From NCBI GenBank assembly GCA_017549405.1, contig JAFYUY010000090.1, positions 1 through 41,811 of the forward strand: DNA of 41,811 nt, in the 5' to 3' direction. Origin of the DNA: Clostridia bacterium. GTDB taxonomy: Bacteria > Bacillota > Clostridia > Oscillospirales > CAG-382. Positions 1-41,811 of this stretch are shown here, in pieces. Every line of letters begins with the position of its first letter. The stretch's first letter is position 1. Made by a program: the position numbers and the translations under genes. The notes beneath the pieces are model-generated. The model saw nothing but the letters and a program-made list of their open reading frames with translations. It made no database searches and was not told where the DNA came from.

Positions 1-440
1 CAATAAATGACCCCATAAACCACACTTGCCGCCGTGCCGTAAACGATAACCGGCCCCGCAATGGTGAACATCTTAGCACCAACGCCAAGTATAAAGCCCT
101 CCGCCTTTGCATCTATGGCGGGTGAGCACACAGCGTTTGCAAAGCCCGTTATGGGCACAAGGGTCCCCGCACCCGCATATTTTGCAATGCTGTCGTAAAC
201 CCCCACCCCCGTGAGCAGGCAGGAAATAAATATAAGGCTTACGGACACGAGTATCTTTGAATTTTCCTCGGTCAAAAATCCCGAATAGAATTCAAAAAGA
301 AACTGCCCGAGCGTGCATATGGCACCACCCACACAAAAAGCGGCAATGCAGTCTGCAAACAGATTTCTCTTGGGTGCATGACTGTCGGCATACTTTCTGA
401 AGGCTTCCTTTTCCTTTTCGGAATAATTTCTTTTATCCAT
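1..440 (-). CDS. spoVAC: Stage V sporulation protein AC (SpoVAC), 3' end truncated by the window edge
   Basis: Not in the ORF track because no stop falls in the window. The reverse complement from ATG at 440 reads MDKRNYSEKEKEAFRKYADSHAPKRNLFADCIAAFCVGGAICTLGQ...GVYDSIAKYAGAGTLVPITGFANAVCSPAIDAKAEGFILGVGAKMF. This matches the conserved SpoVAC core (VGG.IC.IGQ, GAG..VPITGFAN). The frame is open to position 1. Confidence 0.9.
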   Translation of the reverse strand, partial: MDKRNYSEKEKEAFRKYADSHAPKRNLFADCIAAFCVGGAICTLGQFLFEFYSGFLTEENSKILVSVSLIFISCLLTGVGVYDSIAKYAGAGTLVPITGFANAVCSPAIDAKAEGFILGVGAKMFTIAGPVIVYGTAASVVYGVIY

Positions 441-482
441 TTTCTTACCCCTTTTTTATTGTTTTGAATATATTATTACCCG

Positions 483-497
483 AATTTTCTGAAAATA
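483..497. promoter_or_regulatory. CodY-box-like motif in the divergent spoVAC/parB spacer
   Basis: AATTTTCTGAAAATA matches the Firmicute CodY consensus AATTTTCWGAAAATT at 14 of 15 positions. It lies 43 bp upstream of the spoVAC start. Confidence 0.4.
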
Positions 498-536
498 AAA
501 ATATTTTATATGATGGGTGCATACGGCACTATTTTA

Positions 537-565
537 ACAGCATGTTCATAAATCTGTGCTATAAT
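537..565 (+). promoter_or_regulatory. Putative extended -10 promoter for parB
   Basis: TGcTATAAT at 557-565 is an extended -10. The -35 is weak (ACAGCA) at 17-nt spacing. It sits about 50 nt upstream of the parB start. Confidence 0.35.
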
Positions 566-615
566 TTTATGATTAAAGTGAAGCTACAATCGTTTAAATA
601 AAGGAGATTACAATT

Positions 616-1563
616 ATGGCAAGAAAAGGCGGACTCGGAAAAGGGCTGGATGCTCTTTTCAGCGAAGCACAGTTTGACGCAGCAGGTGCCGAAGAAAAAG
701 CAGGCGGCATTATAACCCTTAGAATTTCTGACATTGAACCCGATAAAGATCAGCCCCGCAAGACCTTTGAACCCGAGGCGCTCTCTGCCCTTGCGGATTC
801 CATTTCCACCCACGGTATCCTGCAACCGCTGGTTGTGAGAAAACCCGAGGGAGCAGATGACGGCGACGATGCAGTCAAAAAGATACTCGGCAACAAATAC
901 CGTATAGTTGCAGGCGAGCGCAGATGGCGTGCCGCAAAAATGGCAGGTCTTTCGGAAGTGCCCGTTATAGTCAAAGAAATGACCGACCACGAAGCCGCTG
1001 CCATTATGCTGGTGGAAAATCTTCAGCGCGAAGATCTCAACTCCGTGGAGCAGGCACGCGGACTTAAGCGTTTGCTTGAAGAATTTGAGCTTACACAGGA
1101 GGAAACAGCGCAGATAGTGGGAATTTCCCGTCCCGCACTCACAAACTCGCTCCGCTTACTTTCTCTGCCCGCAAAAACCCTTGACCTTCTTGAAAAAGGC
1201 GAGCTTTCCGCAGGTCATGCAAGAGCACTTCTTTCCATAGGCAATGCCGCAGAAATAAACAGTACTGCCGAAACAGTTATTGCAAAAGGTCTTTCGGTGC
1301 GTGAAACCGAGCGTCTTGCAAAGCTTATATTTGCAAATCTCAACGCTCCCAAAGAAAAAAAGAAAGAGACCCCCGAGGAAAAGTCTGCCGCTGCATACAT
1401 CGGCAAGCTTGAAGAAAATATGTCCTCAAAGCTCGGCAGAAAAGCAAAGATAATTATGGGCAAAAAAGGCGAAAAGGGCGGAAAGCTGGAGCTTCATTAT
1501 TACGACAATTCCGACCTTGAAAAGCTTATAAAAGCCCTTTGCGGAGATATTTTTGAAGACTGA
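616..1563 (+). CDS. parB: ParB/Spo0J-family chromosome partitioning protein
   Basis: The N-terminus GGLGKGLDALF is ParB-like. The ParB box GERRWRAAKMAGL and an HTH segment (TQEETAQIVGISRPALTNSLRLL) are present. RBS AAAGGAG lies 9 nt upstream of the ATG. Confidence 0.9.
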   Translation: MARKGGLGKGLDALFSEAQFDAAGAEEKAGGIITLRISDIEPDKDQPRKTFEPEALSALADSISTHGILQPLVVRKPEGADDGDDAVKKILGNKYRIVAGERRWRAAKMAGLSEVPVIVKEMTDHEAAAIMLVENLQREDLNSVEQARGLKRLLEEFELTQEETAQIVGISRPALTNSLRLLSLPAKTLDLLEKGELSAGHARALLSIGNAAEINSTAETVIAKGLSVRETERLAKLIFANLNAPKEKKKETPEEKSAAAYIGKLEENMSSKLGRKAKIIMGKKGEKGGKLELHYYDNSDLEKLIKALCGDIFED

Positions 1564-1592
1564 GAACAAGGCTTATTCTACGGAGGTTTGAT

Positions 1593-2207
1593 ATGACAGA
1601 TCAAAGCACTCTTGCCACGTTTGTGTGGGTGGTCTTTTTAGGCGTGTGCTTCGGTGCGTTTTATGCATATTATCACAGAAGACTTCTTGGTGATATTCTG
1701 CGCACTTTTATAGCTTACGGTGCAGACAGCGAACAAAACGCCCTCACCCTTGCAAACATTGGCTATGGTGAGGGAATAAAGCATACTTTTGCAAAATTTG
1801 CCCTCAGACGCAGTTCGGTGCTGCGAAAAACGATCCACACTGTTTACGAAGAAAAAGCACCCGTAAAAAAGGATCCCGATGAACTTTTTGCAAAAGCTCC
1901 GAAGCTGCCTTGCGAACAGAGATATTACATTCCCGAGGAAAAACGCATTACAGCCGAGATACGTTATGACGGCAAAGGAACAACCGCATCCACCCTTATT
2001 ATTACCGTGGCGGTATTCTTTGCAGTGGCAATAATTGCCGTATCGCTTTTGCCATGGATAATACGAAATTATCACAACCTCACAAACTTTGCCGGCAGTC
2101 AAGAAGAAACCATAACAGCCGAACAAAACGAAGGACCTGAAAGCGTTGACGGCAATGCTCCCGAAGACACTCAAAGCACTGTTCCGAACTACGCTCTCCC
2201 TCAATAA
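1593..2207 (+). CDS. Hypothetical membrane protein with two predicted TM segments
   Basis: RBS GGAGG precedes the ATG. Hydrophobic segments are FVWVVFLGVCFGAFYAYY and LIITVAVFFAVAIIAVSLLPWII, followed by an acidic C-terminal tail. I recognise no family. Confidence 0.6.
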   Translation: MTDQSTLATFVWVVFLGVCFGAFYAYYHRRLLGDILRTFIAYGADSEQNALTLANIGYGEGIKHTFAKFALRRSSVLRKTIHTVYEEKAPVKKDPDELFAKAPKLPCEQRYYIPEEKRITAEIRYDGKGTTASTLIITVAVFFAVAIIAVSLLPWIIRNYHNLTNFAGSQEETITAEQNEGPESVDGNAPEDTQSTVPNYALPQ

Positions 2208-2232
2208 AAACTTAAAAGGAGTCTTACTGTTT

Positions 2233-3057
2233 ATGAGACAGACAAGAATCAAGATCCACTTAACTCTTATAATCCTTATTTCAGCGCTTGCCGTGACTGC
2301 AATATTCGGCATTGTTCTCAATATATTCGGAATACGTTATTTCAAAGCAGATAACGGTTCTAAGTTTCTTGGCATCACAAAGGACGGTGTGGTGCTTTCG
2401 GGAACGATAATGCTTCCCGACGGAACAAAGGCAAAAATAGACCGCGCACGCGGAGTCATTGAGTATTCCAACGGGGATATATATGACGGTGAGTTTTCCG
2501 GATTTTACCGCAACGGACAAGGTCACATGACCTATGCCGCCACAGGCGATACCTATGAAGGTCAATTTTCCGACGATAAGATGTCGGGCAAGGGCATATA
2601 CCGCTCTGCCGACGGAAGTGTTTATGACGGAGAGTTCCTTGACGGCAAGAAATCGGGAACGGGAAAATATATCTGGAGCGACGGAAGCACATACGAAGGC
2701 GGATTCCTTGAAAACCGCAAAAACGGCAGCGGAAAGTACCACGGTGCCGACGGCGCGGAATATGTGGGCGATTACGAAAACGACCGCAAAAACGGCAAAG
2801 GAACCTACACTTACCCTAACGGCGATAAATATATTGGCGACTTTGTGGACGATATGCGTCAGGGACTCGGTACTTATATATGGGCAAACGGCGAAAGCTA
2901 TGTGGGAGAATTTCTCGGCAACATGAAGCACGGCAAGGGTGTTTACAAATGGCCCGCTCCCACCGAACGAAGCTATGACGGCTACTTTGAAAACGGTACC
3001 CTTATTATAACAGACCCCGCTCAAGAGCAGGGAGCAGATGTGCAAACAGAACAATGA
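2233..3057 (+). CDS. MORN-repeat protein with an N-terminal TM anchor
   Basis: Tandem YxGxxxxxxxxGxG repeats are present (YDGEFSGFYRNGQGHMTY, YEGQFSDDKMSGKGIY, YDGEFLDGKKSGTGKY and others). I chose the internal ATG at 2233 (MRQTRIKIHL...) because AAAGGA lies upstream and it avoids overlap with the preceding gene. Confidence 0.85.
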   Translation: MRQTRIKIHLTLIILISALAVTAIFGIVLNIFGIRYFKADNGSKFLGITKDGVVLSGTIMLPDGTKAKIDRARGVIEYSNGDIYDGEFSGFYRNGQGHMTYAATGDTYEGQFSDDKMSGKGIYRSADGSVYDGEFLDGKKSGTGKYIWSDGSTYEGGFLENRKNGSGKYHGADGAEYVGDYENDRKNGKGTYTYPNGDKYIGDFVDDMRQGLGTYIWANGESYVGEFLGNMKHGKGVYKWPAPTERSYDGYFENGTLIITDPAQEQGADVQTEQ

Positions 3058-3872
3058 ATGCGAATATTTTTGAAAGTAATAACAGTATGTGCATCCTTGA
3101 AGGTATGATATCCGTTGAAGCGGCTGTGAAATACAAAAGCCGTAAAGTGGATATATGCTATGTGGATGCCGCAAAAGTGAAGAAGCGCGACCGCAAGGTG
3201 CTCTCATTCTTAAAGCTTCTGCGAGAAAATAATATTTCCGCAGAGATTTGCGACCGCGAAATTATAGATGCTTTTCTCGACAAAAACGACAAGGACGCGG
3301 GCAATACCCATGGCGGAATCGTTGCGGTATGCGGAAATCGAAGATTTATCTCAGCCGAAGCTCTGCTTGAAAAAACAGCAAAAGAGCAAGGTTTTTCCGT
3401 GGTGCTCGACGGAATAGAAGACCCCTTCAACTTGGGATATTCCGTGCGCAATCTTTATGCCGCGGGAGTCTGCGGCATATTTATCCCTGCCCGCAACCCC
3501 CTGACATCGGCGGGAATCTGCGCACGCTCTTCGGCAGGAGCATCTGAAATGTGCGACATTGCAACACTTCCGCAATTTGACGGGACTTTTTCACAAGCCG
3601 ATTTTGTTTCAAAGATAAAAGAATACGGGATCTCCACCGTGTGTGCTGCAAAAACTGCAGATTGCACCGAAATGTTCTCGTTTTCTCCAAAATTTCCCGC
3701 AGTTCTTTTTATCGGCGGAGAAAAGCGCGGAATTTCACCCGAATTTGTGGAAAACTGCGACAACATCGTAAGCATTCCTTATTTTTCCGATGCAAGGTTT
3801 TCGCTCCCCGCAGCTTCAACTGCGGCAATACTCGGATTTGAGCTTGCGCGGCACAGATTTATAAAAAAATAA
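3054..3872 (+). CDS. TrmH/SpoU-family RNA 2'-O-methyltransferase (RlmB-like)
   Basis: SpoU methylase motifs are present (VLDGIEDPFNLGYSVRN, LFIGGEKRGISPEFVENCDNIVSIPY). The ATGA start/stop overlap with the upstream gene is plausible. An internal start around 3087 is possible. Confidence 0.8.
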   Translation: MNANIFESNNSMCILEGMISVEAAVKYKSRKVDICYVDAAKVKKRDRKVLSFLKLLRENNISAEICDREIIDAFLDKNDKDAGNTHGGIVAVCGNRRFISAEALLEKTAKEQGFSVVLDGIEDPFNLGYSVRNLYAAGVCGIFIPARNPLTSAGICARSSAGASEMCDIATLPQFDGTFSQADFVSKIKEYGISTVCAAKTADCTEMFSFSPKFPAVLFIGGEKRGISPEFVENCDNIVSIPYFSDARFSLPAASTAAILGFELARHRFIKK

Positions 3873-3929
3873 AAAACAACCCGTAAATGTGCGGAACAAT
3901 AATATTTATCACAAAGGAATTTTCAGACT

Positions 3930-5303
3930 ATGGAAAAAATGTGGGCAGGGCGCTTTGCAAAAGCCCTTGACAAAAAAGCCGACGACTTTAATTCGTCCAT
4001 TGCAACAGATAAAAGAATGTATCGCCAGGATATAACAGGTTCCATGGCTCATGCAGCAATGCTTGGCAAGCAGGGGATCATTTCCGACGAAGAAAGTAAA
4101 AAAATAATCGAATGTCTTGCAGGCATCCTTGCGGATATTGACGAAGGAAAACTTGAAATCGACCCTGAAGCCGAGGATATCCATATGTTCGTGGAATCCG
4201 TACTCACAAAGCGTCTTGGTGATACCGGCAAAAAGCTGCACACCGCCCGCAGCCGCAACGACCAGGTCGCCCTTGACATTCGTCTTTATCTGCGCGATGA
4301 ATCGGAAGAAATAATTTCTCTGATAAAATCGCTCATTTCGGCAATCGTAAAGCAGGCAGAAATGCACAAGCGTACCATTATGCCGGGCTACACCCATCTT
4401 CAGCGTGCTCAGCCCATTACCTTTGCCCATCAGCTTTTAACATACGGCATGATGCTCTCCCGTGATATCACCCGCATACGTGATGCCGTTGCAAGAATGA
4501 ATGTCTCCCCTATCGGCTCCTGCGCCCTTGCGGGAACGACTTACGATACTGACAGATATTTTGAAGCGAAAGAGCTCGGCTTTGACGGCATAACACTTAA
4601 CAGTATAGACGGAGTTTCCGACCGCGATTTCTGCCTTGAGCTTATGTCTGCCTTTGCCATAATAATGATGCACCTTTCACGCTTTTCGGAGGAAATAATT
4701 CTGTGGTCCTCCTGGGAATTCAAATTTATTGAGCTTGACGATTCCTTCACAACAGGCTCAAGCATAATGCCCCAGAAAAAGAATTCCGATATGGCAGAGC
4801 TCGTTCGCGGAAAGACCGGCAGAGTTTACGGCGATCTCATGGCTCTCCTCACCACTCTCAAGGGACTTCCCCTTGCATACAACAAGGATATGCAGGAAGA
4901 TAAAGATGCTATGTTTGACAGCCTTGACACCGTGAAGGCTTGCCTTGAGATTTTTGCACCCATGATAGATACCATGCGCGCACTGCCCGAGAATATGTAC
5001 AATGCCGCAGGCAAGGGCTTTATAAATGCCACAGACCTTGCAGATTACCTCACCAAAAAAGGAATGCCCTTCCGCACGGCATATAAGAACGTCGGTGAGA
5101 TAGTGGCGGAATGCATTGAAAAGAACACCGTACTCGATAAGCTTCCCCTTGAGGCTTACAAAGCGCATTCCGACCTTTTCTGCGATGACCTTTACAAAGA
5201 GATATCCCTTGAGACCTGCGTGGAAAAACGCATTTCCGCAGGAGGTACGGGTCTTTCTTCCGTGGAAGCTCAGATAGAGTTCCTTAAAAAGGCAGCGGAG
5301 TAA
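3930..5303 (+). CDS. argH: Argininosuccinate lyase
   Basis: MWAGRFAKALDKKADDFNSSI, GYTHLQRAQPITFAHQLL and the fumarate-lyase signature GSSIMPQKKNSDMAEL are present. Confidence 0.95.
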   Translation: MEKMWAGRFAKALDKKADDFNSSIATDKRMYRQDITGSMAHAAMLGKQGIISDEESKKIIECLAGILADIDEGKLEIDPEAEDIHMFVESVLTKRLGDTGKKLHTARSRNDQVALDIRLYLRDESEEIISLIKSLISAIVKQAEMHKRTIMPGYTHLQRAQPITFAHQLLTYGMMLSRDITRIRDAVARMNVSPIGSCALAGTTYDTDRYFEAKELGFDGITLNSIDGVSDRDFCLELMSAFAIIMMHLSRFSEEIILWSSWEFKFIELDDSFTTGSSIMPQKKNSDMAELVRGKTGRVYGDLMALLTTLKGLPLAYNKDMQEDKDAMFDSLDTVKACLEIFAPMIDTMRALPENMYNAAGKGFINATDLADYLTKKGMPFRTAYKNVGEIVAECIEKNTVLDKLPLEAYKAHSDLFCDDLYKEISLETCVEKRISAGGTGLSSVEAQIEFLKKAAE

Positions 5304-5510
5304 ATATTTTTTGTTTCACAAAAGAAAAGGGGATGTTAAAAAAGTCCAGACCGCAAAAAAGAAGAAAAACAAGGAAGAAAAACTCATCATTCCGGGTTTT
5401 TCTCAAAAAAATCTTTTTTGCTACAGACAAACGTCACCTCTCGACGCACCTTTGTGCGCCTTCGGGTTCCGTTTGTCCGTTCTGAAGCTTTTTTACCTAT
5501 CCCCTCAAAA

Positions 5511-5558
5511 GGGGCTGTTTAAAAACGCGGTTTTTAAACAGCCCCAATTTTTTATTTT
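5511..5558. terminator. Bidirectional rho-independent terminator between convergent argH and the SLH gene
   Basis: Perfect 16-bp stem GGGGCTGTTTAAAAAC/GTTTTTAAACAGCCCC (5511-5526 and 5530-5545) with loop GCG. AATTTTTTATTTT follows on the plus strand and TTTTGAGG on the minus strand. Confidence 0.85.
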
Positions 5559-5562
5559 CAGA

Positions 5563-8217
5563 TCACTTTTTGCATGCCACAAGAACTCTGACGGTGCCCG
5601 TTGAGTCAATGCCGCATTTTATTGCATATTTATCCTCGGCAAGCAAGCTTATTATGCGATCAAGAGACACCTTGCTTATAACATCTCCGAGCTTGGTATC
5701 ACTTGTATCCTCGTTTTTGCTGACCTTAAAAAGCTTCTGTTCAAGCACATAGCATTCTACGGAATCCCAGAGCTTTGCGGAATTTCCGGGATATTTTACG
5801 GTCTTTGCATCAATGGCAGTAACTGTTTTTTCCGTAAGAGGTGTTATCTTCTGCGCTTCTCCGAGATTGTTGTATTTTACACCGACCATACCAATGGGTG
5901 CTGTTACATAATCGCTTATACTGCTGTTTTTCGCAGATGTAAGGAAATTATATGAACCCTTGAAGTTCATTATAACACCATAGCTGTGCATATCTCCCGT
6001 GGCATCTTTAAGAACAAGATAATCAATATTTCCGTCGCCGTCAAAATTGTAGTATGCCACATTATCTTTGGTAAGCGTTATTTCGGAAAGTCTTGCGGCA
6101 TATGTGCGGATATAATTTGCGCCAAAATAATCTATCAGCACCGCATCGGGAGAAATTTTACCTGCCTTTATGGCGGATTTGAGTTCCGAAATATCTCTGT
6201 ATTCAGAAGAAAGCTTTTTGACCGTGGGATTTCCGTTATAATATGTTACGGAAACGAGGGTGTTTTTGGGGAAATTCTTATTATCGGCTTTTATACTGTG
6301 CGTCTTTCCGTCAAAAGACTGAACACTCAGGAAATAATCCTCTGCCGCCATACCATTCTTATCGGTATATTCCTTTTTGGCAATATCTGTTGTCACACCG
6401 ATAAAATTCGCCGAATAAAGGTCCGGTGCTATGGCTGATACAACTCCCTTTGAACCCAGAAGAAGAGTTACGGAGTCCCCCTCTGAAAATTCGCCCTTTC
6501 CTGCAAACATAATAGATGCGCGTGAGGTTTCAATGGCATATTCCGCTCCCGCAACCTTTACGGATGTGGGCGCCATGGTGTTGGGAAGAATATCCTCAAG
6601 CACACCCGTTACTCTGTCGGAAACGATCCATACAGCTTTGAATGCGGGAGAATAGTATATAACATCATAATCGGTTATTACCCCGGCATCCACAAGGTTT
6701 CCGTCAAGATAGTATGCGGCACTTTCAGCATCAAAGCCGAGCTTGTTCTTCCAGCCATCCCCCTGTACTATTTCGGGACCCTTTAGCGTCTGCGCCACAA
6801 GAGTTTCGTAGGTAAGTCCCATATCTTCGTATATTTCGGTATCGTAAACATCGGCAAGCTCTGCATATTCAAGCTTTCCGTCTTTGCCCGTATATACAGT
6901 AATAAAATCGTTTTCGGCAAGCACCTTTTTGTTTTCAAAAAGCTTCTTTGCATTTTCGCCCAACTGGTATACGGTACCGCCCACAGTAACACTCTGCGGA
7001 TCGTCGACTGACGGGGATACAGCACCTAACACACCGCTTGCGTCGGTAACGTAAAAATACACCAGCGAAAGCTCGGGGCAACTGTACACGAGTCCCTTTT
7101 CGGTTATGAGGGAAATGTCGGATTCCGCTCCGTTTTTATATACCTTTTCCGGAATATAACCGAGGGATTCCGCAGATGTCACAACAAAAGGCTCCTGCAT
7201 TTTATATGCCTCCACAACTTCGCCCTTTTCTCCGAGCAATATTGCGGCATATGTGTCTTCTTCAAACTCTCCCGCCATAAGCTTTCCGCTGTAATCCTTT
7301 TTGGGCACGGGCTTATATGTCACTCCGGAAAGGGTGATCCCGGAAAGAGTTGCATTTGTGTATGTAAGCTTTTCTATAACTCCGAATTCTATATCATCAT
7401 ATACCCACGCAGAAAGGAAATCGGGAGAAGTATATACAACATTGAATTTTTCCACAGAAGACGCAGAAATAACTTTTCCGTCTTTGTAGACAGTATATTT
7501 TTCATTTATGCCCGCATCGTTCTGCCACGAAGAAAGGTCGGTCACAATAAATGGGCCTTTTTTATCTTCCTGTATCAGAGCATCATAGTCAATGTTTCCA
7601 AATGCATCCGCCGCATGACCAAGAGTTGTGCAGTAAGCATTTCCTGACTTTGTGTAAGTGCAGAGCATATTGTATATAAGGTACATACAGTCAAGGCGTG
7701 AAAGTTCTTCTCCACGCACGGCACCTATCTCGGAATCAAGGTTCAGCGACGAGTATTTTGCCAGCTGACCGTCGGGATAAAATCCGATAAAATCACCATC
7801 GGTATACCCCAAAAGCTTCAGCACTATGGTAACGGCTTCTTCAAGTTTTACATTTCCAAAGGGTTTGAAAGAGCCGTCAAGATAACCTTTTATCCAACCG
7901 GCATTTACCGCTGTGCGGATATATCCCGCTGCCCAATGCTCGGGAGACACATCGGGGAATGTGGAAAATGCGACCTTGACATTGGCATCATCCTTATACG
8001 TAGATGCCGCAACTGCCATTTTAACAAATTCCGCACGGGTGACCTTACTTTCAAGGTTGAGGTTTCCGTTCTGATCTCCGCGCATGATATCAAGGGCGCG
8101 CACTATATCAATTACCCGCTCTTTTGAGAGTCCCGCAAAGTTTTCCACGGCAAACACGGGACATACTGAACCAAAAGCAGTAAGCAGCGCAAGAAATACG
8201 CTGATTATTTTTTTCAT
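5563..8217 (-). CDS. SLH-domain cell-surface protein, 884 aa with a signal peptide
   Basis: Signal peptide MKKIISVFLALLTAFGSVCPVFA. N-terminal S-layer-homology repeats are present (DIMRGDQNGNLNLESKVTRAEFVKM, FPDVSPEHWAAGYI, GYLDGSFKPFGNVKLEEAVTIV). I chose the ATG at 8217 because of the GAAAGGA RBS and no overlap with the upstream permease. Confidence 0.85.
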   Translation of the reverse strand: MKKIISVFLALLTAFGSVCPVFAVENFAGLSKERVIDIVRALDIMRGDQNGNLNLESKVTRAEFVKMAVAASTYKDDANVKVAFSTFPDVSPEHWAAGYIRTAVNAGWIKGYLDGSFKPFGNVKLEEAVTIVLKLLGYTDGDFIGFYPDGQLAKYSSLNLDSEIGAVRGEELSRLDCMYLIYNMLCTYTKSGNAYCTTLGHAADAFGNIDYDALIQEDKKGPFIVTDLSSWQNDAGINEKYTVYKDGKVISASSVEKFNVVYTSPDFLSAWVYDDIEFGVIEKLTYTNATLSGITLSGVTYKPVPKKDYSGKLMAGEFEEDTYAAILLGEKGEVVEAYKMQEPFVVTSAESLGYIPEKVYKNGAESDISLITEKGLVYSCPELSLVYFYVTDASGVLGAVSPSVDDPQSVTVGGTVYQLGENAKKLFENKKVLAENDFITVYTGKDGKLEYAELADVYDTEIYEDMGLTYETLVAQTLKGPEIVQGDGWKNKLGFDAESAAYYLDGNLVDAGVITDYDVIYYSPAFKAVWIVSDRVTGVLEDILPNTMAPTSVKVAGAEYAIETSRASIMFAGKGEFSEGDSVTLLLGSKGVVSAIAPDLYSANFIGVTTDIAKKEYTDKNGMAAEDYFLSVQSFDGKTHSIKADNKNFPKNTLVSVTYYNGNPTVKKLSSEYRDISELKSAIKAGKISPDAVLIDYFGANYIRTYAARLSEITLTKDNVAYYNFDGDGNIDYLVLKDATGDMHSYGVIMNFKGSYNFLTSAKNSSISDYVTAPIGMVGVKYNNLGEAQKITPLTEKTVTAIDAKTVKYPGNSAKLWDSVECYVLEQKLFKVSKNEDTSDTKLGDVISKVSLDRIISLLAEDKYAIKCGIDSTGTVRVLVACKK

Positions 8218-8242
8218 ATTACTATTCCTTTCTTGTAAGGTA

Positions 8243-9427
8243 TCAATCGTGGTGCAAAGCATCTATGGGGTTAAGCTCGGACGCCTTTTTTGCGGGAAGA
8301 TAACCGAACAAAACACCGATCCCCACCGAGATTCCCACTGACAGAACAATGGAGCTAAGCGACGGAACAGCCGGCATATTCATCAGCTTTCCCGCTATCC
8401 GTGCTCCGAATACTCCAAGTAGAATTCCAAACACTCCACCAATAAGGCTTGTTGTCATAGCTTCTATCACAAACTGGGATTTTATATCGCGACGTTTTGC
8501 CCCAAGTGCCTTTCTTATACCTATCTCACGGGTACGCTCCGTTACCGAGACCAGCATTATATTCATAATACCGATACCGCCGACAAGAAGTGATATGGCG
8601 GCTATGGCGGCAATGACGGTAACAAGGGTATCCATTATTTCCGTGACGGTATCAAGGATCTCCGCAAGAGCAATAACGGCATAAGCATCTTCATCACCGT
8701 AATTTTCGTAAAGGCGGTTGGACATACGCTGTTTAGCCGCATTTACGGTTTCATCGCTCACGGATATAAGGGTATATGAATTTATGTTGCCCATGCGTGA
8801 AAGGCGCGCTGCCACTGTATAGGGAATAACCGCAAAATTATCGGACCCATCCTCGTCGGAGGCATCGGTTATTTCCTCTGCCACACCTATTATGGTATAA
8901 ACATCACCGTTTATCTTTAAGGTGCTGCCCACGGCATTTCCGTTATATACCTCGGGACTGTCGAAATATGCTCCGACAAAGCACACCTTGTTGCGGGCAT
9001 AAATATCCATATAGGAAATGAACCTGCCACGGGCGGTCTCATACGTTTTGACCGTCAGCCAATCCTCGCCCACACCTGTGATTGATGTGGAAAGATTTTC
9101 GTTCCATCTTTCCGGGCGCACCGTTGCCGAAACATTTACTGTGGGAGTGACCGCCTTTATAACATCGGAATTTTCTTCCGCAAACTCATACATTTCATCA
9201 TCTGTAAAGGTACGGTTTGAACCGCGCCCCATAAGGGTCACGCTTACCGTGCGGGTACCCATACTTTCGAAGGTGTCGCTTATTTCGGTCGTCACACCGT
9301 TGCCGAGGCTCATAATAAGAATTACCGAGCCCACACCGATGATGATGCCTAACATTGTGAGGAAAGCGCGCATTTTGTTATTGAGAAGGCTTTTTATTGC
9401 AAGAATAAAAGACTGACCTATTCCCAT
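8243..9427 (-). CDS. ABC transporter permease, FtsX/MacB family
   Basis: The N-terminus LLNNKMRAFLTMLGIIIGVGSVI is MacB_PCD-type. The C-terminal FtsX domain carries REIGIRKALGAKRRDI. A TAATG overlap couples it to the upstream ATPase. Confidence 0.9.
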   Translation of the reverse strand: MGIGQSFILAIKSLLNNKMRAFLTMLGIIIGVGSVILIMSLGNGVTTEISDTFESMGTRTVSVTLMGRGSNRTFTDDEMYEFAEENSDVIKAVTPTVNVSATVRPERWNENLSTSITGVGEDWLTVKTYETARGRFISYMDIYARNKVCFVGAYFDSPEVYNGNAVGSTLKINGDVYTIIGVAEEITDASDEDGSDNFAVIPYTVAARLSRMGNINSYTLISVSDETVNAAKQRMSNRLYENYGDEDAYAVIALAEILDTVTEIMDTLVTVIAAIAAISLLVGGIGIMNIMLVSVTERTREIGIRKALGAKRRDIKSQFVIEAMTTSLIGGVFGILLGVFGARIAGKLMNMPAVPSLSSIVLSVGISVGIGVLFGYLPAKKASELNPIDALHHD

Positions 9428-10212
9428 TATGCATCACCTCCCGCTTCGTTTTTCTGCAATTCTATCGGTATATCGGGATTCACAAGAGCTTCGGGCACAT
9501 TCGACGGTCCGTCATAAACCACTTTGCCGTCCTGAAGGCGGATTATTCTCTGTGCCTTCACGGCTATGGAATTATCGTGGGTAATAAGTACTATGGTGTT
9601 GCCCTCTGAATGAAGCTGCTGCAGAAATTCCAGCACCTCACGTCCTGTGCGGGAGTCGAGAGCTCCCGTGGGTTCATCGGCAAGAATGACCGATGGGTTT
9701 CCCGCAAGAGCGCGCGCAATGGAAACACGCTGCTGCTGACCGCCCGAAAGCTGTGACGGGAGGTTCTTTGCTTTTTCCGTAAGTCCCACGCGCTCAAGCG
9801 ACTTTAACGCCGCCTCGCGTCTTTTTCTTTTGGGAACCCCTGCATATAAAAGGGGCAGTTCCACGTTTTCGAGCACCGTAAGCTTTGGTATGAGATTATA
9901 TTGCTGAAAAATAAATCCCAGCATTTTGTTTCGGATATCTGCAAGCTTATTATCGTTTAATGTGCTCACGTCCACACCATCAAGGTAATATTCGCCCGAT
10001 GTGGGAACATCCAATGCCCCGATTATATTCATGCAGGTGGATTTTCCCGAGCCCGACTGACCGACTATCGCAACAAACTCTCCGCGCTTTACGGAAAAGG
10101 ATATGCCATCTGCGGCACGCACCTCGGTGTCGCCCATCTCATATATTTTATATATATTATCGAATACTATAAGGTCATCGCCGTGCTGTATGCTGTTTTG
10201 ATTCTTTGCCAT
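9427..10212 (-). CDS. ABC transporter ATP-binding protein (MacB/LolD-like)
   Basis: Walker [10 protein letters not shown], signature [15 protein letters not shown], Walker [12 protein letters not shown] and an H-loop ITHD are present. Confidence 0.95.
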
Positions 10213-10224
10213 ATCAGCTCCTGT

Positions 10225-12114
10225 TTATCTGCCCATGCCCGTGGGGCGCTGACTTCCGCTCATTCCGCTCATTCCGCTTCCCATACCGCCCATTCCGGAG
10301 GGACGCTGACCGCCGCTCATTCCCATACCGCCCATGTTACCTCCCATGGACGCCATGCCGATCATTGAAGAAAAAGCATCTTTTGACACATTGATTATTT
10401 CCGAAACCACTACATCGCCCTCGTTAAGACCGGAGATGATCTCAACGTACTCATCATTGCTTGCACCGATCTCAACTTCAACAAGTTCTGTTTCGGGCTT
10501 CTCGGTAACCGTCTGAGCTTTGCCGTTGTGAGAAACAGGTCCTGAGGGAGCCTTGTTATCTGCAGTTTCGGTTCCCTGTATGTTCTGCGGACTCTCGGTA
10601 CTGTTTTGTTTTACCACTTCCACATGGTTTCCACGCTTCACGGCATCTACGGGAACGGCAAGCACATTCTCATGGTTTGAAACTACGATTTCCGCATTTA
10701 TATTCATTCCGGGCAAGAGATATTCGTTACCGGGAATTTCAACGGTTACGGGATATACGGTGGTGCCTCCCGATGATGAACCCACTATGCTCTTTTTGGT
10801 AACAGTACCTTCGAAAGTCATATTGTCTATGGAATCGGAAGTGATATTTACCTTTTGTCCCACCTCTATCATACCAAGATCCAGTTCGTCTATACCAAGC
10901 TCGAAGGTGAGCTTTGACATATCGTATATAATGGCAAGATTTGTGGTGGAAGACATGGAGCTTGAACCGATGGTATCAAGATACTTGTAGTTCTTTTGCA
11001 CGACCGTTCCCGAAATGGGTGCTTTCACCGTATAATCCTCAAGGCGTTCTTCCAGATCTTCAAGTGCCTTTATTTGATTATCATAAGCTTTTTTGAGTGA
11101 TTTTGCCTGCTTATCAAGGTTTTCGGAGGATATTTTAAGAACGATATTGCCTTTTGAAATATTCTGACCTTCTTTTATGCTGATGCTTTCTATTTCTCCC
11201 GAAGCGTCGGAAATCACTGTATCTTCTTCGTTATACGAGAAAGTTCCCTCGCCCGAGCAATAATATGTATTGCCGTCGGTGCCTTTTGCGTTTGCATATG
11301 CCGTCATTCCGAAATATATCCCGCCAGGATTTTTAACGGAAATTTTTATATTTCGGGTAAGGGCACCCGTTGAATTTACGGAAGTGAGATTTGAAATTTC
11401 CGTAACTGTTCCGTCAACCACCTCATCGGTATCGCGGAAAGTAACAGCAGCGGGACTTCCGTTTACAAGTGCATCTGTGTTGGAGGCAAAAAACGGAACT
11501 TCGAGCACCATGGTGTCGTTATCCACGATATAGGCTATCTTTGTACCTGCGGAAACATTGTCGCCCTCTTCAACGTAAAGCTCGCGAACCGTTCCCGAAA
11601 AATCGGATATTACAGTAAGATCCTTGTAATCCTCCAATATATCGTTGTAATCATCAAGAGCATCCTGCACATCTTTGCGCTTTTCTGCTATATCATCCAC
11701 CACATCCGAAGAATCCACAACATAAAGAACCTGATCCTCAAGCACCTCATCCATTTCTTCAAAATCAGCACTTAAGATATCGCCCGTTACGGTTGCGGTA
11801 ATGTTATATGAATCATAGGGCTGCAAAGTACCCGTGCCCGTAAGGGTTGTGGCAATATCACGGCGCTGTACGGTATAAAGCTTATATCCGCCCGACAATT
11901 CGCTAATTTTATTCGAAACTACGGCTGAAAACACCTTTGCACGAAGCGACGGTATGAATATTACCGAAAGTACAAGTGCAATTATGATAAGAAAAATTAT
12001 CAGAAATATTTTTCCCGCACTTATTCGCTTCTTCGCACCTTTGCGTTTCTTTTCCTTTTTCTGCTTTGTTCCGGCATTTTCCGCAGATATGTTTTTGTTT
12101 TGGCTGTCGCTCAT
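10225..12114 (-). CDS. HlyD/MacA-family efflux adaptor with a Gly/Met-rich C-terminal tail
   Basis: N-terminal TM segment IFLIIFLIIIALVLSVIF. A lipoyl/barrel-sandwich pattern and a coiled-coil segment (KQAKSLKKAYDNQIKALEDLEERLEDY...APISGTVV) are present. RBS GGAGG. Confidence 0.85.
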   Translation of the reverse strand: MSDSQNKNISAENAGTKQKKEKKRKGAKKRISAGKIFLIIFLIIIALVLSVIFIPSLRAKVFSAVVSNKISELSGGYKLYTVQRRDIATTLTGTGTLQPYDSYNITATVTGDILSADFEEMDEVLEDQVLYVVDSSDVVDDIAEKRKDVQDALDDYNDILEDYKDLTVISDFSGTVRELYVEEGDNVSAGTKIAYIVDNDTMVLEVPFFASNTDALVNGSPAAVTFRDTDEVVDGTVTEISNLTSVNSTGALTRNIKISVKNPGGIYFGMTAYANAKGTDGNTYYCSGEGTFSYNEEDTVISDASGEIESISIKEGQNISKGNIVLKISSENLDKQAKSLKKAYDNQIKALEDLEERLEDYTVKAPISGTVVQKNYKYLDTIGSSSMSSTTNLAIIYDMSKLTFELGIDELDLGMIEVGQKVNITSDSIDNMTFEGTVTKKSIVGSSSGGTTVYPVTVEIPGNEYLLPGMNINAEIVVSNHENVLAVPVDAVKRGNHVEVVKQNSTESPQNIQGTETADNKAPSGPVSHNGKAQTVTEKPETELVEVEIGASNDEYVEIISGLNEGDVVVSEIINVSKDAFSSMIGMASMGGNMGGMGMSGGQRPSGMGGMGSGMSGMSGSQRPTGMGR

Positions 12115-12140
12115 GTTTACCTCCGTTTAACAAAGATTCA

Positions 12141-12166
12141 AGCCGAAAACTCAATTTCGGCTTGCA
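12141..12166 (-). other. Hairpin between the upstream small gene and the HlyD start (weak terminator or 5' UTR structure)
   Basis: AAGCCGAAA/TTTCGGCTT 9-bp stem. On the minus strand AATCTTTGTT follows, about 25 nt before the HlyD RBS. Confidence 0.4.
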
Positions 12167-12327
12167 GGTACAAAAACCAATGGAATGCTACTGTATAATT
12201 ATCCCATAGCAATGTGTTATGGAATTGTGTTTTAAGTGAAAACCATCTGTTTTTTTATAATATATATTTTTTCGTAATTGTTAATGCGGAATTTCTAAAA
12301 AATCAATTTTTGGCCATTGCAGGTGCT

Positions 12328-12669
12328 TCAGCGGTAGTATTTATAATAAATAACCACGGTGCGTCTGCGACATGCCGCTTTATCGTAAGCGGTAAGAACC
12401 GCACCCTCAAGATTGAGAAGCTCCCATGCCTGCAAATCGGCAATATCTGCACGGAATATTTCATCTATTCCGCTTGTTACGGCAAATTCCGTTTCACTCA
12501 CAATATTGGAATGCCCCTCTCTGCCGATAACGTTTTCCACACCCTCCACACGCTCTGTCACATATTTTATATATCTGCCGTCGAGCTTTTGCGCCATTTC
12601 CATGCGGAAAGCGAAGCCGTTTTCGTCTTTTTTGTTGAAAGCGTTTTTGATCTTTTCTATTAAGCCCAA
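12328..12669 (-). CDS. Hypothetical small protein of about 113 aa
   Basis: The listed ORF start at 12705 is a TTG that overlaps the esterase gene by 35 nt. The TTG at 12669 has GAGGA 8 nt upstream and lies just after the esterase stop. The first in-frame ATG is at 12603. No family recognised. Confidence 0.5.
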   Translation of the reverse strand: MGLIEKIKNAFNKKDENGFAFRMEMAQKLDGRYIKYVTERVEGVENVIGREGHSNIVSETEFAVTSGIDEIFRADIADLQAWELLNLEGAVLTAYDKAACRRRTVVIYYKYYR

Positions 12670-12670
12670 A

Positions 12671-13435
12671 TCATTTTTCCTCGCATTTTGATATAAAATC
12701 CGCAACCATTAAAGCAAGCTTATTTTCGCCGTTTTCATTTTGCTCGCGCACATACTGGCAATGCTTGCCGTGCATTATCGTGTGGGTAACTTTTTCACCG
12801 TGACCGAAATTGCGCAGAACGGATAACATGAGCATGGTCTGCTCATAGCGGTTTTTAATGTCATTATCCGAAACCACAAAATGCATGGGCGGGTAAATAT
12901 CTTCTCCGTTCACATGGTAAAGGGGCGCCGTTTCGTCCACTATTATTCTGTATTTATCGTAGCCCATGGAACTTAAAATGCTATAATGCTTTGTGGGCTG
13001 ACCCGCATCGTGGAAATATCCTTTCACGGCATCTTCGCAGCAACGCTCGCGCAGATACTGCTTATCGAAGCACAGCATCATGGAAAGATATCCTCCCGCA
13101 GAGCTTCCGCCCACATAAATGCCGGTGGGGGTACAGTAATTGCAAATGTTTTCGGCAGTCCACTTCACACAGTCGGCAACATCGTTTATAAAATCGGGAT
13201 ACTGAGCCTCGGGCATGAGTCTGTAGTCGGCATTGACTACCGCAATGCCTTTAGCGGCAAGTGTCTTAGCCAAGGTGTCGTTAAGGTCCTTGCGGCATCC
13301 CGCCTCGAGTCCTCCGCCATGGAAATAAACAAAAACGGGGACATTCTCGGTGTTGTCGGGAAGATAAATGTCAAGCATTCTTTTTTCGTCCTGCGGATAG
13401 CCGGCATTGTAAGGAATGTTTTCGATAAGCTTCAT
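12671..13435 (-). CDS. Alpha/beta-hydrolase esterase/lipase
   Basis: HGGG oxyanion motif (VYFHGGGLEAG) and nucleophile elbow GGSSAGG. I prefer the ATG at 13435 (MKLIENIPYN) because AAAGGA lies 9 nt upstream. The ATG at 13453 has no RBS. Confidence 0.8.
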   Translation of the reverse strand: MKLIENIPYNAGYPQDEKRMLDIYLPDNTENVPVFVYFHGGGLEAGCRKDLNDTLAKTLAAKGIAVVNADYRLMPEAQYPDFINDVADCVKWTAENICNYCTPTGIYVGGSSAGGYLSMMLCFDKQYLRERCCEDAVKGYFHDAGQPTKHYSILSSMGYDKYRIIVDETAPLYHVNGEDIYPPMHFVVSDNDIKNRYEQTMLMLSVLRNFGHGEKVTHTIMHGKHCQYVREQNENGENKLALMVADFISKCEEK

Positions 13436-13456
13436 GTTTTTTATTCCTTTCATAAT

Positions 13457-14437
13457 TCATGTATCAAATATTTTAACGCTTGCACGTTCAATTATTTTAC
13501 ATTCAACGCAGATGCTCTTTTTTTCGGTCTGTTTGCCCGAAAGCACGTCAAACAGCATATCCACCGCACACTCCGCAAGCTCTTCAGTCGGCACACGAAG
13601 CGTGGTAAGCGGTGTATCCAAGAATCGGGATGCGGGAATGTCATTTATGCCCATGACAGAGATCTCATCGGGGATCCTCACTCCGCCCGATCTTAACGTA
13701 TGCATGAGTCCGTAAGCCACCTCATCATATGCCGCAAGGAGTGCTGTGGGTCTTTTTTCTTTCGGCATTTCAAGTATTTTTACGGCAGCATTGTTGCCTA
13801 TAACTTCAAATCTGCCTTCCTCGCAGAATATAAGCTTTTCATCATAACCGCCCGCTGTCTTTTCCATGTATTCGCAAAAAACTCTTTGCTTGCCCAATGT
13901 GAGCCTTTCGCCCACAAAACCTATTTTTCTGTGTCCTTTTGAATATAAATAATTTGCGGCATCGCCAACAACGCCTTCCAAATCGACAAAAACACAGTTT
14001 TCACCCTCCACCCTTGAAAGATAGATCATGGGAAAAGGTAGACTTCCGTGTTCTTTTGTGTTGTCTATACATATAGCTGCGGATATTTCGTTTTCATAAA
14101 TACATCTGTCTATTATATTTTTGAGCTTTTCTTTATCGAATCCCGTAATAAACACAGATGCTCTGCCGCCACGTTCTTCTATAAGGCGGCACAGACTCGT
14201 TACGGTCTCTGAATAATGTATGCTTATTATTTCGGGGCATATGAGCGCAACTGTGGGGTGCGCGCTGCTGCGGTTATCGAGCTTTCGCTTTTTGGACTGC
14301 GAAAAATACCCCAGCTCCTCAGCCGCTCTGCGAACAAGCTCTTTTGTTTCATCGCTGATATCCTTTCCGTTTGAAAGGGCTTTTGATGCGGTGGAAACGG
14401 AAACTCCTGCCCGTTTCGCAACTTTTTCAAGGGTCAC
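13457..14437 (-). CDS. LacI-family transcriptional regulator
   Basis: The N-terminal HTH is TLEKVAKRAGVSVSTASKALSNGKDISDETKELVRRAAEELGY, followed by a periplasmic-binding-fold C-terminal domain. GTG start with GAGGTGAG RBS. Confidence 0.9.
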   Translation of the reverse strand: MTLEKVAKRAGVSVSTASKALSNGKDISDETKELVRRAAEELGYFSQSKKRKLDNRSSAHPTVALICPEIISIHYSETVTSLCRLIEERGGRASVFITGFDKEKLKNIIDRCIYENEISAAICIDNTKEHGSLPFPMIYLSRVEGENCVFVDLEGVVGDAANYLYSKGHRKIGFVGERLTLGKQRVFCEYMEKTAGGYDEKLIFCEEGRFEVIGNNAAVKILEMPKEKRPTALLAAYDEVAYGLMHTLRSGGVRIPDEISVMGINDIPASRFLDTPLTTLRVPTEELAECAVDMLFDVLSGKQTEKKSICVECKIIERASVKIFDT

Positions 14438-14529
14438 GCAAACTCACCTCGTTCCTCCCATATCAGAACTATTTTATCATAATATACGGCTTTATGCAAG
14501 AAAAATTCCGAAATTTCCCATATCATATT

Positions 14530-15300
14530 TCAGATAATATCGTCGTCGCCCTTCCGTATATTTCGCGGAGTCTTTCCCGTGAATTTATAAAGCACTCTTC
14601 TCATATACATCGGCGAAGAAAAACCCAGCTTTTCGCTGATATATTCCACGGTGTAGTCTGTATTTTTCAAAAGCTCCGCCGCGCGGATGCAACGTATTTT
14701 GTTTTTATATTCCACCGGTGAGCAAAATGTCTGCTTTTTAAACACATCATAAAATCCCGATTCGCTCATTCCGCAAAGAGATGCAAGAAACCGAACATCA
14801 AATTTTTCAGCATGGTTTTTTTCGATATATCTTACTGCGGGCATGACAGAATAAGTCGCACCCTGCCTTTTTTCTTTTGTGAGCTTCGGAACCGCCATGG
14901 AATAAAACGTATAAAACAAAGACATCGCCCCCATCGGGTCTTGCTCAGAGCGCTCATATATTTTGTCGCCCATTTCTCTTGCACCGGAAATATCGACCCT
15001 TTGCAAAGAGAATCGTGTATCATTTTCGCGTTCTGTCATGAAAATATGGGGCAGAGAATAAAAAACGGGGTGCGGTGAGCCGTGCCATTCCGAGCGGTAC
15101 ACCTGACCTTTGGGAATATAGACTACTTCGCCCTTGCCGATGACAAAATCATTATCCCCTGCCGTAAAGCGCGCAGTGCCGTTGATGATAATGCCGAAAT
15201 AATTATACGGAGCACCGAGAGAAATATGATTCACCGTGCCGTCGGGCGGGGAGATCTTTGCAATATTAAAATAGGAAAGACAGTATTTATCAAAATCCAT
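14530..15300 (-). CDS. AraC-family transcriptional regulator (cupin plus HTH)
   Basis: The C-terminal AraC HTH reads FLASLCGMSESGFYDVFKKQTFCSPVEYKNKIRCIRAAELLKNTDYTVEYISEKLGFSSPMYMRRVLYKFTGKTPRNI. The ATG at 15300 has GAGGA 5 nt upstream. Confidence 0.85.
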   Translation of the reverse strand: MDFDKYCLSYFNIAKISPPDGTVNHISLGAPYNYFGIIINGTARFTAGDNDFVIGKGEVVYIPKGQVYRSEWHGSPHPVFYSLPHIFMTERENDTRFSLQRVDISGAREMGDKIYERSEQDPMGAMSLFYTFYSMAVPKLTKEKRQGATYSVMPAVRYIEKNHAEKFDVRFLASLCGMSESGFYDVFKKQTFCSPVEYKNKIRCIRAAELLKNTDYTVEYISEKLGFSSPMYMRRVLYKFTGKTPRNIRKGDDDII

Positions 15301-15413
15301 ATGATTCCTCGTTTGGAGAATAGTAACCTTTTTATACAGTATAGCATATTTTTTTGCATCAGTCAATGCGTTATTATAAAATTAACATCAAACATCCGAA
15401 AGGAGAAAACATC

Positions 15414-16442
15414 ATGGTCAGCAATTCAAAGACAATAGTATTCACCGCACCGGGCATTGCAGAATATATCGATACCCCCACAAACACCCCCGCAGACGAT
15501 AATTACGTGCTGGTGCGCCACATTGTTACCACGGTAAGCTGCGGCACCGAGCGTGCAAATCTCATGAAGCATCCCAATGTTGCAGGCAAATATTACGTTG
15601 ATATGGAGCACTATTTCCCGCGCAGCCTTGGTTACAGCGGTGCAGGTGTGGTTGAAGCTGTGGGCAAAAATGTAAAATCCGTAAAAGTTGGCGACAGAGT
15701 CACAACATCCTGGGGCATACACACTAAGTACAGATGGTTCCACGAGCACAACGTGCACAAAATCCCCGACGATGTTTCCTTTGAGCACGCAGCTCTCTGC
15801 CATATCGTTACCTTCCCCATGGCGGGAGTTCGCAAAACAAACCTTGAATTCGGCGAAAGCGCCATGACCGTGGGACTCGGAATCCTCGGCGTTATATCCG
15901 TTATGATAATGAAGCTTGCGGGAGCATACCCCGTAATAGGTGTGGACCCCAATCCCGCACGCCGGGAATTTGCAAAAAAATTCGGTGCGGACTTTGTTCT
16001 TGACCCGACAGAGGCAGATTTCCCCGAAAAAGTGCGCAAGATCACCGACGGCAGAATGGTGAATGCGGCAGTTGAAGTAACGGGAAGCGGCCCCGCCCTT
16101 GACAGACTTCTTGATGTTATGGCTGAATACGGCAGAGTATCGCTTCTCGGTTGCACGCGCGATTCGGATTTTTCCATAGATTATTACAAAAAAATACATG
16201 CTCCGGGCATTACTCTTGTGGGCGCCCACACCAATGCCCGCCCCAAGTGCGAATCCCACGAGGGCTGGTGGACGGAGCATGACGACATAACGGCAGCGCT
16301 TCGGCTTATCGATGCGGGAAGACTTGATTTTTCGGGATTTGTATGCGAAACGCACTCTCCGAGCGAAGCACCGCAGGTTTATGCCCGTCTTGCCGAAAAC
16401 CGCGATTTCCCCGTTTGTGTCCAGTTTAACTGGGAAGAATAA
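15414..16442 (+). CDS. Zinc-type (MDR) alcohol/polyol dehydrogenase
   Basis: MDR pattern: GTERANL, GYSGAGVVEAVGKNVKSVKVGDRV and the Rossmann motif GLGILGV. The ATG at 15414 follows AAAGGAGAAAAC. It is divergent from the AraC gene. Confidence 0.85.
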   Translation: MVSNSKTIVFTAPGIAEYIDTPTNTPADDNYVLVRHIVTTVSCGTERANLMKHPNVAGKYYVDMEHYFPRSLGYSGAGVVEAVGKNVKSVKVGDRVTTSWGIHTKYRWFHEHNVHKIPDDVSFEHAALCHIVTFPMAGVRKTNLEFGESAMTVGLGILGVISVMIMKLAGAYPVIGVDPNPARREFAKKFGADFVLDPTEADFPEKVRKITDGRMVNAAVEVTGSGPALDRLLDVMAEYGRVSLLGCTRDSDFSIDYYKKIHAPGITLVGAHTNARPKCESHEGWWTEHDDITAALRLIDAGRLDFSGFVCETHSPSEAPQVYARLAENRDFPVCVQFNWEE

Positions 16443-16465
16443 TCTGATATTTAAGGAGAAAAAAC

Positions 16466-17467
16466 ATGAGAAAACTCAGAGTTGTTCAGGTGGGCACAGA
16501 GCACGACCATGCATGCGGTCCGTATTTTACCGTAAAGCATATGCCCGAAAAATTTGAAATAATAGGTATAATCGAAGAAAAAGAAGATCCTGTTCATCAG
16601 TGCGGCAATTTTTTCAAGGAGCCTCCGGCAGATCTTCCTCCGTACATCACATGGGAAAAAGCTTTTGAAATGAAGCCCGATGCTTTTCTTATTGAAACCT
16701 GCGAGCTTGACCTTGTGGAAAATGCTATCCGTGCACTTGAGGCGGGATACCATGTTTATATCGACAAGCCCGGCAGTGCCGAAAGCGAAAGATTCCACTA
16801 TATGTGCAATCTTGCAAAGGAAAAAGGCCTTGTGCTCTGCTTCGGATATATGTATCGCTACAACCCCTCCGTTCTCCATGCAAAGCAGCTTATGGACGAA
16901 GGCAAGCTTGGCGAAATTTTCAGCGTCGAAGCACAGATGAGCGTGCGCCACCAAAACACAAAACGTGCATGGCTCTCCCGATTTGAGGGCGGTATGACAT
17001 ATTTCCTCGGCTGCCACCTTATTGACCTTGTGGCAATGTTCTGCGGATTCCCGGAAGAAGTTATTCCCATGAACTGCAACACCGGCGTGGACGGAAATGA
17101 CAGCGTTGACTTTGGCTTCTGCGCATACAAATACAAAAACGGCTATTCATTTATAAAAAGCTGTGCTACGGAAATAAACGGCTATGAGCGCAGACAGCTC
17201 GTTATTTGCGGAAGTCTCGGCACTATCGAGATAACCCCCTTTGAAAGAAACCTTGAGGGTGGATACATCAATTCCGAGTACCGCGAAACGCTCAACAACG
17301 ATGTTCCGTGGAATGACAACAGCACAACAGTGGTTTCTGATCCTTATTTCCGCTACGATAAAATGTTTGAAAGCTTTTATAACTACGTTTGCGGAACCGA
17401 GAAGAACCCTTATACATACGATTACGAAGCAAAGCTGCACGACCTTATTCTTGCTTCTTGCAAATAA
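16466..17467 (+). CDS. Gfo/Idh/MocA-family oxidoreductase
   Basis: The N-terminus MRKLRVVQVGTEHDHA is Rossmann-type, and the EKP-like motif VYIDKPG is present. Same operon as the MDR dehydrogenase. Confidence 0.85.
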   Translation: MRKLRVVQVGTEHDHACGPYFTVKHMPEKFEIIGIIEEKEDPVHQCGNFFKEPPADLPPYITWEKAFEMKPDAFLIETCELDLVENAIRALEAGYHVYIDKPGSAESERFHYMCNLAKEKGLVLCFGYMYRYNPSVLHAKQLMDEGKLGEIFSVEAQMSVRHQNTKRAWLSRFEGGMTYFLGCHLIDLVAMFCGFPEEVIPMNCNTGVDGNDSVDFGFCAYKYKNGYSFIKSCATEINGYERRQLVICGSLGTIEITPFERNLEGGYINSEYRETLNNDVPWNDNSTTVVSDPYFRYDKMFESFYNYVCGTEKNPYTYDYEAKLHDLILASCK

Positions 17468-17489
17468 GCTCTGTTATATAATCAGCAAA

Positions 17490-17519
17490 GCGGGAGGCTA
17501 TCAGCCTCCCGCCTTTTTA
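17490..17519. terminator. Rho-independent terminator between convergent genes
   Basis: GCGGGAGGCT/AGCCTCCCGC 10-bp GC-rich stem with loop ATC, followed by CTTTTTAT on the plus strand. The U-tract on the minus strand is weaker. Confidence 0.85.
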
Positions 17520-17530
17520 TAATGATTTTT

Positions 17531-18970
17531 TTATTCTTGTGCTCCGAGTGTTCTGTAATCGGCAATCACAGTACCCGGATAATAGAGCGAAAGTATGTAG
17601 TTGCAGTCATGCCCCTGTTCGGCAAGAGTCATGGCACCGTACTGGCTGAGTCCCACACCGTGACCGTAACCCACACCCGAAATAGTAAACACCTTTTCGC
17701 CCGCAGAATAAACGGGTTTGAAGCCGTCTGCCGTAAGCACCTCAAGGCCTCCCATGGGAGCGCTTAAGGTTTTGGGGCCGTCTGCCGTAATAACATACAT
17801 ATTAGCCGTATCAAGAATATATTCCTCGTTATCGGAAGCATAAACAGGACAACATGTCGTTATGTTAAAGCAGGCACTCTTGCAATACTGATACAACAGA
17901 TTTCGGACCTGAGTCGATTTTTCCACAACGATCTCATTGCCTTTTGAATCGGAAACAGTTATTTTATATACGTAATCAGAGCCTTCTCTTTTTTCACACA
18001 CAATATTTTCCACACCTCCCTGAAGGATGCCTTCATACGCAGGCTTGGAATTTATGTATTCCGCAAGCGCGGACGCACTTACTGTGTAGCTCCATCTGCC
18101 GTTGCGATAATTTTCGGTATCGTCAAACCCCGTATCAACTCCGCAAAGGTAAGGATACTTTTGGGGATCGCTTCCCCAGGCACCGCCCGCACTTTCTGTT
18201 GACTGACCGCTGGAGGAATGATAAGTGGTAAGGGCAGGCTCTCCGTTATATGCCACCACGAGCCCCCGCGTTTCGTCCACTGCGGCATTTGTTGCGGGAA
18301 CTGCCGTGGCAATGCCTTTATATGCCTGACAATGCTGTGTGGCACAGATATCAAATCCGTCGGAGCCATGCTTGGTTCCGTTGTGGAGAGTAAAGCTTCT
18401 TGCCACAATAGCCTGAGTCTTAAGAGCCTCCATGGGCCAGGAGGTATATACCTCCGACACCACAACGCCCTTTACGTAATCCTCAAGATCGGCAATATTT
18501 ACCACCTTAAGAGCACCCGCAACAAAGGTTATTTCGATAATTCCCGTGTAAAGGTTCTCCGCAACACCTATATTTCCGCCGCCTGAAGCACGGATAAATG
18601 TGGGTACCGAGTCTGCCAGGGTGCACACGGGGTTCCATTCGGGGGTGGTAATGCCCGCTCCGCCCTCATATACCGACGCCACAACTGCGGGGTATGATGC
18701 AAAAACTGCTGTGGGTACAAATCCGGAAGCTGCATCATATGTGCCTATTTCAAAGCCGGTATCCGAGGTCATGGCAAGGGAGGACACGGCGGAATCTCCG
18801 TAAAAGAGCCCCACGCGCAAAAACGTTGAACCGTTCACCGTTTCGATCTTGGCATCCACAAGGGTGGGGAGTATTGCAGCTATTGTTGAAAGCACAAACA
18901 GAACAGCAAGAATAACCGCCATCACTTTGGTTACGGTCTTTTTTCGTTTGGATGTTGAAATAAACTTCAT
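17531..18970 (-). CDS. SpoIID/LytB-domain protein
   Basis: The SpoIID core reads LEDYVKGVVVSEVYTSWPMEALKTQAIVARSF...CATQHCQAYKG...YHSSSGQSTESA...YGHGVGLSQYGA. The ATG at 18970 (MKFISTSKRKK plus a TM segment) has GGAG 7 nt upstream and lies 4 nt after the preceding stop. Confidence 0.85.
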   Translation of the reverse strand: MKFISTSKRKKTVTKVMAVILAVLFVLSTIAAILPTLVDAKIETVNGSTFLRVGLFYGDSAVSSLAMTSDTGFEIGTYDAASGFVPTAVFASYPAVVASVYEGGAGITTPEWNPVCTLADSVPTFIRASGGGNIGVAENLYTGIIEITFVAGALKVVNIADLEDYVKGVVVSEVYTSWPMEALKTQAIVARSFTLHNGTKHGSDGFDICATQHCQAYKGIATAVPATNAAVDETRGLVVAYNGEPALTTYHSSSGQSTESAGGAWGSDPQKYPYLCGVDTGFDDTENYRNGRWSYTVSASALAEYINSKPAYEGILQGGVENIVCEKREGSDYVYKITVSDSKGNEIVVEKSTQVRNLLYQYCKSACFNITTCCPVYASDNEEYILDTANMYVITADGPKTLSAPMGGLEVLTADGFKPVYSAGEKVFTISGVGYGHGVGLSQYGAMTLAEQGHDCNYILSLYYPGTVIADYRTLGAQE

Positions 18971-18974
18971 AACG

Positions 18975-19478
18975 TTACTCCACCGCATAATCTCCGCGGG
19001 CAAGGACATATGCCTTTTCCGAAGTTATTCGGATACCTCTGCCGTCATTACGCGGAATGATGAGCACGTGATTTATGCCCACTTCCTCACCGTTAAGGAT
19101 CTCCTTTGCTTCCGAAACATCCGAAAGACCGTTTTCCGGGATATCGGAAACCACAACGGCGGAAGAACCGGGGCGCACGATAAGCTCCACGGTGCCGAAA
19201 GTAGACTTGAGAAGCTGATCCTTCGAAAGTTCCACCACGGTATAACCAACATATACCGATTCTTCTTCGGCAGGAGCGCCGTTAAGCTCCATTTTGATCT
19301 CCTCTTTAAGTAAGGGGGCAAAAACCTCTTTAAGATAGCTTAAAGTGATAAGCGGATCGTTTTCCGAAAGATATTCCGCAGCAAGAACCCCCACGGGGCA
19401 ACATACCGCAAGCGTGCAAAGGCACACGCATAATATCCTGCGCGGACTTGCGAAAATCTTTTTTAAGAATTTTTTCAT
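18975..19478 (-). CDS. Hypothetical secreted protein, 167 aa
   Basis: Signal-like N-terminus MKKFLKKIFASPRRILCVCLCTLAVCCPVGVLAAE. Tightly packed between two same-strand genes. No family recognised. Confidence 0.6.
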   Translation of the reverse strand: MKKFLKKIFASPRRILCVCLCTLAVCCPVGVLAAEYLSENDPLITLSYLKEVFAPLLKEEIKMELNGAPAEEESVYVGYTVVELSKDQLLKSTFGTVELIVRPGSSAVVVSDIPENGLSDVSEAKEILNGEEVGINHVLIIPRNDGRGIRITSEKAYVLARGDYAVE

Positions 19479-19525
19479 AGTTTTACTCCTTTTGATTTTG
19501 TGATGATATATATTTTAACTTATTA

Positions 19526-20935
19526 TCAATAATAAACGGGGTTGAGCTCGCACTTTGTTATCTTTGAAAGCTTGTTGTTCACGGCAAAAATATCTCCGTT
19601 TTCGGTCACGATATCAAAATCCGAGTAGATATAAGGCGAAAGGAATCTTATGCCCGTGCCGTCAAAGGTATGATATCCGTCATTGACAAGGCTTACGGAA
19701 AATGGTGCAAAGTCCATGACATTTTCGGGGCACCACAGACATTTGAGATACAGCTCGTTGCCGTATTTCCCAATTATCTCAATAGAGCCGTATCCGCCGT
19801 ACGACATTACGGAAAGAGTTCCGTCCGATGAAAGCTTCCACATTGTGCGGTTCTTCATGTAGTGCTTGAACACCGTCTGCTGATAGTCTACCGTATTGAA
19901 AAATATGTCGTTTCCGAGAGTATATACATTTTCAACGGTCTTTGATGTTCCGAGATAAATGAGTTTCCCGCCCGCTTCTATGTAGGTATGGGCAGTATTC
20001 GTACCCCAGGATGCTTCTTTTCCGTGATATGCGGTCCTCACATCCGCAACGATAACCGTAAGCGGAGCGCACGCGCCGACTGTATAAGCATTCACACTGT
20101 ACTCAGCGTTCTCAATGCTTTCGGGCTTTGTGAAATTATCTGTCGCAGGCTCGATAAAAATGCCTTCAAGCTTATTTTCTTTGTAATAGACTTCACCGTT
20201 TTTCACAGTCACTTCTACTGCGGAATTTGCGGGTATCTGATCTTGTGACGGAGTGTAGTCTTCAAGAACGGAAAGCTCGCCGCTTGCGTGGTCAAGCTTG
20301 CTGTACCTCTTCACATAGCGGGACGTGAAAACACCGTCGCCAAGCGGAATCTCCTCGTCATAGCTCGTGTCGAGAACGGTAAAACCGGCGCCTTCTTCTT
20401 CAATATAAAACGCTCTTGCGTTGTTGTTTCCGGTATTTATTTCAAGAATGCCGTTTTCAAAGGTAAGCTGCCAGCCGAATTCATCCACAGCATAATCCCA
20501 TGTCATAGGAAAATATGTGATATCCCTGAAATTTATAAGCGGATACTCCGCATTCTTGTTATCGGCTTTTTTGCCGTTTATGTAGATATTGTAAGTCGGT
20601 ATAAGCGCAGTGTTATACTTTGTGTTTGCCACGGTTTCATAAACGGGAAGCTCACCGTCAGAGGGCTGATATGCCACCATAAATGCGCTGTGTTTAAGAT
20701 ATCCCGTAGTAAGGTCCATTGCATGACAGTAATCGTAGGTCATTGGAAAATACGTTATTCCCTTGTAGTTTAGAAAAGGATAGAGCGAATCGGCATAATA
20801 AACGGAAGAACCGTCAATAACTACCTGATAATCGGGAATAACCGCAGTAACACGGGAATCGTCCGCACATACAGGGGTTACGGCACAGCTTAATGCTGCA
20901 AGCGCTGATAAGCACACAGAAAGTATCTTTTTCAT
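19526..20935 (-). CDS. Hypothetical secreted protein, 469 aa
   Basis: Signal peptide MKKILSVCLSALAALSCAVTPVCA from the ATG at 20935 (RBS AAAGGAG). An internal duplicated motif is present: YPFLNYKGITYFPMTYDY and YPLINFRDITYFPMTWDY. Confidence 0.7.
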   Translation of the reverse strand: MKKILSVCLSALAALSCAVTPVCADDSRVTAVIPDYQVVIDGSSVYYADSLYPFLNYKGITYFPMTYDYCHAMDLTTGYLKHSAFMVAYQPSDGELPVYETVANTKYNTALIPTYNIYINGKKADNKNAEYPLINFRDITYFPMTWDYAVDEFGWQLTFENGILEINTGNNNARAFYIEEEGAGFTVLDTSYDEEIPLGDGVFTSRYVKRYSKLDHASGELSVLEDYTPSQDQIPANSAVEVTVKNGEVYYKENKLEGIFIEPATDNFTKPESIENAEYSVNAYTVGACAPLTVIVADVRTAYHGKEASWGTNTAHTYIEAGGKLIYLGTSKTVENVYTLGNDIFFNTVDYQQTVFKHYMKNRTMWKLSSDGTLSVMSYGGYGSIEIIGKYGNELYLKCLWCPENVMDFAPFSVSLVNDGYHTFDGTGIRFLSPYIYSDFDIVTENGDIFAVNNKLSKITKCELNPVYY

Positions 20936-21019
20936 GGTTATTCTCCTTTGTTTTAATAATAGTTTTTTGCGAGTTTTATAAAAGCCTGCGGGATTGTATG
21001 AAACCCCATTTTCCTCATT

Positions 21020-21048
21020 ATTATAACATATAATCATGAAAATTGCAA
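21020..21048 (-). promoter_or_regulatory. Near-consensus sigma-A promoter for the secreted-protein/SpoIID operon
   Basis: On the minus strand: TTGCAA, a 17-nt spacer, then TGtTATAAT (extended -10). It lies about 85 nt upstream of the ATG at 20935. Confidence 0.6.
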
Positions 21049-21118
21049 GTAGGGTGAAAAAAGCGGCAAAAACAGGCAGCAAAATTGCGGCTTCGGAGGG
21101 CATTTTTTCAAAAATCCG

Positions 21119-21147
21119 TTGACATAAAGTGTATATTGTGGTAGCAT
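21119..21147 (+). promoter_or_regulatory. Putative promoter for the 150-aa membrane protein gene
   Basis: TTGACA (21119-21124), a 17-nt spacer, then TGgTAGCAT. Confidence 0.4.
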
Positions 21148-21196
21148 ATATAATAGCAGTTTATGCAGACTTTTATATTAGATAAGGAGACAAAAA

Positions 21197-21649
21197 ATGA
21201 CCGCAAAAAGTATTTCGTCATTTATCAAAAGGGTTTTCTTTGGCACCGCGGCAATATATTTTATCACCTCGGTACTGATATTTATCACATTTTTCCATGT
21301 AAACGAGCTTGACCCCGCAAGAAGCGGCGCGGTAAATCTTCAGCTTTATTCCATGCTGTTTTCATTTATGTGCGCTTTTTTCACCTCTCTTGCAGGACTT
21401 ATCCCACGCATAGGTGCCGCCCTGCGTGTCGTTATCAATTTCCTTTTGTGCTACTGCTCCATGTATGTTTCTTTCTTTGCCGTAACGGGACGCGGACGCG
21501 ATTTCCGCTCCATATTTGCTCTGTCCACGGTTTTTCTCGTAATATATGCAATCATCTGCGCCCTTTGCGCCCTTGACAGAAAGATAACATCGGGCAAAAA
21601 AGAGGATAACTACGAAAGTATTTACACAGAAAATTCCGACAACAACTAA
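21197..21649 (+). CDS. Hypothetical integral membrane protein with about 4 TM segments
   Basis: RBS AAGGAGA. Hydrophobic segments run through most of the protein. No family recognised. Confidence 0.6.
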   Translation: MTAKSISSFIKRVFFGTAAIYFITSVLIFITFFHVNELDPARSGAVNLQLYSMLFSFMCAFFTSLAGLIPRIGAALRVVINFLLCYCSMYVSFFAVTGRGRDFRSIFALSTVFLVIYAIICALCALDRKITSGKKEDNYESIYTENSDNN

Positions 21650-21661
21650 AAGGGGTACACC

Positions 21662-22792
21662 GTGGGAAACATAAAACTTGTTGCCACCTGTCTTTTCGGA
21701 CTTGAAAAGCTTGTGGGCGAAGAAATAGACGCGCTGGGCTATACCCGACGCGAGACCATTGACGGAAGGGTCTATTTTGAAGGTCCGCCCGATGCAATTC
21801 CGCGTTCAAACATCTGGCTTCGTACGGCGGAGCGCGTGCTTATAGAAATGGCAAGCTTTGAAGCACGCACCTTTACAGAACTTTTTGATGGGGTAAAGAA
21901 GATCCCGTGGGAACGCTTTATCCGTGAAAAAGACGCATTCCCCGTAAAAGGTCATTCCATAAAAAGTGATCTGCACAGTATTCCCGACTGTCAGAAAATG
22001 GTAAAAAAAGCTGTTGTGGAACGCCTTAAGCAAAGCTATAACACCGAATGGTTTGAGGAAACGGGAGTTAAATTTCAGATCGAATTCTTTATTCTCAATA
22101 ACCGTGCCGTCATAATGCTCGATACTACGGGTGTGCCGCTTCACAAACGCGGCTACCGTCCGGAATCAAACATCGCCCCGATACGTGAGACTCTTGCGGC
22201 AGGACTTGTGAAAATATCCCGTCCGAGAGAAGATGTGATCCTGTGGGATCCCTTCTGCGGTTCAGGCACCATTGCCATCGAAGCCGCACTTATGATGACA
22301 AACACGGCACCCGGACTTTTTCGCACCTTTGCTGCGGAAAAATATCCGTGGCTTCCCGCAAAGCTGTGGGAAAACGCCCGTGAGGAAGCAAAAAAAGCAA
22401 GAAATCTTAACACGGCTTTCCGTGCCATAGCCACAGACATTGACCCCGATACCGTTGAAATCGCACGTGACAACATAAGGCGCGCGGGAATGTGGGATTA
22501 CATCAACTGCTTCACAAAGGATGCGCTCACCATCCGCCGCGATGACAAGCGCACCACCATTGTGTGCAATCCGCCTTACGGCGAACGTATGGACACGGTG
22601 CGGAGTGCTCAGGCACTTTACAAAAAAATGGGCAACGTATTCAAAAAGCTTTCTCCGTGGCAGATATACATCATTACCTCTGAGGAGGATTTCGAAAACC
22701 TTTATGGTGCCCGTGCCGACAAGGTCCGCCGTCTTTACAACGGCATGATACGCTGCAATTACTACCAGTATTTCAAGCGTACCGACAAATAA
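21662..22792 (+). CDS. THUMP-domain class I SAM-dependent RNA methyltransferase (RlmL/YpsC-like)
   Basis: GTG start. SAM-binding motif DPFCGSGTIAIEA and catalytic NPPYGERM are present, with a THUMP-like N-terminal half. Confidence 0.85.
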   Translation: MGNIKLVATCLFGLEKLVGEEIDALGYTRRETIDGRVYFEGPPDAIPRSNIWLRTAERVLIEMASFEARTFTELFDGVKKIPWERFIREKDAFPVKGHSIKSDLHSIPDCQKMVKKAVVERLKQSYNTEWFEETGVKFQIEFFILNNRAVIMLDTTGVPLHKRGYRPESNIAPIRETLAAGLVKISRPREDVILWDPFCGSGTIAIEAALMMTNTAPGLFRTFAAEKYPWLPAKLWENAREEAKKARNLNTAFRAIATDIDPDTVEIARDNIRRAGMWDYINCFTKDALTIRRDDKRTTIVCNPPYGERMDTVRSAQALYKKMGNVFKKLSPWQIYIITSEEDFENLYGARADKVRRLYNGMIRCNYYQYFKRTDK

Positions 22793-22908
22793 CGGCATTT
22801 TTATCACTCGCTACAAGGGAGTGAAAAACAAAAATGTTAAAAGATTGTAAATATGCCGCCGCGGTTCTTGATTTTTCCAATCAGTTGGAATAAAATATCT
22901 ATTGTAAA

Positions 22909-22935
22909 TTAGCACTTGATGTTTTTGAGTGCTAA
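22909..22935. promoter_or_regulatory. CIRCE operator (HrcA binding site) upstream of groES
   Basis: TTAGCACTT-N9-GAGTGCTAA compared with consensus TTAGCACTC-N9-GAGTGCTAA. It lies 55 nt upstream of groES. Confidence 0.9.
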
Positions 22936-23277
<342 letters not shown>

Positions 23278-23308
23278 TTTATCATTACTACTGATCGGAG
23301 GTATATAG

Positions 23309-24940
<1,632 letters not shown>

Positions 24941-24961
24941 TAATATTCGTGCTTAAACTGA

Positions 24962-24997
24962 GAGCACCGCAAGAAATTGCGGTGCTCTTTTACTTTA
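24962..24997 (+). terminator. Rho-independent terminator of groESL
   Basis: 12-bp stem AGAGCACCGCAA/TTGCGGTGCTCT with loop GAAA, followed by TTTTACTTT. Confidence 0.9.
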
Positions 24998-25079
24998 AGA
25001 AAAAATTAATTATTTGAAGATCAGGAACTATTGTGTTTTTTATCCGTCTGATATATAATAAGGCAGGAGGTGTTAAAAA

Positions 25080-26621
25080 ATGAAAAAACTCACATTTGTT
25101 GTCTTTTTTCTTTGTGCCGCTATGCTTTACTCATGCGGAAACGGTGCACCGGTATTTTATATTGACGGTGAGCTTCCCGAGATCGGTGAATATTCGGGCA
25201 AAAACTCTGCCGGGAGGTTTTACGATTCCTACACTCCCGTTTTTTTGCCGTCGGATGACTACGGCACGGTCATTCCTTTTATAGGCAGCAACAAGATCTT
25301 CCGTCCGTCATCGGAATTTGAATACGGATTTTCGGGACAGTTCCGTAAAATGGGATTTTGCACCCCCGATGGCAGGATAGTTATGGATGCATCGGGTGCA
25401 TATTCCGACATTTCACACCATGTTTCCGCCGACGGATTTGAATATTACACCCTTTATTCTCCCCCTCAGAACGCAGAAAGATTTAATGGAAAAACCACCG
25501 TGATTTCTGCCGACGGCAGTATTATTACGGAATTGCCCGAAGGTGCAGTGATGTGCTGTGTGGGCGAGGGTAAGATAGTTTCTGTAAGCTGGGACTATCC
25601 AAACCCCGGTGTCTGGTGTCATTCGTACGACGGAAAGCTTCTTTTCTCCTTTGGCGAAAGCTATGGAGCAACGGGAGTATTTTCCCACGGTATGCTTGCG
25701 GTATCAAACTATAAAGACGGAACGGACCGCTCGTGGTTTGTGAACGAAAAAGGCGAAAAAGTGCTCGGCGACTATGAATACTGTTCGGGATTCACGGAAG
25801 AAGGCATTGCCGTGGTGCGTGAGATCGGAGGGAAGTACTGCCTTATAAACACTTCGGGTGATAAATTGACCGATGAGTACGAAAACCTTTACATAACACA
25901 GGGAAATTACTACTGCGCCCAAGGTGAAGATTTTTCTCAGGTACTTTCTCCAGTGGGAGAAGTGGTATGCACCATACCGTCAGGCAGATATTTTGATTTT
26001 GCCGTTCTCGAGGACGGGAAAACCGTCTATAACGATTATTCCTATAAGAGATGCACGGACGGCAGCGAGATAGTCTGCAAGGAAAACGGATACCCCGCAC
26101 AAAACATCGTTGGCAACAAATACTTTGTTTGCAAAGAAGAGAAAGCCGGGGAAAAATACCCCGGAGAAAATGCCGGAGCTGCCGACAAAACCGGCTATCT
26201 TGTGGATTATGACGGCAATCTTATTGCCACCCTCGAAGACTTTGACTATGCCTGCGCTTTAACATCGGACGGCTTACTTGTTTATTCAAGCTTCGGGAAT
26301 TACGAAAACAACGATTTTAAGCTTACAGGCTACGACATCAACAAAAAAGAGCAGACATTTTGCTATAACACCTCGGGATATGCGTATTTTCTTGACGAAG
26401 AAGAAAGATATCTTTATGTATCTTTGTCCGACCATGCCTCGGGTCAGACCGAGTACGCAAAGCTTTACGATGCGGAAAAGGGGCGGTTTGTTCTTTCTGA
26501 CATCAGAAACCTGCAGTTTTATAAGGTTCACGGCAAAGAATACTTTGCCGTAGCAACGGATGCCCTTTGCACACTTTACAACGAAAATTTTGAAAAAATA
26601 TATCAGACATTAAACGAATAA
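25080..26621 (+). CDS. Lipoprotein with WG-type beta-propeller-like repeats
   Basis: Lipobox LYSCGNG after the signal peptide MKKLTFVVFFLCAAM. A recurring pattern resembles WG-containing repeats (FVNEKGEKVLGDYEY..GFTEEGIAVVREIGGKYCLINTSGDKL, GYLVDYDGNLI). Confidence 0.7.
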   Translation: MKKLTFVVFFLCAAMLYSCGNGAPVFYIDGELPEIGEYSGKNSAGRFYDSYTPVFLPSDDYGTVIPFIGSNKIFRPSSEFEYGFSGQFRKMGFCTPDGRIVMDASGAYSDISHHVSADGFEYYTLYSPPQNAERFNGKTTVISADGSIITELPEGAVMCCVGEGKIVSVSWDYPNPGVWCHSYDGKLLFSFGESYGATGVFSHGMLAVSNYKDGTDRSWFVNEKGEKVLGDYEYCSGFTEEGIAVVREIGGKYCLINTSGDKLTDEYENLYITQGNYYCAQGEDFSQVLSPVGEVVCTIPSGRYFDFAVLEDGKTVYNDYSYKRCTDGSEIVCKENGYPAQNIVGNKYFVCKEEKAGEKYPGENAGAADKTGYLVDYDGNLIATLEDFDYACALTSDGLLVYSSFGNYENNDFKLTGYDINKKEQTFCYNTSGYAYFLDEEERYLYVSLSDHASGQTEYAKLYDAEKGRFVLSDIRNLQFYKVHGKEYFAVATDALCTLYNENFEKIYQTLNE

Positions 26622-26649
26622 ATATTTTATTTAAGAAAGGAAGAAGGCC

Positions 26650-27534
26650 ATGAAAAAAACAGTTGCGGCAGCTCTTACGCTTACAACAGTATGCGCGTGT
26701 CTTGCAGGATGTGCGCCAAAATCCACATTTACTTTTACCGAAGACAATTACCCAAAAATGGGAGGAAGCCTTGCAAATCTTCCGTTGGGCGAGGCAGTAA
26801 CGGCTACGGTTTTGAATATTGACCGTGAAAAGGCTTCTTCCATGATAAAATTCGAAGGCTCCACCACCGACAATTACATAGCTCTTGCGGACGGAGAGTT
26901 TGACATTCTGCTTGCCTATGAAATGTCCGAGGAAGCAAAGGAGTATTGCAGTGAAAAGAGCACCGAGCTTGAAATGACCGCCATAGGTGCCGATGCGCTG
27001 GTCTTTATATGCAGCCTTGAAAACGAGGTGGAAAATCTCACATCGGAAAATATTGAAAAAATATACACGGGTGAAGTAACAAACTGGAGCGAAGTCGGTG
27101 GTTCGGATCACCCCATCATCGCATATCAGCGCAACAAGGACAGCGGAAGCCAGACTCTTTTTGATAAGCTCTTAAACCTTGGCGACAGACTCACCGATGC
27201 CCCGCAAGAAACCCGCATAGACTCAATGATAGGTCTGCTTGAGGCGGTGGCGGATTATGAAAATTCAGAGGATGCTTTGGGCTACACGGTATATTATTAC
27301 CTCACCAACATGGAAGAAGAAAAACTTGGCACAAGCAAAATTCTCGCAGTTGACGGAATTTCTCCCACAAATGACACCATTGCAGACGGAAGCTACCCTT
27401 ATACCAACGATTTTTATGTGGTTATAAGAAAGGACGCAGCGCCCGACTCACCCGAGAGAATTCTTTATAACTGGATAATATCGGAACAGGGCAAAGAACT
27501 TGCAGAAAAAGAAAATTACGTTGTGAAGCGCTGA
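26650..27534 (+). CDS. PstS-like (PBP_like_2) substrate-binding lipoprotein, orphan
   Basis: Lipobox LAGCAP. The phosphate-binding-protein-like segment reads LTSENIEKIYTGEVTNWSEVGGSDHPIIAYQRNKDSGSQTLF. There are no adjacent pstCAB genes. Confidence 0.75.
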   Translation: MKKTVAAALTLTTVCACLAGCAPKSTFTFTEDNYPKMGGSLANLPLGEAVTATVLNIDREKASSMIKFEGSTTDNYIALADGEFDILLAYEMSEEAKEYCSEKSTELEMTAIGADALVFICSLENEVENLTSENIEKIYTGEVTNWSEVGGSDHPIIAYQRNKDSGSQTLFDKLLNLGDRLTDAPQETRIDSMIGLLEAVADYENSEDALGYTVYYYLTNMEEEKLGTSKILAVDGISPTNDTIADGSYPYTNDFYVVIRKDAAPDSPERILYNWIISEQGKELAEKENYVVKR

Positions 27535-27728
27535 GTTCAGCAAAAAACGGAGTTAATATCCTCCCCCTTTTCAGCTTGTTGCAAAAACCCTGACGAAAAG
27601 TTTCTGATAAAACTTTTTTCAAAAAGTTTTCCGGGACAAGGTTGGGAAGCCCTTGTCGCTGTCATCATGACAGCGAAATACTTTTTGCGTCCGCAAAGCG
27701 CAGAAGGAGTGAATTTCACAAAGTGCAA

Positions 27729-27762
27729 GAGAGGAACCCTCGCCGGGGGTTCCTCTTATTTT
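27729..27762 (+). terminator. Orphan rho-independent terminator about 195 nt downstream of the nearest plus-strand stop
   Basis: AGAGGAACCC/GGGTTCCTCT 10-bp stem with loop TCGCCGG, followed by TATTTT. Confidence 0.75.
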
Positions 27763-27782
27763 AGACTTTATCGGCAGCTCGG

Positions 27783-27909
27783 AGTGATATTTCCCTTTCG
27801 GGAAGTGATATTGAAATCATAAAATTTCAGTGATATTTTATTCACCGCAAACCGCCAAAGGCAATATCACTTGAACAAAGTTCAAATATCGCTGATAATC
27901 AATATCACT
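27783..27909. repeat. Array of six AGTGATATT 9-mers, three direct and three inverted, interleaved with short palindromes
   Basis: Plus-strand copies start at 27783, 27804 and 27829. The reverse-complement copies AATATCACT, AATATCGCT and AATATCACT start at 27863, 27885 and 27901. Mini-hairpins lie between copies: TTCCCtttcGGGAA, TGAAATcataaaATTTCA and TTGAACaaaGTTCAA. Confidence 0.8.
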
Positions 27910-27920
27910 CGCCGTAAGGC

Positions 27921-27960
27921 GAATAAAACTGCCCAAGTGTCCTTAAGAACACTTGGGCAA
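27921..27960 (-). terminator. Rho-independent terminator of the AraC-family gene
   Basis: GCCCAAGTGT/ACACTTGGGC stem at 27931-27959. On the minus strand TTTTATT follows. It starts 32 nt after the stop at 27992. Confidence 0.8.
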
Positions 27961-27991
27961 GTCCCTGCGGTGATCTTATCTTAATAGGGAT

Positions 27992-28774
27992 TCACATACG
28001 TGTTCCCTTATATTTTCCGGGTGTCACACCCGTATGAGCCTTGAAAGAACGTATAAAGTGATAAACATTGGTATAACCCGTCATTTCGGCGGCATCGTGC
28101 ACAGAAACATCCCCGTGCTCCAAAAGCATCTTGGCGTGTTCCATGCGCACGGCGCAAAGGTCGTTTTTGGGAGATATGCCGAAAAGGCTCTTATAAACGG
28201 CAAAAAAACGTGACGGTGAAAGATGCACAAGCTTTGCCATTGATTCTATATCCCACGGTGCACAGTAATCCATGTGAATAAGCGTTCTTGCCTCCACAAA
28301 AGCTGCGTGAAGCTTTGTTGGCACGGTCTCGGGTGCATCCTTTTTGCACGAGCGCGATATTTTTGCAGCAAGCTCACATATCTTAAGCTCGCACAGTTCT
28401 TTGGAGAATTCTCCGCCGTTCATGTGCTCAAGCTCCACAGAACGCAAAATATCCGTTACAAAATCGCTGTCGGCAGGAGTATATACCGTGAGTGGCAAAA
28501 GACCATATTTTTCCACAATCTTTCCAAACCCACGTGAAAAATGTGCCCAATCGTGCAAAAGACCGCCCTTTACCGCGCTTATGCACTGATATGAGCCGGG
28601 TGGAAAAAATATGCAGCTTCCTGCGGGAAGCAGAGTTTTATTTCCGTCGAGAAACACATACATTTCTGTTATTATATGGATAAAAATATATTCGTTTCCA
28701 ATATCTTTTCGTTCCAGAAAAAAGCTTTCTTTTTCGGGCCACAGAGTTTTTATGTTAAGAACCTTCAAAAACAT
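27992..28774 (-). CDS. AraC-family transcriptional regulator (cupin plus HTH)
   Basis: The C-terminal AraC HTH reads MAKLVHLSPSRFFAVYKSLFGISPKNDLCAVRMEHAKMLLEHGDVSVHDAAEMTGYTNVYHFIRSFKAHTGVTPGKY. It is divergent from the GH2 gene. Confidence 0.85.
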   Translation of the reverse strand: MFLKVLNIKTLWPEKESFFLERKDIGNEYIFIHIITEMYVFLDGNKTLLPAGSCIFFPPGSYQCISAVKGGLLHDWAHFSRGFGKIVEKYGLLPLTVYTPADSDFVTDILRSVELEHMNGGEFSKELCELKICELAAKISRSCKKDAPETVPTKLHAAFVEARTLIHMDYCAPWDIESMAKLVHLSPSRFFAVYKSLFGISPKNDLCAVRMEHAKMLLEHGDVSVHDAAEMTGYTNVYHFIRSFKAHTGVTPGKYKGTRM

Positions 28775-28839
28775 CCCACCTTTTTTCTATATATTACACC
28801 AAATAATAGAAAATGTCAATTATGCAATAGCTTTTGTCA

Positions 28840-28868
28840 TTTACATCTCGGCTGTTTTGCGCTAAAAT
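28840..28868 (+). promoter_or_regulatory. Putative promoter of the GH2 gene
   Basis: TTTACA, a 17-nt spacer, then TAAAAT. It lies about 40 nt upstream of the ATG at 28907. Confidence 0.4.
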
Positions 28869-28906
28869 GATGAAAAATAAATATTTTTTAAAGGAGATTA
28901 TGTAAT

Positions 28907-30646
28907 ATGGCAGTTCAGATACCGCGCAATGAATATCCCCGCCCTCAGCTTGTCCGCGAAAACTGGATAAATCTAAACGGAGAATGGCAGTTTGAGATCG
29001 ACGATTCCTGCTCCGGCAAACAGCGCGAATACAACAAAAAGTCCTTTGACGGCAAGATAACAGTACCCTTCTGCCCCGAAAGCAAGCTTTCGGGAATTGG
29101 ACACACCGATTTTATGAATTGCGTGTGGTACCGCAAAAACATTGAAATTCCCGCAGACTGGAGCGGAAAACGGGTAATTCTTCATTTCGGTGCGGTCGAT
29201 TATAAAGCAACCGTATATGTAAACGGCAAATTTGCCACAGAACATTGCGGAGGATATACCCCCTTCTGTGCCGACATTACCGACCTTTTGCAGGAAAGCG
29301 GCAACTACATTACCCTTTGTGCAGAAGATTCTGTCAGAATCGGAAAGCAGCCCTCGGGCAAGCAAAGCCACAGATATGAATCTTTCGGTTGCTTTTATAC
29401 CCGTACCACGGGCATCTGGCAGACTGTATGGATGGAATGCGCCGATGCCTGCCGTGTTGTGGGAACAAAATTCACATCCGATATCGACAGTTCAAAGCTC
29501 CTTGCAGAGATCCACGTTACCGACGAATGCGTAGGTGCAACTCTCAAAATCTCCACAAGCTTTGAAGGAAAAGCAACAGGATGTGCCGAAACAAAGATAT
29601 TCTCTGCGCAGCCTTTCCTTTGCGTTGACCTTTCCGAGCTTCACCTTTGGGATGTGGGATGCGGAAACCTTTACGATGCCGAGATCATCATAGAAAAGGA
29701 CGGCAAAGTGCTTGACAAGGTTCAGAGCTACTTCGGTATGCGCTCGGTTGCGCTTCACAAAAAGGCATTTATGATCAACGGCAGAAAAGTTTTCGGCAGA
29801 TGGGTGCTCGACCAGGGATTTTATCCCGATGGCATCTACACCGCTCCCTCCGACGAAGCTCTGAAGAACGATATTATATATTCCATGCAGCTCGGATTTA
29901 ACGGGGCAAGACTCCACGAAAAGGTATTTGAACCGCGCTTCCTCTACTGGGCAGACAAGCTCGGCTACCTCGTGTGGGGCGAGCACGCAAACTGGGGACT
30001 TGATGTGAGCGATGCGGGTGCTGTGGTAAACTTTTTACCCGAATGGCTCGAAGCGGTCGAGCGTGACTATTCCCACCCCTCCATCATCGGCTGGTGCCCC
30101 TTTAACGAAACATGGGATGCACCGAACGGTGCTCATCAGTGCAACGAAGTACTTTCCACCGTGTTCAAAGCCACAAAGGCTTATGACAAGACACGTCCCT
30201 GCATTGATGTTAGCGGAAACTATCACGTTATCACCGACATTTTTGACGTGCATGATTATGAGCAGGACCCCGAAAAGTTTGTTACATATTATAAAGATGC
30301 CAAAAACCTGGTGGTTATGGATGCGATAAAACGCCGCGAGCCCAACCGCCAGATATACCGCGGAGAACCTCTTTTCATGAGCGAATACGGCGGAATCCGC
30401 CTGAGCGAAGGTGAAGCCGGCTGGGGTTACGGAAACGCACCCAAGAATGTGGAAGAATTCATTGACCGTTATAAGAAGCTTACAGACATTCTGCTTGATA
30501 ACGAATGCTTCCTCGGCTTCTGCTACACTCAGCTTTACGATGTGGAGCAGGAAGTGAACGGGCTTATGACCTATGAAAGAAAATTCAAGCTCGATCCCAA
30601 GATCTTCTATGATATAAACACCCGCAAGGCGGCAATAGAGGACTGA
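28907..30646 (+). CDS. Glycoside hydrolase family 2 enzyme (beta-galactosidase/beta-glucuronidase-like)
   Basis: The GH2 N-terminal sugar-binding pattern is present (YPRPQLVRENWINLNGEWQFE, WYRKNIEIPADWSGKRVILHFGAVDYKATVYVNG, GGYTPFCADITD). The TIM barrel carries NETW (acid/base) and SEYGG (nucleophile). Confidence 0.85.
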   Translation: MAVQIPRNEYPRPQLVRENWINLNGEWQFEIDDSCSGKQREYNKKSFDGKITVPFCPESKLSGIGHTDFMNCVWYRKNIEIPADWSGKRVILHFGAVDYKATVYVNGKFATEHCGGYTPFCADITDLLQESGNYITLCAEDSVRIGKQPSGKQSHRYESFGCFYTRTTGIWQTVWMECADACRVVGTKFTSDIDSSKLLAEIHVTDECVGATLKISTSFEGKATGCAETKIFSAQPFLCVDLSELHLWDVGCGNLYDAEIIIEKDGKVLDKVQSYFGMRSVALHKKAFMINGRKVFGRWVLDQGFYPDGIYTAPSDEALKNDIIYSMQLGFNGARLHEKVFEPRFLYWADKLGYLVWGEHANWGLDVSDAGAVVNFLPEWLEAVERDYSHPSIIGWCPFNETWDAPNGAHQCNEVLSTVFKATKAYDKTRPCIDVSGNYHVITDIFDVHDYEQDPEKFVTYYKDAKNLVVMDAIKRREPNRQIYRGEPLFMSEYGGIRLSEGEAGWGYGNAPKNVEEFIDRYKKLTDILLDNECFLGFCYTQLYDVEQEVNGLMTYERKFKLDPKIFYDINTRKAAIED

Positions 30647-30750
30647 AACGGAGTTACTACGGCAAAAAACTCCGATGGTTCGTACGAACAAAGAAATTTT
30701 AAAAACAGATAAAAAGGTCAGCGTTATTAAAATCAATAATAAAACTGCGT

Positions 30751-30781
30751 AACAAAAGGCGGATTCCGTTTGGAATCCGCC
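30751..30781 (-). terminator. Rho-independent terminator of htrA
   Basis: GGCGGATTCC/GGAATCCGCC 10-bp stem with loop GTTT. On the minus strand TTTTGTT follows. Confidence 0.8.
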
Positions 30782-30800
30782 TAACTATTTATATTGCCCT

Positions 30801-32354
30801 TTACTCTGTCTGCATATCAAGCTTGAATGTTATATCAAGCTCTCCTTCACCATCGCGGTACACAGTGATTGTAACCTCATCTCCGGGGTTGAATTTGGTT
30901 TTTTGAGAATTCAGTTCGTCCATTGTCTGCACTTTTTTGCCGTTGAACTTTACGATGATATCTCCGCGGCGAAGTCCCGCACCCGCTGCAGCACCATTTT
31001 TATTTATCTGTATAACGAGCACTCCGCGGGGGATCCCGTAATACTTTGCCTCGTCCTCGGTGATGTCGGAGCCCTGTATGCCAATGGAAGCCTTGCCTGT
31101 AACAAGTCCGTCGCTTCTGTCGGATACCTTGCCGTCGGTTATGAGCTGGTTCATTATCTTGATGGCACCGTTGATGGGTATTGCAAAACCGATGCCTTCA
31201 TATTCTGCAGTAAGCTTCAACGTGTTGATGCCTATTACCTGACCGTAGCGGTTGATAAGGGGACCGCCGGAATTTCCGGGGTTTATGGTGGCGTTGGTCT
31301 GGATAAGATTCATAGTCTTTACCACTCTTCCGTAGCCGTCTGTTATATCTATCTTGCGGTTTACGGCAGAAATTATACCGTCGGTAAATGTGCCTGCAAG
31401 CTTTATCTGGGCAGGAGTGCCGATAGCAACCGCAAGATCTCCGACACGCAGATCATCGGAATTTCCGCGCTCCATGACCGGAAGACCCGTAGCTTCGATC
31501 TTCACAACAGCAATGTCGGTTATTGCATCCGCTCCGATAAGCTTTGCTTCATGCTCGGTGCCGTCGTTAAGGACAACAGTTATGGAAGTTGCACCATCTA
31601 TAACGTGATTATTTGTGGCAATGTATCCGTCCTCGGAAAGAATAAATCCCGAACCAACCCCCTTTGTGGTGTATGTCATGCCAAAATAAGAGGGAACTGT
31701 GGCTTCAACCATTATACCCACAGCGCTGGGTGTGCATTTTTCGGCTATCTGATTGAGGGTAAGCGCTTTTTTGTCGCCCGCCACGCTAACGACTTCTTCC
31801 ACTTCGTCATCGGTGTTTTCGCTCTGTGAGGGAATATCCATATGAAATACTTCCTCGGGAATTCCGTCATCGGAATCAAAGGCACCCAGCTTTTCGGCTA
31901 TCATAAATCCGGTAAAAGCCATAAATGAAAGGGTAAATGCCGCGGCAATTATGAGCGCCCACACGCGCAAAGCTCCGGCTCGCTTTTTGGGTGGCTGTGC
32001 GGCATAATCGCAAGTATATGCGCCCGTGCCCTTTTCGGCATTGTAAATGAGTTCAGCCGCAGGCTCCTGCTCGGGATAAGAGCTCTTCATCTGATTCTTG
32101 CCCGGGTTTACAAAGAAATTCTGCTCGTCGCGGAATGAATATTCCTCGGGAGCATTTTTTCCGCAAGGTTCTGTTTCCGCAGTATCACGGTTTTGTTCTT
32201 CGATAGCTTTCATTACTTCGTCCATGTTTTCGGCATCTACCTCAAGGGACTTTGCGTCAGACGGATCTGCGCCCTGATGTTCATTATTTTCAAGACTGTT
32301 ACGAAGCTCTTCTTCGAAAACATTATCTTCGTTGTTTCTTCTGTTTTCTTCCAT
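30801..32354 (-). CDS. htrA: HtrA/DegP-family serine protease with a PDZ domain
   Basis: An acidic N-terminal region and a TM segment (VWALIIAAAFTLSFMAFTGFMIA) are present. Trypsin-like triad context: ATNNHVIDGA, D in AITDIAVVKI, GNSGGPLIN. The C-terminal PDZ segment reads GLRRGDIIVKFNGKKV. Confidence 0.9.
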   Translation of the reverse strand: MEENRRNNEDNVFEEELRNSLENNEHQGADPSDAKSLEVDAENMDEVMKAIEEQNRDTAETEPCGKNAPEEYSFRDEQNFFVNPGKNQMKSSYPEQEPAAELIYNAEKGTGAYTCDYAAQPPKKRAGALRVWALIIAAAFTLSFMAFTGFMIAEKLGAFDSDDGIPEEVFHMDIPSQSENTDDEVEEVVSVAGDKKALTLNQIAEKCTPSAVGIMVEATVPSYFGMTYTTKGVGSGFILSEDGYIATNNHVIDGATSITVVLNDGTEHEAKLIGADAITDIAVVKIEATGLPVMERGNSDDLRVGDLAVAIGTPAQIKLAGTFTDGIISAVNRKIDITDGYGRVVKTMNLIQTNATINPGNSGGPLINRYGQVIGINTLKLTAEYEGIGFAIPINGAIKIMNQLITDGKVSDRSDGLVTGKASIGIQGSDITEDEAKYYGIPRGVLVIQINKNGAAAGAGLRRGDIIVKFNGKKVQTMDELNSQKTKFNPGDEVTITVYRDGEGELDITFKLDMQTE

Positions 32355-32468
32355 AATATATACCTCCGTGTGTTTATAAAACGCAATGAGTTTGAGTTTT
32401 CTTCATGTTATGGCTTTATTATAAAGCTTTATTTTGTAAAATCCATGATATCTTTGTGATGATTTTGT

Positions 32469-32483
32469 GATTTTTTGAAATTT
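32469..32483. promoter_or_regulatory. Weak CodY-box-like motif upstream of the ilvE leader promoter
   Basis: GATTTTTTGAAATTT matches AATTTTCWGAAAATT at 12 of 15 positions. It lies 34 bp upstream of the -35. Confidence 0.3.
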
Positions 32484-32516
32484 ATCGTAAAATCAAAAAA
32501 AATCTCCGCATAACCC

Positions 32517-32545
32517 TTGACAAATCGCATTTTGGGTGGTATAAT
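32517..32545 (+). promoter_or_regulatory. Consensus sigma-A promoter
   Basis: TTGACA (32517-32522), an exact 17-nt spacer, then TGgTATAAT (-10 at 32540-32545 with an extended TG). Both hexamers are perfect. Confidence 0.8.
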
Positions 32546-32576
32546 ATTCGACATATTGATAAAGGGAGTATTACAC

Positions 32577-32693
32577 ATGTTAGCCTCAGCAGTTAATTTC
32601 GGTATAATTTGCATCGGCTTTATTATCGCTATTATTATTGCGCTTGCAGTCATTATAAGCAGCAATCAGTGTAGCGCTATTTGTCGTGCATAA
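32577..32693 (+). CDS. Small ORF of 38 codons encoding an Ile-rich hydrophobic peptide; candidate ilvE leader peptide
   Basis: Absent from the ORF track because it is under 60 aa. GGGAG lies 8 nt upstream of the ATG. Translation: MLASAVNFGIICIGFIIAIIIALAVIISSNQCSAICRA. Eleven of 38 codons are Ile. It sits about 25 nt downstream of the predicted start site of the consensus promoter. Confidence 0.45.
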   Translation: MLASAVNFGIICIGFIIAIIIALAVIISSNQCSAICRA

Positions 32694-32742
32694 AACCTGA
32701 AATTGCTATTGGGTGCTCCTTTAAAGTATCTAAGTAATTTTT

Positions 32743-32780
32743 AAGGCTTGCGGCATTTAGCTGCAAGCCTTTTGTTAATT
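32743..32780 (+). terminator. Intrinsic terminator or attenuator immediately upstream of the ilvE RBS
   Basis: 12-bp stem AAGGCTTGCGGC/GCTGCAAGCCTT including one G-U pair, with loop ATTTA, followed by TTTGTTAATTT. The ilvE GGAGG RBS begins at 32782. Confidence 0.7.
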
Positions 32781-32794
32781 TCGGAGGAAAGAAA

Positions 32795-33865
32795 ATGCTT
32801 GATATCAGTATCACAAAAACAACTTCTCCCAAGGCAAAGCCTGCGGATGAAACAAAACTCGGTTTCGGAAAAATATTCACCGACCACATGTTTATCATGA
32901 ACTATACCGAGGGAAAGGGCTGGCACGATGCCCGCATCGTACCCTATGCCCCCATCAGCCTTGAACCCTCCGCAATGGTATTCCATTACGGTCAGGAAAT
33001 GTTTGAAGGTCTTAAGGCTTACCGCGGCAAGGACGGAAAATCCCGTCTGTTCCGCCCTGACATGAACGCAAAGAGAGCGAACGAATCCAACAAGCGCCTT
33101 TGCATTCCCGAAATTCCCGAAGAGGATTTCGTTCAGGCAATAAAAGCACTTGTTAAAGTTGACGAGGACTGGATCCCCTCGGCTGAAGGAACATCCCTTT
33201 ACATTCGTCCCTTTGTTATTGCAACGGATGAGTTCCTCGGTGTTGCTCCTTCCAAAACCTATCTGTTCATTATAATTCTCGCTCCCAGCGGAGCATATTA
33301 CGCATCCGGTCTTGCTCCCGTTGGTATCTGGATCGAGGACGAATATGTGCGCGCGGTAAAGGGCGGTATCGGCTATGCCAAGACCGGCGGAAACTACGCT
33401 GCAAGCCTTAAGGCTCAGGTAAAGGCTCACGACGACGGATATTCCCAGGTTCTGTGGCTTGACGGTGTTGAGAGAAAATACATCGAAGAAGTAGGTGCCA
33501 TGAACATCTTCTTCAAAATAGACGGAAAGATCGTGACCCCCATGCTCAACGGCAGCATCCTTCCCGGCATCACCCGTAACTCTGTTATCCACCTTTGCAA
33601 GTCCTGGGGACTTGAAGTGGAAGAACGCCGCATTTCCGTGGATGAGCTTATTGAAGCCCAGAAGAGCGGAAAGCTTGAGGAATGCTTCGGTACAGGTACT
33701 GCAGCTGTTATCTCTCCCGTCGGCAAGCTCCGTTACAAGGATGATGTTATGACCATCGGTGACGGCGGCATCGGCAAGACAAGCCAGATGATATATGACA
33801 CCGTAACGGGCATTCAGTGGGGTACCGCCGAAGACAAGTTCGGTTGGTCACTCGTTATTGAATAA
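32795..33865 (+). CDS. ilvE: Branched-chain amino acid aminotransferase
   Basis: Class IV aminotransferase features of long-form BCAT are present: FTDHMF, FHYGQEMFEGLKAYR, RPDMNAKR, AKTGGNYAASL, GITR, GTAAVISPV. Confidence 0.95.
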   Translation: MLDISITKTTSPKAKPADETKLGFGKIFTDHMFIMNYTEGKGWHDARIVPYAPISLEPSAMVFHYGQEMFEGLKAYRGKDGKSRLFRPDMNAKRANESNKRLCIPEIPEEDFVQAIKALVKVDEDWIPSAEGTSLYIRPFVIATDEFLGVAPSKTYLFIIILAPSGAYYASGLAPVGIWIEDEYVRAVKGGIGYAKTGGNYAASLKAQVKAHDDGYSQVLWLDGVERKYIEEVGAMNIFFKIDGKIVTPMLNGSILPGITRNSVIHLCKSWGLEVEERRISVDELIEAQKSGKLEECFGTGTAAVISPVGKLRYKDDVMTIGDGGIGKTSQMIYDTVTGIQWGTAEDKFGWSLVIE

Positions 33866-34533
33866 TGAAACGCATAACAATATTCGCAGGTCATTACGGA
33901 AGCGGAAAAACCAACGTTGCCGTAAACTATGCCCTTTCATTGGCGGACAGTGGACTTCGCGTTTCCCTTTCCGACCTTGACATCGTAAACCCGTATTTCC
34001 GCTCCAAAGACAGCGAAAAGATACTTTCCGATGCGGGCATACGCTTTATATCCTCGGAGTACGCAAACTCCAATGTGGACGTTCCCGCGCTGCCGCCCGA
34101 GGCATATGCCGTGACCGCAGATAAAGAAAGCTTTGCCGTGGTAGACGTTGGCGGAGATGACAGAGGTGCGCTTGCTCTTGGGCGTTATGTGCCTTCGATC
34201 ATTGAAGAAAACAACTACGAAATGCTTTTTGTGGTAAACAAGTTCCGCCCGTTAACAAAAGATGCGGCGGGCGCACTTGAAGTAATGCGCGAGATAGAAT
34301 ATGCCGCAAAGCTTAACTTTACAGGCATAGTAAACAACTCCAATATCGGTGATGAGACAACGGTTCAGGATATTTTGTCATCGGTCTCTTATGCCGAGGA
34401 GATATCCCGCATTACAGGTCTTCCGGTGAAGATGACTTCCGTTCATTATTCGCTGGAAAAGGAGCTTTTGGGAAAGATACCCGATATTTTCCCCATAAAG
34501 CTTTATATACGTCAGACCTGGAAAGATAAATAA
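33865..34533 (+). CDS. P-loop NTPase of the MinD/ParA/Mrp-like superfamily, function unknown
   Basis: N-terminal Walker A MKRITIFAGHYGSGKTNVAVNYAL. A Walker B-like segment FAVVDVGGDD is present. A TAATG overlap couples it to the ilvE stop. The protein contains no cysteine. Confidence 0.7.
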   Translation: MKRITIFAGHYGSGKTNVAVNYALSLADSGLRVSLSDLDIVNPYFRSKDSEKILSDAGIRFISSEYANSNVDVPALPPEAYAVTADKESFAVVDVGGDDRGALALGRYVPSIIEENNYEMLFVVNKFRPLTKDAAGALEVMREIEYAAKLNFTGIVNNSNIGDETTVQDILSSVSYAEEISRITGLPVKMTSVHYSLEKELLGKIPDIFPIKLYIRQTWKDK

Positions 34534-34571
34534 TTCCAACCATCGTAAAAAACAGAAAGGACCATAAAACT

Positions 34572-34775
34572 ATGGCAAAAGTCACATTCAAAGAGGACCT
34601 TTGCAAAGGCTGCGGTCTTTGCGTGGGTGCCTGCCCTAAAAAAATTGTAAAACTTAAAACAGAGATCAACGCAAAGGGTTATAACCCCGCTACCGTTGAA
34701 GACCAGTCTGCCTGCATCGGCTGCGCTTTCTGCGCCACCATGTGTCCCGACTGCGTAATTACTGTCGAAAAATAA
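34572..34775 (+). CDS. 2-oxoacid:ferredoxin oxidoreductase delta subunit (2x[4Fe-4S] ferredoxin)
   Basis: Two CxxCxxCxxxCP motifs are present: CKGCGLCVGACP and CIGCAFCATMCP. Confidence 0.85.
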   Translation: MAKVTFKEDLCKGCGLCVGACPKKIVKLKTEINAKGYNPATVEDQSACIGCAFCATMCPDCVITVEK

Positions 34776-34791
34776 CAGGAGGAACATAAAA

Positions 34792-35859
34792 ATGTCAGAT
34801 AAAGTCCTGATGAAGGGCAACGAAGCCCTTGCAGAAGCTGCCATCATGGCAGGCTGCCGACACTATTTCGGCTACCCCATCACTCCTCAGACCGAGGTTG
34901 CGGCATACATGGCAAAAAGAATGCCCAAAATAGACGGTGTTTTTCTCCAGGCAGAAAGTGAGATTGCCGCAATAAACATGGTTATAGGCGTTGCCGCAAC
35001 AGGCAAGCGTGTTATGACCTCCAGCTCTTCTCCCGGAATCTCCCTCAAGAGTGAAGGTGTTTCCTTCCTCGCGGGCTGTGATCTTCCCGCTCTTATTGTA
35101 AACGTTCAGCGCGGAGGCCCCGGTCTTGGCGGTATCCAGCCCTCCCAGGCGGATTATTTCCAGGCAACACGCGGCATGGGTCACGGAGATTTCCACCTTC
35201 TCGTTCTTGCACCCGCTTCCGTTCAGGAAATGGTAAACCTTGTGTTTAAGGGATTTGATCTTGCGGAAAAATACAGAATGCCCGCTATGATACTTTCCGA
35301 CGGAACCATGGGTCAGATGATGGAGCCTGTAAGCCTTGATGCTCTTGAAGTAAACGAGCATGACAAATCATGGGCACTCACCGGCACAAAGTGCGAAAGA
35401 AAACCCAATATTGTAAACTCCCTTTGCCTTAAGGCTGAAGAACTTGAATATCTCAATGTGGAACGCTACAAGCGTTATAAGATGGTTGAAGAAAACGAAG
35501 TTATGTACGAAGAATACCGCATGGAAGATGCAGAGATCTGCATCGTGGCATTCGGTGTTGCGGCACGTGTTTCTCAGAATGCCATCGACAAAGCTCGTGA
35601 GCAGGGCATAAAAGTCGGCATGATTCGCCCCATCACCCTGTGGCCCTTCCCCAAGAAAGTTCTTCGTGAAGCGGCTGAAAAGGTTCGCGCATTTGTTTCC
35701 GTGGAACTTTCCATGGGTCAGATGATCGAAGATATTGAGCTTGCAACACGCTGCAAAAAACCCGTATTGCTTTGCTCCAGAGTTGGCGGCATGATCCCCT
35801 CCACCGAGGACGTTCTTGCCAAGATCAACGAAGCAAATTCCATTGGAGGTAACAACTGA
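34792..35859 (+). CDS. 2-oxoacid:ferredoxin oxidoreductase alpha subunit
   Basis: The N-terminus MKGNEALAEAAIMAGCRHYFGYPITPQTEV is typical of POR/KOR/VOR alpha subunits. Confidence 0.9.
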   Translation: MSDKVLMKGNEALAEAAIMAGCRHYFGYPITPQTEVAAYMAKRMPKIDGVFLQAESEIAAINMVIGVAATGKRVMTSSSSPGISLKSEGVSFLAGCDLPALIVNVQRGGPGLGGIQPSQADYFQATRGMGHGDFHLLVLAPASVQEMVNLVFKGFDLAEKYRMPAMILSDGTMGQMMEPVSLDALEVNEHDKSWALTGTKCERKPNIVNSLCLKAEELEYLNVERYKRYKMVEENEVMYEEYRMEDAEICIVAFGVAARVSQNAIDKAREQGIKVGMIRPITLWPFPKKVLREAAEKVRAFVSVELSMGQMIEDIELATRCKKPVLLCSRVGGMIPSTEDVLAKINEANSIGGNN

Positions 35860-36614
35860 TGACAACGGTATTTTCAAAGCCCGAGGCTCTTACAGATGCA
35901 CCGCTTCACTACTGCCCCGGCTGTACACACGGCATAATCCACAGACTTGTTGCCGAAGCCATTGACGAGCTCGGCGTGCGCGGCAGAACCATCGGTGTTG
36001 CATCTGTCGGATGTTCTGTTTTCACATACAACTACTTCAACTGCGACATGGTTCAGGCGGCTCACGGCCGTGCCCCCGCTGTTGCAACGGGCGTTAAGCG
36101 TTCGGACTCCAACAACATAGTATTTACTTATCAGGGCGACGGTGACCTTGCAGCCATCGGTACTGCCGAAACCGTTCATTCCGCAGCACGCGGTGAAAAC
36201 ATCACCGTCATTTTCGTAAACAACGCGATCTACGGTATGACAGGCGGTCAGATGGCTCCCACCACACTCCCCGGACAGGTAACACAGACCTCTCCCTACG
36301 GACGTGACGTAAACACCGTGGGATTCCCCGTTAAGGTCTGCGAAATGCTCTCAAAGGTTGACGGTGCAACATATCTTGAACGTGTTGCAGTAAATAACGT
36401 TAAAAATGTCCGTGCCGCAAAGGCAGCTATAAAGAAGGCTTTCCAGAACCAGATCGAAGGCAAGGGCTTCTCTCTTGTTGAAGTTCTTTCCACATGTCCC
36501 ACAAACTGGGGTATGACTCCCGATAAGGCTCTTACCTGGCTTGAAGAAAACATGCTTCCTTATTATCCCCTTGGTGTTTATAAGGATAAATATGCGGAAA
36601 GCGAGGTAAAATAA
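35859..36614 (+). CDS. 2-oxoacid:ferredoxin oxidoreductase beta subunit (TPP-binding)
   Basis: CPGCTHG, the TPP motif GDGDLAAIG...NNAIYGMTGGQ, and an ATGA overlap with the alpha subunit gene. Confidence 0.9.
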   Translation: MTTVFSKPEALTDAPLHYCPGCTHGIIHRLVAEAIDELGVRGRTIGVASVGCSVFTYNYFNCDMVQAAHGRAPAVATGVKRSDSNNIVFTYQGDGDLAAIGTAETVHSAARGENITVIFVNNAIYGMTGGQMAPTTLPGQVTQTSPYGRDVNTVGFPVKVCEMLSKVDGATYLERVAVNNVKNVRAAKAAIKKAFQNQIEGKGFSLVEVLSTCPTNWGMTPDKALTWLEENMLPYYPLGVYKDKYAESEVK

Positions 36615-36615
36615 C

Positions 36616-37152
36616 ATGACAAATCAGATCCTTTTTGCCGGTTTTGGCGGTCAGGGTATCCTTTTCTCCGGGAAATTCCTTGCTTATGAAGGTCTTCTTG
36701 CTGACAAGGAAGTAAGCTGGCTTCCCTCTTACGGCCCCGAAATGCGCGGAGGAACCGCAAACTGCAGCGTTATTATCAGCGATACAAAGATCGGTTCTCC
36801 CATTGTAACAGAACCCGATATGCTTATCGCCATGAATCTGCCCTCCCTTGACAAATACGAAAATGACACCGCAAAGGGCGGAAAAATATTTGTGGACAGC
36901 TCCCTTATATCCAAAAAAGTTGAGCGCAACGATGTTGAAGCTTATTACATTCCCGCAACATCCCTTGCATCGGAAAACGAGCTTCCCGGTCTTGCAAACA
37001 TGATAATGCTGGGCTATGTTATCAAGAAAACAGGCATCATGCCCATAGAGAACATTGACCGTGCTCTTGCAAAAGTGGTTTCCGCAAGAAAGCAGAACCT
37101 TCTTGATGCAAACAAAAAAGCTCTGGAGCTTGGCTACAACTACGCCGAATAA
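36616..37152 (+). CDS. 2-oxoacid:ferredoxin oxidoreductase gamma subunit
   Basis: [17 protein letters not shown]...[18 protein letters not shown] is typical of gamma subunits. Confidence 0.9.
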
Positions 37153-37182
37153 TTTTAGAATCCCGAACGGAGGAACTTTACG

Positions 37183-37737
37183 ATGAATGATCAGCTTAAA
37201 GATATAGGCATGAGACTCGCATGCATCCGCGAAGACTGTGAAATATCCGACGCGGAGCTTGCCGAAAAGCTGGGTGTGGATCTTGAAACTTACCGCTCTT
37301 ACGAAAAGGGTGAAATAGACTTTTCGTTCAGCTTTGTTTATAACGCCGCTGAAATACTCGGCGTGGATGTGCTTGACATTATCAGCGGCTCCTCTCCCAC
37401 GCTTTCCACCTGCTGTATGGTTAAAAAAGGTCGCGGCTATTCTGTTAAGCGCGAAGAGGATTACGACTATAAGCACCTTGCTTATACCTTCAAAAACAAA
37501 AAATCCGAGCCTTTTCTTGTAACCATAACACCCGAGGAAAAGGCACCTGTACTCCACGGTCACGAAGGTCAGGAGTTCAACTACGTGCTTGAGGGAAAGA
37601 TCACTTTCTACATTGGTGAGATATCCTATGAGCTTGAAGAGGGCGACAGCGTTTATTTTGATTCAAACGTCCCGCACGCCATAAAAACCACCGACAACAA
37701 CCCCGCAAAATTTATCGCAGTGGTTGTTAAGAACTGA
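37183..37737 (+). CDS. XRE-family HTH plus cupin-domain transcriptional regulator
   Basis: The N-terminal HTH_3 segment is IGMRLACIREDCEISDAELAEKLGVDLETYRSYEKGE. The C-terminal cupin reads HGHEGQEFNYVLEGKITFYIG...GDSVYFDSNVPHA. Confidence 0.85.
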   Translation: MNDQLKDIGMRLACIREDCEISDAELAEKLGVDLETYRSYEKGEIDFSFSFVYNAAEILGVDVLDIISGSSPTLSTCCMVKKGRGYSVKREEDYDYKHLAYTFKNKKSEPFLVTITPEEKAPVLHGHEGQEFNYVLEGKITFYIGEISYELEEGDSVYFDSNVPHAIKTTDNNPAKFIAVVVKN

Positions 37738-37767
37738 AAGAATCTACTTGAAAGCAGGTAAAGACCA

Positions 37768-39462
37768 ATGGCAATATACGAAAAATTCGTGGGCGCCTCG
37801 CGTGATGACTTCTTGTCACTCAAGGACGCTCAGAAAAACTACAAGCTCACCTGGAACGAGGATTTTAACTTCGCTTATGACGTGATGGATGAGCTGGCGC
37901 GCACAAAACCCGATAAGCTTGCAATGCTTTGGGTATCAAAAGACGGTGAGGAAAAAAGATTTACTTTCCGAGATATGATGACCTATTCCAATAAAGTTGC
38001 AAACTATCTTCGCTACCTCGGTGTGAAAAAGGGCGACAGAGTGTTGCTTATTATGAAGCGTCATTATTATTTCTGGCACACAGTACTTGCTCTGCATAAA
38101 ATAGGCGCAATAATGGTGCAGGGAACATTTATGCTTACTCCAAAAGAATACGTTTATCGCTGCAACAAGGCGGGGATAAAATATGCTATCTTCACGGGGG
38201 ACGGTAACTGCACCGAGCAGTTTGACGAGCGTGCCGATGAATACGAGACCGTTGCAAGGAAAATGGTACTTGGCCATAAAAAGGCAGACGGATGGCTTGA
38301 CTTTGAAGATGGCGTTGCCACTGCGAGCGACGAATGGGTGCGCCCCACCGGCAAAGATGCCATATACGCCAACGATACCTCGATATTGGGCTTTACATCG
38401 GGAACAAACGGATACCCCAAAATGGTATACCACGATTTCCGTTATCCTCTCGGTCACATCATGACGGGAGTTTTCTGGCACAGAGTGGTGGACGGCGGTC
38501 TGCACTTCACCATTTCCGATACAGGCTGGCTCAAATCGCTTTGGGGTAAGATGTATGGTCAGTGGTTTGGAGAATCCGCGGTATTGGTTTATGACTTTGA
38601 CAAGTTTGACGGAGCAGACATACTCTCCAAGCTTGAAAAATACAAGGTCACCACATTCTGTGTGCCTCCTACGATGTACCGTTTGCTTTTGCAGAATGAT
38701 GTGGCAAAATATGACCTTTCCTCACTTACGCATTGCTGTACTGCGGGCGAGGCACTGAGTCCCGAGATATTCAATAAATGGAAGGAAGCTACGGGACTTG
38801 AGCTTTACGAAGGCTTCGGTCAGACAGAGACAACCCTTTGCATTGCCACAATTTACCCCTGGACAAAGCCCGTACCCGGCGCAATGGGACTTCCCGTGCC
38901 CGGTTTTGACGTACATATTCTGGGCGAGGACGGCGAAAATGTGCCCCACGGTACTAACGGCGAAATTTGCATACGAACTCTGAGTGCCGACAGACACCCC
39001 TGCGGACTTATGCGCTCCTACAATGACAGTGCCGAGGATACCGACCGTGCCATATATCAGGGCTACTACCACACGGGTGACGTGGCGTACCGCGATGAAT
39101 TCGGGCTCTACCGCTATGTGGGCAGAAACGACGACGTTATCAAATCCAGCGGTTACCGCATAAGCCCGTTTGAGATAGAAAGCGTTATGCTTGAGCACCC
39201 GGCTGTATTTGAAGTGGCTGTGACAGGTGTTCCCGACCCCGTGCGTGGCTTTGCCGTAAAGGCAACAGTTGCTCTTGCTGAAGGGTATGAGGGCAGCGAC
39301 GAGCTTACAAAGGAACTTCAGACCTATGTAAAGAAGAATACCGCACCTTATAAATATCCCCGCGTTATCGAATACGTAAAGGCTCTGCCCAAGACATTCA
39401 ACGGCAAGATCAGACGAGTTGAGATACGCAACAGCGACAAAGAAAAATATCAGAATAAGTAA
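37768..39462 (+). CDS. AMP-forming acyl-CoA synthetase (short/medium-chain type)
   Basis: AMP-binding motifs are present: FTSGTNGYPKMV, YEGFGQTET, YHTGDVAYRDEFGLYRYVGRNDDVIKSSGYRISPFEIE, and the C-terminal catalytic Lys context PKTFNGKIRR. Confidence 0.9.
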   Translation: MAIYEKFVGASRDDFLSLKDAQKNYKLTWNEDFNFAYDVMDELARTKPDKLAMLWVSKDGEEKRFTFRDMMTYSNKVANYLRYLGVKKGDRVLLIMKRHYYFWHTVLALHKIGAIMVQGTFMLTPKEYVYRCNKAGIKYAIFTGDGNCTEQFDERADEYETVARKMVLGHKKADGWLDFEDGVATASDEWVRPTGKDAIYANDTSILGFTSGTNGYPKMVYHDFRYPLGHIMTGVFWHRVVDGGLHFTISDTGWLKSLWGKMYGQWFGESAVLVYDFDKFDGADILSKLEKYKVTTFCVPPTMYRLLLQNDVAKYDLSSLTHCCTAGEALSPEIFNKWKEATGLELYEGFGQTETTLCIATIYPWTKPVPGAMGLPVPGFDVHILGEDGENVPHGTNGEICIRTLSADRHPCGLMRSYNDSAEDTDRAIYQGYYHTGDVAYRDEFGLYRYVGRNDDVIKSSGYRISPFEIESVMLEHPAVFEVAVTGVPDPVRGFAVKATVALAEGYEGSDELTKELQTYVKKNTAPYKYPRVIEYVKALPKTFNGKIRRVEIRNSDKEKYQNK

Positions 39463-39468
39463 ACTTTT

Positions 39469-39499
39469 GGACTGCATCCGACGATGCAGTCCACTTTTT
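39469..39499 (+). terminator. Rho-independent terminator of the acyl-CoA synthetase gene
   Basis: GGACTGCATC/GATGCAGTCC 10-bp stem with loop CGAC, followed by ACTTTTTA. It begins 7 nt after the stop. Confidence 0.85.
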
Positions 39500-39532
39500 A
39501 TACGATATCTGATATTTAAAGAAGTCTTACGG

Positions 39533-39568
39533 GTATAAAAATTCGGGGCTGCAGTAAATCTGCAGCCC
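39533..39568 (-). terminator. Probable terminator of the scaffoldin-like gene
   Basis: GGGCTGCAG/CTGCAGCCC 9-bp stem at 39546-39568. On the minus strand GAATTTTTAT follows. It lies about 110 nt downstream of the stop at 39680. Confidence 0.6.
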
Positions 39569-39679
39569 TTTATCAATATAGCCTTTGTGGCGGGGTCGCC
39601 CACCCCGCGCACGCGCGGCAGGCGGCTCCTTATTCTTTTATAAAAGCTTTATGCGCACCCCGCGGGACGTGCTGGGCGG

Positions 39680-41811
39680 TCAGCCGAGGGTCACATCCCA
39701 ACCTGCAAAGTATTTTGCAAGGCGGAGGAGGTCCTGGCGGTTTACGGTGCCGTCACCCGTTACATCGGATGCTGCCTCATCGTATTCCACATCCCAGCCT
39801 GCAAAAGCTTTTGCAAGGCGGAGAAGATCCTGACGGTTGAGGGTGCCGTCGCCCGTAGCATCACCGCAAATAAAGTCGCGCACGGTAACAGTTCCGTTTT
39901 GAGTGCCGAATGTAAGAGCAGCTTCCTCTATTGTGTATGACTCTAAGGGAATTATTTCTATATCATACTCACCCGCCTGACAGCCGTCTGCTATTTCAAA
40001 TGTGAAGTAAGCTACTGTGCCGTTGCCGTTTCTGTTTTCGGTACCGCAAAGGGCGAAGAAGGTGTAGGGGTTTTTGTCAATATTTCCCGACATGATATCG
40101 CCTGCTTCAAAAACATCTCCCACGCTGCAGCCGGTAAGGGTCATTGCATCGGAATTGTATTTCACTCCAAACGAGAGCACCGCAATTCCGGGGTTGTTTT
40201 CGATCTTCACGGGAACAGTTACACTGTTGCCCGGTCTGCCCGATGCATTTTCGGCATGAATATTGAATGACACATCCTCAGAAGGCGCTGTGACGTTCAC
40301 TGTGCAGGTTGCCGTCTTTCCGCCGTCCCCCGCGGTCGCAGTAATTGTCACAGTACCTGCTGCTTTTGCGGTAACAACACCGCTTGAAGAAACTGTGGCA
40401 ACGGATGTGTTGCTCGAAGTCCATGTCACATTCTTGTTTGTGGCATCAGCGGGAAGCACTGTTGCGATGAGGGTTTCTGTATCTCCAGCTCTTAATGTTG
40501 TGCTTGTTTTATTTAGAGATACTGCAGACGGAGAAATGATTTGAACATCTTGACTCCAGTGAGCATAGATAGTATGATTTTCAGGTGTTTTAACAACTGT
40601 ATCAGCTGTTATTCTCTCTCCACCATTTTGTCCTGTAAACCAACCTTTAAATGTGTAACCATTTTTTGTAGGTGTTGGGAGTTGATTATATGTAGAATCA
40701 TACTTTACAGATTTTAAATCTTCTGTTACAATACCTCCGACTGAATCAAAATAAACAATGTAGGTATTTGCTTGCATACCAGAAACAAGAAGTGTATCTT
40801 GGGTTACAATAAATTTATCATTGGCAGAATAACTTTCATTGGTACTTAAATCAACCCAAGCAATAAAAGTATATCCCGTTTGTTTCGGTTTGTAATCACT
40901 GAGATTTATTATATCCCCCTTCTTTTTTGTTAACACAATCTCATCGATATCTTCGCCATTAGCGACCCAAATGTCAATTTGATATGTTTCTTGATTTTCT
41001 TCTTTCCAAACGGCATACAGAGTAACCGAACCATTATTTGTTGACGTAAGATTCTTTACAGATTGTTTGTCGGTATATACAGCACTTGTTGCTGAAGGAT
41101 CAGTTGACCAACCAAGGAAAGTATATCCGCTCCGGGCAAAAGTGTTGGATGACAGTTCTTTTGCATTGTCATATGTGTGAGTAGAACTTAACACACTTCC
41201 ACTTCCTCCATTAGCATTGTACTTGATTGTATATGTTATAGGTTTCCAAACGGCTGTCATTGTTACCGACGAATTGGTTCTGTATTCACTTGCCGGGTTG
41301 TATAACCACCCATCCGAGCCGCTCCAATAGAGAAACAAATATCCTTGTTTCATGGGAACAATGTCACTTAACAAAAGTTTTTCATCATAAATTTTGCTTT
41401 GTGACGCCGGTTTTCCTATACCGCCATTTGCATCATACGAAATAATATACTTTGGAGCTTCAGACCATATTGCATACAAGTAAATAACATCGCCCAATTT
41501 AGATGAAAGGTTTTTTACCACTTGTTCATCTATATACTCTGCACTTTGGGACTCTCTGTCTTTAGACCAGCCAAGAAAACAATATCCTACTTTTCTAAAA
41601 GTATTCTTTTGCAAATTTTTTTCCACATCATACATATGATTTGTACTGGTTGGTGTACCGCTTGTTGCACCATTTCCATCATAAACAATCTGATAACTTA
41701 TAGCATGCCATACCGCATACAATGTTACTGTATCGCCGTTTACAGCCGTGAGATTTTTAACAGACTGGCTGTTTGTATATGTTGCACTTATTGCGTTCTT
41801 GTCATTTGACC
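39680..41811 (-). CDS. Cell-surface scaffoldin-like protein, 5' end outside the window: Listeria-Bacteroides (Flg_new) repeats, Big_2, cohesin and a C-terminal dockerin
   Basis: The frame stays open to 41811. The listed start at 41722 is a TTG inside a repeat (..VTLYAVW). At least 6 repeats of the pattern Y.I.Y..NGG.G......Y......L....F.R.GY.F.GW are present. The Big_2 segment reads LRAGDTETLIATVLPADATNKNVTWTSSNTSVATVSSSGVVTAKAAGTVTITA. The cohesin-like segment reads GRPGNSVTVPVKIENNPGIAVLSFGVKYNSDAMTL. The dockerin duplicate is GDATGDGTLNRQDLLRLAKAFAGW and SDVTGDGTVNRQDLLRLAKYFAGW. Confidence 0.8.
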   Translation of the reverse strand, partial: SNDKNAISATYTNSQSVKNLTAVNGDTVTLYAVWHAISYQIVYDGNGATSGTPTSTNHMYDVEKNLQKNTFRKVGYCFLGWSKDRESQSAEYIDEQVVKNLSSKLGDVIYLYAIWSEAPKYIISYDANGGIGKPASQSKIYDEKLLLSDIVPMKQGYLFLYWSGSDGWLYNPASEYRTNSSVTMTAVWKPITYTIKYNANGGSGSVLSSTHTYDNAKELSSNTFARSGYTFLGWSTDPSATSAVYTDKQSVKNLTSTNNGSVTLYAVWKEENQETYQIDIWVANGEDIDEIVLTKKKGDIINLSDYKPKQTGYTFIAWVDLSTNESYSANDKFIVTQDTLLVSGMQANTYIVYFDSVGGIVTEDLKSVKYDSTYNQLPTPTKNGYTFKGWFTGQNGGERITADTVVKTPENHTIYAHWSQDVQIISPSAVSLNKTSTTLRAGDTETLIATVLPADATNKNVTWTSSNTSVATVSSSGVVTAKAAGTVTITATAGDGGKTATCTVNVTAPSEDVSFNIHAENASGRPGNSVTVPVKIENNPGIAVLSFGVKYNSDAMTLTGCSVGDVFEAGDIMSGNIDKNPYTFFALCGTENRNGNGTVAYFTFEIADGCQAGEYDIEIIPLESYTIEEAALTFGTQNGTVTVRDFICGDATGDGTLNRQDLLRLAKAFAGWDVEYDEAASDVTGDGTVNRQDLLRLAKYFAGWDVTLG
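39692..39862 (-). repeat. Two-fold DNA repeat of about 75 bp with a 96-bp period, encoding the two dockerin calcium-binding segments
   Basis: CACATCCCAACCTGCAAAGTATTTTGCAAGGCGGAGGAGGTCCTGGCGG... at 39692 is repeated as CACATCCCAGCCTGCAAAAGCTTTTGCAAGGCGGAGAAGATCCTGACGG... at 39788. Confidence 0.8.

Follow-up and report, generated by a model that had tools for sequence, protein, structure and literature searches.

A conserved isoleucine-rich leader ORF and intrinsic terminator ahead of ilvE as a probable leader-peptide transcription attenuator in Clostridia

In a Clostridia bacterium, ilvE is preceded by a compact leader, consisting of a promoter, a short isoleucine-rich ORF and an intrinsic terminator, which is likely to act as an isoleucine-sensing transcription attenuator of the ribosome-mediated (leader-peptide) type. 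The leader lies in the window, by which we mean the whole stretch of 41,811 nucleotides that was analysed (contig JAFYUY010000090.1). We observed this anatomy, its conservation in other genomes together with that of the isoleucine codons, alternative pairings in the leader RNA and some covariation. The leader combines what is expected of an attenuator: an ORF with a Shine-Dalgarno (SD) sequence, conserved Ile runs, a terminator with no later promoter, and the pairing of a region 1 with a region 2. A preliminary description of this DNA had already proposed an isoleucine leader-peptide attenuator, and that proposal gains support from the conservation of the unit, the Ile runs, indels that stay in frame, the lack of a later promoter and the T-boxes found in relatives. 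Leader-peptide attenuators are a known type of switch, and the leader most likely represents this type in a family and a bacterial group for which it was previously uncatalogued.

The features of the leader are collected in Table 1. The preliminary description had reported a textbook promoter ahead of an unannotated 38-codon ORF with a GGGAG ribosome-binding site and 11 Ile codons, a 12-bp hairpin with a U-tract before ilvE, and no convincing promoter for ilvE itself. All of these were recovered: the ORF and its SD at the positions in Table 1, the promoter with a score of 12/12 and a TG preceding its -10, and the hairpin with an energy of -20.4 kcal/mol, while no promoter-like site was present between the ORF stop and ilvE in 12/12 leaders (the window and 11 related leaders). 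In a scan of 3 kb, the leader promoter was the sole perfect promoter site, and transcription would start near 32552. The terminator stem contains 7 G-C pairs, closes on a 5-nt loop and is followed by the tract TTTTGTTAATTT. Downstream, ilvE is the first gene of a cluster that continues with a ParA-like ATPase, a ferredoxin and a 2-oxoacid:ferredoxin oxidoreductase.

Table 1. Positions of the leader elements and of ilvE in the window
Feature	Position	Strand	Details
Sigma-70-type promoter	32517..32545	+	TTGACA (-35, 32517-32522), 17 nt, (TGg)TATAAT (-10, 32540-32545)
SD of leader ORF	32564..32568	+	GGGAG, 8 nt upstream of ATG
Leader ORF	32577..32693	+	38 codons and TAA; ATG at 32577; 11 Ile codons
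Region 1	32597..32641	+	5' strands of intra-leader helices amid Ile codons 10, 11, 13, 16, 17 and 19-21: UUUCGG 32597-32602, GCAUCGGC 32611-32618, CGCUAU 32627-32632, AUUGC 32637-32641
Core Ile run	32622..32639	+	ATT ATC GCT ATT ATT ATT (I I A I I I)
Region 2	32662..32699	+	GCAAU 32662-32666, GUAGCG 32671-32676, 18-mer 32673-32690, TAA 32691-32693, CC 32696-32697
Spacer hairpin P3	32699..32741	+	between stop codon and terminator; outer stem GAAAUUGCU / AGUAAUUUU
Intrinsic terminator	32743..32782	+	12-bp stem then U-tract; 5' arm 32743-32754, loop 32755-32759, 3' arm 32760-32771
SD and ilvE	32783..33865	+	SD GGAGG 32783-32787, ATG 32795; class IV branched-chain aminotransferase; NF009897 507 bits, TIGR01123 416 bits, Pfam matches

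With just the terminator sequence as query, 8 genomic matches were obtained, and in 8/8 of them an Ile-rich ORF lay upstream and ilvE downstream. The unit of promoter, SD, Ile-rich ORF, terminator and ilvE was thereby found in 8 other species-level genomes of uncultured Oscillospiraceae or Clostridia. The upstream neighbour, which is HtrA in the window, was variable, and the downstream operon and its gene order were kept. Our comparisons cover 12 leaders from metagenome-assembled genomes, namely nine close leaders, the distant homologues L098 and L231, which bring the homologues to 11, and the analogous leader L011. The distant homologues were detected by nhmmer (L231, E 1e-10; L098, E 3e-7). 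Both precede another branched-chain amino-acid gene, LeuA/CimA-like, with the same ilvE operon downstream of it in L231, and both share with the close leaders only the Ile run and an 18-mer RNA element, not the whole peptide. L011 went undetected by nhmmer and was dropped as a family member; we treat it simply as an analogue of the leader, ahead of the same operon. A metagenome scan returned a sole contig, the already known L002, and in a scan with a degenerate 19-mer the matches listed were mostly due to chance. The -35, the TG and the -10 were kept in 9/9 close leaders around a promoter spacer of variable sequence, and the promoters of three further, more distant leaders scored 11/12. In the terminator, one stem pair covaries among leaders as G-C, G-U and A-U; the distant homologues retain the 5'-arm core UGCGGCA and differ in the 3' arm.

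The peptide encoded by the leader ORF, MLASAVNFGIICIGFIIAIIIALAVIISSNQCSAICRA, has 38 aa, of which 11 are Ile (7 ATT, 2 ATC and 2 ATA codons, including ATT-ATT-ATT at 32631-32639), compared to 2 Leu and 2 Val. Ile accounts for 29% of the peptide and 6.7% of the residues encoded by the window's genes (binomial P about 3e-5); among I/L/V/F/M residues alone its share is 61% in the peptide and 24% in the genes (P about 8e-4), and therefore the enrichment exceeds general hydrophobicity. The isoleucine codons are conserved as runs: ATCGCTATTATTATTGC is present in 8/9 close leaders and TCCGCTATAATTATTGC in the ninth, L201, and III or IIII occurs in 12/12 leaders, encoded by other codons in the distant ones (III in L231, IIII with different codons in L098). 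The analogous leader L011 likewise has an IIII run built from different codons. Furthermore, Ile positions survive swaps between ATT, ATA and ATC, and one Ala position spans all four Ala codons. SD and ATG are conserved across the aligned leaders, with AAGGAG, GGGAG or GAGG at the equivalent SD position in 12/12, and the reading frame is kept in the 8 other genomes, where indels of 3, 3 and 6 nt are all in frame. Variability at the three codon positions was 20/17/23, without a clear coding signature. Altogether these features suggest that the leader ORF is translated. The preliminary description had called for an alignment of the regions upstream of ilvE, and in ours the ORF, its Ile run and the terminator are kept in 8 other genomes, with some covariation.

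Could the ORF encode a true small membrane or type-I-toxin-like peptide with its own terminator, with ilvE expressed by unregulated leak-through and the Ile residues belonging to a transmembrane helix? The peptide is hydrophobic and has a helix-length stretch of ~23 residues, its N-terminal A-S-A and F-G residues are retained despite synonymous changes, and the protein collection holds a single gene-called copy, the unnamed P0001 (a 58-aa TTG-extended form of the ORF, used as a protein query, had a single match, the L001 peptide). However, Ile makes up 53-71% of the I/L/V/F/M residues across the nine close peptides, where a generic helix would be expected to be richer in Leu, and the distant homologues preserve the Ile run and the 18-mer but not the peptide overall. 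The unit is, moreover, always joined to the branched-chain amino-acid operon with no promoter after it, and relatives carry T-boxes at the equivalent position. Its lone charged C-terminal residue is unlike the C-terminus of typical type I toxins, and no minus-strand promoter-like site was found over or just past the ORF. This alternative, which the preliminary description had also raised, thus lacks specific support, and we regard it as very unlikely. Under the attenuator reading, the 38-codon ORF is properly annotated as a leader peptide rather than as a hypothetical membrane protein.

We then compared the pairings available to the leader RNA. In the RNAalifold consensus, region 1 pairs with region 2, and 97% of cells in the alignment were paired compared to 28-42% in slid controls. 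This pairing includes 2 compensatory pairs, which amount to one evolutionary event: UUUCGG/CCGAAA becomes UUUCAA/UUGAAA in L002 and L121, where C to U in region 2 is balanced by G to A in region 1, and the changed bases of region 2 still wobble-pair with the fixed GG of the terminator arm. Region 2 also contains the 18-mer AGCGCTATTTGTCGTGCA, which was near-invariant in 8/8 terminator-query matches, synonymous sites included; the exceptions are L201, in which it begins with G, and L200 and L201, in which it finishes with G. In L098 and L231 the 18-mer is retained although it lies away from the C-terminus of the ORF.

Conservation of this kind raises the alternative of an RNA switch that works independently of translation, in which a protein, ligand or RNA binds the 18-mer and sets antiterminator against terminator, the ORF being incidental. 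Consistent with such a switch, the 18-mer can fold into a hairpin of 4 bp around the 8-nt loop UAUUUGUC, its AGCGCU(A/G)UUUGUCGUGCA is conserved at synonymous sites even off the ORF end, the leader folds better than shuffled sequences (z = -3.06), and the antiterminator that we propose is not singled out by energy alone. We nevertheless hold it to be unlikely: the leader matched zero Rfam families, T-box included, SD, ATG, frame and Ile runs are kept despite nucleotide differences, which is unexpected of an incidental ORF, and the stop codon is always at or near the 5' strand of the antiterminator.

For the attenuator, folding models and the alignment lead us to propose that UGUCGUG (32682-32688), beside the stop codon, is the 5' strand of the antiterminator, and that GG (32745-32746) and UGCGGCA (32749-32755), in the 5' arm of the terminator, form its 3' strand. 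The two strands would enclose the spacer hairpin P3, which was predicted separately in each leader and shows compensatory changes at five pairs. In alignment A1, on which these percentages are based, 90% of cells were paired in the P3-containing helix and 93% in the whole proposed antiterminator, compared to 33-50% in slid controls of the whole structure; the antiterminator has 5 compensatory pairs, every one of them in P3. UGUCGUG x UGCGGCA itself is invariant in the 11 homologues, the sole change being one-sided, in L002. When the segment from UGUCGUG to the terminator loop was folded without constraints, the minimum free energy structure contained UGUCGU(G) x GCGGCA(U) around P3 in 10/12 leaders, and the alignment consensus yielded the identical helix; in L200 and L201 the arm prefers the neighbouring GUGCGUAA, and imposing the antiterminator helix costs 1.4 kcal/mol. 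The antiterminator was predicted without a ribosome as well (alignment ending at the terminator loop), and the role of the region 1 x region 2 pairing is therefore uncertain. The antiterminator gains only about -6 to -10 kcal/mol, which random 22-mers put in place of the UGUCGUG segment match in 4-37% of trials; the antiterminator pairing is therefore not statistically distinctive.

Two other candidate competitors were considered and rejected. The preliminary description had named GCTTGCAG, within the ORF, as a competitor for CTGCAAGC in the 3' arm of the terminator. This duplex is indeed present in the window, where at -15.2 kcal/mol it is the best with the 3' arm, but it is not conserved, as L002 and L121 have lost GCTTGCAG through a deletion and L172, L186 and L202 carry a different sequence there. 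A pairing of the leader SD region (CGCAAGG) with the terminator 5' arm exists only in L172, L186 and L202 and is hence unconserved. On these predictions, pairing of UGUCGUG at the ORF end with the terminator 5' arm is more likely than the pairing suggested earlier.

These elements suggest how an isoleucine attenuator would work. Transcription would begin at the strong promoter, and the leader ORF would be translated as RNA polymerase nears the terminator. With Ile plentiful, the ribosome would reach the stop codon and cover UGUCGUG, UAA and AACC, and with them the 5' strand of the antiterminator; the 5' arm of the terminator would be left free, the 12-bp hairpin would form and transcription would stop ahead of ilvE. 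When charged Ile-tRNA is scarce, the ribosome would stall at an Ile codon in the first two thirds of the ORF, masking region 1 and leaving region 2 unpaired. P3 could then fold first and zip outward via CC x GG and UGUCGUG x UGCGGCA, so that the terminator 5' arm is held for just as long as polymerase needs to pass into ilvE and the genes of the oxidoreductase. Without translation, region 1 would pair with region 2 and compete with the antiterminator. Ribosome stalling, kinetic competition and a response to isoleucine or Ile-tRNA charging are what we infer from this arrangement.

In folding with ribosome masks, as the preliminary description had suggested, the terminator won in every equilibrium scenario, with a probability of about 1.0 whether the ribosome was absent, stalled or at the stop. 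The pairing probabilities of the terminator arm differed modestly between stall and stop, a weak trend. By analogy, this dominance is not decisive against an attenuator, because in the validated Rli60 leader of the Listeria monocytogenes ilv-leu operon the terminator also out-stabilizes the antiterminator (-17.1 vs -10.3 kcal/mol; PMC5864092).

The position of the 18-mer at the end of the ORF bears on a variant of the attenuator, in which the nascent chain S-A-(I/V)-C-R-A pauses or arrests the ribosome on the antiterminator 5' strand, either besides or instead of stalling at Ile codons. SA(I/V)CRA is read in one frame across 11/11 homologues, and its final Ala survives a change of GCA to GCG. 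Conservation of the RNA explains this equally well, however, since synonymous sites are fixed too; the motif stands 2-5 codons ahead of the stop in L098 and L231, the analogous L011 reads a similar RNA in a different frame, and we know of no arrest motif that resembles it. We therefore rate an arrest peptide as quite unlikely. It is also conceivable, if rather improbable, that AGCGCU(A/G)UUUGUCGUGCA parks the ribosome on the antiterminator strand, either as a programmed site of ribosome pausing or arrest or by binding a factor, with P3 as a polymerase pause. If true, the pause at the 18-mer and P3 would permit leader-peptide attenuation where a Firmicute-type RNA polymerase normally outruns the ribosome.

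The operon is associated with another sensing system in relatives. T-boxes were detected by Rfam ahead of the orthologous ilvE operon in L016 (102.6 bits) and L010 (97 bits), and their specifiers can be read from the sequence as AUC (Ile) and GUC (Val), respectively. By contrast, the leader in the window shows no Stem I, specifier loop or T-box sequence. In an Rfam 15 scan of 32300-32900 the best match, to an unrelated family, had 22.8 bits against a cut-off of 50, cmscan of the same interval listed no T-box even at E <= 10, and the whole window gave zero matches at the gathering score. The T-boxes of L016 and L010 (RF00230) resemble the leader described here in genomic position, regulated operon, the opposition of intrinsic terminator and antiterminator and, presumably, in the charging of a branched-chain tRNA as the class of signal; they differ in that they sense the tRNA directly, whereas we propose sensing via the translating ribosome. 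Among species with IlvE proteins of about 80-95% identity, one of the two sensors, T-box or leader peptide, appears to have replaced the other in front of the same operon, an exchange of sensing system within a single locus such as Naville and Gautheret describe (PMC2965389). As a side observation, the conserved TGTGAATTTTT element, when read as a CodY box, agrees at only 11-12 of 15, in AT-rich DNA.

In its layout the leader follows the paradigm of the enterobacterial ilvGMEDA (ilvL), ilvBN (ivbL), trp and his leaders, with a short ORF close to the promoter in which the regulating amino acid is abundant. Further points of agreement are a hydrophobic peptide (of the 32-aa class; that of ilvL is MTALLRVISLVVISVVVIIIPPCGAALGRGKA), an intrinsic terminator right before the first structural gene and, as predicted here, overlapping pairings of 1 with 2, 2 with 3 and 3 with 4, with the stop codon adjoining region 2. 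Unlike ilvL and ivbL, to which it has no sequence similarity, it occurs in another phylum (Clostridia), is essentially Ile-only, and precedes an operon of ilvE and the 2-oxoacid:ferredoxin oxidoreductase rather than an ilv biosynthetic operon; in addition, it has the covarying P3 between stop and terminator, and its predicted antiterminator is weak. Closer in phylogeny, ribosome-mediated attenuation of branched-chain amino-acid genes occurs in Firmicutes in Rli60 and in the mupirocin-responsive S. aureus ilvD leader with its three Ile codons (PMC5794164), and ribosome-mediated attenuators have been shown or inferred for Bacillus hisS paralogues (PMC2965389). Given these precedents in Listeria, S. 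aureus and Bacillus, the earlier statement that such an attenuator would be unusual for Firmicutes was overstated. In contrast to the peptide described here, those of Rli60 and S. aureus have only 13 aa and 26 aa and are mixed-BCAA or Leu-rich, and the Listeria and S. aureus leaders precede ilvD and the ilv-leu operon and work alongside CodY. No Rfam or sequence match linked the leader in the window to either of them.

Altogether, the element is most likely a genuine leader-peptide attenuator that had not been catalogued before. The amino-acid operons of these Clostridia are usually ascribed to T-boxes, and the leader would add a clear, comparatively supported case of classical leader-peptide attenuation in Clostridia (Oscillospiraceae or Acutalibacteraceae of gut and rumen). 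The leader family could yield an Rfam-type model. Furthermore, the finding would mark the cluster of ilvE, ferredoxin and 2-oxoacid:ferredoxin oxidoreductase as isoleucine-regulated, which supports a biosynthetic role for it in uncultured gut anaerobes, probably the reductive carboxylation of branched short-chain acids.

All signals that the preliminary description had placed upstream of and at ilvE, from the promoter and Shine-Dalgarno sequence (SD) through the Ile-rich ORF and terminator to the ilvE start, were found as reported (table). Isoleucine made up 29% of the leader peptide compared with 6.7% in the genes of the window (P ~3e-5), and 61% compared with 24% when only I/L/V/F/M residues were counted (P ~8e-4); the Ile content of the peptide exceeds what hydrophobicity accounts for. 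ATT supplied 7 of the 11 Ile codons, whereas neighbouring genes use it for 26% of their isoleucines. The transcribed leader folded more stably than shuffled sequences (z = -3.06), and an Rfam scan matched it to no family, T-box included. A mechanically called 78-aa ORF on the minus strand overlaps both the promoter and the leader ORF, the latter over its first two thirds, and no promoter-like site was found to serve it.

Coordinates of the leader, its operon and comparable features at related loci (L-numbers)
Feature	Locus	Position	Strand	Details
Promoter -35, TTGACA	window	32517-32522	+	17-nt spacer; score 12/12
Promoter -10, TATAAT	window	32540-32545	+	preceded by TG
Leader ORF SD, GGGAG	window	32564-32568	+	
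Leader ORF	window	32577-32693	+	peptide MLASAVNFGIICIGFIIAIIIALAVIISSNQCSAICRA; 11 Ile; ATT-ATT-ATT at 32631-32639
Terminator hairpin	window	32743-32771	+	12 bp, 7 G-C pairs, then TTTTGTTAATTT; -20.4 kcal/mol
ilvE SD	window	32783-32787	+	directly 3' of terminator
ilvE ATG	window	32795	+	class IV branched-chain aminotransferase (NF009897 507 bits, TIGR01123 416 bits)
ilvE cluster	window	32795-37152		
Antisense ORF	window	32429-32665	-	78 aa
LeuA/CimA-family gene	L098	1500-2876	-	
LeuA/CimA-family gene	L231	about 1684-3072		
820-aa ORF	L231	3074-5536		between LeuA-like gene and ilvE
T-box leader	L016	2631-2865		Rfam 102.6 bits
T-box leader	L010	2665-2907		Rfam 97 bits

Among 80 loci encoding IlvE at 79-95% identity, ilvE mostly followed another gene directly, frequently an AMP-dependent acyl-CoA synthetase; an equivalent small ORF was present only at L001 and L002, and an analogous one at L011. 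A second search used the terminator sequence as sole query and was therefore independent of the ORF. It returned eight genomic matches (L001, L002, L121, L172, L186, L200, L201 and L202), all eight with an Ile-rich ORF 5' and ilvE 3' of the terminator, and a single metagenome scan added no further leader. Alignment of these leaders with that of the window from the -35 through the ilvE ATG, a check proposed at the outset, showed the small ORF, Ile run and terminator to be conserved, together with the -35, TG, -10, SD and ATG. The 3' genes were present at all loci, whereas the 5' neighbour (HtrA-like in the window) was absent from every other locus. The sequence ATCGCTATTATTATTGC (I-A-I-I-I-A) was kept in eight of the nine leaders, L201 having TCCGCTATAATTATTGC, and the ORF end AGCGCTATTTGTCGTGC(A/G)TAA (S-A-I-C-R-A-stop) was conserved. 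A nascent-chain role for this SA(I/V)CRA end is possible but improbable; the present data do not separate peptide-level from RNA-level conservation.

Several features, the conserved SD, start codon and frame among them, support a role for the ORF as a reading frame. Its indels measured 3, 3 and 6 nt, its Ile positions varied solely within ATT/ATA/ATC, and position 22 was Ala throughout, spelled GCG, GCA, GCC or GCT. On the opposing side, variable columns numbered 20/17/23 by codon position, which gives no strong third-position signal and is the pattern expected for a leader peptide of largely free sequence with overlaid RNA constraints. A profile of the nine leaders further detected L231 (E 1e-10) and L098 (E 3e-7) over nearly their whole length, with peptides MNMSAFHAANILLLIAIIILAIIKQSKNSAVCRALR and MNAISLVFEIIIISVVILPVITGFENSAVCRATENRA, respectively. 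Both peptides retain an Ile run, the distant leaders spelling such runs with different codons (other codons in L098), and both loci retain the 18-mer AGCGCTGTTTGTCGTGCA and carry CUGCGGCA again within the terminator 5' arm. A translation-independent switch built around this near-invariant 18-mer is improbable, as it leaves unexplained why SD, ATG, frame and Ile runs are conserved. The L011 leader had no sequence-level match to the profile, and before the same operon it shows a matching architecture of promoter, SD, ORF MFSISFQSAMIIIISAVYFLNVVIRKGAAL and terminator.

The gene behind the L231 and L098 leaders is a divergent member of the LeuA/CimA family whose product has HMGL-like and LeuA_dimer domains; in L231 an acyl-CoA-synthetase fusion comes next, ahead of the same ilvE operon as in the window. 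The LeuA/CimA-like protein scored under every NCBIfam cut-off, and its N-terminus reads ISDITLA or ITDITLK where the usual DTTLRDGEQ-type motif was expected. The L231 fusion joins a ~250-aa N-terminal domain of no assigned family to an acyl-CoA-synthetase-like C-terminal part (...FPMNAAGKILKYKMRE).

The cluster behind the leader encodes, in order, IlvE, a ParA/CbiA-like P-loop ATPase, a 4Fe-4S ferredoxin and the alpha, beta and gamma subunits of a 2-oxoacid:ferredoxin oxidoreductase, an order shared with L010, L011, L016, L091, L107, L121, L172, L186, L201, L202 and L231. With an AMP-dependent acyl-CoA synthetase immediately 5' of ilvE in many relatives, it appears to form a pathway that turns branched short-chain fatty acids into branched-chain amino acids by reductive carboxylation followed by transamination. 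At L016 and L010, Rfam T-boxes lie directly 5' of ilvE, in the position that the leader occupies before the same operon in the window. When the cmscan alignment is read against the layout GAA, codon, purine, stem, GAGC, their specifiers are probably AUC-A (Ile) and GUC-G (Val), respectively. Thus, with the specifiers so read, the operon is controlled by branched-chain tRNA charging in sister species, and close species would couple one operon to differing amino-acid signals through differing sensors. If the ORF instead encoded a small membrane peptide or toxin, its bias would not be expected to be Ile-specific; this T-box analogy, the invariable fusion of the leader to branched-chain amino-acid operons and the finding of no downstream or antisense promoter likewise argue against such a product. 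An element TGTGAATTTTT-N-A-N-AAAAAT adjoins the -35 in six of the nine leaders (L001, L172, L186, L200, L201, L202), with a similar copy further 5' in the window (~32466-32487). Compared with the CodY box AATTTTCWGAAAATT, it agrees in 11-12 of 15 positions and could be a second, protein-mediated control layer or AT-rich chance.

The RNAalifold consensus of the nine leaders comprised the terminator and a long interrupted hairpin within the leader, pairing the Ile-codon-bearing 5' part of the ORF (region 1, 32597-32641) with its 3' end, stop codon and CC (region 2, 32662-32699). Its helices are UUUCGG (codons F8-G9) with CCGAAA directly 3' of the stop codon, GCA with UGC, CGCUAU (Ile run) with AUAGCG, and AUUGC with GCAAU. 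Of the alignment cells, 97% were paired compared with 28-42% when partners were slid; the pair-count measure was not significant. In L002 and L121 the first helix reads UUUCAA/UUGAAA, two pairs altered on both sides in one evolutionary event, and one terminator stem pair varies between G-C, G-U and A-U among leaders. All leaders also have a hairpin between stop codon and terminator (P3, 32699-32741), of variable interior and with an outer stem that varies in sequence and preserves pairing.

When RNA was folded from UGUCGUG (32682-32688) to the terminator loop, the state before the 3' arm exists, the unconstrained minimum paired UGUCGU(G) with GCGGCA(U) of the terminator 5' arm in 10 of 12 leaders (the nine plus L098, L231 and L011), L011 doing so as GUCGCGG with CUGCGGC. 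In L200 and L201 this arm binds the adjoining GUGCGUAA, and imposing UGUCGUG x UGCGGCA costs 1.4 kcal/mol. Inside the predicted antiterminator helix lie P3 and one further short helix, formed by CC x GG in the main group and by GG(U) x (A)CC in L098 and L231, and the alignment consensus yields a matching structure, with 93% of cells paired compared with 33-50% slid and five compensatory pairs, all within P3. All leaders have their stop codon within or beside the 5' strand. The post-stop C to U changes of L002 and L121 are matched by region 1 G to A and keep a wobble to the fixed terminator-arm GG, and L098 and L231 retain the UGCGGCA core despite differing 3' arms; both patterns fit a segment needing two pairing partners. 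At 32673-32688, GCGC-UAUUUGUC-GUGC may form a 4-bp hairpin, seen in several constrained folds, whose 8-nt loop (UAUUUGUC or UGUUUGUC) is more conserved than the proposed pairings demand.

Folding with and without ribosome masking, as the preliminary description had suggested, did not separate the scenarios: at equilibrium, terminator probability was ~1 under all, and arm pairing differed only modestly between stalled and stop-codon scenarios. The alignment shortened to the terminator loop predicted the antiterminator without a ribosome too. Random window 22-mers replacing the UGUCGUG segment sequestered the arm equally well in 4-37% of trials, and UGUCGUG x UGCGGCA showed no covariation among homologues. 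Thus, the antiterminator is a reasoned proposal rather than a demonstrated structure. In the E. coli trp leader, too, the terminator exceeds the antiterminator in stability. Listeria Rli60, an attenuator validated by experiment, has the same ordering (-17.1 versus -10.3 kcal/mol; PMC5864092), so that terminator dominance at equilibrium does not refute attenuation.

The analysis shows directly how the parts are ordered and conserved, which alternative pairings exist and where the Ile and stop codons fall relative to these pairings. With isoleucine replete, a ribosome at the stop codon would mask UGUCGUG, UAA and AACC, leaving the terminator arm free, so that the terminator would form and transcription would end before ilvE. 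With Ile-tRNA scarce, stalling at Ile codons 10-27, within region 1, would leave region 2 free, and P3 would form and zip outward onto the terminator 5' arm, delaying the terminator and allowing read-through. Untranslated, region 1 x region 2 pairing would rival the antiterminator. We consider it probable that the leader is an Ile-sensing leader-peptide attenuator, as first proposed and as its conservation as a unit, Ile runs and T-box analogy support, and hold UGUCGUG x UGCGGCA more tentatively as its antiterminator. It replaces the competitor originally suggested, GCTTGCAG against the terminator 3' arm, which pairs in the window (-15.2 kcal/mol) but which most relatives have lost or altered.

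For Proteobacteria, attenuation by leader peptides is textbook knowledge. Examples from Firmicutes are the S. aureus ilvD leader (PMC5794164) and Listeria Rli60 (PMC5864092), Bacillus hisS paralogues are preceded by His leader peptides, in a study that also notes switches from T-boxes to leader peptides (PMC2965389), and Corynebacterium ilvB uORFs have been described (PMC10272879, PMC11857589). Our literature search found no such leader for Clostridia, for Oscillospiraceae or before ilvE. Given these precedents, the leader is a new, uncatalogued family within leader-peptide attenuation, acting by a known kind of mechanism rather than a new one.
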